NCBI GenBank assembly: GCA_036679645.1
Contig: JAZDCY010000074.1
Coordinates: 1 to 64,000, forward strand
Direction of reading: 5' to 3'
Source of the DNA: Gemmatimonadota bacterium
Lineage (GTDB): Bacteria; Gemmatimonadota; Gemmatimonadetes; Gemmatimonadales; GWC2-71-9
DNA length: 64,000 nucleotides
How positions within the stretch are numbered: position 1 is the first letter of the stretch; every line of letters starts with the position of its first letter. Under the pieces are notes generated by a model. That model did not search any database. It worked only from the letters and a program-made list of their open reading frames with translations, and had not been told where the DNA came from. Positions 1 through 64,000 of this stretch are shown piece by piece. The position numbers and the translations under genes are program-made.

Positions 1-3000
1 TGTGACGCCCCGTTCACGGGGTTCTGCGAATGGGAACTGCATCCCTCGCGCAACCCGGCAGCTACCACATTCCAGTTCTTCGAGGTACTGTGGTTTGCCG
101 GGGCGCCGCCCAGCGAATGGATCAAGATCCGCAACGTGGCGCCAGCCGTCGGGAACGCGAAAGGTGGCGGGTACGTCGCGCTCATGAACTTCGCACTGTT
201 CCGCCCGCAGCTCGAGTGGGGACCGGCGGACGGCACGCTCTCCACGCTCTTCTCGGGCGTGACGAGCACGGACGACGGCGGTTGCCAGGACAACGGTGGG
301 TTCTCGAACGGGTTCTTCCCCGATGGGCTGCCGCTGTTGGCACTGAGCAACTGCACGGCCACATGGCCCGGTTCGGGTTGGGGTGGTGATCGCACGGCCC
401 CAGTGGAGAGCTGGCTCTCGCTGTGGCAGGCGCAGGGAACGGCCTTTGAGTTCAACCCGCTCCAGATGCCTGACGCGATGAAGCGTGAGGGCCTGTTCAT
501 GGGGACGAACTTCTCGACCTATGGAAAGACCTCCGATCACTACCTCGAACAGCTCGAGGCATATGGGTCGGCCATACCCGGCGGAACCGGCGATCCCACC
601 TTCGAGGGGTATCCGCTCGGTCTGGACATTCGTTGGGAGGGCTTCAGCTTTGGCGTGCCCTCGCTCGCGGGCGTGCAATTCACGCGGGCGACGGTGATCA
701 ACCGGTCCGAAGATGTCTACGGAACCGGCGTCGATTATGACTCGCTGTATTTTGGTCTCGCGCCCGGTACGGGCGGTTCCGGGGCTGGTGGCGGGCAGCG
801 TTTCTCGGACTACTACCTACCGGGAATTTCGGCGGGCATCTACCACCAGAGCAAGCAGCGGGGTGACGGTGGCCCGTGCGGCGATGGCTCGCGGATTCCG
901 TCCGGCGTGTCGTCGTGCACGAGCTCGAATACCGCCAACGGCTACAACAATGGTGGCAACGCGATAGTAATCTTGCGGAGCCCCATTGGCGATCAACGGA
1001 ACAAGCTGTTCACGCGGACCGCGTCCGGGTCGCCCTGCCTTGTGGGCGTCGATGCGTTTTGCGATCCCACGCACCCGTTGGCCGATGACACGATCACCTT
1101 CAATCACGGCCACCAGTGCGGGTTCGGCGGTTGCTGGGCCAGCACGCACAATGTGAACGACAAGCGGTCGTTCGGCATGATCTCGTCTCAGGAAGACCTG
1201 GTCATAGACGGGCGCGATCCTGCCTCGCTATCGGGGTCTGAGGCGTGGCGGACCTTCCGCAACTTCGACTACCCGAACGTGGTTGGGAAATTCAACTACT
1301 GGATTCCCGGCGCGGCTCCCGGGTTCGGCTCGTGGGACTGGAACAACGACGGGGTACAGGATACCCTGCGGTTCGACAGTTGCCACATTAACGGCTGTGT
1401 CGTGCTCTCCGCTGACACGGCTCCCGGCGGGCAACTCAACACGTACGGCAACGTCGGTGGCGTGCTCTCCGCGGGGCCGTTCGCGCTGGCAGCGGGCGAT
1501 TCCACCGTCTGGTGGATGGCGTTCGTGGGCGACCAGGATTCCACCACGTTGTTCTCCGGGATCGAGGCCGCGCTCGATCTGTACCTGAACTTCTTCCTTG
1601 CACCGGACGCGCCGCCGCCAACGACGATCGCGTCCACCCAGGTTGGTGTCGCTACGGATGCGACGGGCAACCTTGGCCCGTCGGTCACGATGTTCTTCAC
1701 GGAGGACCCGGAGAAGTGGGTCGATCCGTTCATCACGAAGCTGGCCAACGATCTCGAGGCTGCGCCTGCCGGTACGCCCAACTTCGATCTCGTGGCGGCC
1801 AACCCAACGCTGATTGCGAACCTGCGTGCGCGGGCTGCGGACAACCTCCAGCGTATCGAGATCTACAAGTCTTGCAACGGCGGTGGCTCCTTCACGTCGG
1901 ACGCCGACTGTATCGGCGATCCGGCGACGGACGAGTTGGGCAAGCCCGCCGGACTCGGCTGGGAGGCCTACGCCGTGCTGGATGTGGATGCGAACGGCGG
2001 GGACATCCCGAACGCGTTTACGGACGACGCGGTGCAGGGTGGCCTTACCTATCTGTACACGTTCGTGGCGAAGAGCCGCGGCGCGACGTTCTTGATCACC
2101 GATCCGGTGACGCTTGCGCCGATGGAGGTGGAGTTCTCGCCGTCCATCCGGAACACGCTGAGCCGGTCCTCGTCCGATCCAAACGTCATATCGGTGTTCG
2201 TGCCGGCGAGTAACCAGGCCGGATTCGTGGCGGCCGAGGCGTCGTTCAACGTCGAGGGCGGGACGGCGACGGTGCCGTTCAGTATTGCCTTCGCCGACAA
2301 CGTCACGCCGGGCAACTACGTGGTCCGGTTCGGCAACCAGTTCATCGTCGAGCGGGACAGCAACATCACGACCGACGCTGTCGAGACGCGGGTCACCGCG
2401 CAGCGCACGGTGCTGGCGAACGGCGGGGTGACCACGGTGGTCAGTTCGGCCGAGTATGTGCGGACGGACGACGCGGTCGTGCCGGTGGCGGGGTCCGCGT
2501 CGTCGTCGGCCACGACTACAGTCGGCGACATTGTCCGGACGACGGATACGTACACCGGTCTGGGCTTTGTGGCCGCCGGTGGCACGCAGCCGATTTTTGT
2601 GAGTCAGACCCTATCCGGGACCGGGGCCACCCCGACCTCGGTGTTTGCTTTGCCCGACTTCCCGGGCTTTTCGATCAGCGCGGATAACGGACCCGCCGGC
2701 GACTACAACACGGCTGGCGAGTTCAACCTGCGTGGTGAACTTGGGAAGGCGCGGTTTGGCACGACCGCAGATACGATCCAGCGGGCGACGTCGAATAGCG
2801 GGTTTATCGTGAACTGGCGGCAGACGAACTCCTCTGATCCAAGTGAGGATGGCGGCCGGTATAGTTTGGTGTGGGCGGATGACCCGTTTGGCCTCACCAA
2901 CGGTATCGCGGTAAACTTCACCAACCCGGACGCTACGGGTGCCGAGTTGCAGGCGGCGCTCGCGGCGCGGGTGGTCGGAACGACCGGTCTCACGGATGCC

Positions 3001-3855
3001 GAGACCGCGACGGTGGCCGGCGTGGTGCAGTCGGAACTCGTTGCGGTGAAGATGCCGTTCACGGTGGAGAACGTCACGTTTGGCCGGACGGTCGACATTG
3101 CCATGGAGCGTCGTTTCTCGGACACGTACGTGCTTGGATCGAACGCCGACACGGCGCGAGTTGAGATCCCGGCGGACCAGTGGGTCCCGGGTGACGCGCT
3201 CATCTTCATCGAGACGATCACCGAGGATTCAGTCGATGCCGCGGGTGACGTGGTACTGGCCGGGGGTATCCCGCTCCAGACTACGCGCCGGGCGGTCACG
3301 TTTAGTGAGGCCATCATCGGGTGCGATCAGCCGGCCCCGCCCGCGTGTAACCCGGTGGGAGTGGGTGAGCGCGGTCAGTCGGGTTTCCTGCCTCACTTCG
3401 CAGGGGACGCACTCGAGTGGGAGTACTACGTCGGGTTCGATGCGACGACGCTGTTCGATTTCGATCTGGTGGCCCCGGTCAGCGGAACGAGCATTACCGC
3501 TGTAACCGATTCGGCGCTGGAACAGATTCGGGTCGTGCCAAATCCGTTCATCGTGCTGTCCAATTACCAGACTGACCTGGCCGCTTCGCGCGTGCTGTTC
3601 ACGAACGTGCCCCCCACGGGGACGCTTCGGTTCTACACGGTGTCCGGACAGTTCGTACAGCAGGTGAACTGGACGCCGGACGATCTGTCAGGGTCAGGTG
3701 ACCTTTTCTACAACCTCAAATCGCGTGAAGACATCGATATCGCGACTGGGCTGTACATCTGGGTGCTGACTGCGCCGTCGGATCCGACGAACGCGAGCAG
3801 CAGACCGATTACGGCACGAGGCAAATTCGTCGTCATCCGCGGCAAGCCGCGGTAA
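1..3855 (+). CDS. Large secreted/surface protein with T9SS type-A-CTD-like (FlgD/Ig-like) C-terminal domain; 5'-truncated
   Basis: The frame is open from base 1 (CDAPFTGFCEWELHP...) into ORF 136..3855. It has many Cys pairs and a DWNNDG Ca-loop-like motif. The C-terminus IRVVPNPF...LRFYTVSGQFV...ATGLYIW...GKFVVIR resembles Por-secretion CTDs. Confidence 0.7.
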   Translation, partial: CDAPFTGFCEWELHPSRNPAATTFQFFEVLWFAGAPPSEWIKIRNVAPAVGNAKGGGYVALMNFALFRPQLEWGPADGTLSTLFSGVTSTDDGGCQDNGGFSNGFFPDGLPLLALSNCTATWPGSGWGGDRTAPVESWLSLWQAQGTAFEFNPLQMPDAMKREGLFMGTNFSTYGKTSDHYLEQLEAYGSAIPGGTGDPTFEGYPLGLDIRWEGFSFGVPSLAGVQFTRATVINRSEDVYGTGVDYDSLYFGLAPGTGGSGAGGGQRFSDYYLPGISAGIYHQSKQRGDGGPCGDGSRIPSGVSSCTSSNTANGYNNGGNAIVILRSPIGDQRNKLFTRTASGSPCLVGVDAFCDPTHPLADDTITFNHGHQCGFGGCWASTHNVNDKRSFGMISSQEDLVIDGRDPASLSGSEAWRTFRNFDYPNVVGKFNYWIPGAAPGFGSWDWNNDGVQDTLRFDSCHINGCVVLSADTAPGGQLNTYGNVGGVLSAGPFALAAGDSTVWWMAFVGDQDSTTLFSGIEAALDLYLNFFLAPDAPPPTTIASTQVGVATDATGNLGPSVTMFFTEDPEKWVDPFITKLANDLEAAPAGTPNFDLVAANPTLIANLRARAADNLQRIEIYKSCNGGGSFTSDADCIGDPATDELGKPAGLGWEAYAVLDVDANGGDIPNAFTDDAVQGGLTYLYTFVAKSRGATFLITDPVTLAPMEVEFSPSIRNTLSRSSSDPNVISVFVPASNQAGFVAAEASFNVEGGTATVPFSIAFADNVTPGNYVVRFGNQFIVERDSNITTDAVETRVTAQRTVLANGGVTTVVSSAEYVRTDDAVVPVAGSASSSATTTVGDIVRTTDTYTGLGFVAAGGTQPIFVSQTLSGTGATPTSVFALPDFPGFSISADNGPAGDYNTAGEFNLRGELGKARFGTTADTIQRATSNSGFIVNWRQTNSSDPSEDGGRYSLVWADDPFGLTNGIAVNFTNPDATGAELQAALAARVVGTTGLTDAETATVAGVVQSELVAVKMPFTVENVTFGRTVDIAMERRFSDTYVLGSNADTARVEIPADQWVPGDALIFIETITEDSVDAAGDVVLAGGIPLQTTRRAVTFSEAIIGCDQPAPPACNPVGVGERGQSGFLPHFAGDALEWEYYVGFDATTLFDFDLVAPVSGTSITAVTDSALEQIRVVPNPFIVLSNYQTDLAASRVLFTNVPPTGTLRFYTVSGQFVQQVNWTPDDLSGSGDLFYNLKSREDIDIATGLYIWVLTAPSDPTNASSRPITARGKFVVIRGKPR

Positions 3856-3867
3856 GGGGGCATACAC

Positions 3868-4971
3868 ATGCGACGCACACTAGCATTGATCGCGATGGGG
3901 CTCCTGGTGTCTGGCGGCGAGCTGGCCGCCCAACGCCAGGGAACCTTTCTCCTTCCGACTCCCGACGAAGGGACGACGCGTGTTGCGGCACGCGGCGCCA
4001 ACTTCCTGGAGATCGGGGTAGGGGCACGGGCGGCCGCTCTGGGAGGTGCCTTCACGGGCCTCGCCTCGGGCGCGACCGCGATGTATTGGAACCCGGCGGG
4101 AATCGGGTCGATGGACGGCTTCACCGCCGCCTTCACCCGGACCGCGCTGTTCGATGATCTCGATATCACCCACGATTTTGCCGCGGCGGCTATTCCGTTC
4201 GCGGGTGGGGCAATCGGTTTCTCGTTCATCAGCCTGAGCTCGGGGGATATTCCCCGCACAGATGAACTGTTTCCGGCAGGGAATAACCCGGCCTTTGGTG
4301 GAGTGTTCGACTGGTCGAGCACGGCCATCGGTCTGCACTATGGCCGGCGTCTGACCGACCGGCTCCAGGTAGGCTTCAGCGGTCGCGTCATCAGCGAGGG
4401 GTTGGACGGCGCCACGGCCAACTGGTGGGGTGTCGATTTCGGGACGATCTTCAACACCGGTCTCTACGGCATCACGCTGGGAGCCGTGCTGGCGAATATC
4501 GGCCCCTCCGCTGCCATCAACGGCACTCTCGTGCAGCGGCGCGTCGAGACGCCTGAAGCGTTCCCGACGGACGCAGTGGTGGAGTTTGCCACGGTATCGT
4601 ATCAGTTGCCGACCACCTTCCGGTTCTCGGTGCTGACCAGTCTCGTGGGTGGAGCGGACGCGTTGCTCTCCCCGAGTGGCTCATCGACTCTCGATCTAGC
4701 GGTCGATCTGAACGACGGTGTCGACACGGATCTGCAGACCGCGGTCGGTCTCGAGTATGGCTTCCGGAATCTCGTCTTCCTCCGCGGCGGCAAGCGGTTC
4801 GTCAACGAGGCGCGCGATGAAGATTTCCGGGGGTTCAGTGACTTCCTCTCGTTCGGTGGTGGCATCCGGCTTCCGGTCTTCGGACGGATGTTGAGCTTCG
4901 ACTATGCGTACACGGACATGGGCGAGTTGCAGAACGTGCAGGTATTCTCGTTCGAGCTGGGGGGCAACTAA
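3868..4971 (+). CDS. PorV/PorQ-family (UPF0164/FadL-like) outer-membrane beta-barrel
   Basis: Signal peptide, FLEIGVGARAAALGGAFT...AMYWNPAG motif, C-terminal FDYAY...FSFELG beta-strands. Confidence 0.8.
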   Translation: MRRTLALIAMGLLVSGGELAAQRQGTFLLPTPDEGTTRVAARGANFLEIGVGARAAALGGAFTGLASGATAMYWNPAGIGSMDGFTAAFTRTALFDDLDITHDFAAAAIPFAGGAIGFSFISLSSGDIPRTDELFPAGNNPAFGGVFDWSSTAIGLHYGRRLTDRLQVGFSGRVISEGLDGATANWWGVDFGTIFNTGLYGITLGAVLANIGPSAAINGTLVQRRVETPEAFPTDAVVEFATVSYQLPTTFRFSVLTSLVGGADALLSPSGSSTLDLAVDLNDGVDTDLQTAVGLEYGFRNLVFLRGGKRFVNEARDEDFRGFSDFLSFGGGIRLPVFGRMLSFDYAYTDMGELQNVQVFSFELGGN

Positions 4972-4981
4972 TCGAGTGGAT

Positions 4982-5008
4982 TGGGCGGGGGCGCTCTGCC
5001 CCCGCCCA
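4982..5008 (+). other. Intercistronic GC-rich stem-loop
   Basis: TGGGCGGGGGC-GCTCT-GCCCCCGCCCA inverted repeat with no U-tract. Confidence 0.6.
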
Positions 5009-5033
5009 CCCTCACTGCATTGGGAGAGTGTGG

Positions 5034-5726
5034 ATGCTTCGTAAACTGGTGCTTGGTGTAGCCGCGCTGGCCCTGACAACGGGACCCTTGGCAGCGCAGG
5101 GTTTCCGTGTCGGACCGCGCCTGGGCTTCATCACGTACGACGATGACACCGGCTTGGAATCGGGGGCGCTGATTGGCCTGGACGGCATGTACCGTCTCAG
5201 TCCCAATCTCGGCATTGGTTTCATGCTCGATGTATCGCGGCCCTCCACGGATAGCAGCTTCTTTCCGGCGGAGATGAGCTTTGGAGATACGACGTTTATT
5301 TTTGGCGTGAAACAGCCTTTGACCGTCGTGCGCGCTGCTGTTGCGGGTGAGTTCCGACTCGGCGGAAACCTGTCCCCCTTTATCAGTGGCAGTATTGGTG
5401 CGTACCGCATCAGCCTGGATCCGCAGGCCGCGAGGGGACCGATCACTTTCACCGAACTGGGGCTCAGTATCGGTGGGGGGCTCGAGTTCAGCACGAGCGA
5501 TCAAACGAGCGTGCGTCTCGAGATCCACGACTTCGTGTTCACGAACTTCGATCGTAGCAGATTGGACGTGACCCGGCGGACGGGGACGGTTTCAACACGA
5601 ACCACCACGCAGGGGTTCAACCCCGTTCGTTTCCCGGATGTGCTCCCGGCGCTCGAGCCGTTTGACGGGACCGCGCACAACATCAGTTTTGCCGTGGCGT
5701 TCAGCTTCACCCCGGGAGGATCGTGA
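5034..5726 (+). CDS. Small outer-membrane beta-barrel protein
   Basis: GGGAGAG before ATG 5034 (ORF track starts at GTG 5028), signal peptide ending PLAA-Q, alternating beta-strand pattern, C-terminal FAVAFSF. Confidence 0.7.
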   Translation: MLRKLVLGVAALALTTGPLAAQGFRVGPRLGFITYDDDTGLESGALIGLDGMYRLSPNLGIGFMLDVSRPSTDSSFFPAEMSFGDTTFIFGVKQPLTVVRAAVAGEFRLGGNLSPFISGSIGAYRISLDPQAARGPITFTELGLSIGGGLEFSTSDQTSVRLEIHDFVFTNFDRSRLDVTRRTGTVSTRTTTQGFNPVRFPDVLPALEPFDGTAHNISFAVAFSFTPGGS

Positions 5727-6823
5727 TCATGAAGAGCTTACGTTCTCTCTCTGCGATCGCACTGCTCGTTGTGAGCGTGGCCGCGTGCAATGATGACCGG
5801 ACCTCGGTCTTCACCCCGATCGGCGACCCGTCGTACGACTTCAATGTCTCAGGTGCGCTTGCCGGCATTCCGAGCGGTGTGGTGGCGACGGGTGCCGGGT
5901 CGGTTACGTATACACTGGCTGATCTGCGTGACCTGTCGGGAGCGACCTACAATTTTTGGGTCGTGAACGAGGACCCGGTGGCGGGTGCAGATGTCGTGAC
6001 CCCGTTGTACGGGTCGGTCCTCGAGTTCTTCATGCGCGACAGTCTGTCGGGCGGGACCTCGGGTGACCCGGTTGGTGACCCCGTCACGGGCGACATTCTC
6101 CTGGTACTCGACACCAACATCATCGCGGACATCGGTGCGGCGAAGGTGACCAGCTACGCGGGCACGTCCAATCAGGCCGTGTTTGCCATCGAGATCATCG
6201 GAGACTCGACGGCCGATGGTTCTGCCGCGGACGCTGCCAATGCCGTCGTTGTTAGCATCTCTAGCGGCGGGTCCAACGACATGATCCTGTGGCGGCGTAT
6301 CGCCGTCGGCGGGGGTGGTGCCATGTCGTTCGGGAACTTCGGCGGCTCGGACGTGATCAGCACGGTCGCGCCCGACGACTATGTGTATCCCGTCATTGGC
6401 ATAGGGCGAGCTGGTGTCAGAGGGGATGAGTTCTCCGTGGACTTTCAGCGCATTGCGCGTCCGCCCCATGGGTACTATTACGTGGGCTACGTGCTGGATG
6501 TGGACGGCAACGCGACGGTGATCGATACACTGCGTTCCGGGTTCAGTGCGGTGGTGGCGGAGAACCGTGTGAACCTGTTCAACGCCGATGTCGAAAACCT
6601 CCTGCCACAGGTGGTAGGTATCGGGATCGAGTTCAGCCAGGTGCGAAACTGCCGGTCCGGCTCTGCTGTGCGGGCCTGCCAGTCAACGCTCAGTCTCCCG
6701 GTGGACGCGCCGTTCGCGGCGTTCCGTCAGTTTGTGCTGGCGCTCGAGCCCAAGGCGCAGGGAGCTGGCTTTGGTCACGGGGTTATCTACTCGGGTGACA
6801 TCCCGGAGATAGTCTTCAAATAG
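5723..6823 (+). CDS. Lipoprotein, possibly with two RskA-like (anti-sigma-K-type) beta domains
   Basis: Lipobox VAAC and a GTGA overlap with the upstream gene. Segments LRDLSGATYNFWVV and RPPHGYYYVGYVL...FVLALEPK...IYSGDI look RskA-like. Confidence 0.6.
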   Translation: MIMKSLRSLSAIALLVVSVAACNDDRTSVFTPIGDPSYDFNVSGALAGIPSGVVATGAGSVTYTLADLRDLSGATYNFWVVNEDPVAGADVVTPLYGSVLEFFMRDSLSGGTSGDPVGDPVTGDILLVLDTNIIADIGAAKVTSYAGTSNQAVFAIEIIGDSTADGSAADAANAVVVSISSGGSNDMILWRRIAVGGGGAMSFGNFGGSDVISTVAPDDYVYPVIGIGRAGVRGDEFSVDFQRIARPPHGYYYVGYVLDVDGNATVIDTLRSGFSAVVAENRVNLFNADVENLLPQVVGIGIEFSQVRNCRSGSAVRACQSTLSLPVDAPFAAFRQFVLALEPKAQGAGFGHGVIYSGDIPEIVFK

Positions 6824-6840
6824 TAACCGGATGAGCGAAC

Positions 6841-6879
6841 CGTGGAGGAGCCGCCCGCCGTGTGCGGGTGGCCGCCACG
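6841..6879 (+). other. Intercistronic stem-loop
   Basis: CGTGG..GCCGCCCGC/GCGGGTGGC..CCACG imperfect inverted repeat. Confidence 0.45.
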
Positions 6880-6910
6880 ACGCCTTTAACGCTGATAAGG
6901 AGCGCGTCAC

Positions 6911-8233
6911 ATGGAACGGATCTTTCGTCGGGCAATCGCAGCCGCGGCGATGGTGTTTGTCTTCGCGGGCTGCGGGGACGAGGACCTGATCTTCGCCGGC
7001 GGCACTGCCGGTCCTGCGGTGGCGATCGACCTGACAACGAGCCTGTTCGAGTTGCGAGCGGGCGAGACGGTCACGATCGGAATGCAGGGGCGGGATGCCG
7101 CCGGTAACGCGGTTACCGCGTCGACACCGACGATCGCTTCGGGCGACGCGTCGGTCGTCACCGCCGCCGCCGGGGCTGCAAACGACAACTTCGCGGCTAC
7201 GGCCACAGTTACCGCGACCGGGATGGGCGAGACCATAATTACGGTCACGCTCGGATCTCTCAGCGAAACCCTGACGGCGCGGGTTGGCCCGGGGTCGATG
7301 CTGATCACGGGGCCGGACACGGTCGGATCGGGCAATGATGGCCAGTTCGCCATTACTGCCCTGGACATCAACGGGGCCGCCGCCTCGGGTACGCCGCCCC
7401 TCGATTGGGTGACCACCAACACCGGCCGCATGGTGGTGGACGCGGCTGGATTGGCGTCGGGACGCGGCACCGGGTCGGTGACACTGAACGTGCGCGGCGC
7501 GGGCGGTGCGGGCGCCACCAAGACCGTCGTAGTGGCTCCCGGTGTGTTTGCCGGGACGCTCTCTGCCACGACCGGGGACGCCGGTGCCCTGCTCACCATC
7601 ACGCGGGCAGCAGACGGTGCTCCGTTCGATGACGACACCGAGGTCAACCTGAGCGGTGAGGATGCCTGGGTCGAGTCGTTCACGGCGAACGATCTCGTGA
7701 TAGGTGTCCCGTCGAGCGGAGTGGCGGGCGCGCAGGACCTGTCGATCGTCAATATCGGGCCGGGGCAGCTGGAGCAGAAAACCACGTTCACGGCCAACAC
7801 GGCGTTTGGTGATACGTACCAGCCCGGCAACACAACCAACGATTGCACGTTGCCGACCACCTCACCGGACCTGATGGCCATTCGCAGCGCCAACAACTAC
7901 GTGTACTTTTCCCACGGCGGGTTCGGTACCGGGAGCGCGTCACGCGGTTGCCAGAATGGTGGAGCCCAGATCGATCACTACTTCACGCTGACGGCGGGCG
8001 CGAGTGACTTGAACGTCGATTTGTTCCTCGAGTGGGACAACGGTTCCGATGTCGATATCATCGTGTGTTCGGATCCGGTGGCGTTTACCTGCGCCTTCAC
8101 GTTCTTCAGTGGCGACGACGAGAACGAAGACGGTAGCGGGGTTACCATCCCCGCCGGGGAGACGTGGTATGTCGTGATCACGATGTGGGTTGCCGGCACG
8201 GATATCTCCAACCTGCGGATGGGTGTGAACTAG
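6911..8233 (+). CDS. Lipoprotein with Ig-like (Big/IPT) repeats and a PPC-like C-terminal domain
   Basis: SD TAAGGAG, lipobox FAGC, Thr/Ala/Gly-rich beta repeats (SGDASVVT, WVTTNTGRMVVDAAG), C-terminal DHYFTL...WDNGSDVDI...GETWYVVI. Confidence 0.65.
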   Translation: MERIFRRAIAAAAMVFVFAGCGDEDLIFAGGTAGPAVAIDLTTSLFELRAGETVTIGMQGRDAAGNAVTASTPTIASGDASVVTAAAGAANDNFAATATVTATGMGETIITVTLGSLSETLTARVGPGSMLITGPDTVGSGNDGQFAITALDINGAAASGTPPLDWVTTNTGRMVVDAAGLASGRGTGSVTLNVRGAGGAGATKTVVVAPGVFAGTLSATTGDAGALLTITRAADGAPFDDDTEVNLSGEDAWVESFTANDLVIGVPSSGVAGAQDLSIVNIGPGQLEQKTTFTANTAFGDTYQPGNTTNDCTLPTTSPDLMAIRSANNYVYFSHGGFGTGSASRGCQNGGAQIDHYFTLTAGASDLNVDLFLEWDNGSDVDIIVCSDPVAFTCAFTFFSGDDENEDGSGVTIPAGETWYVVITMWVAGTDISNLRMGVN

Positions 8234-8259
8234 ACTAACCGGGGTTGTTGGATAACAGC

Positions 8260-8294
8260 ACCGCCTCGGGAGTCTCTCCCGGGGCGGTTTTTTT
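8260..8294 (+). terminator. Rho-independent terminator
   Basis: ACCGCCTCGGGAG-TCT-CTCCCGGGGCGGT followed by a T-tract. Confidence 0.85.
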
Positions 8295-8324
8295 GATGGT
8301 ATTCGTGGGGAAAGGAAGTGACAT

Positions 8325-8397
8325 GCGATTGGCGATTACTGATTTGAGATTGTATTGCGCTTCAAATCGCCAACCACTAATCAGTAATCTCAAATCG
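8325..8397. repeat. Heptamer-tandem palindromic element A (nnGATTn / nAATCnn)
   Basis: GCGATTG GCGATTA CTGATTT GAGATTG ... CAAATCG CCAACCA CTAATCA GTAATCT CAAATCG. Confidence 0.8.
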
Positions 8398-8411
8398 TTA
8401 TCTTGAGAGGC

Positions 8412-9218
8412 ATGTCCGATCTCTCCCGCCGCGGGCCCGGTAGATCGGGCTCCGTCGGAAACTGGCGATACGCGCTGTCTGTGTGTATCGCCGTCGTGCT
8501 CACCGCGGCGGTCGTCGGGGGCAGGGGATGGGGGGGGGACAATGCCCCCGCGCAGGGCGCGGACGGGCAAGGGCCGACGCCCTTCGCTGTGGCGAAAGCA
8601 GAGTGGCTGCTGCGCCATCGGCTGCCGTGTCTTGGCTGTCACACGTTGTCGGGTCAAGGCGGGCGCATAGGGCCCAGCCTCGATGGCGTGGGCGCCCGTC
8701 TGTCGCCGACAGACATCGAGGCCGTGGTTCGTGACCCGGCCCGTGCCCGGCCGGGGGGAGTGGCGATTATGCCCCGGATCGTGATGCCGCAGTCGATGGT
8801 GAGTCTCGTCGTGGCGTACCTCGCCGGACGCACCGAAGGAACCGCCCCCGCCCAGCCGCGGTCGGCATCACCGGTGCGCACGGCACCTACCCCCACGCCC
8901 GGAGCCTCCGACAGCCCGGCGGCTCTGTACGGGCGGCGCTGCGCGCCCTGCCACGGGACGGAGGGCGATGGCGACGGCTACAACGCCCAGTACCTCCCGA
9001 CGCGGCCCACCGCGCACTCGTCGGCCGCCTACATGTCCACACGATCGGATGACGTCCTCTATGACGGCATTGCGGCCGGTGGATACGTGCTCGGCCGCAG
9101 CCACCTCATGCCGAGCTTTGGCGCAACCCTGACGCCGTCGGAGATCCGCGGTCTCGTGGGCTACCTTCGTGAGCTCTGCGAATGCGAGGGGCCATCGTGG
9201 TCCCGCGACGGGAGATGA
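8412..9218 (+). CDS. Diheme cytochrome c
   Basis: SD GAGAGG, N-terminal hydrophobic segment, CLGCH and CAPCH heme motifs, each followed by an MP Met-ligand candidate. Confidence 0.85.
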   Translation: MSDLSRRGPGRSGSVGNWRYALSVCIAVVLTAAVVGGRGWGGDNAPAQGADGQGPTPFAVAKAEWLLRHRLPCLGCHTLSGQGGRIGPSLDGVGARLSPTDIEAVVRDPARARPGGVAIMPRIVMPQSMVSLVVAYLAGRTEGTAPAQPRSASPVRTAPTPTPGASDSPAALYGRRCAPCHGTEGDGDGYNAQYLPTRPTAHSSAAYMSTRSDDVLYDGIAAGGYVLGRSHLMPSFGATLTPSEIRGLVGYLRELCECEGPSWSRDGR

Positions 9219-9223
9219 GCTAG

Positions 9224-11194
9224 GTGTCCCGAAGAAAGCAGAGTCGCCAGGCCAGGAGGCGCCAAAGCCAGTCACAGACGCCGCGGCCGGGGCCCCGTCG
9301 GTGGCTCACCGCCAGCGCCGTGCTAGCCGGCATCGTGGCGCTCGGGGTGACCGCCGTCATGCTGACGGTCGGGTCACCGGGAGGGAAGGAATCCGGTGCG
9401 TTTCCCCGCCCGCCCGATTCGCAGGCCAGGCCGGTGCGGTTCGAGGACTTCCTCGGTTCGGAGGCGTGCCGTACGTGTCACGGCCAGCAGTTCAGCGTCT
9501 GGAGCGCGTCGACGCATGGACGGGCTGGTGGGCCGCCCACGCACGTAACACTCCTGCCGCCGTTCGACGGAACGCCCATACAGTTTCGTGACGCGGTCGT
9601 CCGACCGATGACCACCGAGGATGGGCGTTTCGTGTTCGCGGTGCAGCGGCAGCGTGGTGCCCCGGAGGTTCTGGAGGTCACCGGTGTGATCGGTGGCGGC
9701 CACATGGTAGGCGGTGGCACCCAGGGGTTTGTTACCCAGCACGCCGACGGGACGGTGCGGTTTCTCCCTTTCGATTACTCAGCCGCCGCCCAGGAGTGGT
9801 TCTGCAATACCCTCGGACGCCGGAACGAGGGCTGGCTGCCGATTACGCCGGACCTTGCACTAGCCGACTGTGCGGACTGGCCGCCGGTCCGTGTCCTGGG
9901 CAGTCACCGCGGTATCCAGAATTGCCAGCAATGCCACGGAAGCCAGATCCTCCTAACGAAGGCTGACGACGCCTCCGGGCGCTTCGGGACCCGCTATACG
10001 AGCCTCGCGGTCAATTGCGAGTCGTGCCACGGCCCCGGCAGGCGTCACGTCGAGCTGATGGAACGCGGCGCGCACGCGACGACGGAAGACATCGGCATGC
10101 GGTCGCTGGCTACGCTCTCCACCGACGAGTCGCTCGCGGTGTGCTTCCAGTGCCACTCCCTGAAGACCGAACTGACGCAGGGGTATCTGCCCGGCGCGGC
10201 GTTCGAGGAGTACTTCTCCGTCAAGCTGCCCATCTTGATTGGGGCGCCGTTTTTTCCCGATGGACGTGTGCGGACGTTTGCCTATCAAGGGAATCACCTT
10301 GCCAGCGCCTGTTACTACGCCGGCTCGATGACGTGCACGGATTGCCACGATCCGCACGCACAGACCTACCGCAATCACGTCGGTACGCCGCTGGACGGGC
10401 GTTTTGCGGACGGTCAGTGTCTCAGTTGTCATCCAAGCAAAGCCGACACACCCGAGCGGCACACCCGCCACGCAGTGAATTCGGCGGGAAGCCGGTGCGT
10501 TGCCTGTCACATGCCATACTTGCAGCACCCGCTGGTCGGCAATCTGATTCGTTATGCCCGGTCCGATCACACGATCTCCATCCCCCGGCCGGGATTCGAT
10601 ACCGCGTTCAGGATCACCGGCGCCTGCCGGCAGTGTCACGAGACGATGTTGCCGTCCCGGCTCGATAGCGTCGTCGAACAATGGTATGGACCTGTCAGGT
10701 CACTTTCCCAGGGGACGGGCGCGCTGCTCGACGCGCGGCGCATCGGTGATCTCGACCGCGCGGCGGATCTGGTGTTGCCAACGCAGCCGGTCGAAAGCCC
10801 GCTCGTGACGTTCGCGAAATTGAGCCACTTTTTTCTTCGCTACGTGCACCCCGACATGGCGGAGTTGCCGGAACGGGTCGTGCAGCTCCTGTCGGTGCAC
10901 GCACATTCAAACGATGACGATGTGGCCGCACTGGCGTTGGCCGGCCTGCACCTCGCGCGCGGGTCGGATCCGACGGTGCGTCTCTTCCTGGAGGAAACGC
11001 TGTACGAACTCGGGCCCCGGCACGTAGCGGTGCGCCGTCGTTGGGTGGCGGTTCTCGTCATCCGCGGCCGCGCTTTCCAGGTCACGGGTGACTTGCCGAA
11101 CGCGCTGGCCACATACCGGAAGGTGCTGGATCTCGATCCGGATAACGTGGAGGTGGCAGAGATGCTAGCGACGTTCCCGACCCGCGCCAGGTGA
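9224..11194 (+). CDS. Multiheme (8 x CxxCH) cytochrome c, c554-like, with C-terminal HEAT/TPR region
   Basis: CRTCH, CQQCH, CESCH, CFQCH, CTDCH, CLSCH, CVACH, CRQCH; basic N-terminus plus TM anchor; TPR-like ALATYRKVLDLDPDN. Confidence 0.85.
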   Translation: MSRRKQSRQARRRQSQSQTPRPGPRRWLTASAVLAGIVALGVTAVMLTVGSPGGKESGAFPRPPDSQARPVRFEDFLGSEACRTCHGQQFSVWSASTHGRAGGPPTHVTLLPPFDGTPIQFRDAVVRPMTTEDGRFVFAVQRQRGAPEVLEVTGVIGGGHMVGGGTQGFVTQHADGTVRFLPFDYSAAAQEWFCNTLGRRNEGWLPITPDLALADCADWPPVRVLGSHRGIQNCQQCHGSQILLTKADDASGRFGTRYTSLAVNCESCHGPGRRHVELMERGAHATTEDIGMRSLATLSTDESLAVCFQCHSLKTELTQGYLPGAAFEEYFSVKLPILIGAPFFPDGRVRTFAYQGNHLASACYYAGSMTCTDCHDPHAQTYRNHVGTPLDGRFADGQCLSCHPSKADTPERHTRHAVNSAGSRCVACHMPYLQHPLVGNLIRYARSDHTISIPRPGFDTAFRITGACRQCHETMLPSRLDSVVEQWYGPVRSLSQGTGALLDARRIGDLDRAADLVLPTQPVESPLVTFAKLSHFFLRYVHPDMAELPERVVQLLSVHAHSNDDDVAALALAGLHLARGSDPTVRLFLEETLYELGPRHVAVRRRWVAVLVIRGRAFQVTGDLPNALATYRKVLDLDPDNVEVAEMLATFPTRAR

Positions 11195-11196
11195 CG

Positions 11197-11289
11197 GCGA
11201 TTTGAGATTACTGAATAGTGATTACTGATTTGTGATTTGGACGAAATCGCCAATCACTAATCAGTAATCTCCAATCTCGAATCGAATCG
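11197..11289. repeat. Heptamer-tandem palindromic element B
   Basis: GCGATTT GAGATTA CTGAATA GTGATTA CTGATTT GTGATTT ... GAAATCG CCAATCA CTAATCA GTAATCT CCAATCT CGAATCG. Confidence 0.85.
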
Positions 11290-12168
11290 TCAGTGCCTCC
11301 ACCCCACCGCGACGTTCCCCTCAAACAACCGCATGTGCAGCGGCCACCAGCCGCGTACCCATACCATGGTGTTCCACTCGTATTCTAGGAACGGGTTGTC
11401 CGGGTACCGCATCTGGGCGCGGATCCACCAGGCTCCCGGGGCCAATTCCAACTCGACGGCTCCAGATTCGTGCGAGGATGCTGAGACTGCTGGGCGGCCC
11501 TCCGCAGCGATCCGGAGCGCGACCAGGGAGTCAAACGGCGCATAGGCTTCCAGTTCCCAGAGCCGGATGGAATCGGCCGCCGCCCCGGCACGGACGGCCA
11601 GGGACCGGATCTCGTCGGTTACCTCCTGGAGGGCGGCTTCCCGCCGGGCCGCCCGCTCGGTGAGGCGCCGGTACAGGGCCTGAAAACGCCGGTAGGCGGC
11701 CGGGTAGCCGGGCGCCTCGTGACTGACGCTTAGAAGCGAATCTGCGAGCCACTGGGCACTGTCCCGGGTGGCCGTCCAGGCTCGCCCGACCTGACCGAGG
11801 TCCACCGCTGGGCCAACGCGATACGCGATCATCTCGGCCTCGAGGCTCGGAAACGCCGGCCGCGGCACGGGTGCGGCGGCCTCCAGGGAATCCAGCAGCC
11901 CGTTGGCGTCAAATGGGAGGGCCGTGACCTCGACGTAGGCGAGCGGGGCGCCGTTCAGGGTGAGGACGATCTCGACCGGCATCGGCTGGCGGCTGCATGC
12001 CAGGCCTGAGATGGTCCAGACGAGCGCCGTCAGGCGTAGCGGGCAGAACGAACGGCGATTTGCGATTGGCGATTTACGATTTGCGATTGACGCTGCCCGC
12101 AAGCGGGCTCTACGGATCAATCGCCGATCGCCGATCGTACATCGGCAATCGCAGATCGTCTGCGCCAA
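11290..12168 (-). CDS. Hypothetical protein, probable lipoprotein with central coiled coil (start uncertain)
   Basis: Lipobox-like SGLAC. The N-terminal ~40 codons of the ORF are translated repeat element C, so the true start may lie downstream. Confidence 0.6.
   Translation of the reverse strand: MAQTICDCRCTIGDRRLIRRARLRAASIANRKSPIANRRSFCPLRLTALVWTISGLACSRQPMPVEIVLTLNGAPLAYVEVTALPFDANGLLDSLEAAAPVPRPAFPSLEAEMIAYRVGPAVDLGQVGRAWTATRDSAQWLADSLLSVSHEAPGYPAAYRRFQALYRRLTERAARREAALQEVTDEIRSLAVRAGAAADSIRLWELEAYAPFDSLVALRIAAEGRPAVSASSHESGAVELELAPGAWWIRAQMRYPDNPFLEYEWNTMVWVRGWWPLHMRLFEGNVAVGWRH
12055..12158. repeat. Heptamer-tandem palindromic element C
   Basis: (GCGATTT/G)x5, an inner GCCCGC-AA-GCGGGC hairpin, then about 6 complementary CAATCG/CGATCG units. 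Confidence 0.8.
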
Positions 12169-12188
12169 GCGAGGATCGTCTCTGGGAC

Positions 12189-13133
12189 CTAGTCGACGAT
12201 CGTTTCCGGGAAAATGAAGGTCTGCGGATCGATCTGGCGCCCGTTAAGCATCACCTCATAATGGAGGTGTGGGGCGGTGACAATGCCGGTATTGCCGACC
12301 AACGCAATCTCTTCTCCGCGTTCGACCCGCTGTCCAACGCGCACGTTGATCTTGGAGCAGTGGGCGTAACGCGTGATGAGGCCGTAGCCGTGGTCGACGG
12401 TGACGGTCTGGCCGTAGCCCGGCAGTTGGTTGCGTGGGCCGTTGACGGCAATCACGCGGCCGCCGGCGGTCGCCAGAATGGGCGTGGCCATGGGAGCTGA
12501 GATATCGATCCCTTCGTGGGCACGCGCCTCGTGGAAGATGGGGTGGATCCGCGAGCGCGCGAAGCGACTGGACAGAAACCCCTGGGTTGGCATGATCGAG
12601 GGCGTGCGCGTCATGCGGTCGGCGTAGAGTTTGACGCTGTCTAGCGCGTCCGCATACGAGGTGGCATAGAGCCGGGACCGCCGCAGCAGCGTCCCGATGT
12701 CGAGCCGCATGTCGATAGCGGCGCGACCCACCGCACCCTCAGAGAGCAACTGGTCGCGCTCAGTCCACTCACCCACCGGGCCGCCGATACCGGCGAGCTG
12801 GACGTCCGTGTCCCGCGGCTCGAGGCCGGCTAGCAGCCGGACCTCGCGGTCCCGCGTCATGACGGTGTCCAACGTCTGGCTGAGTTGCTGAATCTGGCTG
12901 CGCGTGAGATCGACTTCCTGGGCGAGCAGTCTGTTGGTGCGCTCGAGCCGGTCGAGCGTCGAGAGATCGAGCGCCTTTGTGACCGTCGAATACGCGAAGA
13001 CGGCAAGGGCTACGACGGCTACCGAACCGACTGCGGCAAGCCAGCGGCACACCCGCACGGAAACCCGCATCGAGCGAGAGCATCCAGCGCCCGGGGGAAC
13101 GAGCATTAGGGTCCAGCGTGGATTGACCGTCAA
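12189..13133 (-). CDS. M23 family metallopeptidase (murein DD-endopeptidase-like)
   Basis: HEGID, YAHC and PHLHYEV motifs; N-terminal TM and coiled coil. Confidence 0.9.
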   Translation of the reverse strand: MTVNPRWTLMLVPPGAGCSRSMRVSVRVCRWLAAVGSVAVVALAVFAYSTVTKALDLSTLDRLERTNRLLAQEVDLTRSQIQQLSQTLDTVMTRDREVRLLAGLEPRDTDVQLAGIGGPVGEWTERDQLLSEGAVGRAAIDMRLDIGTLLRRSRLYATSYADALDSVKLYADRMTRTPSIMPTQGFLSSRFARSRIHPIFHEARAHEGIDISAPMATPILATAGGRVIAVNGPRNQLPGYGQTVTVDHGYGLITRYAHCSKINVRVGQRVERGEEIALVGNTGIVTAPHLHYEVMLNGRQIDPQTFIFPETIVD

Positions 13134-13212
13134 GAAAGCACCCCTCGCGGTTGCCGCAGAATGGGCAAAGCTCGCCTATGGTACAGACTTCGGCAAGTGA
13201 AAGCGCCGGCTA

Positions 13213-13241
13213 AAGGTGAAGTCCCCGGCGCGCAGTGTCAA
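13213..13241 (-). promoter_or_regulatory. Putative sigma70 promoter for the M23 gene
   Basis: TTGACA (13241-13236), 17-nt spacer, CACCTT (weak -10). Confidence 0.45.
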
Positions 13242-13259
13242 CCACCGGGCTCACACTTT

Positions 13260-13284
13260 TAAGCTGTTTTATTGCAATGGGTTA
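13260..13284. promoter_or_regulatory. 25-bp AT-rich imperfect palindrome, copy 1
   Basis: TAAGCTGTTTTATTGCAATGGGTTA; the 15-bp core is identical to 20424-20438. Confidence 0.55.
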
Positions 13285-14793
13285 CGTTGCTGTAGCCGGT
13301 TTGGGGAAGAGCGGGGGAATCTTGGTCACAGTGTGGCCTGCGGATTCGGGTTGTTCCAGCGTGACCCGCGTCACATGGTGCAGCGGAGTCGTGTGCCCCA
13401 GCGCGCGCCACACGTCGGCTGTCTTGGTCGGTAGAAACGGTGCCAAGAGGATCGTGATTCGGGCGACGGCGGTCGCGAGCGATGCGAGCGTGTCGTCCAA
13501 CTCCCCGTCGGCACCCGTTCTTGCAAGCGTCCACGGGGCCTTTGCCTCGACGAAACCGTTGGCTTCGTCCACGAGCTTGATCGCCTCCGCTCCGCCCTCG
13601 TGCAGGAGGTGCTTGTCCATGACCTCGCGGTAGCGTTCGATGGCGCGCTCACCGGCCTGATCGAGCGCTGTGGGCGACCCCTGAGGCACCAGGCCATCCC
13701 GATAACGCGAGATCATGGCGATCACACGGGACACCAGGTTGCCGTACCCGTCGGCCAACTCGGACGTGTAGCGCGTGTCGAGCCGCTCCCACGTGAAGTT
13801 GCCGTCCCCGTCCCACGGCACTTCGCGTAGCAGGAAATAGCGCAGCGCGTCGGCCCCATGCCGGTCAATGGCGGCGCGCAAGGTGAGGGTCACCCCTGCG
13901 CTCTTGGAAAACCGTGCGCCCGCCGTGTTCACCCAGCCGTGACACCACACGGCCTTTGGTGGCTCCACGCCGGCGCCGTGCAGCATGGCGGGCCACAATG
14001 CCGCGTGAAAACGCAGGATGTCCGGTCCGATGATGTGCAGGTCGGCCGGCCAGAGGTCGTGGTACTCGTCGTCCGGGAACCCGGTTGCGGAGAGGTAGTT
14101 GATCAGGGCCTCGAACCAGACGTAGACCACGTGATCTGGGTCGTCGGGCCACGGGATTCCCCAGGGCACGCGCGCGCGGCTGACCGAGATGTCCTGGAGG
14201 CCGCCGGCGACGACATTCCGGATTTCGTTCATTTTTGGTCTGGGCCGCACAAAATCCGGTTCTGCCTCGTAGCGTTGCAACAGCCATGAACCAAACGTGG
14301 AGAGCCGAAAGAAGAAGTTTGGCTCCTTTACCCACTGGATCTCGCGCGTGCGGTGTACGGGACACTGGCCGTTCTCGAGGTCACGTTCGAGTTTGAAGCC
14401 TTCGCATCCGACGCAGTAGTACCCCTCGTACTCGCCTTCGAATACGTGTCCGGCGTCCCTGATCCGACGAAACAGCTCCTGTACCGACCGATGGTGCCGT
14501 GCCTCGGTGGTGCGGATGAAATCGTCGTGTGAGATGGCCAGCTCGCGCCACGTGGCCTGAAACGTCTCCGCGATGCCGTCGACCCAGGCCTGGGGATCGA
14601 CGCCGGCGTCGCTGGCCGCCTGCGCCACCTTCTGGCCGTGCTCGTCCATCCCAATGAGGAAGTGCACCTGGTCACCACTCATCCGGCGGTACCGCGCTAC
14701 GCAGTCCGCGCCGATCTTCTCGAGCGCGTGGCCGAGATGCGGTTCACCGTTCGAGTAATCGATGGCCGTGGTGAGGTAGAACTTATTCCCCAT
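13282..14793 (-). CDS. metG: Methionine--tRNA ligase (short form, no C-terminal dimerisation domain)
   Basis: MGNKFYLTTAIDYSNGEPHLGH (HIGH), CVGC...CPVH knuckle, RFSKS (KMSKS variant); start reassigned to ATG 14793. Confidence 0.95.
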   Translation of the reverse strand: MGNKFYLTTAIDYSNGEPHLGHALEKIGADCVARYRRMSGDQVHFLIGMDEHGQKVAQAASDAGVDPQAWVDGIAETFQATWRELAISHDDFIRTTEARHHRSVQELFRRIRDAGHVFEGEYEGYYCVGCEGFKLERDLENGQCPVHRTREIQWVKEPNFFFRLSTFGSWLLQRYEAEPDFVRPRPKMNEIRNVVAGGLQDISVSRARVPWGIPWPDDPDHVVYVWFEALINYLSATGFPDDEYHDLWPADLHIIGPDILRFHAALWPAMLHGAGVEPPKAVWCHGWVNTAGARFSKSAGVTLTLRAAIDRHGADALRYFLLREVPWDGDGNFTWERLDTRYTSELADGYGNLVSRVIAMISRYRDGLVPQGSPTALDQAGERAIERYREVMDKHLLHEGGAEAIKLVDEANGFVEAKAPWTLARTGADGELDDTLASLATAVARITILLAPFLPTKTADVWRALGHTTPLHHVTRVTLEQPESAGHTVTKIPPLFPKPATAT

Positions 14794-15862
14794 CGGGTGG
14801 TGGTGGGGGTGTTCCGTCAGTCGATGCGGACGTGGTCGGCTCGTCGTCACCCGGCGGACGGCGGTGCCGGCCCGACCCGCCGCGGCGTCCGCGGCGTCGA
14901 CGTTTGCGCGGTCGCCTGGGTGTAATGGAATCGACGGCCTGTTCCGGTGTGACGATCGTTTCCCCCTCGTCGAACGTTGTGAGCGACGAGGGAGCCGACG
15001 GTTCGGCTTTCGGCGCGGGCGGCGCTGCCGCCGTTTCCTCCTTGAGAGCGGTGAGTGACACGGCGCGGATCGTTCCGTCCTCAGCGCGCAAGAGTACGCG
15101 CTCGCGGAAGATGTCCACGGCCTGCACGCGTTCCAATCCACTTGCGGTGGTCAACGTCTTCCCCTCCTTGGGGAACCGCTTTCGGCTGGTGACGTAGAAG
15201 TCGTGCTCGTATCGCAGGCAGCAGAGCAGGCGGCCGCACCCGCCGGAGATTTGTGATGGGTTTAGCGAGAGCCGTTGGTCCTTGGCGAGGGAGAGGCTCA
15301 CGGGGCGCAGTTCGGGTAGCCACGAGGAGCAACAGTACTCTCTCCCGCATCGGCCGACGCCTTCCAGACGTTTGGCCTCGTCCCGCGCGCCGATCTGGCG
15401 CAACTCGATGCGCGTCCGGAATAGGCTGGCGAGGTCACGCACCAGCGAGCGAAAGTCGACGCGCTTGTCGGCGGTGAAGTAGATGGTCAGCTTCTTCCGA
15501 TCCCACTGCCACTCGGCGTCGGAGACCTTCATTGACAGCTTGTGCGCCGCGACGCGGTCGATCACCGTCCGCCGGACGTCGTCCTCGGCCTTGCGCAATT
15601 CGTGACCGAGGTGCGTGTCCTCGGTGGCCGCGAACCGGAGCACTTTGCCGTCGGGCGCGCGCGGCTCGGCGAGCGCGCATCCCGCACAACCGACGGCGCA
15701 CTTGCGCGCCGCGGTCTCACCCAGGGCCGTGACCGTCCCGAGGTCGCGGCCGCGCTGTACCTGGACGACGACCGCAGTCCCCACCGCGGGCGCCTCCGGC
15801 TCGTCCCACGTGAAGTAGGCTCTGCGGTTGCCTTTGAACTTGACTTCGACGAGTTCCGGCAC
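14783..15862 (-). CDS. ricT: PSP1-domain RicT/YaaT Fe-S protein
   Basis: FTADKRVDFRSLVRDLA...RIELRQIGARDEAK, CGREYCC, LSLNPSQISGGCGRLLCCLRYE; likely GTG start at 15862. Confidence 0.9.
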   Translation of the reverse strand: MPELVEVKFKGNRRAYFTWDEPEAPAVGTAVVVQVQRGRDLGTVTALGETAARKCAVGCAGCALAEPRAPDGKVLRFAATEDTHLGHELRKAEDDVRRTVIDRVAAHKLSMKVSDAEWQWDRKKLTIYFTADKRVDFRSLVRDLASLFRTRIELRQIGARDEAKRLEGVGRCGREYCCSSWLPELRPVSLSLAKDQRLSLNPSQISGGCGRLLCCLRYEHDFYVTSRKRFPKEGKTLTTASGLERVQAVDIFRERVLLRAEDGTIRAVSLTALKEETAAAPPAPKAEPSAPSSLTTFDEGETIVTPEQAVDSITPRRPRKRRRRGRRGGSGRHRRPPGDDEPTTSASTDGTPPPPPDGE

Positions 15863-15863
15863 G

Positions 15864-16820
15864 CTACCCGTGGGCGAGTTTTCCCATACCAAGGAATTTC
15901 TCCGCGCGTTTCTTGCGGAGCACCTCGGGTTTCATGGTTTCGAGTGGGCGGAGGTTCTCCTCGAGAGCCGCCGCCAACGCACGCTGGGCATCTGCCGGAT
16001 CGGCGTGGGCTCCTCCCGCGGGCTCGGGGATGATCTCGTCGATCACTCCGAGTGCCAACAGGTCTTTCGCGGTAAGTCGCAACGATTTCGCTGCTCGCTC
16101 GCGCTGCGATGCGTCCTTCCACAGAATGGCCGCGCATCCTTCGGGGGAGATTACGGAGTACACGGCGTGTTCCATCATCAGCACCCGATCTCCCAACCCG
16201 AGGGCGAGCGCACCGCCCGATCCGCCTTCTCCAATGATGACGGCAATGAGGATCGTGTTCAGCGCTGCCATTGCCTCGAGGTTACGGGAAATGGCTTCCG
16301 CCTGCCCGCGTTCTTCGGCACCCAGCCCGGGATACGCTCCCGGTGTATCAATCAACGTAATGACCGGGACGCGAAACCGCTCCGCCATCTTCATGAGGCG
16401 AAGCGCTTTGCGGTAACCCTCGGGGTGCGGCATTCCAAAGTTGCGCAGTAGGTTCTGCTTGGTGTCGCGCCCCTTCTGCTGTCCGATCACGACAACCGGC
16501 CGATCGTGGAGCCGTGCCCACCCGGCGACGATGGCGGGATCGTCCCGAAACAGGCGGTCGCCCTTCAACTCGATGAAATCGGTGAAGACCGTATCGAGGT
16601 AATCCAGCGTGTAGGGGCGCCGCGGATGCCGCGCGACCAGCACCTGCTGCATGGGAGTCAGGTCGTCGTAAACCTCGCGACGCAGCTGAATGAGCTTGCG
16701 CTCCAGCGGTGCGATCTCGTCGTCTACGCCCAGCTTGCGGTCGGTTGCGATCCGTCGGAGCCGCGCGATCTGCTTCTCCAGATCGAGTAGCGGTTTCTCA
16801 AAATCCAGTTCGAACGCCAT
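15864..16820 (-). CDS. accA: Acetyl-CoA carboxylase carboxyltransferase alpha subunit
   Basis: LDFEKP, ARHPRRPYTLDY, NFGMPHPEGYRKA, GEGGSGGALA. Confidence 0.97.
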   Translation of the reverse strand: MAFELDFEKPLLDLEKQIARLRRIATDRKLGVDDEIAPLERKLIQLRREVYDDLTPMQQVLVARHPRRPYTLDYLDTVFTDFIELKGDRLFRDDPAIVAGWARLHDRPVVVIGQQKGRDTKQNLLRNFGMPHPEGYRKALRLMKMAERFRVPVITLIDTPGAYPGLGAEERGQAEAISRNLEAMAALNTILIAVIIGEGGSGGALALGLGDRVLMMEHAVYSVISPEGCAAILWKDASQRERAAKSLRLTAKDLLALGVIDEIIPEPAGGAHADPADAQRALAAALEENLRPLETMKPEVLRKKRAEKFLGMGKLAHG

Positions 16821-16822
16821 GG

Positions 16823-19800
16823 TTATGCTGCCCGCACCAGGCGCACGCGTTCAGCGCCGAGCATCTCGCGCAGCGCGCCAATGAGGTCTTCGTTGAGGTC
16901 GACACGCACCCTGCGGGACCGCAGGCGAGCCGTCGTGCCGTTGCCGTCGCTCCATGTGACGAAGAGTGGGGCGGAGCCTGGGTGTGCGGCGCAGAGGGCC
17001 GCGACGGCCCGGGCGCTCTCGCTGTCGGGTCCCGATCCGGCTCGCCACGTCAACTCGAGACCAACGGCTCCATTGGCGCGCAGTTCCTCCAGCGCGATCG
17101 CGTCTTCGACGATGAACGGAGCGCGATCCTCTCCGCGATCGCGCAGGCTGTATCCGCCCGTGAGGAGCAGGGCGGCATCTGGCTGGACCACCCGCGAGAG
17201 CTGGCTCCATGTCTTCGGGAATACTAGGGCCTCGGCGGTCCCGTGGAAGTCCTCCAGCGTTAGCCGGGCGTACTCGGCACCGGTCTTCTTGGAGATCTGC
17301 CGCTTGATGGCCGTCACGACGACGGCGGTGGTCACCTGGTGCTCGCTCCACGTCCCCAGGGTGGCGGTGGAGCGGCTCGAGAGCAACGTGACCTCCTCAC
17401 GGAATCGCTCGAGCGGGTGGCCGGAAATGAAGAACCCGACAACCTCTTTTTCCTTCGCGATCCGATCTGCCTCCGACCACGGTGGGATGTCGGGCAGGAG
17501 CGTATCTGCCAACGGGCCCGATTGCTCCCCCGCGCCGAAGAGGGTGCCCTGGCCCACTTCCCGTTCGTTCTGGCGGAGCTGCGCTTCGCGGAGCGCCACG
17601 TCGAGCACGGCTATGAGTTGTGCCCGATGGCCGTCGCACTGATCGAAAGCGCCCGCAGCGATGAGTGACTCGGTGACTCGCTTGTTGCAGAGCCTGAGAT
17701 CGACCCGGTCGTAGAACTCGGCGAGCGAGCGAAACGCGCCCTCCCGATCGCGCGCGGCAATGATCGAATCGATGGCCCCGCGGCCGACGTTCCGGACGGC
17801 GCCGAGACCGAAGCGGATTTCGTCGTCCTTCGTGACGGTGAACTTCCACCCCGACTCGACGACCGACGGAGGGAGCACCCGGATGCCCATCTCGCGGGCT
17901 TCGTTGATGTACTCGACGACTTTAGCTGTATCACCGATTTCCGAGGAGAGCAGTGCCGCCATGAACTCGGCCGGGTAATGCGCCTTCAGCCAGGCTGTCT
18001 GATACGAGATTATGCTATACGCCACCGAGTGCGATTTGTTGAACCCGTACCGGCCGAACGTCTCAATCTGGGCTGCGATGTCTTCGATGATCTTGCGCGG
18101 GTGGCCGTTGGCGATGGACCGCTCGATGAATCGTCCCAGCTCCTGCCGGATGAGTTCCGGGATCTTCTTGCCCACCGCTTTCCGCAGGACGTCGGCTTCG
18201 CCCAGCGAGAACCCGCCCAGGACGTTCGCGATGCGCATCACCTGTTCCTGATAGACGATCACGCCGTACGTGGGCGCGAGTACCTCCTCGAGCTGAGGCA
18301 GAGGGTAGCGGACCGCTTCCTCGCCCCGTTTCCGGCGGATGAAGACGAGGTGCATGCCCGAATCGAGCGGGCCCGGGCGCAGCAGGGCGCTGGTCGCAAC
18401 CAGGTCGTCGAACCGATCGCACCGCATTTGCCGCAGCGTATCGGTGGCCAGCGGGGACTCGAATTGGAACACGCCAGCGGTACGACCCGCGCGCAGCATT
18501 TCATAGACCGCCGGATCGTCCAGGTCGATGTGCTGTATGTCGACCTCGGTCGTGTGACGCCGGGCGATGCTCTCGCACGCGTCGTGAATCACCGTCAACG
18601 TCCGCAGACCCAGGAAGTCCATCTTCAGCATGCCGACCTTCTCGAGGGCGACCATGTCGAACTGGGTGATGATGACGTCCTCGCCCTTGGCGCCCCCGTT
18701 CCCGCGTGACTGCGGCGCGGTGCACACGGGGACGTATTCGTCGAGCGGACCCGGTGCGATCACGATGCCGGCGGCGTGTACGGACGCGTGTCGTGAGAGG
18801 CCTTCGATTCGCTGCGCCAGATCGACGACGCGCGCAACTGTCGGGTCGTCGGACACGAGCGCGCGGAGTTCGGGTACTTTCCGTGCCGCCTCGGCGACCG
18901 AGAGGTTGTAGGCCGGTCCCGACGGGACGAGTTTGGCGATCCGGTCGGCGTCCGCCGGGCTCACCCGAAGCACGCGCGCTATGTCACGCAGGGCAGCGCG
19001 CGCCTTGAGCGTTCCGAACGTGATGATCTGCCCTACGCTAGAACGGCCGTACCGCGCGCGGACATACTCGATCACTTCCCCACGCCGCTCGAAACAGAAA
19101 TCGACGTCGATATCCGGCATCGAGATGCGCTCGGGATTCAGAAAGCGCTCGAACAGCAAGCCGAACTGCAGCGGGTCGACGCCGGTGATGTGCAAGGCGT
19201 AGGACACAAGCGACCCGGCGGCGGAACCGCGTCCGGGCCCTACTGGAATGCCGCGCTCGCGCGCGGCGTTGATGAAATCCTGAACGATCAGGAGGTAGCC
19301 CGCGTATCCCGTTTTCGTGATGATGTCGAGCTCGTAGTCGAGCCGTTCACGTACATGGGCCGGAAGCGGCGTGCCGTACCGCTCGCCGGCGCCCCGTGTA
19401 GCCAACTCCACCAGTAGATCGTTGTCGGTAGCGTATTCCGCGGGTCGCGGAAACTGCGGCAGGAAGTAACGCTTTTCGAAATCGAACTCGCAGCGGTCAG
19501 CAATCCGTTGCGTGTTCTCGATGACGTCCGGGCGGTCGGGGAAAAGGGCGACCATCTCCTCTTCCGACTTGACGTAACTCTCCTGGCCGGTGAAGCGGAA
19601 CCGGTTTGGATCGTCGAGATCCTTGCCCATCCCGATGGCGAGCAGACAGTCGTGGGCCTCGTGGTCGGCCCGCTCCAGGTAGTGTGCGTCGTTGGTCGCC
19701 ACCACTGGAATGCCCAGGTCGTCTGAGAGGCGGAACATGCCGTCGCGCACGAGCCGCTCGTCTGCGATTCCGTGATCCTGCACCTCGAGCCAGAAGCGGT

Positions 19801-20305
19801 CGGGGAACGTCCGGGCGAACCACTCCGCGGACGCGCGCGCGCCCTCGTAATTCTGGTGGCGCAACGCCAGCGCTATCTCGCCCGACAGGCATGCCGCAAG
19901 GCAGATGAGCCCTTCGCTGTGCTCCTCGAGCACCTCCTTGTCGATCCGCGGACGCCGGTAGTATCCCTCGACATACCCGATCGACGAGAGCTTGATGAGG
20001 TTGCGGTAACCGGTGCGATTCTCGGCTAGCAGGACGAGGTGCGAGTATGCGGCGGGCGCGTTCGGCGGGCGCTCCCGCGCGTGGCGCGACCCGAAAGCGA
20101 GATACGTCTCGCAGCCGATGATTGGGCGGATCTTCTGGGCTCGTGCCTCCTCATACAGAGACCAGGCCGCGTGCAGGTTGCCGTGATCGGTGATAGCCAG
20201 GCTGTCCATGCCGAGCTCGACGACGCGGGACACCAGATTGGGGATGCGATTGGCCCCGTCGAGCAGGGAGAACTCGGAGTGGGTATGCAGGTGGGCAAAG
20301 GCCAT
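16823..20305 (-). CDS. dnaE: DNA polymerase III alpha subunit
   Basis: PHP domain HLHTHSEFSLLDG, GPGRGSAAGS, MPDIDVDF, YGFNKSHS, C-terminal OB fold. Confidence 0.97.
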   Translation of the reverse strand: MAFAHLHTHSEFSLLDGANRIPNLVSRVVELGMDSLAITDHGNLHAAWSLYEEARAQKIRPIIGCETYLAFGSRHARERPPNAPAAYSHLVLLAENRTGYRNLIKLSSIGYVEGYYRRPRIDKEVLEEHSEGLICLAACLSGEIALALRHQNYEGARASAEWFARTFPDRFWLEVQDHGIADERLVRDGMFRLSDDLGIPVVATNDAHYLERADHEAHDCLLAIGMGKDLDDPNRFRFTGQESYVKSEEEMVALFPDRPDVIENTQRIADRCEFDFEKRYFLPQFPRPAEYATDNDLLVELATRGAGERYGTPLPAHVRERLDYELDIITKTGYAGYLLIVQDFINAARERGIPVGPGRGSAAGSLVSYALHITGVDPLQFGLLFERFLNPERISMPDIDVDFCFERRGEVIEYVRARYGRSSVGQIITFGTLKARAALRDIARVLRVSPADADRIAKLVPSGPAYNLSVAEAARKVPELRALVSDDPTVARVVDLAQRIEGLSRHASVHAAGIVIAPGPLDEYVPVCTAPQSRGNGGAKGEDVIITQFDMVALEKVGMLKMDFLGLRTLTVIHDACESIARRHTTEVDIQHIDLDDPAVYEMLRAGRTAGVFQFESPLATDTLRQMRCDRFDDLVATSALLRPGPLDSGMHLVFIRRKRGEEAVRYPLPQLEEVLAPTYGVIVYQEQVMRIANVLGGFSLGEADVLRKAVGKKIPELIRQELGRFIERSIANGHPRKIIEDIAAQIETFGRYGFNKSHSVAYSIISYQTAWLKAHYPAEFMAALLSSEIGDTAKVVEYINEAREMGIRVLPPSVVESGWKFTVTKDDEIRFGLGAVRNVGRGAIDSIIAARDREGAFRSLAEFYDRVDLRLCNKRVTESLIAAGAFDQCDGHRAQLIAVLDVALREAQLRQNEREVGQGTLFGAGEQSGPLADTLLPDIPPWSEADRIAKEKEVVGFFISGHPLERFREEVTLLSSRSTATLGTWSEHQVTTAVVVTAIKRQISKKTGAEYARLTLEDFHGTAEALVFPKTWSQLSRVVQPDAALLLTGGYSLRDRGEDRAPFIVEDAIALEELRANGAVGLELTWRAGSGPDSESARAVAALCAAHPGSAPLFVTWSDGNGTTARLRSRRVRVDLNEDLIGALREMLGAERVRLVRAA

Positions 20306-20381
20306 ACGGCGGTTACCGCATACCGGTCCCGGGGCATGGAGGGGCGCCCGGGGAAGTGGAAGAAGGAGGGGTCACGGTCGT

Positions 20382-20410
20382 AAGCTATCCCGCCCCTTTG
20401 GCATTGTCAA
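20382..20410 (-). promoter_or_regulatory. Sigma70 promoter for dnaE-accA-ricT-metG
   Basis: TTGACA (20410-20405), 17-nt spacer, TAGCTT (20387-20382). Confidence 0.7.
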
Positions 20411-20418
20411 AAGGAGTC

Positions 20419-20443
20419 TATCTTGTTTTATTGCAATGTATTA
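20419..20443. promoter_or_regulatory. 25-bp AT-rich imperfect palindrome, copy 2
   Basis: TATCTTGTTTTATTGCAATGTATTA. Confidence 0.55.
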
Positions 20444-20552
20444 CGGTGTTATGGCCGACCGGGTTGACCGGGGCGGGATTGGGGCCCTTCGAGGTGAACT
20501 TCAAGGCCGCCAATCGGTTAGAATAGGTGCCACCCAAATTGGAGAGACACGC

Positions 20553-22715
20553 GTGCGCCGAGCTTTCATCGTTGCGGGGCTAGGGCTGTTCGCCGCCTGC
20601 CGGGGCGGGACGGATACTCCCGATCCGTCTACCCTGGAGGCGGTTCCCTCGACCAACCAGCAGTCGGGTCCGGCGGGCGCGCGGCTCGCTGAGCCGTTGG
20701 CCGCGATCGTGCGCACGTCAGACGGCCAGGTGGCGGTCCGGGGCAGTGTGCGTTGGGCGGTCGTTTTTGGAGACGGCGCGGTGCTCTCCGATTCGGTGAC
20801 GTTGTCCGATGGCGCGGGGCGTGCCGAAGTGGCCTTTACGCTCGGGGCGGCGCTGGGAACCTACGAGGTGCGCGCGTCTCTCGTAGAGAGCCCGGAGGAC
20901 GTGGTGACCTTCACGGCCACGGCGACCGCACCACCGGCACTCACCGCCGTGATGCCGACGACCTTCACGGCGGGCGATACGCTCACCGTGTCCGGGGCCG
21001 GTCTCAGCGCTGCGGCGCAGGTGGAGGTGGGTGGACAGCCGGCGCGGGTCCTGGTGGGCTCGGCGACTGGGCTCACGGTCGTGGCGCCGATCTGCCTGGC
21101 GCCGGGACCGGTGCAGGTACGTGTACGGATTGGGACCGCGTTCTCCAACGCCCTCACTGCGACGTATGCCGCGCCACAGGCAGCGCTGCAACTCGCGCCC
21201 GGCGAGTATGCGTCGATCGATCCCGCGCAGCTTGCGGGGTGTGCCACGTTCGCCGCCGCGGGCGCCCAAGGCGCGCAGTATCTCGTCGCGCCGCAGTCGG
21301 TCACGGGTGCTGCGGGACTGTCGGTCGCATACCAATTGGTCGGCGATTCCGCAACGGTTCCGCTCTCGCTCACGGCGCACGCGCCGCGTCCGCTGCCGCG
21401 CGCCGCGCAGTTCCACGATGCGCTGCGTGCGCAGGAACGCGTGGCGTCCCGGCGTCCACGACCGGCGGCCAATCCGCCGGCCGCTGCGCAGCTAGTCGCC
21501 CTCGCTCGTGTGAAGCTTGGTGACCGCCGCACCTTCCAGGTCTGCCAGGAGATCCCGTGCGCGCTGGCCTCGGATTTCACCGGCGTGATGGGAGAGGCGA
21601 AGTACGTGGGAGAACGCGCGGCACTGTTTCTCGATCGGGATGCGCCGGCAGGGTTTTCCGACGAGGATATCCAGTCTCTCGGGCAGTTGTTTGACGAGAC
21701 GCTGTACGACGTAAACACGCGCGCCTTTGGGGCGGAATCGGACGTCGACGACAATGGCGTCGTGATCATTCTATTCACGACCGTGGCGAACCAGTTGACG
21801 CCCAAAAGTCAGTGCTCCACGTCCATCATCACCGGGTATTTCTTTGGTGTCGATGTCGATGCGGCATTCTTCGACGACCCGCGCTCCAACAGAGGTGAGG
21901 TCTTCTACGCCATTGCGCCCGATCCTAGCGGCACCGTGACCTGCACGCTCTCAACCGACCGAATCCGTAACCTCGTCCCCGTCACGTTCATCCACGAGTT
22001 CCAGCACATGATCAGTTACAACCAACATGTGCTGCAGCGCAGAGGGCTGTCCGAGGTACTCTGGCTCAACGAGGGTCTCTCGCACATCGCCGAAGAGCTG
22101 GGGGGGAGACGGTTTGAGGCGATGGGTGATGACGTGCGGTTCAGCCAGTTCGCGATTGGTGACGTGTTCAACGCGTACCTCTATCTCCAGACCCCTGGAT
22201 CCTTCTTCGTGCTTCCGGGAGAAGGCACCGGTTCGCTGGAGGAGCGTGGCGCGGCGTGGCTGTTCCTGCGCTGGGTGATCGATCGGTATGGCGAAGACAT
22301 CACGCGCCGCCTGCTCGAGACCAAGCGCACGGGCGCAGACAACGTCGAGGCGGTGACGGGCGCACCGATATCCAAACTCCTGGCGCAGTGGTTCCTGGCC
22401 AACTACGTCAGCGACCTGGCAGGGTTCACTCCTCCCACCGAACTCACCTACTCGTCGTGGCGGTTCCGCACGACCTACGGCGACCTGAACGCGCAGCTCC
22501 CCGACCGATTCACGAGTCCGTTCCCGATCGAACCGCCGGTACGCGACGGAGGGACGCTCGATCTCAGCGGTACGTTGCGCTCGGGCTCGGGCGACTACGT
22601 GCTCATCGAGCAACCGGCCAACGGCGGCGCATTCACGCTGCGCCTCACCGCCCCAGGTGGAGGTTCCCTTGGCGGAACGGTCGTACCGCGGCTGAACGTG
22701 ATTCGGATTCGGTAG
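20553..22715 (+). CDS. Lipoprotein with Ig/IPT-TIG domains and a zincin metallopeptidase domain (M30-like)
   Basis: SD GGAGAG before GTG 20553, lipobox FAAC, HEFQH...WLNEGLS gluzincin motif, DVDDNG loop. Confidence 0.8.
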   Translation: MRRAFIVAGLGLFAACRGGTDTPDPSTLEAVPSTNQQSGPAGARLAEPLAAIVRTSDGQVAVRGSVRWAVVFGDGAVLSDSVTLSDGAGRAEVAFTLGAALGTYEVRASLVESPEDVVTFTATATAPPALTAVMPTTFTAGDTLTVSGAGLSAAAQVEVGGQPARVLVGSATGLTVVAPICLAPGPVQVRVRIGTAFSNALTATYAAPQAALQLAPGEYASIDPAQLAGCATFAAAGAQGAQYLVAPQSVTGAAGLSVAYQLVGDSATVPLSLTAHAPRPLPRAAQFHDALRAQERVASRRPRPAANPPAAAQLVALARVKLGDRRTFQVCQEIPCALASDFTGVMGEAKYVGERAALFLDRDAPAGFSDEDIQSLGQLFDETLYDVNTRAFGAESDVDDNGVVIILFTTVANQLTPKSQCSTSIITGYFFGVDVDAAFFDDPRSNRGEVFYAIAPDPSGTVTCTLSTDRIRNLVPVTFIHEFQHMISYNQHVLQRRGLSEVLWLNEGLSHIAEELGGRRFEAMGDDVRFSQFAIGDVFNAYLYLQTPGSFFVLPGEGTGSLEERGAAWLFLRWVIDRYGEDITRRLLETKRTGADNVEAVTGAPISKLLAQWFLANYVSDLAGFTPPTELTYSSWRFRTTYGDLNAQLPDRFTSPFPIEPPVRDGGTLDLSGTLRSGSGDYVLIEQPANGGAFTLRLTAPGGGSLGGTVVPRLNVIRIR

Positions 22716-22779
22716 AGGGCGGTGAGCGGTGAGCAGTGAGCGGTGCCCGTTCCACCCTGCACTCTGCACCGTGCACGCC
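22716..22779. repeat. Heptamer palindromic element D
   Basis: (GTGAGCG/A)x3 ... CACCCTG CACTCTG CACCGTG CAC. Confidence 0.6.
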
Positions 22780-23712
22780 ATGAGTTGTACGGTGCTCGCC
22801 GCGCTCGTCCTCACTCCAACGGTCGCTCTCGCGCAAACCGGTCCGGGATCCGATGGCCCTATTGTTCTCCAATCGTCGAGTTCGGTGCGGAGCGCCGGAC
22901 TGCACGGGGCTGGTGTCGCCCTGGTCGGTGACGCATCGGCGGTCTTCCACAATCCCGCCGGCCTCGCCACGATCCGTCACATTGCGCTCGAAGCGGCCTA
23001 TTTCAGCGCACCGTTCGATGCGTCGCAGACGAGCGCGGCGTTTGCGTGGCGGCTTGGTCAGTTCGACCTCGGTGCCGGGATCAAGTACTTCGATTTCGGG
23101 ACCGAGCCCGAAGTCGTCCCCGATGCTGCGTCGGGTGGTGTGCTCGGTACTGAGACGGGTGCTACGATCAACGCGCATGAATTCCTCGGGGTGGGGTCAC
23201 TCATCTACAGATTCGGTATCATTGCGTTTGGCGGATCGGTCAAGGTTGTCCGGCAGTCCGTGGCCGACGTGCAGCGGCGAGGACTGAGCGGTGATGTTGG
23301 GTTGGCGATCGCCGTCTTCGACATCATGGCGCTCGGTTTCTCCGTGCAGAATCTCCGCGGCAATTGGGACGGCGGGTCCCCCATCGTGATGCCGCGACTG
23401 ACGCGGTTGGGCTTCACGATGAACTACATCGATCCCCAAGAGACCTTCCGACTAATGTCGACGCTCGAGGGACAGTGGCCGGATGGTCGGGGGGCGCGAG
23501 CGGTCTTCGGCGTCGAGGGTGGGATCGTGGTCCACGGTGCGGGCGTGATTGGCCGGGCCGGCGTGGGTTCGCGAACGGAGGGCTCGGCTCAGTCCGCGTT
23601 CACCTATGGGTTGAGCCTGAACCTCGCGCGACTCACGATCGACTACGGTTACGAGCCATTCGATCTCCTGGGTGATGCGTCGCAGCGGATCGGGGTGAGG
23701 CTGACACTGTGA
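22780..23712 (+). CDS. PorV/PorQ-like outer-membrane beta-barrel (second paralog)
   Basis: Signal peptide, SVRSAGLHGAGVALVGDASAVFHNPAGLA motif, C-terminal IDYGY...IGVRLTL. Confidence 0.7.
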   Translation: MSCTVLAALVLTPTVALAQTGPGSDGPIVLQSSSSVRSAGLHGAGVALVGDASAVFHNPAGLATIRHIALEAAYFSAPFDASQTSAAFAWRLGQFDLGAGIKYFDFGTEPEVVPDAASGGVLGTETGATINAHEFLGVGSLIYRFGIIAFGGSVKVVRQSVADVQRRGLSGDVGLAIAVFDIMALGFSVQNLRGNWDGGSPIVMPRLTRLGFTMNYIDPQETFRLMSTLEGQWPDGRGARAVFGVEGGIVVHGAGVIGRAGVGSRTEGSAQSAFTYGLSLNLARLTIDYGYEPFDLLGDASQRIGVRLTL

Positions 23713-24812
23713 GCGAGGACGGGGACCGGCGTCCCTCTATCATTTCCGCACTCAAGATCATTTCCGCACTCAAGATCCTCGCGCTGCTGCTCCTCCTCGT
23801 GGCTGTCCTTGCACCGATCGTCTCCTCGGACGTACGGTTTGTGCTGCGGGCGACCTTCGAGGAGGCGCGACTGCTGATCCGACGCCAGCCACTCGAGGCG
23901 CTCGCGCGGGACACTGCGGTGCGTGCCGATCGACGCGCCAAGTTCCGCATGGTGCTTTCGCTCAGAGCGTACGCCGTGGACGTGCTGAGCCTGCGCGCCG
24001 ACGAGACGTTTACGACGTTCGCCGATGTGGGGCGCGATACTTTGGTGCTGGTTCTTTCGGCCAGCCCGCGGGACCGGCTCGCACCATATCTGTGGCGGTT
24101 CCCCATCGTCGGGGCGGTCCCGTATCACGGTTACTTCTCGCTGGAAGCCGCGCGGACGGCCGCGGAGAGACTCGAGCGGCGTGGCTACGACACATACGTG
24201 CGTCCGTCCGGTGCCTTCTCCACGCTGGGATGGTTCAGCGATCCGTTGTTGTCGACCGTCGTCGACGGCGATTCGCTTGCCGTTGCCGCGACAGTGGTGC
24301 ACGAGATGGCGCACACGACCCTCTACGTGCCGAGCCAGACACCTTTTAACGAGAGCTTCGCCACGTTCGTCGGCTACCGGGGTGCCGAAGCATTCCTCCA
24401 GTCGGTGGGCGATACGGCCCGTGCTGTACGCGCCGCGGCGATCTGGCGGGATGAAGTGCGTCTAAGCGCGTTCTATGCGTGGCTCTCTGCGTCGCTCGAG
24501 GCAGTGTACGCGGGGTCCGCTCCGGTGGATAGCGCGCGCGACCGCATTTTCGACGAGGCGCGCCGCCGCCTGCGCGAGGGGCTCGACGGTACGCTCGAGG
24601 TATACCGGCCCGATCGGCTCGCGGCCCGTCCGCTCAACAACGCGAGCGTCATTGCAGCACGTATCTACCGCGAGCAACTCGCGCTCTTCGAGAGTGTCTA
24701 TCTGGAGGCCGGGAAGGACATCCGGCGGTCGGTCGAGATGATCGCGGGGGCCGTCGACACTGGTGATGCGTACGATGGCTTGCGGAACCTGCTAACCCGT
24801 ATCCGTTCCTGA
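23709..24812 (+). CDS. Putative zinc aminopeptidase (HExxH)
   Basis: WRFPIVGAVPYHGYF, AFSTLGWFSDP, HEMAH...FNESFATF. Confidence 0.85.
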   Translation: MSEDGDRRPSIISALKIISALKILALLLLLVAVLAPIVSSDVRFVLRATFEEARLLIRRQPLEALARDTAVRADRRAKFRMVLSLRAYAVDVLSLRADETFTTFADVGRDTLVLVLSASPRDRLAPYLWRFPIVGAVPYHGYFSLEAARTAAERLERRGYDTYVRPSGAFSTLGWFSDPLLSTVVDGDSLAVAATVVHEMAHTTLYVPSQTPFNESFATFVGYRGAEAFLQSVGDTARAVRAAAIWRDEVRLSAFYAWLSASLEAVYAGSAPVDSARDRIFDEARRRLREGLDGTLEVYRPDRLAARPLNNASVIAARIYREQLALFESVYLEAGKDIRRSVEMIAGAVDTGDAYDGLRNLLTRIRS

Positions 24813-24813
24813 T

Positions 24814-24847
24814 CATCTGAGCATCTGAGCATCTGAGCATCTCTCAG
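24814..24847. repeat. Octamer tandem repeat (CATCTGAG)x3 between convergent genes
   Basis: CATCTGAG CATCTGAG CATCTGAG CATCT CTCAG. Confidence 0.75.
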
Positions 24848-26121
24848 TTCCCCCTTAGCATCTCCGCTTCCGCAACGCGCGACAGGGCGATCGCGTAGGC
24901 GGCGGTGCGGAAGGGAACCTCTTCTTCTTGCACGAAATTGCGGACTTGCGTATAGGCCCTAGTGATTTTCTCATGCAGTTCCCGGTTCACCTTTTCGAGC
25001 GACCATGGGTGTTGCTGGAGGTTTTGCACCCACTCGAAGTAGCTTACGATCACCCCTCCCGCATTGACGAGAAAATCGGGCAGGACGGCAATGCCGCGAT
25101 CGCCGAGGATCTTGTCGGCGGTAGGTGTGGTCGGGGAGTTCGCTGCTTCGACGACGACCTTGCAGTCGATCGAGCCGGCGTTGCGCTCCTTGTTGATCAC
25201 GCCACCGAGCGCGGCGGGCACTAGCCAGTCGCAGGAGACCTTCCAGATGTCCGGGTTCTCGATCTTGTCGCCACCGGGGAACTCGGACACAGGCCTACGT
25301 TCCTTGTAACCGTGTTGGAACAGCGCCGGGACATCGAGTCCCTCTTCGTTGACGAGTCCGCCATCGACGTCGTTTACCGCGATGACCTTCGCCCCCATTT
25401 CGTGCAGGATGCGGGCGAGATGTCCACCCACGTTGCCGAACCCCTGCACCACGACCCGCGACCCCGCGATGGGCGGATCGAAATCCTTCGCGTAGGCTTC
25501 CATGCAGTACGCGACGCCCTGGGCGGTGGCCTCCTCACGTCCCAGCGATCCGCCGAGTGAGATGGGCTTTCCGGTGACGACGGCGGGCGAGTATCCGGCG
25601 CGCTTGGAGTACTCGTCCAGCAGCCATGCCATGACCTGCGCGTTCGTGCCCATGTCGGGAGCCGGGATATCCCGCGAGGGGCCCAGCACGATCGAGATCC
25701 GGCTGGTGAACGAACGGGTGAGTGCTTCGAGTTCGCGTTTGGAGAGCTCGTGCGGGTTGACCTGAACACCGCCCTTTGCGCCTCCGAACGGGATATCCAC
25801 GAGCGCGGTCTTCCATGTCATCGTGGTGGCGAGCCCAAGAACCTCTTCCTGATCGGCCTCGGGGTGGAACCGGATGCCGCCTTTGCACGGTCCACGAGCG
25901 CCGGAATGCTGAATGCGGTAACCGCGATAGACCTCGATGCGTCCGTCGTCCATGCGGACGGGTACCTCGACGGTGAGCGACCTGAACGGCGAGATGAGCA
26001 AGCGCCGCTGGTAGTCCTCGAGACCGGCGAGATCGGCCGCTACATCGAACTGGCTCTTGACGATCGCGCCCGTCCGCATGTTGGGCCGCGATCCGCGTCG
26101 TGTGTTCATTGCGATATTCAT
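24844..26121 (-). CDS. gdhA: Glu/Leu/Phe/Val dehydrogenase (glutamate dehydrogenase)
   Basis: GPCKGGIRFHP, PFGGAKGG, DIPAPDMGT, QGFGNVG, NAGGVIVSYFEW; start could be 26121, 26109 or 26079. Confidence 0.92.
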   Translation of the reverse strand: MNIAMNTRRGSRPNMRTGAIVKSQFDVAADLAGLEDYQRRLLISPFRSLTVEVPVRMDDGRIEVYRGYRIQHSGARGPCKGGIRFHPEADQEEVLGLATTMTWKTALVDIPFGGAKGGVQVNPHELSKRELEALTRSFTSRISIVLGPSRDIPAPDMGTNAQVMAWLLDEYSKRAGYSPAVVTGKPISLGGSLGREEATAQGVAYCMEAYAKDFDPPIAGSRVVVQGFGNVGGHLARILHEMGAKVIAVNDVDGGLVNEEGLDVPALFQHGYKERRPVSEFPGGDKIENPDIWKVSCDWLVPAALGGVINKERNAGSIDCKVVVEAANSPTTPTADKILGDRGIAVLPDFLVNAGGVIVSYFEWVQNLQQHPWSLEKVNRELHEKITRAYTQVRNFVQEEEVPFRTAAYAIALSRVAEAEMLRGN

Positions 26122-26194
26122 CACCGATATAGTCGGAATTGACGGTCTCGGGCTTGAGTGGGCAAGGGCCCGAGGCACCCGATATATTCTGTGC

Positions 26195-27595
26195 ATGTCA
26201 GATCTCAAACGCTTCGTCCAGTCGGAACGCGCGAGGATGCAGGAGGAGTTGTGCACATTCCTGGCTATACCCAGCGTTTCGACAGATCCGGCCCACTATC
26301 CCGATTGCCGCCGTGCGGCGGAGTGGTTGGGCGAGCATCTCGAGCAACTCAGGTGTGCGGTGGAGTACATCGGCAGTGAAACGCACCCGGTCATTTCCGC
26401 GGTCGGTCCGGCTGTCCCTGGTAAGCCGACCGTCCTCGTCTACGGCCACTACGACGTACAGCCGCCCGATCCGCTCGACGAGTGGGATACGCCACCGTTC
26501 GAGCCGACAGTACGGGACGGGAACGTGTTTGCCCGCGGAGCCACTGATGACAAGGGCCAGGTCTTTGCCATCGTCAAGGCCTTCGAGGCCGTGCGAGCGG
26601 ATCGGGCCGGGGCGGGGACGGGGGCGGGGGCGGGGGCGGGGGCGCCGCCGGTGAACGTGCGGTTCCTGATCGAGGGGCAGGAAGAGACGGGAAGCGACGT
26701 GCTCTCCGAGCTTCTCGATCGCGAGCCGGAAAGGGTCGAAGCGGACGCCGTGCTCGTGTCGGACACGCCGTACTACGCGCCGGGCTGGCCAGCCGTCGAG
26801 ACGGGCCTGCGCGGCATATGCTACGGCGAGATCACGGTCCGGACGGCGAAGAGCGATCTCCATTCAGGTCTGTACGGCGGCGCCGCGCCCAACGCGCACG
26901 AGACGCTGGTCCGGATCCTCGCGGGGCTCAAGTCGGCGAACGGGCGCATTCGCATTCCGGGCCTCTACGATGCGGTCGCCCGGCCGTCAAAGCGGGAACG
27001 CGACGGCTGGAAGAAGCTCCCGTTCAAGGAGCGTTCGTTCATGCGGGACGAGGTCGGATCAAAGGCGTTGACCGGTCTGCTGCGGTATCCGGTGCTGGAG
27101 CGTCTCTGGGCGCTCCCCACTCTGGACATCCACGGAATCAGTGGAGGGTTTACCGGCGAGGGTGCAAAGACGGTGATCCCCGCACAAGCTTCGGCCAAGC
27201 TCTCGTTGCGTCTGGTGCCGAACCTGACCTACAAGAAGGTGGCGCGGCAACTCACGCGAGCGGTGAAAGCGCTCGCACCAAAGTACGCCGACGTCAAGAT
27301 CGATTTCATACACGGTGCCGACCCCGTCCTCGTGGACACCGACTCGCGCCCATTTGAATTGATCGATCAGGCGTTTCGTGAGGTAGAAGGCCGCGACGCG
27401 ACGCGGACGCGGTCCGGCGGCTCGATTCCCATCGTCTCCGAGTTGGGGAAAGCAGGGGCTCCGGTAATTCTGTCGGGTATCGGGCTACCAGACGACCGGC
27501 TCCACGCGCCGAACGAGAAAATCAATCTGGAGCAGGTGTGGAAGGGGGTGCGGGTGTTCGGGAGGTTTTTTCAGCTAATGAGTGGAAACGGCTAG
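26195..27595 (+). CDS. M20/M25/M40 metallo-dipeptidase
   Basis: YGHYDVQP, RGATDDKG, EGQEE, DLHSG, HAPNE; ATG 26195 lies 6 nt after TATATT. Confidence 0.9.
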   Translation: MSDLKRFVQSERARMQEELCTFLAIPSVSTDPAHYPDCRRAAEWLGEHLEQLRCAVEYIGSETHPVISAVGPAVPGKPTVLVYGHYDVQPPDPLDEWDTPPFEPTVRDGNVFARGATDDKGQVFAIVKAFEAVRADRAGAGTGAGAGAGAPPVNVRFLIEGQEETGSDVLSELLDREPERVEADAVLVSDTPYYAPGWPAVETGLRGICYGEITVRTAKSDLHSGLYGGAAPNAHETLVRILAGLKSANGRIRIPGLYDAVARPSKRERDGWKKLPFKERSFMRDEVGSKALTGLLRYPVLERLWALPTLDIHGISGGFTGEGAKTVIPAQASAKLSLRLVPNLTYKKVARQLTRAVKALAPKYADVKIDFIHGADPVLVDTDSRPFELIDQAFREVEGRDATRTRSGGSIPIVSELGKAGAPVILSGIGLPDDRLHAPNEKINLEQVWKGVRVFGRFFQLMSGNG

Positions 27596-27596
27596 G

Positions 27597-27684
27597 TGCT
27601 CAGTAGCTCAGTAGCTCAGTAGCTCAGCGTCAATCTGATTCCTCCTGTGCGTCTGAGCACCTGAGCACCCGAGCCCCTGAGCGT
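27597..27684. repeat. Octamer-tandem palindromic element between convergent genes
   Basis: (GCTCAGTA)x3 GCTCAG ... CTGAGCAC CTGAGCAC CCGAGCCC CTGAGCG. Confidence 0.8.
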
Positions 27685-28374
27685 CTACTCATCCGTTATC
27701 TCTTCCACACCAACCATCTGCACCCGCTGCCCGAACGTCTCCGCGAATCCCAACACCACGGCATCGAGGGCTCGTCCCCAGAGCCCGCGCGGGGCGGTGA
27801 CGCCCAACTCCCGCATCACGCTCGTCATCTGGACGTCGGGGATTCCACATGGCACGATCAGGTCGAAGTAGGACAGATCGGTCATGACGTTGAGTGCGAA
27901 GCCGTGCCACGTGACCCATTGCTTCACGTGGATCCCGATCGATGCGATCTTGCGATCGGCAACCCACACGCCGGTGTAGCCTTCTCTTCGCTCACCGGTG
28001 ACGCCGAGTTCCCCGAGCGCCGTCATGATGGCGGCCTCGAGTTGCCGCAAGAACCAATGCAGGTCCCGGGTGTGCTCGGTGAGATCGTAGATCGCGTAGC
28101 CGACGATCTGGCCGGGCCCGTGGAATGTGATGTCGCCACCGCGCTCGGCATCGAACAACTCGACACCGCGCGCATCGAGGAATTCTCTGGGGGTGGTGAG
28201 GTTCTCCTGCTGGAATCCTCGACCGAGGGTGATGACGGGTGGGTGTTCGACGAGGAGCAGGAGGTCGTCGCTGAGCACACCGGCAATGCGCTTGGCGGCG
28301 ACGCCGCGCTGTACCTCGAGGGCCTCGGCGTAGGGCATGCGGCCGACACCAACGACGGCAAGGTCGTGGCTCAC
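27685..28374 (-). CDS. lipB: Lipoyl(octanoyl) transferase
   Basis: EHPPVITLG, RGGDITFHGPGQ, KIASIG, HGFALNV, IVPCG. Confidence 0.95.
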   Translation of the reverse strand: MSHDLAVVGVGRMPYAEALEVQRGVAAKRIAGVLSDDLLLLVEHPPVITLGRGFQQENLTTPREFLDARGVELFDAERGGDITFHGPGQIVGYAIYDLTEHTRDLHWFLRQLEAAIMTALGELGVTGERREGYTGVWVADRKIASIGIHVKQWVTWHGFALNVMTDLSYFDLIVPCGIPDVQMTSVMRELGVTAPRGLWGRALDAVVLGFAETFGQRVQMVGVEEITDE

Positions 28375-28733
28375 GCGGCTCCGGCCCGCTTCGTCGTACG
28401 GACAGCAACCACCCCCGCAACGGCGAGGACGGCGCTGTAGGCCAGCAGTCCAAGGCGGCCACCGACCACGTCGATTGGGGCGGCGAGGCCCGCGAGCATC
28501 AGTGCTCCGAACACGGCCAAGGTCGTGGTAATCGCACGGCGCCAGGTGTCATCGAGAGGTCCGGCAACTACCCAGCCGGTGGTGGCGGCGAGCGCTATCC
28601 CAAAGAAGACGACGAGAGGAAGAGCGGTCCCGATGCTGGGACGGAACACGCCGATGCCCGCGGCGATCAGCGCCGCCCCAACCGCGGCCCCAGCAGCCAG
28701 GGCGCCTAGCGCGATACCAATGCGATCGATCAT
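28371..28733 (-). CDS. Small membrane protein (about 4 TM)
   Basis: Hydrophobic 120-aa ORF with a GTGA overlap with lipB. Confidence 0.65.
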   Translation of the reverse strand: MIDRIGIALGALAAGAAVGAALIAAGIGVFRPSIGTALPLVVFFGIALAATTGWVVAGPLDDTWRRAITTTLAVFGALMLAGLAAPIDVVGGRLGLLAYSAVLAVAGVVAVRTTKRAGAA

Positions 28734-28767
28734 TTCCGCTGTGCAGCGCCGGCCGCTTTCCGCCGTC

Positions 28768-30162
28768 CTACGCGTGCATCACGCGTCCCATCGCGTCGAG
28801 TGCCGCCTCGGCGACCGCTTCTGACAGCGTGGGATGTGCGTGCACGGCCAGTTCGATTTCCTCAATGGTGTACTCGTTCGCGCGTGCCACAGCGAGTTCG
28901 TGAATCAACTCGCTCGCGTGTGAAGCGACGATGTGCGCGCCCAGGATCTCGCCGTATTTCGTGTCACAGATGATCTTGACGAACCCGTCGGTCTCGTTCG
29001 CCGCCCGTGCCCGGCCGTTCGCGGTGAACGGAAACCTCCCGACCTTGTAGTCGATCTGCTGCTCCTTGCACTGGTCTTCCGTGAAACCGATGCTTGCCAC
29101 TTCGGGATGGCAGTAGGTCACCGACGGGATGTTGTCGTACCGGATCTGGCGCGGCGACTGACCGGCGATCACCTCGGCCACGAACACGCCCTCGCGCGAT
29201 CCCTTGTGCGCCAACATTGGCGGCCCGGCGATGTCGCCTATGCAGTAGACACCGTCGGCAGTCGTACGAAGTAGCTCATCGACCTTCACGAAGCCGCGCT
29301 CATCGAGCTGAATGCCCGTGGTGTCGAGTCCAACCCCCTCGATGTTCAGCGCGCGACCGGCCGCCATGAGCACCTTCTCGACCTCGATCGTTTCGCTCTT
29401 GCCGCTCACGGCGACGTCGAGCGTGACCTTCTTTGCAGTTACCTTGGCGCTCTTGATGGTCGCGCCTACCAGAACCTTGATCTTCCGTTTCTTGAAGACG
29501 CGCGCGAGTGTCGCCGAGGATTCGGTGTCTTCCACCGGCAGCACGCGTGGCAGCGCCTCGATTACGGTGACCTCGCTGCCGAACGCGTTGAAGATATCGG
29601 CGAACTCCATGCCGACGGCGCCGGCCCCGACGACCGCGAGCGACTTGGGGGCCTGATCGAGGAAGAGCGCCTCGTCCGAGGAAATCACCGACGTCTTGTT
29701 GATGTCGAGACCGATTTGCGGGATGCCTTTCACGCGCGTGCCGGTTGCGAGCACAACCGCCTTGGCCGCGGTGTAGACGTCGTTACCGACCTGCACGCGG
29801 CGCCCCTCTTGAAGCACGCCCGTTCCACTCACGACGGTCACCTTGTGCTTCTTCATCAGGAACCCGACACCCTTCGAGTTCTGCTCGCTCACCTGGCGTG
29901 AGCGCTTCATCGCGACGCCATAGTCGAGCTTCACCTGGCCGACGTCGATGCCCAGCAACTTGGCGTCATGCTGGACGACATGGGCCATATGCGCACTATG
30001 CAGCAGGGCCTTGCTGGGTATGCAACCCACATTCACGCAGACACCGCCCAACTTCTCGCGTTCGATGACAGCGGCGTTGAGGCCCAGCTGGGCGCAGCGG
30101 ATGGCACAGACGTAGCCGGCGGGACCTCCGCCGAGAATGATGACATCGAAGGTCTTGGACAT
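28768..30162 (-). CDS. lpdA: Dihydrolipoyl dehydrogenase (E3)
   Basis: GGGPAG, GGVCVNVGCIPSK, HAHPTLSE. Confidence 0.97.
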   Translation of the reverse strand: MSKTFDVIILGGGPAGYVCAIRCAQLGLNAAVIEREKLGGVCVNVGCIPSKALLHSAHMAHVVQHDAKLLGIDVGQVKLDYGVAMKRSRQVSEQNSKGVGFLMKKHKVTVVSGTGVLQEGRRVQVGNDVYTAAKAVVLATGTRVKGIPQIGLDINKTSVISSDEALFLDQAPKSLAVVGAGAVGMEFADIFNAFGSEVTVIEALPRVLPVEDTESSATLARVFKKRKIKVLVGATIKSAKVTAKKVTLDVAVSGKSETIEVEKVLMAAGRALNIEGVGLDTTGIQLDERGFVKVDELLRTTADGVYCIGDIAGPPMLAHKGSREGVFVAEVIAGQSPRQIRYDNIPSVTYCHPEVASIGFTEDQCKEQQIDYKVGRFPFTANGRARAANETDGFVKIICDTKYGEILGAHIVASHASELIHELAVARANEYTIEEIELAVHAHPTLSEAVAEAALDAMGRVMHA

Positions 30163-30166
30163 AGGG

Positions 30167-31384
30167 CTACCAGACGATGGCGAGTGGGTTCTCGAGCATG
30201 CGGGTCAGTGTTTGCATGAATCGCGCGCCGGTGGCGCCGTCGATGACGCGGTGATCGCAGCTCATCGTGACGCGCATGCGGCGGCGCGCGGTGACCGCAC
30301 CGTCTTGAATGACCGCCTTTTCGGCAATCGCGCCGATGGCGAGGATCCCAGCCTCCGGCGGATTGATGACGGCGGTGAACTCGTCGATCCCGAACATGCC
30401 GAGATTCGAGATGGAGAAGGTGCCGCCTGTGTATTCCTCCGGCGTGAGCTTGCGCTCCCGCGCGCGCTCGGCGAGCGCCCGCGTTTCAACCGCGATCTCG
30501 CGCAGGGACTTGGCATGAGCGTTGCGAACGACGGGGGTGATCAGGCCGTCCTCGATCGCTACCGCCATCGAGATGTGCACCTCGTTGAAGTAACGGATCA
30601 CATCGTCCTGCCACCAGGCGTTGCATTCGCGGTGCTGCTGCAACGCAGCGGCCGTCACCTTCACGATGATGTCGTTGAACGAGATCTTCGCATCGCCCAG
30701 GGCATTCAACGATGCGCGCGCTTCAGCCGCACGCTCCATGTCGACCTCGGTCGTGAGGAAGAAATGGGGTATGGGGCCGAGCGACTGCACTAGGCGCCTG
30801 GCGATCGTCTTGCGCAGTTGGGACGGGACGACGTCCTCGTAACTGCCGATGGGTGACACGAGTGGTTGCGGGGTCGCGGCCGCGGGCATACCAGGTCCCT
30901 CGAGATCGCGTTTGACGATCCGGCCGCCGGGGCCGCTTCCGGTGACCGCTGCCAGATCGACGCCGCGCTCCGCGGCAAGGCGCCGGGCTAATGGTGACGC
31001 CTTGACGCGCGCCGTTGCACCACCCGCCACAGGGGGCGGTGCCGCGGCGGCGGGCGGCTCGCGTGTTGGTGCCGCAGGCGGTTCACTGCTTTCCGCGGTG
31101 CCGGTCCCGCCGGCGGTTCCCGCAAGGAGATCTGCAATGTCTTCGTCCTCCGCTGCGATCACGGCAACCAGGCTGCCCACCTCGGTCGTCCCGCCCTCAG
31201 CCAGCAGGATCTTGCGGAGTACGCCGTGCCCTCGCGCCTGCAATTCCATGATGGCCTTGTCGGTCTCTACCTCGGCCAGGATGTCGCCGGCCTCGATCGT
31301 ATCGCCCTCGTGTTTCAACCAGGACGCGATTCGTCCCTCCTCCATGGTGGGAGAGAGTGCTTCCATGACGACCTTGGTTGCCAT
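30167..31384 (-). CDS. pdhC: Pyruvate dehydrogenase E2 dihydrolipoamide acetyltransferase
   Basis: Lipoyl domain ETDKA, E3-binding ASPLARRLA...GSGPGGRI, DHRVIDGA. Confidence 0.95.
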   Translation of the reverse strand: MATKVVMEALSPTMEEGRIASWLKHEGDTIEAGDILAEVETDKAIMELQARGHGVLRKILLAEGGTTEVGSLVAVIAAEDEDIADLLAGTAGGTGTAESSEPPAAPTREPPAAAAPPPVAGGATARVKASPLARRLAAERGVDLAAVTGSGPGGRIVKRDLEGPGMPAAATPQPLVSPIGSYEDVVPSQLRKTIARRLVQSLGPIPHFFLTTEVDMERAAEARASLNALGDAKISFNDIIVKVTAAALQQHRECNAWWQDDVIRYFNEVHISMAVAIEDGLITPVVRNAHAKSLREIAVETRALAERARERKLTPEEYTGGTFSISNLGMFGIDEFTAVINPPEAGILAIGAIAEKAVIQDGAVTARRRMRVTMSCDHRVIDGATGARFMQTLTRMLENPLAIVW

Positions 31385-31404
31385 CCCTGTTTCCGTCCGA
31401 CTCG

Positions 31405-32391
31405 TTAGGTGTCGAGGTAGGTTACGCGCCGCACCGCATCGACGACGCGTTCCGGGCTGGGCTTGGCCGCTTTCTCCAGCCGCTTGTTGTACGGCATAGG
31501 TATGTCGGCCTGCGTGACGCGGAGGATGGGCGCGTCCAGATGGTCGAATGCTTCGCGCTGAATGTCATCGATTACTTGGGCTCCCACCCCGCAGAACGGC
31601 CATCCCTCCTCGACGATCACGCACCGGTTCGTCTTGCGCACGCTGGCCACGATCGTCTCCAGATCCAATGGGCGAATCGTGCGGAGATCGACCACCTCAG
31701 CATCGATCCCATGTCCGTCGGCGAGCTGGTCGGCCGCGCGTTGCGCAACGGTGACGGTCTTCGAGTGGCAGATGAGCGTTACGTCCCGACCAGGTCGCTT
31801 GACCTCCGCCAGCCCGAGCGGAACGGTGAACTCCTCGTCCGGGACCTCGCCCTTCATGTTGTACAGCATCTCGCCTTCGAGAAAGACGACGGGGTTATCG
31901 TCCCGGATGGCCGATTTCAAGAGTCCCTTTGCGTCATACGGCGTAGCGGGCGCGACGACTTTCAAACCGGGAATGTGGGCATACCACGACTCGAACGCCT
32001 GTGAGTGCTGTGCGGCGAGCTGTAGCGCGGCGCCGCCGGGGCCGCGGAATACGATCGGTACCGATCTCTGGCCGCCCGACATGAAGTGCATCTTTGCGGC
32101 CGAGTTCACCACCTGATCGATCGCGAGCAGCGCGAAGTTCCACGTCATGAACTCGATGACCGGCCGCATGCCGACCATCGCGGCCCCCACCCCAATGCCG
32201 GCGAAGCCCAACTCGGCGATAGGCGTGTCCACGACTCGCTGCTCGCCGAATTCCTCGAGGAGACCGCGGCTGACCTTGTATGCGCCCTGGTAGACGCCGA
32301 CTTCCTCGCCCATGAGGAAGACCTCGGGGTCGCGCTGCATCTCCTCTCGCAGAGCCTGGTTCAGGGCGTCTCGGTACGTGATCGTGGGCAC
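31405..32391 (-). CDS. pdhB: Pyruvate dehydrogenase E1 beta subunit
   Basis: [26 protein letters not shown]. Confidence 0.95.
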
Positions 32392-32396
32392 GTGGG

Positions 32397-33395
32397 TCAG
32401 GACTGATAGACGTACTGGTCGAGTACTGCGGGGTCGGGATCCGGACTCTCTTCGGCGAACTGGAGCGCGCCCTCGATCTCCTCCTGGACAGAGGCCTCGA
32501 CCGCGTCCACGTCCGCATCGCTCATGAGCTTGGCGTCAACCAGCCGCACGCGGAGTTGGTCGATGGGATCCCGGGCCTTCTGCTCCTCCAGCTCTTCTTT
32601 GGTCCGATAGTGACCGTGGATCGGATCGGCCATCGAGTGGCCCATGTAACGGTAGGTGCGCGCTTCGATGAGCGTGGGAAGATGGTCGCTGCGCGCCAAC
32701 TCGACCGCCCGCCGCATAGTCTCGTACACGGCCAGCACATCCATGCCGTCGACCCTCTCCGATGCCATGTCGTACGAGCAGGCCCGTTGGGCGACATCGT
32801 AGACCGCAGCCGAGCGCTCGAGCGCCGTCCCCATGCCATATCGGTTGTTCTCGCAGATGAAGATCGTCGGGAGCTGCCATAGCGCTGCCATGTTCAGCGT
32901 TTCGTGGAACGCACCGATGTTCACCGCTGCCTCACCGAAGTAGCACACTGCGACCTGATCGGTGCCCCGGGCCTTCACCGCGAATCCGGCTCCGGCCGCG
33001 ATCGGGATGTGAGATCCGACGATCGCGTGTCCGCCCAGAAACCCGCGCTCGGCATCGAAGAGATGCATAGAGCCGCCCATCCCCTTCGAACAGCCCGTCT
33101 CCTTGCCGAACAGCTCGGCCATCACAGCCCGTGGCGTCGTCCCGCGGGCCAGCGCATGTGCATGCTCGCGATAGCTCGTAAAGAGGTAGTCGTCGTCGCG
33201 CAGCGCAGCGATTGATCCGACCGCCACCGCTTCCTGACCGATATAGAGGTGACAGAAACCGCCGATCTGCCCCTGCGCGTACGCCTCTCCCGCTTTCTCC
33301 TCGAACCGCCGGATCAACAACATCTGGCGGTAGAGGTTGCGGTAGAACTCGGCGCGCGATGCGTCGAGAGCGGGACTGGATGCGGTGGCGGTCAT
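32397..33395 (-). CDS. pdhA: Pyruvate dehydrogenase E1 alpha subunit
   Basis: [21 protein letters not shown]...[11 protein letters not shown]; start reassigned to ATG 33395. Confidence 0.95.
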
Positions 33396-34294
33396 GAAGC
33401 GGTCGCTAGCGCGCCTTTTACCTGATCCCATGCGTGATAGGACGAGCGGACCAGTGGCCCGCTCTCGACGTGCTTGTATCCCATCTCGCGTCCCGCCTCT
33501 CTGAGTTGTGCGAACTCGCCGGGTGAATAAAACCGCACGACCGGGAGATGCGTAGCCGACGGTCGCAGATACTGACCCAACGTTAGGATGTCCACGTGCT
33601 GTTCCCGCAGGTCGCGCATAGCCACGAGCAGTTCGTCCCACTCCTCGCCCATCCCGCAGATGATGCCCGACTTCGTCATTAGTGACGAATCCATCTCCTT
33701 GGCACGTCGGAGCAGGCGCAGCGCCCTTGGATACCGGCCGCCAGGTCGACAAATGCGATAGAGACGCTCGACCGTCTCGAGATTGTGGTTCAGGATATCG
33801 GGCTTGGTGTCCACTACGATCTCGAGCGCCCGATCTGAGCCCTTGAAATCCGGAATCAACAGCTCGATGGATGTCTCCGGGGATCGCTGCTTGATCTCAG
33901 TGACGCACCCTGCGAAAATTTCCGCCCCACCGTTCTCCAGGTCATCCCGGTCGACGCTCGTGATCACGACATGCTCGAGCCGCATGGCGGCAACCGCTTC
34001 GGCCAAGCGTCGTGGCTCGTGTGCGTCGTACGGGGCCGGCGTCCCGTGGGCCACCGCACAGTAGGCGCAGTTCCGCGTACATACGTTTCCCAGGACCATG
34101 AACGACGCCGTGCGGTGCTGCCAGCACTCACCGATGTTGGGGCAGTGTGCTTCTTCGCACACCGTGTGGAGCTCTAGCTCCCGCATCATCCGCTTCAGAT
34201 CGACGTAGTTCGCGCCGCCGGGTGTCTTCACCTTGAGCCAAGGGGGCTTCCGTTGCGGTGCCGCGTTACGCGCGGTGAGCTGGATCAGTTCCAT
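33392..34294 (-). CDS. lipA: Lipoyl synthase
   Basis: CEEAHCPNIGEC, CTRNCAYC, RSSYHA. Confidence 0.96.
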   Translation of the reverse strand: MELIQLTARNAAPQRKPPWLKVKTPGGANYVDLKRMMRELELHTVCEEAHCPNIGECWQHRTASFMVLGNVCTRNCAYCAVAHGTPAPYDAHEPRRLAEAVAAMRLEHVVITSVDRDDLENGGAEIFAGCVTEIKQRSPETSIELLIPDFKGSDRALEIVVDTKPDILNHNLETVERLYRICRPGGRYPRALRLLRRAKEMDSSLMTKSGIICGMGEEWDELLVAMRDLREQHVDILTLGQYLRPSATHLPVVRFYSPGEFAQLREAGREMGYKHVESGPLVRSSYHAWDQVKGALATAS

Positions 34295-34444
34295 GGGGAG
34301 CGAAACATAGCCGGGGCGCAAAGGGGAGACCAGCAGAGCGCGGCCATTGTCAACCGCATGGTTGAGAATGGGATCCGCAGGCTTGTCGGTGGTCATTTCC
34401 AACACCGGCGGGGGCGGGCGCGGTGGGATGGGGAATGGGCCCGA

Positions 34445-35554
34445 CTATTCCGACCAGAAGCGGCCTGGTGCCAGCGGTGCCAGGTCGTATTCCAGGGGCT
34501 CGTCGGTGAACAGCCCGGCCAGGATCTCGCCGGTGATGCCCGCGAGCAGGATGCCGTTCCGTCCGTGGCCGGTGGCGTACCACAGCCCCTCCACGTCCGG
34601 GTCCTGGCCGATGATGGGCTGGCCGTCTGGTGTTCCGGGTCGCAAGCCCGCCCACCGCCGCCGCAGGGGCGCGCCGTCGAGCGCCGGGTACAGGCGTGTC
34701 GCGTTGGCCTGGACGCGCCCGATACCGTCCTCTGTGACGGAGGCGTCATACCCGACGTGTTCCATCGTCGACCCGGCGACCAGTTCCGCGCCGCGTCGGA
34801 GGATGTAGCCGGCGCCCGTGTAGATGATTGCCGGTGGCTCGTCGGGTGGCCAGTCGAAGGCCGCCATCTGGCCTCGAATGGGCCGCACCGAAAGGGGGCG
34901 GGGTAGTCCCTCGATACGTCCCGACCAGGCACCGGCGGCGAGCACGACGGCACCGGTCGCGTACTTCGCGCGGTCCGTTTCCACACCCGTCACACCGCCG
35001 TTCTCGATCAGCACTCGGGTGGCCCGCTCGCGCCGCGCAATCCGGGCCCCGTGGTTCGCGGCGCTCACGAGGAGTCCCTCGAGCAGGGCGAGCGGATCGA
35101 GCGCACCGTCTTCGGGTGACAGGAGGGCGCCCCGGGTCCGGTCGGTGAGGCCGGGGCACCGCTCGCGCAGGTCTTCGGGCGTGAGCCACTCGGAGTTGAG
35201 GCCCTGTTGGCGCTGCCATGCGACGGAATGGCGCGCGTCGTCCTCGTCTTCCTGGGTGAATGCGATTTTGAGGATGCCGTCGGTCCACAGGGCGATGTCG
35301 ACGCCAGCCTCATCCTCGAGTTGCGGGGCGAGTTCGCAATAGAGGTCTCGCGCACGGATGTACACCCCCAGGAGGGGGTCTTCGATCTCCGTTTCGGCCA
35401 GGGGAGCGAGCATGCCGGCCGAGGCCTGGGTGGCGATCCCGGTCTCTGTGCCCGAATCGATTATGCCTACCGAGAGGCCGGTCAGGGCCAGGGATCGGGC
35501 GGCGGCGGCCCCGATGATGCCACCGCCGACGACGAGGACGTCAGTCGCCGGCAC
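34445..35554 (-). CDS. thiO: Glycine oxidase / DAO-family FAD oxidoreductase
   Basis: GGGIIG, ASAGML, WAGLRPGTPD, GHGRNGILLA. Confidence 0.85.
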   Translation of the reverse strand: MPATDVLVVGGGIIGAAAARSLALTGLSVGIIDSGTETGIATQASAGMLAPLAETEIEDPLLGVYIRARDLYCELAPQLEDEAGVDIALWTDGILKIAFTQEDEDDARHSVAWQRQQGLNSEWLTPEDLRERCPGLTDRTRGALLSPEDGALDPLALLEGLLVSAANHGARIARRERATRVLIENGGVTGVETDRAKYATGAVVLAAGAWSGRIEGLPRPLSVRPIRGQMAAFDWPPDEPPAIIYTGAGYILRRGAELVAGSTMEHVGYDASVTEDGIGRVQANATRLYPALDGAPLRRRWAGLRPGTPDGQPIIGQDPDVEGLWYATGHGRNGILLAGITGEILAGLFTDEPLEYDLAPLAPGRFWSE

Positions 35555-35634
35555 GCCGGGAGCTTGCTCTGAAACCGCGGGCGACGTACACTCGTACGAT
35601 ATTACGTACGAGAGGCTTCGGAAGGGAGTTCAGG

Positions 35635-35856
35635 ATGCGCACGCTCATTGGTTATGCAGTCCTCGCGGTCATCGGCTTCGTCGCGCTCAGCCTTGTTTTG
35701 TCGCTGCTCAGCATCGTTTTTGGGCTCGTAATGAAGCTCTTGATGCTCGCCGCGGTCGGATTCGTTCTCTACCTGATGCTCAAAGTTATCAGCCCGGGCA
35801 CGGCGCGCCGAGTGCGCGATTCCATCAAGGGGTCCGATCGCCCGAAAGCGGCCTGA
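35635..35856 (+). CDS. Small membrane protein
   Basis: 73 aa with two hydrophobic helices, SD GGGAG, followed by a terminator. Confidence 0.7.
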   Translation: MRTLIGYAVLAVIGFVALSLVLSLLSIVFGLVMKLLMLAAVGFVLYLMLKVISPGTARRVRDSIKGSDRPKAA

Positions 35857-35894
35857 GGGTCTCGGACTGCTGTAGCGATCCGGGGGGGGGGGGG

Positions 35895-35923
35895 GGGGCG
35901 CCATGAGTGGCGTCCCTTTTTTT
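35895..35923 (+). terminator. Rho-independent terminator preceded by a G17 tract
   Basis: GGGGCGCCA-TGAG-TGGCGTCCC-TTTTTTT. Confidence 0.75.
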
Positions 35924-35927
35924 GCGT

Positions 35928-36695
35928 TCAGGGAGAGTCGGGTGACGTGACGGAATGCTCCTCGAAGGACCGGAGCCGCATCGTAATCGAACCGATGCCA
36001 ATGAACTTGCTCTTGATCTGCACCACGACCCGGCGCGCGTCGTCCGTGATCCACATCTGGCCCTCGGCCCCTTCCTTGAAGATGCCGCCGCCCTTGATGA
36101 TGGGCCGTACGACGAGTGTAGCGAACCGGCCGGCGGGGACGTCGATCGTGTCCCGCTCCAGCACCTCGAGCACGACCGGGTTCCGGTCGGGCTTGAAGTA
36201 CCGATCGAACTCGTAGCGTTCGCCCGGCACGAGATCGACCGTTCGCACGAAATAAAAGAACGCGGCGTCGTCGAGCGGCTGCACCGATGTGGCGGCAGTC
36301 GTGTCGACCCCCTCCCGACGGTAGAACCCCGAATCGGGGAAGATTTCGTAGACGTTGCGATACTCCCGGCCCCCCTCCTGATGATCCTGCACGAATCTCC
36401 GGGACGCGAAGTCGTGAAGTCCGATCCACGAGTCCCACACATTGTGCAGGCGGTAGACCACGAAGTTGCGGCTTTCGATGAGGAAGCGGATGTGCAACGA
36501 CTCACGGTCGCGGATCGTATCGATGCCGGCCACCTCCAACGTCGCGCGACCCAGATTGAGAAACCCCCATTTCACCTCGTACTCGAGTCGCTCACCGACC
36601 CACGAACGGGGGTCACCGGCGGTGCTGTCTGATTGCGCCGCAAGCGGACCAGCGGCGAGTCCGCACAGCACCAACAACGTGATGGCAGGCCTCAT
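35928..36695 (-). CDS. DUF3108-type exported protein
   Basis: Signal peptide, GERLEYEVKWG, ERDTIDVPAGRF, WITDDARR. Confidence 0.8.
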   Translation of the reverse strand: MRPAITLLVLCGLAAGPLAAQSDSTAGDPRSWVGERLEYEVKWGFLNLGRATLEVAGIDTIRDRESLHIRFLIESRNFVVYRLHNVWDSWIGLHDFASRRFVQDHQEGGREYRNVYEIFPDSGFYRREGVDTTAATSVQPLDDAAFFYFVRTVDLVPGERYEFDRYFKPDRNPVVLEVLERDTIDVPAGRFATLVVRPIIKGGGIFKEGAEGQMWITDDARRVVVQIKSKFIGIGSITMRLRSFEEHSVTSPDSP

Positions 36696-37438
36696 GACTG
36701 CACCCGGGCGGTGGACGGGTCAATCCGGAGCGCGCGGCCCGCGCGAAACAGGGCTACGGCCAAGGTCAGGGGATGCTGCTCGAACAGGGGCTGCGCGATC
36801 GCGCGCGCTGGGAGCGGCACGGTGGCGAGTTGCCGTGCGTGCGATGCGGCGCGCGCGATGAGTTCCGCCCGGGCACACGCGCTGTTGCCCGACTCCAGGA
36901 GACTGCCGGACTGCTGCCGGAGCGCCAGCTTGAGCGTGATGAGTCGCAGTGCGTAGCAGTCTGACATCAGGTCCCTAACTCCAGGAACCCGCACGCCAGG
37001 ACGCAGCAACCATGTAGCCGAGCGCCGGATGAGGCGGCGGGCGAACGAGTGCTCGCGTCCGAACGTCTCGGCGACCACTAGATCGGCGCCTGAATCGATG
37101 CGCCGCACCAACTCGGGTAGCGCATCGGGCGAGACCGCGAAATCTGGAGGGACGACGATGGCGATGTCCCGTTTCGGGCGGTCGGTGCGCCCGAGCGCGT
37201 CCCGCAGCAGCGCCTCGAGGCTTGCGGCGTCCGAGCGTGGGCGCTCGGAGCGCAGCACGGTCATGGGTAGGACGCGCTGGTACCGCTCCAACAACTCGGC
37301 GGTCTCGTCGTTCCCGCTCTCGTCGGCCACCAGCAGGTGGTATTCGCGTGGGAACTCGGTAAAGACCTGGCGCACCTTCCACAGGACGAGTCCCACGGTC
37401 GGGGCGTGATTCCGGGTCGATACGCAGATATAGATCAT
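36692..37438 (-). CDS. Glycosyltransferase family 2-like protein (degenerate motifs)
   Basis: MIYICVSTRN...LLVADESGNDET...GADLVV GT-A pattern. Confidence 0.65.
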   Translation of the reverse strand: MIYICVSTRNHAPTVGLVLWKVRQVFTEFPREYHLLVADESGNDETAELLERYQRVLPMTVLRSERPRSDAASLEALLRDALGRTDRPKRDIAIVVPPDFAVSPDALPELVRRIDSGADLVVAETFGREHSFARRLIRRSATWLLRPGVRVPGVRDLMSDCYALRLITLKLALRQQSGSLLESGNSACARAELIARAASHARQLATVPLPARAIAQPLFEQHPLTLAVALFRAGRALRIDPSTARVQS

Positions 37439-38520
37439 CGGTTGAGCGTCTCGTAGATCTCCATGGTCCGTGTCGCCATCAGGTCGGCTCCATGCCGGCC
37501 GCAGATTTTCGGAGCCAGCGCTTGCACGCGGCGGCGTTGCTCATCGTTGTCCAACCAGCTGGCAACCGCTGCCGCAACGGCGGCCGGGTCTCGCGGTGGG
37601 ACCAGCGTTCCGGTCTCGGGCCTCACGATTTCGCGCAGGCCACCGGTATCTGTGGCCACGACCGGGCGGCCCCGTACGAGGGCGTCCAGCACCGCACCGC
37701 CTAACCCCTCGGACAACGGCGTGTGGACCAGCAGGTCCGCGCGCCGGAGCAGGGGTCCGGGGTCGTCGATGAAACCGGTGAAGGTGACCGGTGCTCCCAG
37801 CCGCCGGGCCAACTGCTCGAGGCGTTCCCGTTCCGGGCCATCTCCCGCGATCACCCAGCGGATGCCTGGCGTGCCAGGCCGGCTCGCAGCCGCGATACCG
37901 GTTGCTACCCCCTTCTCGGGACTGAGTGCGCCCAGTATGAGCACCACCCGCGCCTCCGGGCCGATGCCCCAACGGCGCAGGTCCGCGGTCGGCTCGGTTG
38001 GAAGCGGAGTCCGCACGGCACTGGGGATCTGAGCAATGCGTGCGGCCGGTACTCCAGCGCGTACGAGCGAATCGCGCACCGCGGACGAGATCGCAATGTA
38101 ACGGGAGACGCCCGTGCGGTACTTCCAGCGACCGCGCGGTCGGCGGGTGACGCGTCGCGTGACGACGAGTGGTAGCCGTACTGCCCTCGCCCCGAACACC
38201 TGGGCCGTTCGGGCGATGGCATGTGCGCGGGCGTCGTGTGCGTGGAGCACAGTTGCTCCCCACGCAAACGAGACCCGCCGAAAGTGCCTGGCAGCACCGA
38301 TGGCGAGATCATGCGGCACCGGCACGGTGCTTACTGGAATACGGTGCGAGTTGGCCCACGCGACCAGCGGTGATCCTTCGATCGTCCACAGGTGGACTGA
38401 CACACCGCGCCGGTGCAGTCCCGCTGCCAGGAGCGCGACCTGTCGTTGTCCCCCCCGCCAGGCGGTACCGGTATCCGCACACATGATCCGGGGCGGTAGG
38501 TTCGGGCTGGTCCGCGTCAT
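37435..38520 (-). CDS. Glycosyltransferase family 4
   Basis: WRGGQRQ, LHAH, LSPEKG, EGLGGAVLDA, PVVATDTGG. Confidence 0.9.
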   Translation of the reverse strand: MTRTSPNLPPRIMCADTGTAWRGGQRQVALLAAGLHRRGVSVHLWTIEGSPLVAWANSHRIPVSTVPVPHDLAIGAARHFRRVSFAWGATVLHAHDARAHAIARTAQVFGARAVRLPLVVTRRVTRRPRGRWKYRTGVSRYIAISSAVRDSLVRAGVPAARIAQIPSAVRTPLPTEPTADLRRWGIGPEARVVLILGALSPEKGVATGIAAASRPGTPGIRWVIAGDGPERERLEQLARRLGAPVTFTGFIDDPGPLLRRADLLVHTPLSEGLGGAVLDALVRGRPVVATDTGGLREIVRPETGTLVPPRDPAAVAAAVASWLDNDEQRRRVQALAPKICGRHGADLMATRTMEIYETLNR

Positions 38521-40469
38521 TGCCGCGTGGCAGCTGCGGCGAGAACCGACCGCAGCTCCGCCAGAGAAAACGGCTTCCGGAGATACGGGCGACCGAGGGA
38601 TTCGAGAAACTGAAGCGTGTTACCGCGCACCGTGTCACCGGTGCTGAACACGACGCGTTCTGCCGCGTCCGGGTTCTGCTGCTGCAGCGCCTCGAACATC
38701 TCGCGCCCGCCCAGGGCTGGCATGCGCAGGTCCGAGATGATGACGTCGAACGGGTCATGCGTAGCGCGCTCGAGACCCTCTGCACCATCAACGGCGATGG
38801 CGACCTCGTGTCCCCAGGCCTCGAGCGTTGCCTGCATGTAGTGCTGGATGTGCGGTTCGTCGTCGATCACGAGTACGCGCAGCGCGCCGGGTGCCTTGGG
38901 TTCGGCGGTCACCGTGGGGCTCTCCTCGCGGCCGGCTGGAAGCTCCACGCGGAACGCCGCGCCACCCAGGGCGCTCCGGGCGTACGAGAGGCGACCGCCG
39001 TGCTCCTTCACTATACCGGCGCAAATCGAAAGGCCTAGACCTGTGCCCTCCCCTTCGGCCTTGGTCGTGAAGAACGGCTCGAAGATGCGATCCGCCACCG
39101 TGTCGGGTACGCCCGGACCATCGTCTTCAACCGTGATGGCGACACCATCCAGCCACGGCTCGCCGCGAATGACGATACGGCCCGATCCTTTGGAGGCCCC
39201 GATGGAGTGGACGGCGTTGTTGATGAGGTTCACGAATACTTGCTGGGCCTGATTGGGAGCGACACACACCGGCGGCAGGTCCGCGGCAATGTCGAGTTCG
39301 AGGTCGATCCCATGGGCAATGAACTGGTTCTTGAAGAGCACCAGGGTCGCCGAGAGAATCTGCCGCACGCGCAGTACACTGCGCTGGTCGTCCTGTTTGC
39401 GGGCGAAGGTCAGCAAGTTCCGTACGATGTTCGCCGCGCGTTCGGCCTCCTGTTGGATGGCCCGAAGCGGTTCGCTCAACTCCGGTGTCTGCGCTGCGCC
39501 GGACTCAACCAGGTAGTCGGAAAACCCGATGACCGACGCAAGGGGGTTGTTGAGGTCATGGGCCACGCCGGCGATCAGCTGCCCGATGGCCGACATCTTC
39601 TCGGACTGGATGAGCTGGTCTTGCAGGCGCCGGCGTTCCGTCTGATCGTCGAAGATGAGGGCGGCGCCGCCGTCCGGCGTTCGGGTGAGCGAGAGGACTG
39701 ACAGCTGGAAAACCCGGTCTCCGGCCGTGAGCTCTGTAGGCTCCGCAACGGTGGGGTCGGCGAGCGCGCGGCCCACTGCGTCCGCCCAGGTGGGCGGGAC
39801 GAGGGCAATACAAGGGTGGCCCGCTATGTCGGTCAGGGATACGTCGACCATCGAAGCAAAGGCTTTGTTAGCGCGCGACACGGAGCCCGATGCGTCGACC
39901 ACGCAGATCCCGAGCCGGATCGCATCTACGGTTTGCTCCCACTCTCGTTTTCCGGCAGAAAGCAGGGCGAGGAGTTGCTTGTTCTCGAGCGCGATCGCCG
40001 CCTGCGTCGCGACCGCCACGACGAAATCGAGATCGTCCTGGGTGAGCCGGTCGGCGACGCCACTGGTGAGCGAGACCGCGCCTAGCAGGCGACCGGCGGC
40101 AAGCGGGCAGCCGATCCAGCCCAATGGTTTCCCGGCGACCGTGATCCCGCGCACGGCCAGCTCAGTATCGGCCCCGTTACGTATGAGGGTGGGTCCGGTA
40201 TCCCCTGCGAGCGTGAGCAGGGGCCGGTCGGTTTTCGGGTCGTATTCCCCGAGGGCCACGGCAACCCGTTGCTGGCCCTCGGCATCGAGCAAGCCGATCA
40301 GCACGCCGTCCGGCTCGAGGTGCCGATCGAGCAGTTCCGCCACGTGACGCGCGACCATCTGGGGGGCGATCGGCCCCACGAGATCGCCGCCCAGGGCGGC
40401 CAGCGCAGTGAGGGACGAAACCTTGCCCCGGGGTGCGGGTGTTTCAGAAGATGAAGGAGGCTGTGCCAT
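38517..40469 (-). CDS. Hybrid sensor histidine kinase (GAF-PAS-HisKA-HATPase-REC)
   Basis: SEKMSAIGQLIAGVAHDLNNPL, NLINNA, DDGPG, FFTTK, GTGLGL, receiver IDDE...DLRMP...KPF. Confidence 0.92.
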   Translation of the reverse strand: MAQPPSSSETPAPRGKVSSLTALAALGGDLVGPIAPQMVARHVAELLDRHLEPDGVLIGLLDAEGQQRVAVALGEYDPKTDRPLLTLAGDTGPTLIRNGADTELAVRGITVAGKPLGWIGCPLAAGRLLGAVSLTSGVADRLTQDDLDFVVAVATQAAIALENKQLLALLSAGKREWEQTVDAIRLGICVVDASGSVSRANKAFASMVDVSLTDIAGHPCIALVPPTWADAVGRALADPTVAEPTELTAGDRVFQLSVLSLTRTPDGGAALIFDDQTERRRLQDQLIQSEKMSAIGQLIAGVAHDLNNPLASVIGFSDYLVESGAAQTPELSEPLRAIQQEAERAANIVRNLLTFARKQDDQRSVLRVRQILSATLVLFKNQFIAHGIDLELDIAADLPPVCVAPNQAQQVFVNLINNAVHSIGASKGSGRIVIRGEPWLDGVAITVEDDGPGVPDTVADRIFEPFFTTKAEGEGTGLGLSICAGIVKEHGGRLSYARSALGGAAFRVELPAGREESPTVTAEPKAPGALRVLVIDDEPHIQHYMQATLEAWGHEVAIAVDGAEGLERATHDPFDVIISDLRMPALGGREMFEALQQQNPDAAERVVFSTGDTVRGNTLQFLESLGRPYLRKPFSLAELRSVLAAAATRQ

Positions 40470-41211
40470 GATCCTTCCGAATTTACGACAACGGCTCACG
40501 GCCGACGATCGTCAGCTCGTGCTGGATGTGCTTGCCGAGGGGGACGCCGGCCGCCGCCTGGAACTCGAGCGACAGGTGGGGACGGAAGGACCGGACGCGC
40601 TGCTGGACGCGCCAGAGCTGCCGCGGCTGCTGCGCGACCGTCCCGGCTGCGCGGTACCGTCCGCGCAGCTCTTCATCTACGTGACCGTACGGCACACGCT
40701 CCGCGACACGGGGATCGAGGATATCCGCCTGGCGGATTATCTGGGAGCGCTGCTCCACGATTTCGGGGCACCTGGCCGTGCGTGGCGCATTGCGCCCCAC
40801 GAGGACGACGAGTTCCATACGCTCGCCGATATTCTGGCCAGCGCCGTTGCGGCAGGTGGGCGGCGCGGATTTCTGTTGCGCGCGCACCTGGGGAATTACA
40901 GCCTTTGGCTCGCGGGCGTTTTCCCGGATCGTATCACTGCCAGACGCGAGCGCCGTGGAGGACCCGGGTTTCGGTATTATGAGGAGTTGGGGGCGCAAGG
41001 ATTTCGGCTGGCGGCGGATGACCGCTACGCGCGGGAGTTGGAAGTGGCCGACGTGTACACGCGGGCCGCGGACCTGTTTGCGCCGTTGCGCGTTGCGCTC
41101 AACCGCCTGTCCGACCAGGCGTTCTTTCGCGACATAGCTTCCGCCGATAGGCTCATACGTCAGGTACGTGACGACAACCGCTTTCCGCCCCGCGCGTCAT
41201 CCCTTTTCTGA
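40468..41211 (+). CDS. Conserved-looking hypothetical cytoplasmic protein
   Basis: SD GAAGGAGG before ATG 40468; helical protein with HLGNYSLWLAGVFPD...YYEELG segment. Confidence 0.7.
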   Translation: MILPNLRQRLTADDRQLVLDVLAEGDAGRRLELERQVGTEGPDALLDAPELPRLLRDRPGCAVPSAQLFIYVTVRHTLRDTGIEDIRLADYLGALLHDFGAPGRAWRIAPHEDDEFHTLADILASAVAAGGRRGFLLRAHLGNYSLWLAGVFPDRITARRERRGGPGFRYYEELGAQGFRLAADDRYARELEVADVYTRAADLFAPLRVALNRLSDQAFFRDIASADRLIRQVRDDNRFPPRASSLF

Positions 41212-41213
41212 GG

Positions 41214-41708
41214 CTACGGCGCCGGGTCGCTGATGTCGGCAAAGAGAGGACAGCGTTCATCGCTGACGGACGCCCACCGTATGCGCATTCCATATAAGGG
41301 GAGTGTGCTCGTCGCACTCGAGATCGTTCCGATCTGCGGGTAGTCAGGTGGGCCGTTGCTGTCGTAGACCAGAATGCCGCGGAACACCTCCGACGAATCA
41401 TCGACGAGTGCCACCGCCCAGCCGGGGCGCATGGGGAACCCTTCGCCTTCGTATCCCACCACTATCCCTACCGAGTCGGGGCCCTTTGCCGCCAGCGCGC
41501 GCGTCGTCCCGCGCCCAACCACGCGCGCGGGGACCGCGCCGGTCAGGCCCGGCGGCGCCGTCTCGAGAAGCGTCGATGCGGCGGAGAACCGCTCGAGGAC
41601 GACGTTGCCCGCGGCGATCATCCCCAGTCCGCAGATTGCGCTGTTCTCTGGGTCCCGCTCGCCGCGGCACGCGAGCAGCGGCACGAGGAGTACCATGAAA
41701 CGCTTCAT
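41214..41708 (-). CDS. Hypothetical lipoprotein
   Basis: MKRFMVLLVPLLAC lipobox. Confidence 0.7.
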   Translation of the reverse strand: MKRFMVLLVPLLACRGERDPENSAICGLGMIAAGNVVLERFSAASTLLETAPPGLTGAVPARVVGRGTTRALAAKGPDSVGIVVGYEGEGFPMRPGWAVALVDDSSEVFRGILVYDSNGPPDYPQIGTISSATSTLPLYGMRIRWASVSDERCPLFADISDPAP

Positions 41709-41772
41709 GAGAGAATTCTACGCGCATGGACCCGATCCGGCCACGCGCATCACCGGGCCGTCGTGGTCTCTG

Positions 41773-41801
41773 TTGACCCTTCCCTGACACCGGAATATCG
41801 T
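41773..41801 (+). promoter_or_regulatory. Sigma70-type promoter for the PspA-like gene
   Basis: TTGACC, 17-nt spacer, TATCGT. Confidence 0.55.
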
Positions 41802-41910
41802 TTGCTCAGGTGACGGGCCGTCCGCGACGGTGCCCGTCTCATTCTGGAGGATGCGCTCATTGCCCTACGACGAACGAACACGCGCGTGCGCGCAGGTCGG
41901 GTGACGCGCG

Positions 41911-42441
41911 ATGTTTGAGGGGCTTCGCGACGCCGTGAACGCGGCGCTCGACGCCGCGACACCGCCTCCAGACTGGCGAGACCTACGCGGGCAGATGCAT
42001 CGCGCGGCGGTCGAGGGGCGGGCGGCGCTAGCCAAGATGCGAGACGATCTCTCGGTCACCGAAGAGGAGCTGGCGGTCGAGCGCCGGCAGTTGGACGACG
42101 CGCGTCGGCGTGGGCGACTTGCGACCGACATTGACGACCAGGAAACGGTCGAGGTGGCCCGCCGCTTCGAGGCGAAGCATGAGGAGCGTGTCGCGGTGCT
42201 GGAGCAGAAGCTCGCCGCCCAACACGCGGAATTGGCGCTTGCGGAGCGAGAGGTCGAGGACATGGTCGGGCAACTCAAGGAGGTGGAGCGCAGGGGGCTG
42301 GCGACGGATCCGTCGGCGCCCGCTGCCGCAGACCTACCCGATGCGGGAGAGACGCGGTTGCGTGAAGACATCGACCGCCAGGCACGCGAAGCGGACGCGG
42401 ATGCCAGATTACGTGAACTGAAGAAACGCATGGGAAAGTAG
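41911..42441 (+). CDS. PspA/IM30-like coiled-coil protein
   Basis: Amphipathic N-terminus MFEGLRDAVNAALD, long coiled coil with RGRLA...DQETVEVA, C-terminal ADARLRELKKRMG. Confidence 0.65.
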   Translation: MFEGLRDAVNAALDAATPPPDWRDLRGQMHRAAVEGRAALAKMRDDLSVTEEELAVERRQLDDARRRGRLATDIDDQETVEVARRFEAKHEERVAVLEQKLAAQHAELALAEREVEDMVGQLKEVERRGLATDPSAPAAADLPDAGETRLREDIDRQAREADADARLRELKKRMGK

Positions 42442-42450
42442 GCGAAGCCG

Positions 42451-42849
42451 ATGGATGTGAGACCCGATCGGATGGTGCATCTCGGATATGGCAAGTACTG
42501 GCGATCAGATGCGATTGTCGGACTGATGCCCATTGAGGAAGAGCGCGGTCCGGGGCGGCGAACCGCCGTGTATACCGCCACGCTCGATCAACCCCTGACG
42601 GCGAGCCGCAGTCAGGAGGCCATTCTCCAAGACATGGCGTTTGCTTCCGACGAGGTCTTTCGCGTGCAGGAAGCCCGCGAGATGCTCTCGGATGTCGCCG
42701 ACGGGCTCTCCGATGTCCCGGATGTGCTCCGGCGAATGCTCATGACCGAGGCCCGGTTCGATGTCGAGACGTGGGTGCGACGGTTGCGTGGCGCGCTGCG
42801 AACGGAGGGCGCGGAGGCCCTAGCCGGACAAAACGACCTGTTCGACTAG
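42451..42849 (+). CDS. Hypothetical protein with RemA/DUF370-like N-terminal domain
   Basis: MVHLGYGKYWRSDAIVGL...GRRTAVY...LTASRSQEAILQDM. Confidence 0.55.
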   Translation: MDVRPDRMVHLGYGKYWRSDAIVGLMPIEEERGPGRRTAVYTATLDQPLTASRSQEAILQDMAFASDEVFRVQEAREMLSDVADGLSDVPDVLRRMLMTEARFDVETWVRRLRGALRTEGAEALAGQNDLFD

Positions 42850-43850
42850 CCGCGGTTGCCCGCGTGATGGCAGGCGACCGTTCCCCGGCCGACGGTGCGT
42901 AGAGCCGGTACCTCCTGCCGGCAACGCTCATCCTTCTCGATGTGCGGGCAGCGCGGATGGAAGACGCAGCCTGACGGGACGTGGAGTGCGCTTGGTGCAT
43001 CGCCCGCGAGCACCGTGCGGTCGCGCTGGGCGGTGGGATCCGGGTGCGGGACCGCGGAGAGCAGCGCCGCCGTGTAAGGATGCTGCGGTGCGGCGTACAG
43101 GTCGTTGACCGTCCCCCTTTCGACGATCCTCCCCAAGTACATCACTGCCACTCGTGTCGCGACCTGCCGAACGACCGCGAGGTCGTGAGCGACGAAGAGA
43201 TACGTGAGTCCGCGGCGCTGTTGCAGGTCGCGCAGCAAGGTCAGCACCTGGGCCTGCACCGAGACGTCCAGGGCGGAGACGGGTTCGTCGAGAATCAGGA
43301 ATTCGGGCTCGACGGCCAGGGCGCGAGCGATGCCCACCCGCTGGCGCTGCCCGCCGGAGAGTTCATGTGGGTAGCGCGGTCGGAATGACTGGTCGAGACC
43401 GACTTCGCCGAGCAACGCGTCGACCCGCTGGTCCAACTCGGCGAGTTCACCGAGTCGGTGGATCTCCATGGGCTCCCGCACGGCCTTTCCGATCGTCATG
43501 CGCGGGTTCAGCGATCCGAACGGGTCCTGAAACACAATCTGCATGCGACGGCGAAACTGTCGGAGGGCCGGCGGGTCGAGGCCCAGCACGTCGATGCCGT
43601 CAAACTCCACCGCCCCGGAATCGGGTTGCGTCAGCCGTAAGATGCACCGGCCCAACGTGGTCTTTCCCGATCCGCTCTCTCCCACGAGTCCGAGTGTCTC
43701 CCCGCGTGGAATCTCCAGCGACACGCCGTCAAGGGCGCGCAGTCGATCGCTACGGCCCCATCCGCGGGCGACCGAGAACTCTTTGACCAGTCCCGTGAGC
43801 CGGAGCAGCGGGGGAGGGGAAGCTGGGGAGCGGGGGGCCGGATCGGTCAT
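42846..43850 (-). CDS. oppF: Oligopeptide ABC transporter ATP-binding subunit (OppF/AppF-like)
   Basis: GESGSGKTT, LSGGQRQR, DEPVSALD, GCVFHPRC. Confidence 0.9.
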   Translation of the reverse strand: MTDPAPRSPASPPPLLRLTGLVKEFSVARGWGRSDRLRALDGVSLEIPRGETLGLVGESGSGKTTLGRCILRLTQPDSGAVEFDGIDVLGLDPPALRQFRRRMQIVFQDPFGSLNPRMTIGKAVREPMEIHRLGELAELDQRVDALLGEVGLDQSFRPRYPHELSGGQRQRVGIARALAVEPEFLILDEPVSALDVSVQAQVLTLLRDLQQRRGLTYLFVAHDLAVVRQVATRVAVMYLGRIVERGTVNDLYAAPQHPYTAALLSAVPHPDPTAQRDRTVLAGDAPSALHVPSGCVFHPRCPHIEKDERCRQEVPALRTVGRGTVACHHAGNRG

Positions 43851-44839
43851 GACTCGCTCCCGTTGTCGTCGGCGACCAACCAGCATCGGGCGGTTCGCTC
43901 GGGGCCGACGTCGAGCAGAGCCGGCTCGGTGCGGCACCGCTCCCAGGCTTTGCTACAGCGGGGGTGGAACCGGCATCCGGCGGGCCAGGCAGTTGCCGGT
44001 GGGACGGCTCCCGGGATGGCCGGTGTGGGCGTGGCAGGGCCGTCGAGTCGCGGGGCGGCCTCGAGCAGGCCACGCGTGTACGGGTGCTTGGGATCGGCAA
44101 AGAGCTCAGGTGTAGGTGCGATTTCCACGATGCGACCGCCATACATGACGGCCACTCGATCGGCGATTCCCGCTGCGATGCCGAGGTTGTGGGTAATGAG
44201 CAGCATCGCGGTCCCGAATTCGCGCTGGAGGGCGGTGAGCAACTCGAGAATCTGCGCTTGGATGGTGACGTCCAGCGCGGTCGTGGGCTCGTCGGCGATC
44301 AACACGCGCGGTCGGCACACGAGCGCGATGGCGATCATTACGCGTTGGCACTGGCCGCCACTCAGCTCGTGCGGGTATGCTCTCGCGCGCTGTTCCAGAT
44401 CCGGGATCCCGACCAGGTGCAGCATCTCGATGGCGCGGGCCCACGCGGCTTTCCTGGTCACGCGCTCATGCGCGCGGACAGTCTCGGCGACCTGCAGGCC
44501 AATCGTGAGTACCGGGTTGAGGCTGGCCATCGGTTCCTGGAATACGATGCCGATGCCGGCTCCCCGTACGTGCCGCAGGTCGCGCTCGCGGAGCCTAGTC
44601 AGGTCGGTTCCCTCGAACTGCACCTGGGCGGTGGACGCGATTAGCCCCGGGGGGGTCGGGATCAGCCGCAGAATCGAGAGCGCCGTGACCGTTTTGCCGG
44701 ATCCCGACTCGCCCACGAGCGCGAGCGTCTCGCCGGCGTGGAGATCGAACGAGACGTCATCGACGGCGCGCGCCGTGCCGTCAACCGTGGCGAACGTCGT
44801 CGTCAGGTTGCGGACGCTGAGGACGGGGCTCATGCTCAT
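43847..44839 (-). CDS. oppD: Oligopeptide ABC transporter ATP-binding subunit (OppD/AppD-like)
   Basis: GESGSGKTV, LSGGQCQR, DEPTTALD, GCRFHPRC. Confidence 0.9.
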   Translation of the reverse strand: MSMSPVLSVRNLTTTFATVDGTARAVDDVSFDLHAGETLALVGESGSGKTVTALSILRLIPTPPGLIASTAQVQFEGTDLTRLRERDLRHVRGAGIGIVFQEPMASLNPVLTIGLQVAETVRAHERVTRKAAWARAIEMLHLVGIPDLEQRARAYPHELSGGQCQRVMIAIALVCRPRVLIADEPTTALDVTIQAQILELLTALQREFGTAMLLITHNLGIAAGIADRVAVMYGGRIVEIAPTPELFADPKHPYTRGLLEAAPRLDGPATPTPAIPGAVPPATAWPAGCRFHPRCSKAWERCRTEPALLDVGPERTARCWLVADDNGSES

Positions 44840-45642
44840 CGGCGGCGCGGGTCGAGGGCTTCGCGCACACCTTCACCCAACACACTGAATGCCAGTACCG
44901 TCAGGACAATTGCCACGCCGCCCGCCGTCGAGATCCACGGTGCCACCGTGAGCACGTGGCGACCGTCGTTGATGATGTTCCCCCACGATGGCGTGGGCTG
45001 CGGCACGCCGACCCCCAGGTACGATAGGCCGGCCTCGATCAGGATGACCTGCCCGACGCCGAGTGTAGCGACGACAATGATGGGCCCGGCAACATTCGGC
45101 AGGATGTGGCGAGTTAGAATGCGTACGGATCCGGCACCGAGCGCACGCGCTGCGGTGACGTACTCGCGTCCACGGGCGCTCTGCACCTCCGCGCGCACGA
45201 TCCGACTGGTTCCGAACCATCCCGTCATGCCGAGAACCGCGATCAACGCCGGCACGGTGACCCCTTCCCACAGCACAAGCACCACGAGCAGCAGGAACAG
45301 ACGTGGCACCGCGAGTCCGGCGTCCACGATCCGCATGAGCACCGTGTCCACCAGCCCACCCATGAAGCCCGCCGTGAGTCCGACGGTGGTTCCGACGGTC
45401 ACGGCGATGGTCATCGCGAAGAGGGCGATCGACAGGGAGATCCTCGCTCCGAAGAGAATGCGGCTCAATAGATCACGACTGTAGAGGTCGGTCCCCAACG
45501 GGTGTGCGGCCGACGGGGCGACGTTGCGCAGCGTGACGAGGTCGAGCTGTGCGGTGGGATCGTAAGGAGCGAGCCAGGGTGCCGCGAGGGCCACCAGCGC
45601 AAGCGCGCCGACGAGCGCGACACCCACGCGGAGCCGATTCAC
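44836..45642 (-). CDS. oppC: Oligopeptide ABC transporter permease (OppC-like)
   Basis: HPLGTDLYSRDLLSR, EYVTAARALGA, PTPSWG; the GTG start overlaps the oppB stop. Confidence 0.9.
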   Translation of the reverse strand: MNRLRVGVALVGALALVALAAPWLAPYDPTAQLDLVTLRNVAPSAAHPLGTDLYSRDLLSRILFGARISLSIALFAMTIAVTVGTTVGLTAGFMGGLVDTVLMRIVDAGLAVPRLFLLLVVLVLWEGVTVPALIAVLGMTGWFGTSRIVRAEVQSARGREYVTAARALGAGSVRILTRHILPNVAGPIIVVATLGVGQVILIEAGLSYLGVGVPQPTPSWGNIINDGRHVLTVAPWISTAGGVAIVLTVLAFSVLGEGVREALDPRRR

Positions 45643-46613
45643 GATGCTGACCTCGTGCGCGGGTCGGCCGCACGCGTGAGCAGGTCGGCGAGCAGGTTGC
45701 CGAAGACGACCATGACAGCGGCCATGATTGCCGCCCCGGTGACCATTGGGTAGTCGCGTCGCCCAATGGCGTCGGCCGCCAGCTTGCCCATGCCGGGCCA
45801 CGCAAAGACCGTCTCCACGAGGACCGCGCCCGAGAGCAGAACGGGGAGGGCGAGGCCCGCGATCGTGATCGTGGGGAGGAGGGCGTTCCGCAGCGCATGA
45901 CGCAGGACCACGACGCGCTCGCGCAATCCTTTGGCGCGCGCGGTGCGGACGAAATCCTGTGCGATGGCCTCCACCATGGCGGCACGTTGGTGCCGCGCCG
46001 TGTAGCCAGCGCCGACCAGCCCAAGTGTCATTGCGGGCAAGACGAGGTGGTGCAGTCTATCCGCGATCTTGCCGAGAGGTGATAGAAACGGGTACGTCAC
46101 GGGGTCGGTCACGCCGGCCACTGGAAACCAATCGAGTCGCTCGCCCAACCCGAATAGCAGCATGAGGCCCAGCCAGAAGACGGGCATCGAGTAGAGCGTC
46201 AACGTGATGATCGAGAGCGCTCGATCGGTGAGCGTTCCCGACCGCATTCCCTGCACGATGCCCGCGCCGACACCGATGCCGAAATCGATGAGCAGAGCCG
46301 CGGCCGCGAGTAGGAGTGTATTCGGAATAGCGTCCCGGATGGCGTGGCTCACGGCTCGCCGTTCGGCGAACGACGTCCCGAGGTCACCGTGCACGAGCCG
46401 CCAGAGGTAGCGCACGTACTGGACGTGCAAGGGTCGATCGAGGCCGAAGTTTACGCGCGTCTGTTCGACGACCTCTGGTGGGATGCGTGCGTCTGACATG
46501 ATGGCGGTGAGGGGGTCGCCGGGCGCGGCATGGAGCAGTACGAAGGTCAGGGTCGCTACGACGAACACGACGACTAGGCCTTGCCCCAGGCGAGCGAGAA
46601 GATAGCGAGCCAC
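45639..46613 (-). CDS. oppB: Oligopeptide ABC transporter permease (OppB-like)
   Basis: PGDP, GDLGTSF, DFVRTARAKGL, HALRNA, RDYP. Confidence 0.9.
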   Translation of the reverse strand: MARYLLARLGQGLVVVFVVATLTFVLLHAAPGDPLTAIMSDARIPPEVVEQTRVNFGLDRPLHVQYVRYLWRLVHGDLGTSFAERRAVSHAIRDAIPNTLLLAAAALLIDFGIGVGAGIVQGMRSGTLTDRALSIITLTLYSMPVFWLGLMLLFGLGERLDWFPVAGVTDPVTYPFLSPLGKIADRLHHLVLPAMTLGLVGAGYTARHQRAAMVEAIAQDFVRTARAKGLRERVVVLRHALRNALLPTITIAGLALPVLLSGAVLVETVFAWPGMGKLAADAIGRRDYPMVTGAAIMAAVMVVFGNLLADLLTRAADPRTRSAS

Positions 46614-46632
46614 GATGTCTACAAGATGAGAC

Positions 46633-47376
46633 TCACCGGCGCCACGTCCAGGCGGGATCGTCGAAAACCGGTTCTGGGGGAGGTGGAGCGTCGCTGGTGG
46701 TCCACTCGCCCGCCCATGTGCGTTGTGCCGCGGTTGCGAGAACCCGTGCTACATCTGCGAACGCGACGGGTCTACCCAATGTCGCGCGCAACGATGTCGC
46801 TGCTGTCTCCGGCGCCGCCCCACGCGTGATCTGGGCGAGTATGCCCTGGTCGTCGCGCAGCAGGATGGATCCGTGTTGCAGGAAGGCGCCGCCGTGCCGT
46901 ACCTGCGCCGACCCCACCAGTTTGCGATGCCCGATTACTACCTCGCCGCCCACGGGCGCCGCGAAGCAGGCGCCCGCGCCCACCGGGCTCGCCCGCCCGC
47001 CGGCAGCGAGTCGCGCGTCCGCCCCGAGCGCGCGGACGGCTTCGGCGACCACCTCGTGTATGGCGAGAAAGGTGTCGCGTAGTCCACCGAACGATTGGAC
47101 CGGTGCAGCGACCGCATACGTGACCTCCGCGTCGTGCCACACCGCGCGTCCGCCGGTTGGTCGGCGAACGGTGTCGAGGCTCAGCCGGCGGATGCGATCG
47201 ACGTCGTATCGGGTGCGGGCCGGTTCGTTGCGCCCGAAGGACAGACAAGCGGGCCGCCAACAGTAGATGCGGAGGAACGCCCTGTCTTCACGGGCTGCGT
47301 GCAACAGCGCCGCGTCGATCCCCATGTTGTCCGCGCCGGTGCGGCCGCGCGGGTCCACGAGGAGGGTCCACCGCAT
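46633..47376 (-). CDS. Lipoate-protein ligase / LipM-like octanoyltransferase
   Basis: NMGID, RRPTGGRAVWH, KLVGSAQ, LQHGSI; start reassigned to ATG 47376. Confidence 0.88.
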   Translation of the reverse strand: MRWTLLVDPRGRTGADNMGIDAALLHAAREDRAFLRIYCWRPACLSFGRNEPARTRYDVDRIRRLSLDTVRRPTGGRAVWHDAEVTYAVAAPVQSFGGLRDTFLAIHEVVAEAVRALGADARLAAGGRASPVGAGACFAAPVGGEVVIGHRKLVGSAQVRHGGAFLQHGSILLRDDQGILAQITRGAAPETAATSLRATLGRPVAFADVARVLATAAQRTWAGEWTTSDAPPPPEPVFDDPAWTWRR

Positions 47377-47387
47377 CAGGGGTGGCG

Positions 47388-50291
47388 TCAGCGCGTCGCG
47401 TACGACTTGATGGGCGGACAGGAAGAGACGAGGTTGCGGTCGCCCCACACGTTGTCGAGCCGCCCCACGGCGGGCCACACCTTGCCCACTCGTGTTGCGT
47501 CCGACGGAAAAGCAGCCCGTTCGCGGTCGTACGGTCGGTCCCACGCGTCGGCGATCACCTGTTGCAGCGTGTGCGGTGCTCGCGAGACGACGTTGCTGTC
47601 GCGATCCGCGGTGCCCGCTTCGATCTCTGCGATTTCGGCGCGGATAGCGATCAGCGCGTCGCAGAACCTATCCAGCTCCTCCTTCGACTCGCTTTCGGTC
47701 GGTTCGACCATCATCGTGCCTGGTACGGGGAAGGAGATCGTAGGCGGGTGGAAGCCATAGTCGATGAGCCGTTTCGCGATGTCCTCGACCTCCACGCCGC
47801 TGGTGCGTTTGACCGGCCGCGTGTCGAGAATCCCCTCATGCCCCACGAGGCCATGTGCGCCGCTGTACAACAGGTCGAAGTGTCCCTCGAGGCGCTTCAT
47901 GACGTAGTTGGCGCTCAGAATAGCGACTTTGGTCGCATTGGTCAGGCCATCGGCACCCATCATCGCGATGTACGCCCATGAGATGGGGAGGATGGAGGGG
48001 CTACCCCAGGGTGCCGCCGAGACGGTGCCACACGATTGTGCGTGACCTAGCGGGACCACCGTGTGATCGGGCAGAAAAGGCGCGAGGTGCTCCGCGACCG
48101 CGATGGGTCCCATACCCGGCCCGCCCCCGCCATGCGGGATGCAGAACGTCTTGTGCAGGTTTACGTGGCAGACGTCCGCGCCAAAATCCCCCGGGCGGCA
48201 GAGCCCTACCTGCGCGTTCAGATTAGCACCGTCGAGGTAGACCTGGCCGCCGGCTGCGTGGACCAGGTCGCAGAGCGTCTTGATTTTGCCTTCGAACACC
48301 CCGTGCGTAGATGGATACGTCACCATGATGGCGCCAAGGGTCCCCTTGTACTGCTCCGCCTTCGTCTCGAGGTCAGCCAGGTCGATGTTGCCCTGTTCGT
48401 CGGTCCCGACCACCACGACATCCATTCCGGCCATCACGGCACTTGCCGGGTTGGTGCCGTGGGCGGACTTCGGGATGAGGCACGTCGTGCGGTGCGTCTC
48501 GCCACGGGACCGATGATACGCGCGGATCACGAGCAGGCCGGCAAACTCGCCCTGCGCCCCAGCGTTGGGCTGGAGTGAGACGGCGTGCATCCCGGTAATC
48601 TCGGCCAACCACCGCTCGAGCGTCTCAAACAGCTCGGTGTACCCGCCCGCCTGTTCGCGCGGCACGAACGGATGGAGTCCACCGAAGCCCGACCAGCTGA
48701 TGGGCATCATCTCGGTGGTCGCGTTGAGCTTCAGCGTGCACGAACCGAGGGGGATCATCGCGGCGGTCAGCGACAGGTCGCGGTTCTCGAGGCGCTTGAG
48801 ATAGCGCAGCATCTCGGTCTCGGCCCGGTAGGTGTGGAACACAGGATGCTCGAGGAATGAGCTTGCGCGCCGGAGTGTGGTCGGGATGGCGTCGCCCTCG
48901 ATAGCAGCTAGATCGGGGGGCGTTGCGTCGGCCGCGGCTGCGAGGGCGGCGACGAGGTCGGAGAGATCGTCGTCGCCGGCCGTCTCATCCAACGCGATCG
49001 ACACGCGTGTCTCGCTGGCACGCCGGAGGTTGATGCGCCGGCTGCGTGCTTCCTCCATGATACGATCGGCGCGTTCGCGCGTGGTCTCGACTGTGAGCGT
49101 ATCGAAGTAAGCGTCGTTGACCTGCGCATACGCTAGCTGGCGGAGCGCCTCCGCGAGCCGGGCCGCCTGGCGGTGCGCTCGGCGCGCAATGCGGCGGAGT
49201 CCGTTTGGGCCGTGGTAGACGCCGTACATCCCGGCGATTACGGCGAGTAGGACCTGTGCCGTGCAGATGTTGCTGGTTGCCTTGTCGCGCCGGATATGCT
49301 GCTCGCGCGTCTGCAGCGCCATGCGCAGCGCCACGCGTCCATCCACGTCTCGCGACACCCCGATGATGCGACCCGGGATCTGCCGCTTGTATTCGTCCCG
49401 GGTGGCGAAGAAGGCGGCGTGCGGGCCGCCGTACCCGAGCGGTACGCCGAACCGCTGAGAATTGCCCACGGCGATATCGGCGCCCCAGGCGCCCGGCGGA
49501 GCGAGCAGCGTGAGCGCCAGCAGGTCGGTGGCGACGGTCACCAAGGCGCCCGCTTCGTGTGCTCGCTCACAAACCTCGTGGAGGTCGCGCACGTGGCCGT
49601 AGGTGTCCGGGTACTGAAGGAGCGCGCCAATGACGGTCTGATCGAACGTGAACTGATCGGGTGATCCCACTTCGATGCCGATCCCGCGCGCGGCCGCACG
49701 CGTCTCGAGGACGGCGATTGTCTGCGGGTGACATGCCGCATCGATCAGAAACCGCGCGCCGTCGTGCCGCTTGGTGACCGTGGCCGACATCGCCATTGCC
49801 TCAGCCGCCGCCGTGGCCTCGTCGAGCAGCGACGCGTTGGCCACCGGCAACTCGGTGATGTCGGAGACCATCGTCTGGAAATTCAGGAGGGCCTCGAGCC
49901 GCCCCTGTGCGATCTCGGGTTGGTAGGGCGTGTACGCGGTGTACCAGCCTGGGTTCTCGAGGACGTTCCGCTGAATGATGGTGGGCGTGACACAGTTGCT
50001 GTATCCCATCCCGATGAAGGAGCGGAACACCTGGTTTCGCCCGGCGAGTGAGCGGAGGCGGTCGAGCACCTCCGCTTCGCTGGCGGCCGCAGGGAGGTCC
50101 AGCGGAGCACGCAACCGGATATCGTCGGGGACGACCGCATCAATGAGTGCGTCTAGCGAATCGTAGCCCATTGCGTCGACCATGGTCGCGATGTCATCTG
50201 GTCGCGGGCCAATGTGGCGGTCGGCGAAACAAGCGACCGCGTCTCGAGCGGTTGTTGAGGAATCGTGTGCGTGGTTGAGCTTCTGGGCCAT
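47388..50291 (-). CDS. gcvP: Glycine dehydrogenase (decarboxylating), single-chain P protein
   Basis: [46 protein letters not shown]. Confidence 0.97.
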
Positions 50292-50300
50292 GGCTCCTCA

Positions 50301-50333
50301 CATAACAAACGCCCCGGGGCGACCCCGGGGCGT
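50301..50333 (-). terminator. Terminator-like hairpin between gcvH and gcvP
   Basis: ACGCCCCGGGG-TCG-CCCCGGGGCGT followed by TTGTTATG on the minus strand. Confidence 0.6.
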
Positions 50334-50375
50334 GTGACCGTTCAGTTTCTTCGGTGTGTCCGCTCCGGGAGCGAG

Positions 50376-50765
50376 CTACTCGCCGACGTGCTGTGCGTAG
50401 TCGGTGGATGCGAGGAGCTCGTTGAGCTCCCCTGCGCTCCGGAGCTGCATCTTGATCATCCAACCATCTCCATATGGGTCTTTGTTGACGAGAGCCGGGT
50501 CGTTCTCGAGTGCGTCGTTGATCTCGACGACCTCGCCGGCAAGCGGAGAGAACAACTCGGAGACCGCCTTGACGGCCTCGATCGTCCCGAAGACGTCCAT
50601 GCGACTGAGCGACGTTCCCACGTCAGGCAGATCGACGTACACGATGTCGCCGAGCTCTCCTTGCGCGTAGTCCGTAATCCCAACGATCACGGTTCCGGGT
50701 TCGTCACCGGTCTTCACATATTCGTGTTCTTCGGTGTAGCGCAAATCAGACGGGATGTCGGACAT
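50376..50765 (-). CDS. gcvH: Glycine cleavage system H protein
   Basis: GITDYAQGELGDIVYV, IEAVKAV lipoyl Lys, DPYGDGW. Confidence 0.97.
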   Translation of the reverse strand: MSDIPSDLRYTEEHEYVKTGDEPGTVIVGITDYAQGELGDIVYVDLPDVGTSLSRMDVFGTIEAVKAVSELFSPLAGEVVEINDALENDPALVNKDPYGDGWMIKMQLRSAGELNELLASTDYAQHVGE

Positions 50766-50807
50766 GGCAATGCGACCGGAGAAGGGTGGAACAGACGAGG
50801 CGGAAGA

Positions 50808-51419
50808 TTATCCCAGCCCGCGGGCCAAGTCAAGCAGCGCGTTCCACGCGTGCTGGGCGTGTTGCCGCAGCGTGTCTAGCGTGTCCGCGTTCTCGATCAC
50901 GAGGTTGCTGCGGGCGCGCTTCGTGGCCGACGGCAGTTGTGCGGCCATGAGGTCGTCGGCTTCCTGCGCGGACAATCCCCGATCTCGCACGAGTCGATCG
51001 TGTCTGATAGGATCCGGGGCGTCGACGAGGACGACGGCGTCGAAATCGGACGGGTCGAGCACCTCGAAAAGGAGCGGGATATCGCTCACGACCACCCGGT
51101 CGCCACGCGCCCGCGCCTCCTCGACGAGAGTGGTGCGCCGGCGTTGGACCGCCGGGTGGACGATGGCGTTGAGCGCGCTGCGGGCATCGGCGTCGGCCAT
51201 GACGCGCCGTCGCAACATGTCCCGGTCGAGCGAGCCGTCCGCTTGCATGACGGTCTCGCCAAAGCGGTCGCGGATCGCGTTCACCACCGAGCTTCCTGGC
51301 TGTTGCACCTCGCGCACGATGGCATCGGCATCGATCACGGTGGCGCCCCATTCGGCAAACCATCGGGCGACGGTGGATTTCCCCGAGGCGACGTTGCCGG
51401 TCAGCGCGACGTTAAGCAA
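50808..51419 (-). CDS. coaE: Dephospho-CoA kinase
   Basis: LTGNVASGKST, IDAD, LNAIVHP, DIPLLFE. Confidence 0.95.
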   Translation of the reverse strand: MLNVALTGNVASGKSTVARWFAEWGATVIDADAIVREVQQPGSSVVNAIRDRFGETVMQADGSLDRDMLRRRVMADADARSALNAIVHPAVQRRRTTLVEEARARGDRVVVSDIPLLFEVLDPSDFDAVVLVDAPDPIRHDRLVRDRGLSAQEADDLMAAQLPSATKRARSNLVIENADTLDTLRQHAQHAWNALLDLARGLG

Positions 51420-51420
51420 C

Positions 51421-51578
51421 TAGACGCACAGACAGAGTAGACGCTCAGGCGCACAGACGCGCAGATGCACAGACGCACAGACGCACAGACGCTCAGGGGT
51501 GCACATGGCTGGCGATCGGCGAAGATGTCGTCATCGGGGACCCCTGAGCACCTGAGCAACTGAGCAACTGAGCGTCTA
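51421..51578. repeat. Octamer-tandem palindromic element between tdk and coaE
   Basis: (AGACGCAC)-like units ... CTCAGGGGT/ACCCCTGAG ... CACCTGAG CAACTGAG CAACTGAG CGTCTA; the ends TAGACGC and GCGTCTA are complementary. Confidence 0.8.
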
Positions 51579-52187
51579 GCCTTCCAGCAGGTCAGCTTGG
51601 TCGACATAAACGGCCGGTACCTCGTGGCAATGGCGGCATCGGGCCTCGTACGACTCCGAGCCGCCCACCAGAATCGTGGGCGAGTCGTAGACGGCGGGTT
51701 TTCCATCGACCAATCGTTGATTGCGGCAGGCGGGGTCGCCGCATACGACGCAGATCGCATGCAGCTTGTCCACGATCTCGGCAACGGCGAGCAACTGCGG
51801 CATTGCCCCGAAGGGCTCGCCGCGAAAATCGGTGTCGGTACCGGCGAGGATCACCCGGATGCCGCGGTCGGCAAGCGCGGTCACGACTTGGGCGATGCCC
51901 ATGTCGAGGAACTGTGCCTCGTCGATGGCCACGACATCCACGCCGGTGCGTACGCGGCGCATGATCTCGCCTGACGAATCGACGGGGATCGCGTCGGCCG
52001 TGATGCCGTCGTGTGTGGTGACGGAGTGCAGGCCGGTGTAGCGGTCATCCAGGTGTGACTTGAACACCTGGACGGACTTACGCGCGATGATGGTGCGGCG
52101 GACGCGGCGAATCAGCTCTTCGCTCTTGCCGCTGAACATGACGCCCGAGATGACTTCGATCCAGCCGGGTCGGGTGCCGTGATACAC
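51576..52187 (-). CDS. tdk: Thymidine kinase
   Basis: [28 protein letters not shown]...YEARCRHC. Confidence 0.95.
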
Positions 52188-52417
52188 GCTACCCCCAGCC
52201 CCCGCCCGACGCAGCGCGGGCGAGCATGCTGTCAACATCGGTTTTGGGGCCAGTGTCCATCCGCATTCGTTAGGAAGCCTCTGAGCAAGCCACAATCATG
52301 CCGAGATCCCGCAGCCTAGGGGAACGCGGCATTGTAAGGCGCGATCGCTCCGGAGACAAGCGGGTTGCGGCAGCGAAGCGGGAAGCGATATTGCGGGAGC
52401 CCATTTGCGGAGGAAGT

Positions 52418-52702
52418 GTGAACAAGGCCGAGTTGATCGAAGCGCTGGCAAGCCGGCTCGACTTGCCCAAGACGGATGCTACCCGAACCGTGGAAGCGGT
52501 CTTCGGCATGGATGGGGTCATCGTCGAGACGCTGCGTGCGGGTCAGAGAATCCAGATCACCGGGTTCGGGAGCTTTCAGGCGAAGGCGCGCGCGGCGCGG
52601 ACCGGGCGTGATCCGCGGACCGGAAACCCAATCCAGATCAAGGCATCGACGCAGCCCACCTTCAAGGCGGGACAGGGGTTTAAAGACGCACTGAATCCCT
52701 AA
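52418..52702 (+). CDS. hup: DNA-binding protein HU
   Basis: SD GGAGG, GTG start, NKAELI...GFGSF...RTGRDPRTG...PTFKAG. Confidence 0.93.
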   Translation: MNKAELIEALASRLDLPKTDATRTVEAVFGMDGVIVETLRAGQRIQITGFGSFQAKARAARTGRDPRTGNPIQIKASTQPTFKAGQGFKDALNP

Positions 52703-54015
52703 CGGCTTTCGGGCCGGGCCGACACGCGGCGGCCCCGGATGACCGCACCGGTGAGGCCCCGCACGACCGCATCCAGGTCGTCGGGGCGCACCTCTACGAG
52801 CGTGAACCGGTCTCGGATATCGATACGTCCGATGTTCTTGCCCGGAATGCCGACCACGTTGGCGATCACGCCAACCACATCTCCCGGCCGGAGCCGGTCG
52901 GAACTGCCCAGGTCCAGATGGACACGTGTCTTGGCGAGTGCGTCGGGCACATCGGGCACAGCCGTGGCGGCAGGTGCCAGGTCCGCAGCGGCAGCGGCTA
53001 CGAGCGCCGGGTCGAACTCCTGAAAGAGGGGTGCCAGCGCCAGCAGTTGGCCGTCGAGGCCCCCTTGGCGCACGCGTTCCCGAACCCGACGCCGCAGCTC
53101 GGATGCCCGGTCGCGCGCGCGGTCGGCTTCGGATCGGCGGGGGAACGGGCGCAGCGTCTCGACCAGCCGTTCTAGATAGGGTACCTGGTCGGCGCGCAGT
53201 ACTACGAGGACGTCCTCGGCCGATGCCCGGAGTTGGGCGATGACCTCCTGCGAGACACAATCGACGGCGAGGACGAGCGCTACACGCTCGCCCGCCGGAT
53301 CCTCACCGATCTCCACCGCATCGGCGGCCGTCACCGACGCCCAGGCTTCGTGCCGGTGGGGAAGCGGGTCCCAGATCCGGGCCGAATCCGGGTTTATCGA
53401 GTTCAACGCCTCCTGCACGACGAGCCGCACGTCCTCTTCGCCGCTGGCTGTGGCGAACCGCACGGTTCCCGTAGACGCATGTGGCGGGCGCGAGGCTACG
53501 GCGACGGGCGCCCGGTGGGCGTGCCGAGTGAGCAGATCGGCAATACGTGTCTCGTCCGACGTGACGAAGATGCGCTGGGCGTCTCGCGCGTCGGCCAGCA
53601 ACGTGTCCAGTACCTCTGCAGCGTCGGCATGCGCTGTTTCCGGCCAGAGGATGACGATACGCCGGACGGGTGTGAGCTTGAGGGTGGTTTGGCGGACCAG
53701 GTCGAGCGCGTCTTGGGGTGTCACGACGAGCGTTCGGACCGCGCCGGCCCGAAGGAGCCGCCCGATACGGGTCCGGCCAGAAGCCACCGCGACAGATTGC
53801 AGGTGCGCGAGATCCAGGGTGCTTCGCTGCACGTCCCATGCGGTGGCGATCTCAGGCACGACGATCACGGTCGTCGGCGTCTCGCCGGACTCGATCGGAG
53901 CGGCGGCCAGCATGGGCCGGGCGGCCCATGCCGCCGGGGGACAGACGTACACCAACGGCTTGCCGCCGGTCAGTGCGGCGCGGTGCGCGGCGTCCAGCGC
54001 CGGCACGAGGTCCAT
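52699..54015 (-). CDS. Degenerate DEAD-box-like protein with C-terminal DbpA RNA-binding domain
   Basis: C-terminus LDLGSSDRLRPGDVVG...IGRIDIRDRFTLVEV...IRGRRV; remnants of motifs Ia/Ib only; SD GGAG before ATG 54015. Confidence 0.7.
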   Translation of the reverse strand: MDLVPALDAAHRAALTGGKPLVYVCPPAAWAARPMLAAAPIESGETPTTVIVVPEIATAWDVQRSTLDLAHLQSVAVASGRTRIGRLLRAGAVRTLVVTPQDALDLVRQTTLKLTPVRRIVILWPETAHADAAEVLDTLLADARDAQRIFVTSDETRIADLLTRHAHRAPVAVASRPPHASTGTVRFATASGEEDVRLVVQEALNSINPDSARIWDPLPHRHEAWASVTAADAVEIGEDPAGERVALVLAVDCVSQEVIAQLRASAEDVLVVLRADQVPYLERLVETLRPFPRRSEADRARDRASELRRRVRERVRQGGLDGQLLALAPLFQEFDPALVAAAAADLAPAATAVPDVPDALAKTRVHLDLGSSDRLRPGDVVGVIANVVGIPGKNIGRIDIRDRFTLVEVRPDDLDAVVRGLTGAVIRGRRVSARPESR

Positions 54016-54032
54016 GCTCACTCCACCCTCAA

Positions 54033-54060
54033 TTGTCAAAGATGGCTATCATGCTACCTT
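54033..54060 (+). promoter_or_regulatory. Putative promoter for the plus-strand run starting at dmpA
   Basis: TTGTCA, 16-nt spacer, TACCTT with a TG extended -10. Confidence 0.4.
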
Positions 54061-54115
54061 CGCCCCGAGACGATGGCAATGACGCGCCGCAAGGCGCTGT
54101 GTTTGGGGGAGACAC

Positions 54116-55249
54116 GTGAGGCGCATTCCGTTGGTCGTTGCACTCCTGATAGTCGCGGTAGCGGGTCCGTTGCCGGGCCGGCAGGCGCGGCGCTCGGCCC
54201 GTGAGCTCGGGATCATAGTGGGAATCCTGGAGCCCGGGCGGTGGAATGCCATCACTGATGTCACGGGTGTTCGTGTCGGCCACACGACGATTCAGCAGGC
54301 CGATTCAATCAATACCGGGGTCACCGCCATCCTCCCGCACGGGGGAAACATCTTCCAGGAAAAAGTCCCTGCGGCGATCGTCGTGGGGAATGGATTTGGG
54401 AAACTCGCGGGTTTTACGCAGGTGCAAGAGCTGGGTGAGCTCGAGTCGCCGGTGTTGCTGACGTGTACGTTGTGCGTCTCGCGGGTGGTAGATGCCGGCC
54501 TTACCTATTTGCTGGGTCTTCCCGGGAACGAACGTGTGCGATCAGCCAACGTCGTGGTGGGCGAGACAAACGATGGGTTTCTCAATGACATCCGCCAGCG
54601 CGCGGTTACCGAAGCCGATGTGCTGCGGGCGATCATGATTGCCGACACCGGCGCGGTCGATCAGGGCAGCGTGGGGGCCGGTAGAGGCACGATTGCGTTC
54701 GGGTGGAAGGGCGGCATCGGGACGTCGAGCCGGGTGCTTCCGGATGAGTTGGGTGAGTGGACGGTTGGTGTGCTCGTCCAGACGAATTTTGGCGGAGTGC
54801 TCTCCATCAACGGCGCGCCGGTAGGTCGCGAACTGGGCCGTTACTACCTGCGTGGGGTGATCGAGACCGGGCAGAGTGGACGAGAAGACGAGGGCGACGG
54901 GTCCATCATGGTCGTGGTGGCGACCGATGCCCCGCTGAGCCATCGAAACCTCGAGCGCCTGGCTCGTCGCGCGCTTGCTGGTGTGGCGCGCACGGGAAGC
55001 TCCATGACGAACGGATCAGGTGACTACGTGATCGCGTTCTCAACGGTCGGGGTTCGCCAGGCGGCTACTCCGCTCCCGAACGATCGCATGAGTCCGTTGT
55101 TCGAGGCGGTGATCGAGGCTACGGAAGAGGCCGTGTACAACTCCCTGTTCATGGCGACCACGGTTCGGGGTCACCGCGGTGAGATCGGCGCGCTCCCGAT
55201 CGATTCGACTCTCACCATCCTGCGGCGATACGGGGCCGTCAGTCAATGA
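54116..55249 (+). CDS. P1-family (DmpA-like) aminopeptidase
   Basis: NAITDVTGVRVGH, NGFGKL, VGETNDG, GAGRG, NGSGDY autoprocessing site; signal peptide. Confidence 0.9.
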   Translation: MRRIPLVVALLIVAVAGPLPGRQARRSARELGIIVGILEPGRWNAITDVTGVRVGHTTIQQADSINTGVTAILPHGGNIFQEKVPAAIVVGNGFGKLAGFTQVQELGELESPVLLTCTLCVSRVVDAGLTYLLGLPGNERVRSANVVVGETNDGFLNDIRQRAVTEADVLRAIMIADTGAVDQGSVGAGRGTIAFGWKGGIGTSSRVLPDELGEWTVGVLVQTNFGGVLSINGAPVGRELGRYYLRGVIETGQSGREDEGDGSIMVVVATDAPLSHRNLERLARRALAGVARTGSSMTNGSGDYVIAFSTVGVRQAATPLPNDRMSPLFEAVIEATEEAVYNSLFMATTVRGHRGEIGALPIDSTLTILRRYGAVSQ

Positions 55250-56448
55250 AGGGCTACTCGAGAAACCTCGAGTATCTCGAGCCGTCCGTAACGCTCGCGA
55301 TCAGCCAGCTCGCCAACCAGAAGCGCGCGGCCGGCGAGGACATCATCAACCTGTCGGCGGGCGAGCCGGACTTCGGCACCCCGAGGCTCATCGCCGAGGC
55401 CGGCGTACGGGCCATCCAACAGGGTAAGACACATTATCCGCCCAACCCCGGTCTGCTGGAGTTGCGGGCGGCGGCGGCGCGACACTTTTCGCTGTTGTCG
55501 GGTGGCCGTGCGGTGAACGCCGACTGGTTCGTCGTGTCGTCCGGTGCCAAGCAATCGGTGTTCAACGCGTGCTTCGCTCTGTTTGGTCCCGGGGACCGGG
55601 TGTTGCTGCCTACGCCCTACTGGGTGTCGTATCCGCAGATCGTACGCTTCGCGCGCGCCGAGCCGATCTTCGTACCGGGGGCGGTGGAGTGGAGCCTGAA
55701 AGTCGGTGTAGAGGATCTCGAGAAGGCGCGCGACATCAAGACCAAGGGACTGATCCTCTGCTCGCCGAGTAACCCGACGGGCGCTGTCTACACGCTGGCC
55801 GAGCTGCGGGCCATCGCGGAGTGGGCCGCGAAGCACGAGATCTGGCTGATCGCCGACGAGATCTATCGGCGTATCCACTTTGGCCCGGGTCCCGCGCCGT
55901 CGGTGCTGGATCTGCCAGACGAGCTGCTCGATCGGGTCGTCATGATCAGTGGCGTGAGCAAGGCCTACGCGATGACGGGGTGGCGGATTGGGCTTGGGAT
56001 GGCTCGGACCGAGGTGGCGAAGGTCATGGCGGGCGTGCAGTCCCACATAACCAGCGGTGCGTCACAAGCAGGACAGTGGGCGGCGGTGGAGGCATTCGGC
56101 AACGAGCGGGTGGAGGAAGATGTGGCGGCCATGGTCGAGGCGTTCCGCCAGCGCCGGGACCTCGTCGAGGAACACTTCAGGAGTACTCTGCCGGGAATCG
56201 AATTCGTGGATCCGGTGGGCGCCTTCTATTTCTTCTTCCGAGTGGATCACCTGTTCGATCAGGAGCTGAACGGGGCTGCGCAGCTTTGCGAGCTGCTGCT
56301 GTCCCGCGAAGGTATTGCGCTGGTTCCGGGTGAGGCGTTTGGCGATCCCCGCTGGGTCCGTCTCAGTTACGCGGCTTCGGAGGACGATCTGCAACGGGCG
56401 CTCGAGCGGATCAGTCGGTTCATGATAGGAGGCCAACGGCGCGATTGA
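55246..56448 (+). CDS. PLP-dependent class I/II aminotransferase (AspC-like)
   Basis: GEPDF, SPSNPTG, DEIY, SKAYAMTGWRIG. Confidence 0.92.
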   Translation: MKGYSRNLEYLEPSVTLAISQLANQKRAAGEDIINLSAGEPDFGTPRLIAEAGVRAIQQGKTHYPPNPGLLELRAAAARHFSLLSGGRAVNADWFVVSSGAKQSVFNACFALFGPGDRVLLPTPYWVSYPQIVRFARAEPIFVPGAVEWSLKVGVEDLEKARDIKTKGLILCSPSNPTGAVYTLAELRAIAEWAAKHEIWLIADEIYRRIHFGPGPAPSVLDLPDELLDRVVMISGVSKAYAMTGWRIGLGMARTEVAKVMAGVQSHITSGASQAGQWAAVEAFGNERVEEDVAAMVEAFRQRRDLVEEHFRSTLPGIEFVDPVGAFYFFFRVDHLFDQELNGAAQLCELLLSREGIALVPGEAFGDPRWVRLSYAASEDDLQRALERISRFMIGGQRRD

Positions 56449-56548
56449 CGCCCGGTGGTCCGGCGGACATCCTCTACGCAACCGGACCGCTGCAGCATGG
56501 CTGGTTTCCGGTAGCAGCACGCGCCCGCCATCCCGGAGGACTCCTCTG

Positions 56549-58195
56549 ATGCGTTCCACCGTTCTGGCTTGTTTCGCTCTCGCCTTTGTCGGGACGCTCG
56601 CGCCGCGCGCGACCGAGGCCCAGGTGGGCGCCCACGTCCTCACGAACGCTCGGTTCTGGACTGGTGACTCGACGCGGCCGTGGGTGGACGCCGTGGCCTA
56701 CCGCGGTGAATGGATCATCGCGGTCGGTGACCGGGACGAGGCGATCCGTGCCGCGGGTCCGGGTGCGGAGATCGAGGAGCTTGGCGGGGTGATGGTTACA
56801 CCGGGGTTCATCGACACACATACCCACTTCAACAGCGCCGGCCGGCTGCTACTCGGAGTCAACCTGCTCGATGTTGCCGACGACGCGGGCCTGCGACGGC
56901 GCGTCGCCGAAGCCGATCGCCGACTTCCCCGGGGTGCCTGGATGTTGGGCGGCGATTGGGGTGCGTACGACCTGGAATCGACCTGGGCGCCGCGTCGCGA
57001 TCCGCTCGACGAGGTGCTGACCGACCGGCCGGCGCTGCTCAACAAGTGGGATCGATCGCAATACCTGGCCAATGCGGCCGCGCTCCGCGCTGCCGGTATC
57101 GATCCCGCGACCCACGACGGCTACGTCGAAGGGGATGAGCTGCGCCGCGTTCGGGAAGCTGTTCCGCCCGCGGGCCTCGACCAGCGCCTGGCCGAGGCGG
57201 CGCTCGCGTTACATGATCTCAAGAGCCACGGCGTCACCGAGATCCACGACATCACCGGTGACGAGCAGATGCGCGTGTTCCAGCGCCTGCTTCGCGTAGA
57301 TTCGCTGACGGTCCGCGTATGCGCCCGACCGACCCTGGACAAGTGGGAGCATCTCGCCGCGCTGGGGATGCAAACGGGTTATGGGAACCGAATGCTCCGC
57401 GTATGCGGCCTCAAGGGATTCGTCGATGGGATCATGGGGAATTCCTCGGCAATGTTCCGGGAACCGTACCGGCACATGCCTGAGACGTCGGGACGCTGGC
57501 GCAGCATGATGTCTCCGCCAGGGAACATGGAACGGTTCATCGTTGGAGCGGATACGGCCGGGCTCACGCCGCAGATCCATGCGATCGGCGACCTCGCGGT
57601 CGACACGCTGCTCGACATGTTTGCAGCAGCCATCAGGGAAAATGGCCCGAGAGATCGCCGCTTCCGGCTGATCCATGCGCAGGTGGTGGAAGACGATGAT
57701 TTCGCGCGATTTGGGGAGTTGGGAGTGATCGCCGAGGTGCAGCCGTACCACGCCATCGACGATATGCGCTGGATGGAGGATCGGATTGGTGACCGGTCGC
57801 GCGGCGCGTACGCATTTCGCTCGCTGAAAGACGGCGGCGCGTTGCTGGTGTTCGGATCAGATTGGCCTGGAACCAACGCCTCGTGGTATCCGGCGGAACC
57901 CCTGCTCGGAATCTACGCGGCGGTGACCCGCCAAACGCTGGATGGCGAGCCGGCGGGCGGATGGTATCCGGACCAGCGACTCACGGTCCAGGAGGCGCTC
58001 GAGGCGTACACCATCGCTGCGGCGTACGCGGGTTTCAGCGAGAGCTGGAAGGGGAAACTCGCGCCCGGTTACGTTGCAGATTTTGCCGTGCTCTCGCAAA
58101 ACCTCTTTGAGATCGGACCGGCGCAGATCAAGGATGTCGCGGTCGAGGGGACGATGGTTGGCGGACGCTGGGTATATCGACGTGAGCACCCCTGA
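56549..58195 (+). CDS. Exported amidohydrolase (amidohydrolase_3/YtcJ-like)
   Basis: PGFIDTHTH, KGFVDG, HAIGD, RLIHAQ, FGSDWP; signal peptide. Confidence 0.9.
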   Translation: MRSTVLACFALAFVGTLAPRATEAQVGAHVLTNARFWTGDSTRPWVDAVAYRGEWIIAVGDRDEAIRAAGPGAEIEELGGVMVTPGFIDTHTHFNSAGRLLLGVNLLDVADDAGLRRRVAEADRRLPRGAWMLGGDWGAYDLESTWAPRRDPLDEVLTDRPALLNKWDRSQYLANAAALRAAGIDPATHDGYVEGDELRRVREAVPPAGLDQRLAEAALALHDLKSHGVTEIHDITGDEQMRVFQRLLRVDSLTVRVCARPTLDKWEHLAALGMQTGYGNRMLRVCGLKGFVDGIMGNSSAMFREPYRHMPETSGRWRSMMSPPGNMERFIVGADTAGLTPQIHAIGDLAVDTLLDMFAAAIRENGPRDRRFRLIHAQVVEDDDFARFGELGVIAEVQPYHAIDDMRWMEDRIGDRSRGAYAFRSLKDGGALLVFGSDWPGTNASWYPAEPLLGIYAAVTRQTLDGEPAGGWYPDQRLTVQEALEAYTIAAAYAGFSESWKGKLAPGYVADFAVLSQNLFEIGPAQIKDVAVEGTMVGGRWVYRREHP

Positions 58196-58820
58196 ACCGG
58201 TCGCCCGGTACATCGCGGAGCTTTTCGCGCCGGAGGACGACGCCCTCCGGGCAATCCGTACCGCGCATGCTACGGCGGAGCTTCCGGAGATTCACGTCTC
58301 GGCGGTGGAGGGCAAGCTTCTCCAGGTGCTGCTGCACGCCATTGGCGCGCACCGCGTTCTCGAGGTCGGCACCCTGGGCGGATACAGCGCCATCTGGATG
58401 GCCCGTGCGCTGCCAACCGGCGGGACGGTGACGACCATCGAGGGCAACGAGCGGCACGCCGCGTTTGCGCGCGAGGCGGTCACACGGGCGCAGGTCGCGG
58501 ATCGGGTCGAGATCATCGGTGGCGAGGCGCTCGACACGCTCGCGACCCTCCCCGGACCGTTCGATGCCGTGTTCTTGGATGCCGACAAAGCGCCATTGCC
58601 GCAGTACTTCGCACACGCCATGCGTCTGCTCCGCCGCGGCGGTCTGCTGGCGTGTGACAACACGTTCATGGACGGGCATATCGTCGAGGATGACGCCACA
58701 TCCTCGGATGTCGAGGGGATGCGTGAGTTCAACCGGCTTGCGGCGACCGACCGGCGTTTGGTGACGGCAGTGATTCCGGAACGGGACGGCTTGCTGGTGG
58801 CCATCAAGGTCGGCGACTGA
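58182..58820 (+). CDS. SAM-dependent O-methyltransferase (CCoAOMT/YrrM-like)
   Basis: LEVGTLGGYSAIW, FLDADK, DN; GTG start at 58182. Confidence 0.9.
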   Translation: MSTPEPVARYIAELFAPEDDALRAIRTAHATAELPEIHVSAVEGKLLQVLLHAIGAHRVLEVGTLGGYSAIWMARALPTGGTVTTIEGNERHAAFAREAVTRAQVADRVEIIGGEALDTLATLPGPFDAVFLDADKAPLPQYFAHAMRLLRRGGLLACDNTFMDGHIVEDDATSSDVEGMREFNRLAATDRRLVTAVIPERDGLLVAIKVGD

Positions 58821-59773
58821 CTACGACGACCTCGACCCGCGCCCGGGTGCGGAACGCGCTCGTACGCGCCGGCGGGGTGCCCGCGCGCGCGCAGGTGCGC
58901 ACGCGGGTGGCGCAGCCCGTTTCGCGACCCTTCGCGTCCGGTCGGGTGGTGGAAGGGTCCCGCATTCGGGAGATCGACTGCGGGTCACCCACCCACGCGC
59001 CCGACGGGGTTGGTTTTGCCGACGGGATCCAGCGCTGGGTCCTGGACGGACACTTGGGGCTCGCGCCCGTCGTCCGCGCCCACGTCGCCGCGGCGGTGCT
59101 GGTCCGCAATGACGGTCGATTCCGCGCGGAAACGTGTGAGACGGAGGAGTTCCTCGTCGTCCCGGGTAGGCGCGTCACGCCGGCGCAGCTCGCCGCGTTG
59201 CAGGATACCGGGCTTGCCGTGCACGAGACCGATCCCGCGGACCGCGCACACCCCATAGTGGATCGTTACTCAGCGGTGCAGGTCGTGGAACGGCGGCGGG
59301 AGGCGGCGGAACGGCGCGCCGTTACCACGTACGTCCAGCGTCATCCGCATGCGTGGGTCGTGGTAGACGGGCCGATCGGATTCTTCGGAGACGAGCCCGC
59401 GGCATCGCGCGCGGTGGGGCTGATCAAGACGCACGACACGCAGTTCCTCGAGGGCGCGGATCTCGAGATTGCGCTCACACTACGCGCGGGACATCGGTCG
59501 AGCGTCTTCGAGCGGACGGTACACGGTCGCCACGCGGTGTACTCGTGGTACCTTAGACTGTGGCCGTGGCGCGATGAAGATCTGTTGCACGGCCTGACGC
59601 GCCTCGAGCGGCGGCCAGACCCGGCGGCCGTGGTGGAAGCCGACGAGGTGAGTCGTTGGATGCTTGCCGAGCGCGCGCCGCTCTCGGCGCCGGAGGCCCG
59701 TTGGGATCGGTTGATATACCCAATTCGTGAAGTCGAAACCTATCTCCGCGCGCGCGCAGGGGGTTGGGGCTGA
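58817..59773 (+). CDS. nurA: NurA-like 5'-3' nuclease
   Basis: GFADGIQR, VVVDGP, GLIKTH, SWYLRL and YPIREVE resemble Deinococcus/Thermus NurA; directly upstream of herA; start CTG 58817 or GTG 58847. Confidence 0.72.
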   Translation: MTTTTSTRARVRNALVRAGGVPARAQVRTRVAQPVSRPFASGRVVEGSRIREIDCGSPTHAPDGVGFADGIQRWVLDGHLGLAPVVRAHVAAAVLVRNDGRFRAETCETEEFLVVPGRRVTPAQLAALQDTGLAVHETDPADRAHPIVDRYSAVQVVERRREAAERRAVTTYVQRHPHAWVVVDGPIGFFGDEPAASRAVGLIKTHDTQFLEGADLEIALTLRAGHRSSVFERTVHGRHAVYSWYLRLWPWRDEDLLHGLTRLERRPDPAAVVEADEVSRWMLAERAPLSAPEARWDRLIYPIREVETYLRARAGGWG

Positions 59774-61719
59774 CAGAAGGCATCGGACCCGTCATCGGGC
59801 GGGTCATCGCAACCGAGCAGCTTCCCGCAAGTCCGCACCAGTTCCATTTCTGGACGGCGACCGAGACCGCGATCGGGATTGGTGCCATCGTGCGCGTGGC
59901 GTCGCCGTCGCGCACGGTGTACGGCGTCGTGCAGGACGGGCGTGCGTACTCCGATCTCGCAACGCCGCTGCACGAGGTCATTGCGTCGGAAGGGGACCCG
60001 ACAGCACCCGATCCTCCCAGCCGACGCACCGAGATCCGGTTGTGGACGGCGGCGGTGCTCCGGCACGAGCCGGAGGAGCCTCTACAGCCCGTGCCCCTTG
60101 CCAACGTCCATGCCGCAACCGAATCCGACGTAGAGATCGCCCTGCGTATGGATGCGTATGTGCGAGGTGAAGAGCCGACGGCCATTCCTGTGGGACTCTA
60201 CACCGCCGGCGGGACCGAGGCGCCGGTCTACCTCGACGCCGACTTTCTGCTCGGGCCCGAGTCGGCGCATCTCAACATCAATGGGGTGTCGGGGCTCGCC
60301 ACCAAGACAAGCGCCGTCGTGTTCCTTATCGGGTCAGTGTTCGCGCACTTCCCCCGCTCGAAAGGTCGTATTGCCGCCGTCTGCTTCAACGTCAAGGGTT
60401 CCGATCTGGCGTTTCTCGACCAGCCGGCCGATCTGACAGAGCGGGATCGCGAGATGTACCGCGCCCTCGCCGTTCCGGCGGAACCTTTGAAGAACGTACG
60501 CTACTACGCACCGCTCAAGGCCGACGGCGTCAATCTGAACAGCCTGCGGTCTCATCCAGATCTAGTGGGATCGGTGGAGCCGCTCACGTGGGGGCTGCAC
60601 GAAGTACTCGACTACGCCGAGGTCCTGCTGAATCGGGACGATATCGATGCCAAGGCCGACGCGTTTCTCGATTTCCTCGCTGATCGGGTCGTTGGAAAGA
60701 CGTTCAACGACGAATGGGGCGGTCGCCACCGGGTCGAAAGTTTCGCGGATCTGGAAAAACTATTTCGGGCCATCTTTGATGGACTCGAGGCGACCGGCGG
60801 TCGCGACATGTGGCGCACCCATCACATCGCAACGATTCGTAAGGTGCGCAACCGTCTGCTCAATATTTCGACCCGTTGCAAGGGATTGGTAACCGACGAG
60901 GAAGGCGGCAACGATTTGCCGTTCGGCGCGTTCGACGATAGAGCCGTCTACGTCGTCGATGTGTCGGGTGTGGATCAATTGGGGCAGGATCTCGTATTCA
61001 CGCGCATCGTCTCCAAGCTGCGTGAGCACCTGGAACGGCGTGAGCTCGGGGTCGAGCACGTGATAGTGTTCGTCGACGAGTTGAACAAGTATGCGCCGGC
61101 GGACGGTCCCGAGACGTACGTGCGCCGCATGCTACTGGACATCTCCGAACGAGGACGGTATCTGGGACTCGTGTTGTTCGGAGCCCAACAGTTTCGGTCG
61201 CAGGTGCACCGCCGCGTCGTGGGGAACGCAGGCACGACCATCTACGGCCGCATGGACGTCGATGAACTTGCGACACCGGGATACCAGATCCTGTCGCCCG
61301 CTACCAAGATCAAGCTCGCCACGCTTCCGAAGGGTGAACTGATGGTGCGGCATCCGCACTTCACGCAGCCCGTCTTTCTGCGGTTCCCGCGCCCGGCCTC
61401 GTTGGCAGGCCGGCAGGGCATCGAGCGGTTCCCGCCGGCGGCGGACGTGCCGTTCGAGGATGCCGTGACACGACAGTTGGCGGCGCTGGACCGCCGGATT
61501 ACCGCTGCGCGCGTCAAGGACGTCATTGCCGGGCACCGCGACGAGGATGTGCGCTCCGCGTTGCTCGCCACGCGACGCGCACGGCCGGACGACCCGCTGA
61601 CGTTCTTTGTTGCCCGGCTGCACACCTCGATTCCGCGCCGGTCAGTGGAATCGGCGGAGCAGGACGATGGCCGGACCGTACGCCCACTTGCGCCGGTGGA
61701 GGATCCCTATGCGTCGTAG
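59764..61719 (+). CDS. herA: HerA-like ATPase/DNA translocase (HAS barrel plus FtsK/HerA domain)
   Basis: HLNINGVSGLATKTS (extended Walker A), FNVKG, VFVDELNKYAP (Walker B), ERGRYLG...AQQ; start TTG 59764 or CTG 59770. Confidence 0.88.
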   Translation: MGLTEGIGPVIGRVIATEQLPASPHQFHFWTATETAIGIGAIVRVASPSRTVYGVVQDGRAYSDLATPLHEVIASEGDPTAPDPPSRRTEIRLWTAAVLRHEPEEPLQPVPLANVHAATESDVEIALRMDAYVRGEEPTAIPVGLYTAGGTEAPVYLDADFLLGPESAHLNINGVSGLATKTSAVVFLIGSVFAHFPRSKGRIAAVCFNVKGSDLAFLDQPADLTERDREMYRALAVPAEPLKNVRYYAPLKADGVNLNSLRSHPDLVGSVEPLTWGLHEVLDYAEVLLNRDDIDAKADAFLDFLADRVVGKTFNDEWGGRHRVESFADLEKLFRAIFDGLEATGGRDMWRTHHIATIRKVRNRLLNISTRCKGLVTDEEGGNDLPFGAFDDRAVYVVDVSGVDQLGQDLVFTRIVSKLREHLERRELGVEHVIVFVDELNKYAPADGPETYVRRMLLDISERGRYLGLVLFGAQQFRSQVHRRVVGNAGTTIYGRMDVDELATPGYQILSPATKIKLATLPKGELMVRHPHFTQPVFLRFPRPASLAGRQGIERFPPAADVPFEDAVTRQLAALDRRITAARVKDVIAGHRDEDVRSALLATRRARPDDPLTFFVARLHTSIPRRSVESAEQDDGRTVRPLAPVEDPYAS

Positions 61720-62605
61720 CGTCATCCGCGTCGTCGTGGCGATCGTGCCGCTCATGATCCCGCTGGCGTCGTTGAATGCGCAGCAGGAGATTCTGCTGCG
61801 GTTTCGACCCGCGCCCGGGCACGTCGTGCGGATCCTCTCGACGTACACGGCCGCAATGACGTTCAAGAACCTGATGGGAGAGGGGCTCCCGCAAGACGCC
61901 GGCAGCCTGTCGGTGGAAGCCGAGATCATGCAATCGATAACCGACCGCGTGCGCTCGGTGGGTGGGGCTGTCACGGTAGATCGCACGGTCGATTCGACCC
62001 GCGCCACGGCGCGGCTGGCAGGTCTGGTCCAGTCGGGCACGGCCGATGCGCGGCAGCGAGCGACTGCGCGCGTCGTCATCAGCGATCGGCTGGAGGTACT
62101 CGATTTCGCCGTTACCGAGGCGGATTCGCTCACCGCGTTGGTGGAGTCAGCACTCCGCACGCCCATAGGCTACGAGTTTGCCCTGCCGGAACAGCCGATC
62201 CGTCCCGGCGACACGTGGGTGACCACACTCCGGTTTCCCTTTCAGAGCATCGACGACAACCGTGCGGACCAGACGCCCGGGCTCGATACGGCTGTCGTGG
62301 CCGAAGCAACATTCCGACTCGACAGCATCGTCGTGCGCGCCGGAGATACGCTGGCATATCTCGGCGTACGCGGCAATTTCCAACCGGTAACGATGACGGA
62401 GACGGCGGTGCAGGGCGTGAGTGGCTCGGGGACGATCTCCGGGGCTCTTGCGGGGACGCTGATCTGGTCGGCCGGATGGAACGCCTTCGGGTCCGGGGCA
62501 ATCCGGGCAGTGCTCGCGATGGACTTCGCTCTCCTCGATGGTGGACGGCGCGCCGCGTTGAGTATCGAGTTCGACGTGGTGAATCGGTTCGAGATACGGC
62601 CGTAG
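61709..62605 (+). CDS. Exported hypothetical beta-rich protein
   Basis: MRRSVIRVVVAIVPLMIPLASLNA-Q signal peptide; LPEQPIRPGDTW motif. Confidence 0.7.
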   Translation: MRRSVIRVVVAIVPLMIPLASLNAQQEILLRFRPAPGHVVRILSTYTAAMTFKNLMGEGLPQDAGSLSVEAEIMQSITDRVRSVGGAVTVDRTVDSTRATARLAGLVQSGTADARQRATARVVISDRLEVLDFAVTEADSLTALVESALRTPIGYEFALPEQPIRPGDTWVTTLRFPFQSIDDNRADQTPGLDTAVVAEATFRLDSIVVRAGDTLAYLGVRGNFQPVTMTETAVQGVSGSGTISGALAGTLIWSAGWNAFGSGAIRAVLAMDFALLDGGRRAALSIEFDVVNRFEIRP

Positions 62606-62611
62606 GCGGCC

Positions 62612-63799
62612 GTGAGAATCGCGCACCTCGCCGACCTGCACTTGGGATTCCGTCAGTTCTCGCGGCTGACGTCGCACGGTGTCAACCAGCGCGAGACGGA
62701 CGTGGCGCAGGTGTTTCGGCGGGCGCTGGACGCTGTGATCGACGCTGTGCCAGATCTCATCATCCTCGCCGGCGACCTCTTTCACTCCGTCCGGCCAACC
62801 AATGCGGCCATTCTGGATTCGTTCAACCAGCTCCGCCGCGTCCGGGCCGAGCTTCCCGAGACCCCTGTCGTCATCGTTGCCGGGAACCACGATACGCCAC
62901 GCTCGGCTGAGACGGGGACGATCCTGCGGTTGTTCGAGGCGCTCGATGGCGTGCACGTCGTAGCTTTTCAACCGCGGCGGCTCCACTTCGAACGGCTGCG
63001 CACCTCGGTATTGTGCGTGCCCAACATTGCCTGGAGCGTGGCTCCCCGTCCGGACATCGCCCCGGACCCGGACGCCGAGTGGAACCTGCTGGTAACGCAC
63101 CGCGAGGTGGAAGGTGTAGTACCCCGTCCCGCCGGCACCGCCGATTACGGCCCCATGCCGATCCGGCAACGCGATCTCCACGCCGACCAATTCGACTACG
63201 TAGCGCTGGGACATTATCACGTCGCCACGAAGGTTGAGCGCAACGTCTGGTATTCCGGTGCGCTCGAGTACGTCACCACGAACCCCTGGGGGGAGTCGCG
63301 CGAGCGGGGTGAGGCGGATGCGGCGGGGTCGAAGGGCTGGCTGCTGGTTGAGCTTGGCAAGCGGCTGCGTGTGCGTTTCCAGCCCGTCGAACTCGCGCGT
63401 GGCGTGGTAGATCTCGCACCAATTCAGGGTGCCGGGTTAGGGGCGGCCGAACTGGACCGCGTGATCGGTGACGCCGTCGCTGCGGTTCCGGGTGGTATCG
63501 ACAGGCAGATCGTGCGCCAGGTAGTGTACGATGTGCCCCGGATCACCGCGCGGGATCTCGATCACACGGCGATCCGGGAACTCAAAGCGCGTGCCCTGCA
63601 CTTTCGCCTCGACTTACGCCGTCCCACGTCGCCGCGAGAGGTCGGAGTCGGAGCTCCCGGCAGCCGACAGACGCTGCCGGATCTCGTGATCGACTATCTG
63701 AAGCACCGGCGGCTCCCGGCCGACGTCTCGCGCGACGCGCTCGTCTCGCTAGGTACGCGATATCTACAGGCGGTGGACGCGCACGAGGCGGAGCCTTAG
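62612..63799 (+). CDS. sbcD: Mre11/SbcD nuclease
   Basis: DLHLG, GDLFH, GNHD, TH and LGHYH metallophosphoesterase motifs, YSGALE. Confidence 0.92.
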   Translation: MRIAHLADLHLGFRQFSRLTSHGVNQRETDVAQVFRRALDAVIDAVPDLIILAGDLFHSVRPTNAAILDSFNQLRRVRAELPETPVVIVAGNHDTPRSAETGTILRLFEALDGVHVVAFQPRRLHFERLRTSVLCVPNIAWSVAPRPDIAPDPDAEWNLLVTHREVEGVVPRPAGTADYGPMPIRQRDLHADQFDYVALGHYHVATKVERNVWYSGALEYVTTNPWGESRERGEADAAGSKGWLLVELGKRLRVRFQPVELARGVVDLAPIQGAGLGAAELDRVIGDAVAAVPGGIDRQIVRQVVYDVPRITARDLDHTAIRELKARALHFRLDLRRPTSPREVGVGAPGSRQTLPDLVIDYLKHRRLPADVSRDALVSLGTRYLQAVDAHEAEP

Positions 63800-63801
63800 G
63801 C

Positions 63802-64000
63802 GTGCGGCTACACCGGCTGAAACTCGTCAACTTCCGGCAGCATGAGGCGACCGACATCACGTTAGGTGACGGGATTACGGCAATCATTGGGCCGAACGGT
63901 TCTGGCAAGACCACGTTGCTCGAGGCTATCGCGTGGGCATTCTACGGCACGCCGGCCGTGCGCGGCACGCGGGACTCGATTCGGTGGAACCGCGCGCCCG
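63802..64000 (+). CDS. sbcC: Rad50/SbcC SMC-like ATPase, 3'-truncated
   Basis: GTG start, RLHRLKLVNFRQH...GITAIIGPNGSGKTTLLEAIAWAFYG; open to the window end and absent from the ORF track. Confidence 0.9.
   Translation, partial: MRLHRLKLVNFRQHEATDITLGDGITAIIGPNGSGKTTLLEAIAWAFYGTPAVRGTRDSIRWNRAP

Follow-up and report, generated by a model that had tools for sequence, protein, structure and literature searches.

Arrangement of the block

The genes nurA, herA, mre11 and rad50 form a chromosomal block that is shared by most of the sampled order Gemmatimonadales. The block consists of two separable modules, of which NurA-HerA is accessory and Mre11-Rad50 near-universal. Synteny on the scale of an order is new here; a 2026 review denies such synteny for bacteria. 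On balance, and with some reserve, we favour the reading that the two modules act together on broken DNA ends, processing them for repair that depends on RecA, in an order mostly lacking AddAB and RecBCD.

The analysed window is a stretch of 64,000 nucleotides (positions 1 to 64,000 of contig JAZDCY010000074.1, Gemmatimonadota bacterium GCA_036679645.1). It contains the following genes of the block and its upstream flank:

58182..58820, + strand: O-methyltransferase upstream of nurA (Pfam Methyltransf_3, E 2e-43)
58847..59773, + strand: nurA, bacterial-type NurA nuclease, 308 aa from GTG
59764..61719, + strand: herA, Deinococcus-type HerA ATPase/translocase, 651 aa, TTG start
61709..62605, + strand: passenger ORF, DUF6263-like, 298 aa
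62612..63799, + strand: mre11/sbcD, Mre11-family phosphoesterase, 395 aa, non-canonical subfamily
63802..64000, + strand: 5' end of rad50/sbcC (whole gene G000:C73:63802-66228, 808 aa, zinc hook)

All four genes named in an earlier sequence-only reading of this DNA are present, co-oriented, open and intact. That reading had described them as abutting or overlapping, which does not hold between herA and mre11, where it missed a co-oriented ORF of 298 aa. The gene order is thus nurA-herA-X-mre11-rad50, with X being the passenger gene. The herA start overlaps the nurA stop by 10 bp, and the passenger ORF overlaps herA by 11 bp and is separated from mre11 by 6 bp. With all junctions overlapping or 2-6 bp long, the block is compatible with co-transcription. 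A scan of the locus for sigma-70 promoters and terminators was uninformative because the counts were at shuffle level (1 vs 2.0 and 8 vs 7.4). The nurA start proposed earlier, 58817, is a CTG that overlaps the upstream stop; the first common start is the GTG at 58847, with the CTG still possible.

The block is found in single copy in a fixed housekeeping neighbourhood, with an aminotransferase upstream and a GNAT gene downstream. The O-methyltransferase is a variable context gene that precedes nurA in only some relatives. In GC3, the block (0.76-0.79) resembles its neighbours (0.76-0.82); given this similarity and the fixed position, a recently acquired island was rejected.

NurA and HerA

Pfam and NCBIfam gave no match for either window protein (0 families of both collections for NurA), and the identity of NurA and HerA was settled by their folds. 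On sequence grounds, the NurA models of these collections appear too narrow, since even the Deinococcus NurA chain matches only at E 0.005. The AF2 model of NurA (pLDDT 90.5) has an RNase H-like NurA fold according to Foldseek, with matches to NurA of Deinococcus (7F6D, E 9e-12, TM 0.60), to Thermotoga 1ZUP (3e-10) and to Sulfolobus 2YGK (1e-5), so that the earlier assignment withstood the fold check. The NurA motifs quoted at that time were also found, namely DG (D59-G60), VVDGP (D174) and IKTH (K194, H196). Two DG motifs are present, and the catalytic residues known from Deinococcus NurA (Asp, Lys, Arg) are retained as well (D59, D174, K194, R285). In the alignment, D59, K194 and R285 correspond to Deinococcus D53, K201 and R309, each of them essential there (PMC9960219), and are conserved in 87, 93 and 92 of 95 distinct relatives, respectively. 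Loss of the catalytic aspartate was considered and rejected for the source genome, in which D59 is present; it is replaced in 8 of the 95 relatives.

HerA matches 7F6D in a phmmer search (E 1.9e-43), and the profile of its family matches 7F6D (E 2e-143) far better than the archaeal entries 9X1L (4e-15) and 4D2I (7e-7), which places it outside the archaeal type. Its model (pLDDT 84.4) aligns with 7WRW over 611 columns (Foldseek, E 8e-40) and shows the architecture of Deinococcus-type HerA, that is, an N-terminal barrel, a RecA-like ATPase with Walker A/B and catalytic acid, and a helical bundle. Of 76 family members, 5 give a Pfam HAS-barrel match; the window protein gives none. The Walker motifs read earlier were located at 174-183 (Walker A) and D438/E439 (Walker B), and K181, D214, D438 and E439 are invariant among 76 relatives. 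By alignment, the translocation (pore) arginines R495 and R552 of Deinococcus are replaced by A446 and T504. Neither arginine nor lysine occurs at the A446 position in 80 of 80 and at the T504 position in 73 of 73 matched relatives; the role of the two arginines in translocation may be taken over by other basic residues.

The NurA-HerA pair of Deinococcus radiodurans (7F6D, 7WRW, 7WRX; PMC9960219) is the best match of both proteins in sequence and fold. It shares with the window pair the Walker A variant, Walker B, the equivalents of NurA D53/K201/R309, the adjacency of the two genes, and a RecJ/RecQ/RecO background without RecBCD/AddAB. Nevertheless, identity in fold alignments is only ~26% for HerA and ~19% for NurA, and the two translocation arginines are not kept in position. 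In addition, mre11-rad50 comes after the nurA-herA pair here, whereas sbcCD of Deinococcus is presumably located away from it.

Mre11 and Rad50

Both proteins carry the hallmarks of the Mre11-Rad50/SbcCD superfamily, i.e. phosphoesterase metal motifs on the one hand and an ABC head, a coiled coil and a CxxC zinc hook on the other. Mre11 matches Pfam Metallophos (E 1.5e-13), its metal site (D8, H10, D55, H93, H201, H203) is conserved among 63 relatives, and its best PDB match is 1II7 Mre11. Its NCBIfam scores are 73.6 (Mre11_Pyroc), 72.7 (Mre11_Sulfo) and 67.8 bits (sbcd), all under cut-off. Rad50 has Walker A, a CPTC zinc hook, signature, Walker B and H-loop; its best PDB matches are Rad50 ATPase entries (e.g. 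3QKT, E 5e-27), and it scores 188.5 bits on archaeal PRK03918 compared to 77.2 bits on TIGR00618 (sbcC).

The pair thus shares superfamily, zinc hook and tandem genes with canonical bacterial SbcCD (E. coli; TIGR00618/TIGR00619) but misses both canonical cut-offs (77.2 of 478.5 bits for TIGR00618, 67.8 of 77.65 bits for TIGR00619), and Rad50 is shorter (808 aa vs about 920-1150). Six canonical controls reached 144-1456 bits on TIGR00618, compared to 77 for the window protein. In trees with one divergent archaeal plasmid sequence as archaeal sampling, the window SbcC (split 100/98) and SbcD are located outside the respective canonical clades. Unlike the six controls, Mre11 and Rad50 score best on archaeal models and structures, though under the cut-offs; those of the archaeal equivalogs are all missed by a wide margin.

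Conservation in Gemmatimonadales

The four genes are colinear in 25 of 41 relatives, with five further cases interrupted by contig ends, and the block is linked in 51 of 53 informative GTDB loci (of 80 loci). Across Gemmatimonadales, mre11 is present in 115 and herA in 104 of 116 genomes. The linkage suspected from the single sequence is borne out: in 101 of 103 herA-bearing genomes, herA precedes mre11 by no more than 6 kb. GNAT follows rad50 in 48 of 49 loci. In some relatives, nurA-herA is deleted in place with mre11-rad50 retained; single losses are found as well, of herA in G017 and of nurA in G018 and G024.

Conservation of the window herA orthologue across the whole phylum was rejected. 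A close herA was not found in families f6 (0/8) and f8-f12 (0/14), and f7 has distant ones only. Family f7 has its own four-gene block in 7 of 7 fetched loci, plus AddAB-size genes. Similar blocks occur on four plasmids from four other phyla.

Origin of the block

The earlier description of the cluster as archaeal-style applies to the gene set and, by score, to Mre11-Rad50, but not to NurA-HerA, which is of the Deinococcus type. The block is a mosaic, given that its Mre11-Rad50 pair is non-canonical and reaches its best scores with archaeal models. The archaeal herA-mre11-rad50-nurA operon is known from Sulfolobales and Thermococcales (PMC13748450). As in that operon, the same four families share one co-oriented, conserved block, but the order nurA-herA-X-mre11-rad50 is unlike both archaeal orders given and the pair is dispensable here, whereas HerA-NurA is reported to be essential in Sulfolobus islandicus.

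The cluster in a bacterium is real but not unprecedented. Oceanithermus profundus has a nurA-hepA(herA)-sbcD-sbcC cluster, for which recruitment of sbcD/sbcC to the nurA-herA pair was proposed (Blesa et al. 2017, PMC5448004). Both have a bacterial herA followed by sbcD-sbcC; the arrangement there is from one genome, while here it is order-wide and includes passenger genes. Blocks of the form herA-sbcDC-nurA with canonical SbcCD were found in Streptomyces, Chlorohelix, Sphaerospermopsis and family f7. According to the SbcC/SbcD trees and the HMM controls, the window pair is outside the clade that accompanies these other bacterial herA blocks.

Downstream mre11/rad50 genes are present in 16 of 18 loci of close HerA relatives but in 0 of 10 informative loci of the nearest HerA relatives outside the order (43-53% identity). 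These comparisons suggest that the Gemmatimonadales block was likely assembled independently, which is new here. The nurA-herA pair would have been recruited beside a resident non-canonical mre11-rad50 pair in an ancestor of the order, probably in an event separate from those behind the archaeal operon and the canonical herA-sbcCD blocks of bacteria. No donor was drawn for HerA because its tree (17 rows) carries a long-branch warning and has no Deinococcus or archaeal rows. A bolder and rather unlikely version is that this ancestor rebuilt the archaeal resection machine from Deinococcus-type NurA-HerA and archaeal-leaning Mre11-Rad50 as AddAB was lost, with the four proteins now acting as one coupled pathway. 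If true, this would be the first mesophilic bacterial lineage with break repair on a convergently assembled archaeal logic.

Function of the block

The favoured joint processing of broken ends builds on the observed gene identities, folds, catalytic residues and gene order, on the joint loss of nurA-herA with mre11-rad50 kept, and on the failure to find AddAB/RecBCD in the source genome. Judging from the enzymes of Deinococcus and archaea, Mre11-Rad50 would bind ends that are blocked or form hairpins and clean them, and hexameric HerA would feed duplex DNA to dimeric NurA for cutting, mainly of the 5' strand. RecFOR/RecA would receive the 3' tail, with RecJ-RecQ acting in parallel. This function is weakened by the frequent inserts, by the dispensability of the pair in genomes without AddAB and by the non-conserved translocation arginines. 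Published data weigh against it as well. Deinococcus becomes about 10-fold more resistant to UV and mitomycin when nurA-herA is deleted (PMC9960219), and HerA-NurA of Thermococcus is reported to cut both strands, the authors doubting a role in resection (PMC12977600). A complex prediction for HerA (1-560) and Mre11 scored 0.01, which is evidence neither way.

The sequence-only reading had suggested a resection machine working alongside or instead of RecBCD/AddAB. In the source genome (92.7% complete), neither RecBCD nor AddAB was found (no RecC, RecD2 or AddA/AddB; one UvrD), which fits an obligate main resection machine replacing them throughout the order. Genes of AddAB size are present in 21 of 116 genomes inside and 41 of 44 outside the order, a contrast that amounts essentially to a single lineage event and is not a statistical test; PDDEXK_1 matches occur in 35 of 116 and 44 of 44. 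Furthermore, AddAB-size gene pairs are found in G018 and G024, the two f1 relatives in which nurA alone was lost. The part of the suggestion that reads "instead of" nonetheless gains no support as a general rule. Among the 12 of 116 order genomes without herA, 11 have no AddAB-size gene, including the single-contig genome G084, whereas 20 of 104 herA-bearing genomes have such genes, and f7 has them together with its four-gene block. With only one of the 12 herA-less genomes carrying AddAB-size genes, nurA-herA is therefore accessory and not an obligate replacement. The source genome also encodes RecJ, RecQ and RecO, a known alternative route, together with RecA and Ku. Obligate replacement is thus very doubtful.

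Passive linkage would explain the inserts between the modules, which are common, and their separate loss. As in Deinococcus, NurA-HerA would then act independently; it would bind ends and either compete with RecJ-RecQ or modulate it, and would simply lie in a long co-oriented gene run that collects passengers. Unrelated genes (GNAT, aminotransferase, the DUF6263-like gene) are kept equally well in the run, sister HerAs exist without mre11-rad50, and the more damage-resistant Deinococcus deletion mutant points the same way. However, the same four families, in different subfamilies, are clustered in archaea, in f7 and on plasmids of four other phyla, and such repeated assembly suggests selection for joint action. 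We consider mere linkage unlikely, though worth keeping in view. A main role of NurA-HerA, possibly with Mre11-Rad50, in destroying incoming linear phage or foreign DNA, as RecBCD also does, appears improbable. Antiviral roles have been proposed for archaeal HerA-NurA (PMC12977600) and asserted for bacterial pairs (PMC13748450), and the related plasmid blocks and the dispensability of the pair would suit them. On the other hand, NurA and HerA match 0 PADLOC families, including those of anti-phage HerA (Sir2-HerA, HerA-DUF4297), Rad50 gives generic SMC/ABC matches only, and no effector gene of these systems is present among the flanking genes examined. In fold, the window HerA resembles Deinococcus HerA (E 8e-40) far more than it does the anti-phage HerAs (E about 1e-20), and the block is highly retained, has native GC3 and occupies a fixed chromosomal site surrounded by housekeeping genes.

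No part of the block falls outside known families, and there is a published precedent in bacteria. Recent papers disagree on whether HerA-NurA works with Mre11-Rad50 in resection or has another role, and the block provides all four proteins from a mesophilic bacterial source for addressing this question. The natural nurA-herA deletion lineages, with and without AddAB, are ready comparisons.

Passenger gene

The nearest ESM Atlas clusters of the passenger ORF are DUF6263 from Gemmatimonadota (score 0.95); it has no Pfam match. Its N-terminus is signal-peptide-like as judged by eye, and the protein is likely exported and outside the DNA machine. The gap between herA and mre11 is <300 bp in 43 of the 101 linked genomes, while 58 have inserts of at least 300 bp, either the passenger gene or others, so that the slot is variable. 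The DUF6263-like gene is kept at two loci where nurA-herA is deleted (L181, L186).

Organization of the locus

The block is a real, conserved mosaic of known gene families. The assembly of the window genome (G000, 4.05 Mb, 92.7% complete; the window is G000:C73:1-64000) carries one full copy each of nurA, herA, mre11 and rad50. Junctions within the block are overlaps or gaps of 2-6 bp.

Open reading frames of the block and its downstream flank (window positions unless a contig is named)
58847-59773, +, nurA
59764-61719, +, herA
61709-62605, +, passenger ORF of 298 aa between herA and mre11
62612-63799, +, mre11
63802-66228, +, rad50, 808 aa, ending outside the window
G000:C73:66215-67183 (L001:10215-11183), +, GNAT acetyltransferase, 322 aa, overlapping the rad50 stop

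The sequence-only reading described four co-oriented, abutting or overlapping genes. The genes and their shared orientation were borne out and all motifs quoted for them are present, but the adjacency is broken by the overlooked passenger ORF, which splits herA from mre11. A 446-aa helicase-like ORF (52699-54039, -) is kept upstream of the block throughout the order Gemmatimonadales; its Pfam match covers the C-terminal DbpA domain only, and it is possibly a degenerate DEAD-box protein.

Identity of the encoded proteins

Neither NurA nor HerA matched Pfam or NCBIfam. A NurA structure model built from 120 homologs (pLDDT 90.5) has the predicted fold, matching Deinococcus NurA 7F6D (E 9e-12), Thermotoga 1ZUP (3e-10) and Sulfolobus 2YGK (1e-5). 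D59, K194 and R285 align to Deinococcus D53, K201 and R309 (using an inferred chain-numbering offset of 20) and are retained in 87/95, 93/95 and 92/95 distinct relatives; according to an excerpt of PMC9960219, mutants of the three Deinococcus residues have their nuclease activity abolished.

HerA matched Deinococcus 7F6D by sequence (E 1.9e-43), and its model ranked 7WRW top (8e-40), followed by Thermococcus (6e-26) and by Sulfolobus and anti-phage HerAs (about 1e-20). The label archaeal-style does not fit NurA and HerA, since a 76-sequence HerA family profile gave 2e-143 for 7F6D versus 4e-15 for 9X1L and 7e-7 for 4D2I, both archaeal, and 7F6D is also the best NurA fold. The HerA family shows no variation at Walker A K181, at D214 or at Walker B D438/E439. 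The pore arginines R495 and R552, required for translocation by Deinococcus HerA (PMC9960219), are replaced by A446 and T504, and none of 80 and 73 matched relatives has R or K there. To judge from the alignment, this replacement counts against full equivalence with Deinococcus HerA.

The intact mre11 and rad50 encode a pair that, by sequence, is non-canonical and falls outside the SbcCD type. Rad50 scored 188.5 bits on archaeal PRK03918 versus 77.2 on TIGR00618. Among nine controls, six were best on bacterial sbcC models (E. coli, Thermus, Streptomyces, Chlorohelix, Sphaerospermopsis and family f7) and three scored like the window protein (an Arcobacter plasmid, a Pontibacillus plasmid and genome G120). 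With two archaeal models Mre11 reached 73.6 and 72.7 bits, and with TIGR00619 it reached 67.8, where the same six canonical controls gave 107-323. The closest solved structures are Rad50/Mre11 entries such as 3QKT and 1II7, which we take to be Pyrococcus proteins. In a Rad50 head-domain tree (29 rows; four without Walker A excluded), the canonical clade is split from the group with the window type at 100/98 support; in the Mre11 tree (31 rows; two dropped for an unmatched motif), the window type lies outside the canonical clade (98/94). For this pair, archaeal-style describes the best-scoring models, and archaeal descent is no more than possible, as the trees include just one divergent archaeal plasmid sequence. 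Most of the closest Atlas clusters belong to bacteria.

Conservation within the order

The full set of four is colinear in 25 of 41 related genomes, a count that includes G000, and five are interrupted by contig ends; herA is absent in one and nurA in two, and eight, all of family f3, lack both while retaining mre11-rad50. The linkage was also recovered in GTDB: among the best 80 of 592 confirmed loci, 51 of the 53 with enough flank carry all four genes, and 46/73 have a herA-mre11 gap of at least 300 bp. In an evenly drawn phylum sample of 160 genomes at least 93% complete (116 in the order, 44 outside), mre11 is present in 115/116 and herA in 104/116 order genomes, and mre11 has herA no more than 6 kb upstream in 101/103 examined (G167, an unpublished genome on which alone nothing depends, is included in the order tallies and excluded from this linkage count). 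These order-wide counts contradict PMC13748450, an excerpt of which describes bacterial nurA as lacking stable synteny to the other three genes. No Gemmatimonadota cluster of this kind was described in the titles and abstract openings from a literature search.

The neighborhood is fixed and of housekeeping type, with an aminotransferase upstream. GNAT follows rad50 in 48/49 informative loci, including genomes without nurA-herA, a tighter linkage than that of herA to rad50. G063 reads methyltransferase-passenger-mre11-rad50, with nurA-herA removed in place, and six further herA-less loci lack both genes between aminotransferase and mre11.

Similar cassettes, presumably encoding a MarR-like regulator, a flavin oxidoreductase and a chloride-channel-like protein, separate herA from mre11 in G014 and G007, and in G017 one occupies the position of herA (L052:4073-8415, L060, L067).

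Relatives outside the order

Close herA genes occur in families f4 (1/2) and f5 (1/1) and were detected in 0/22 genomes of f6 and f8-f12. In f7, 14/19 genomes have a distant herA, and each of the seven loci retrieved is a four-gene block whose SbcCD is canonical. On plasmids of Streptomyces, Chlorohelix and Sphaerospermopsis, herA, sbcD and sbcC occur together with a NurA detected by a custom profile (E 6e-18, 5e-21 and 3e-9). A Pontibacillus megaplasmid (L193, NZ_CP062975.1) is annotated nurA-ATPase-phosphoesterase-SMC and has a window-type Rad50. As its ATPase was unmatched in the window HerA search, this cluster may represent a third assembly of the block.

Beyond the order, the closest relatives of HerA came from 18 loci in a set of 80 from metagenomes, at 43-53% identity and with some near-duplicates among them. 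Downstream mre11/rad50 was found in 0/10 of those with at least 4.5 kb, versus 16/18 close relatives; nurA precedes herA in three of these 18 loci, and in one locus a window-type rad50 begins roughly 6 kb upstream, on the opposite strand. Sister-clade herA genes (45-53% identity; L203, L209, L211, L215, L224), with a gene style that may resemble Armatimonadota, have no detectable adjoining nurA. In f7 and G120, window-type mre11 is present as an unlinked gene. Given this unlinked mre11 and the nearest outside herA genes without downstream mre11/rad50, the most economical interpretation is that a resident mre11-rad50 pair gained nurA-herA as neighbors by recruitment. Recruitment, in that case of sbcD/sbcC to the pair, was also suggested in PMC5448004 for Oceanithermus profundus, where sbcD-sbcC lies downstream of hepA.

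Downstream of window-type mre11 in f7 sits an ORF, roughly 500 aa long, with a Rad50 hook match and no Walker A (four rows checked; L174:6595-9110, L175, L176, L178), possibly an ATPase-less Rad50 derivative. In G128, mre11 and the hook ORF form a single 955-aa frame (L177:5088-7952). An ImmA/IrrE-family metallopeptidase is encoded directly beside each of two plasmid four-gene blocks, L152 (NZ_CP134205.1) and L153 (NZ_CP128402.1), a hint that regulation may be tied to DNA damage.

Repair background and possible function

The most likely reading, held with modest confidence, is an accessory end-processing route alongside RecJ-RecQ. Extrapolating every enzymatic step from Deinococcus and archaeal work, Mre11-Rad50 would clean DNA ends and HerA would pass duplex DNA on to NurA, which would cut the 5' strand and leave the tail to RecFOR/RecA. 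Counter-evidence comes from excerpts reporting about 10-fold higher UV and mitomycin C resistance in a Deinococcus nurA-herA double deletion (PMC9960219) and cutting of both strands by Thermococcus HerA-NurA (PMC12977600). Merely passive linkage of the genes is unlikely. Anti-phage degradation is quite improbable, NurA and HerA having no PADLOC match.

G000 encodes RecJ, RecQ, RecO, RecA and Ku (G000:C21:9097-9636), so that end joining is likely also available. RecC and RecD2 were not found in this 92.7% complete assembly, AddA/AddB queries from relatives matched its one UvrD only, and its single PDDEXK_1 match lies in a 253-aa frame; because the assembly is incomplete, missing RecBCD/AddAB means not found. 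Of the suggestion that the lineage may use such a machine alongside or instead of these enzymes, the 'instead' part fares poorly across genomes, and obligate replacement of AddAB is the least probable reading. PDDEXK_1 matches occur in 35/116 order genomes versus 44/44 outside; among the matches listed, frames of at least 900 aa number 21/116 versus 41/44 (hand tally, with 23 weaker matches outside it). As raw counts over non-independent kin genomes, such frames occur in 1/12 herA-less and 20/104 herA-bearing order genomes, and f7 has them together with the four-gene block.

The AddAB-like pair of G134 seems split and herA of G022 (L065) is broken over two frames, reflecting assembly errors or decay.
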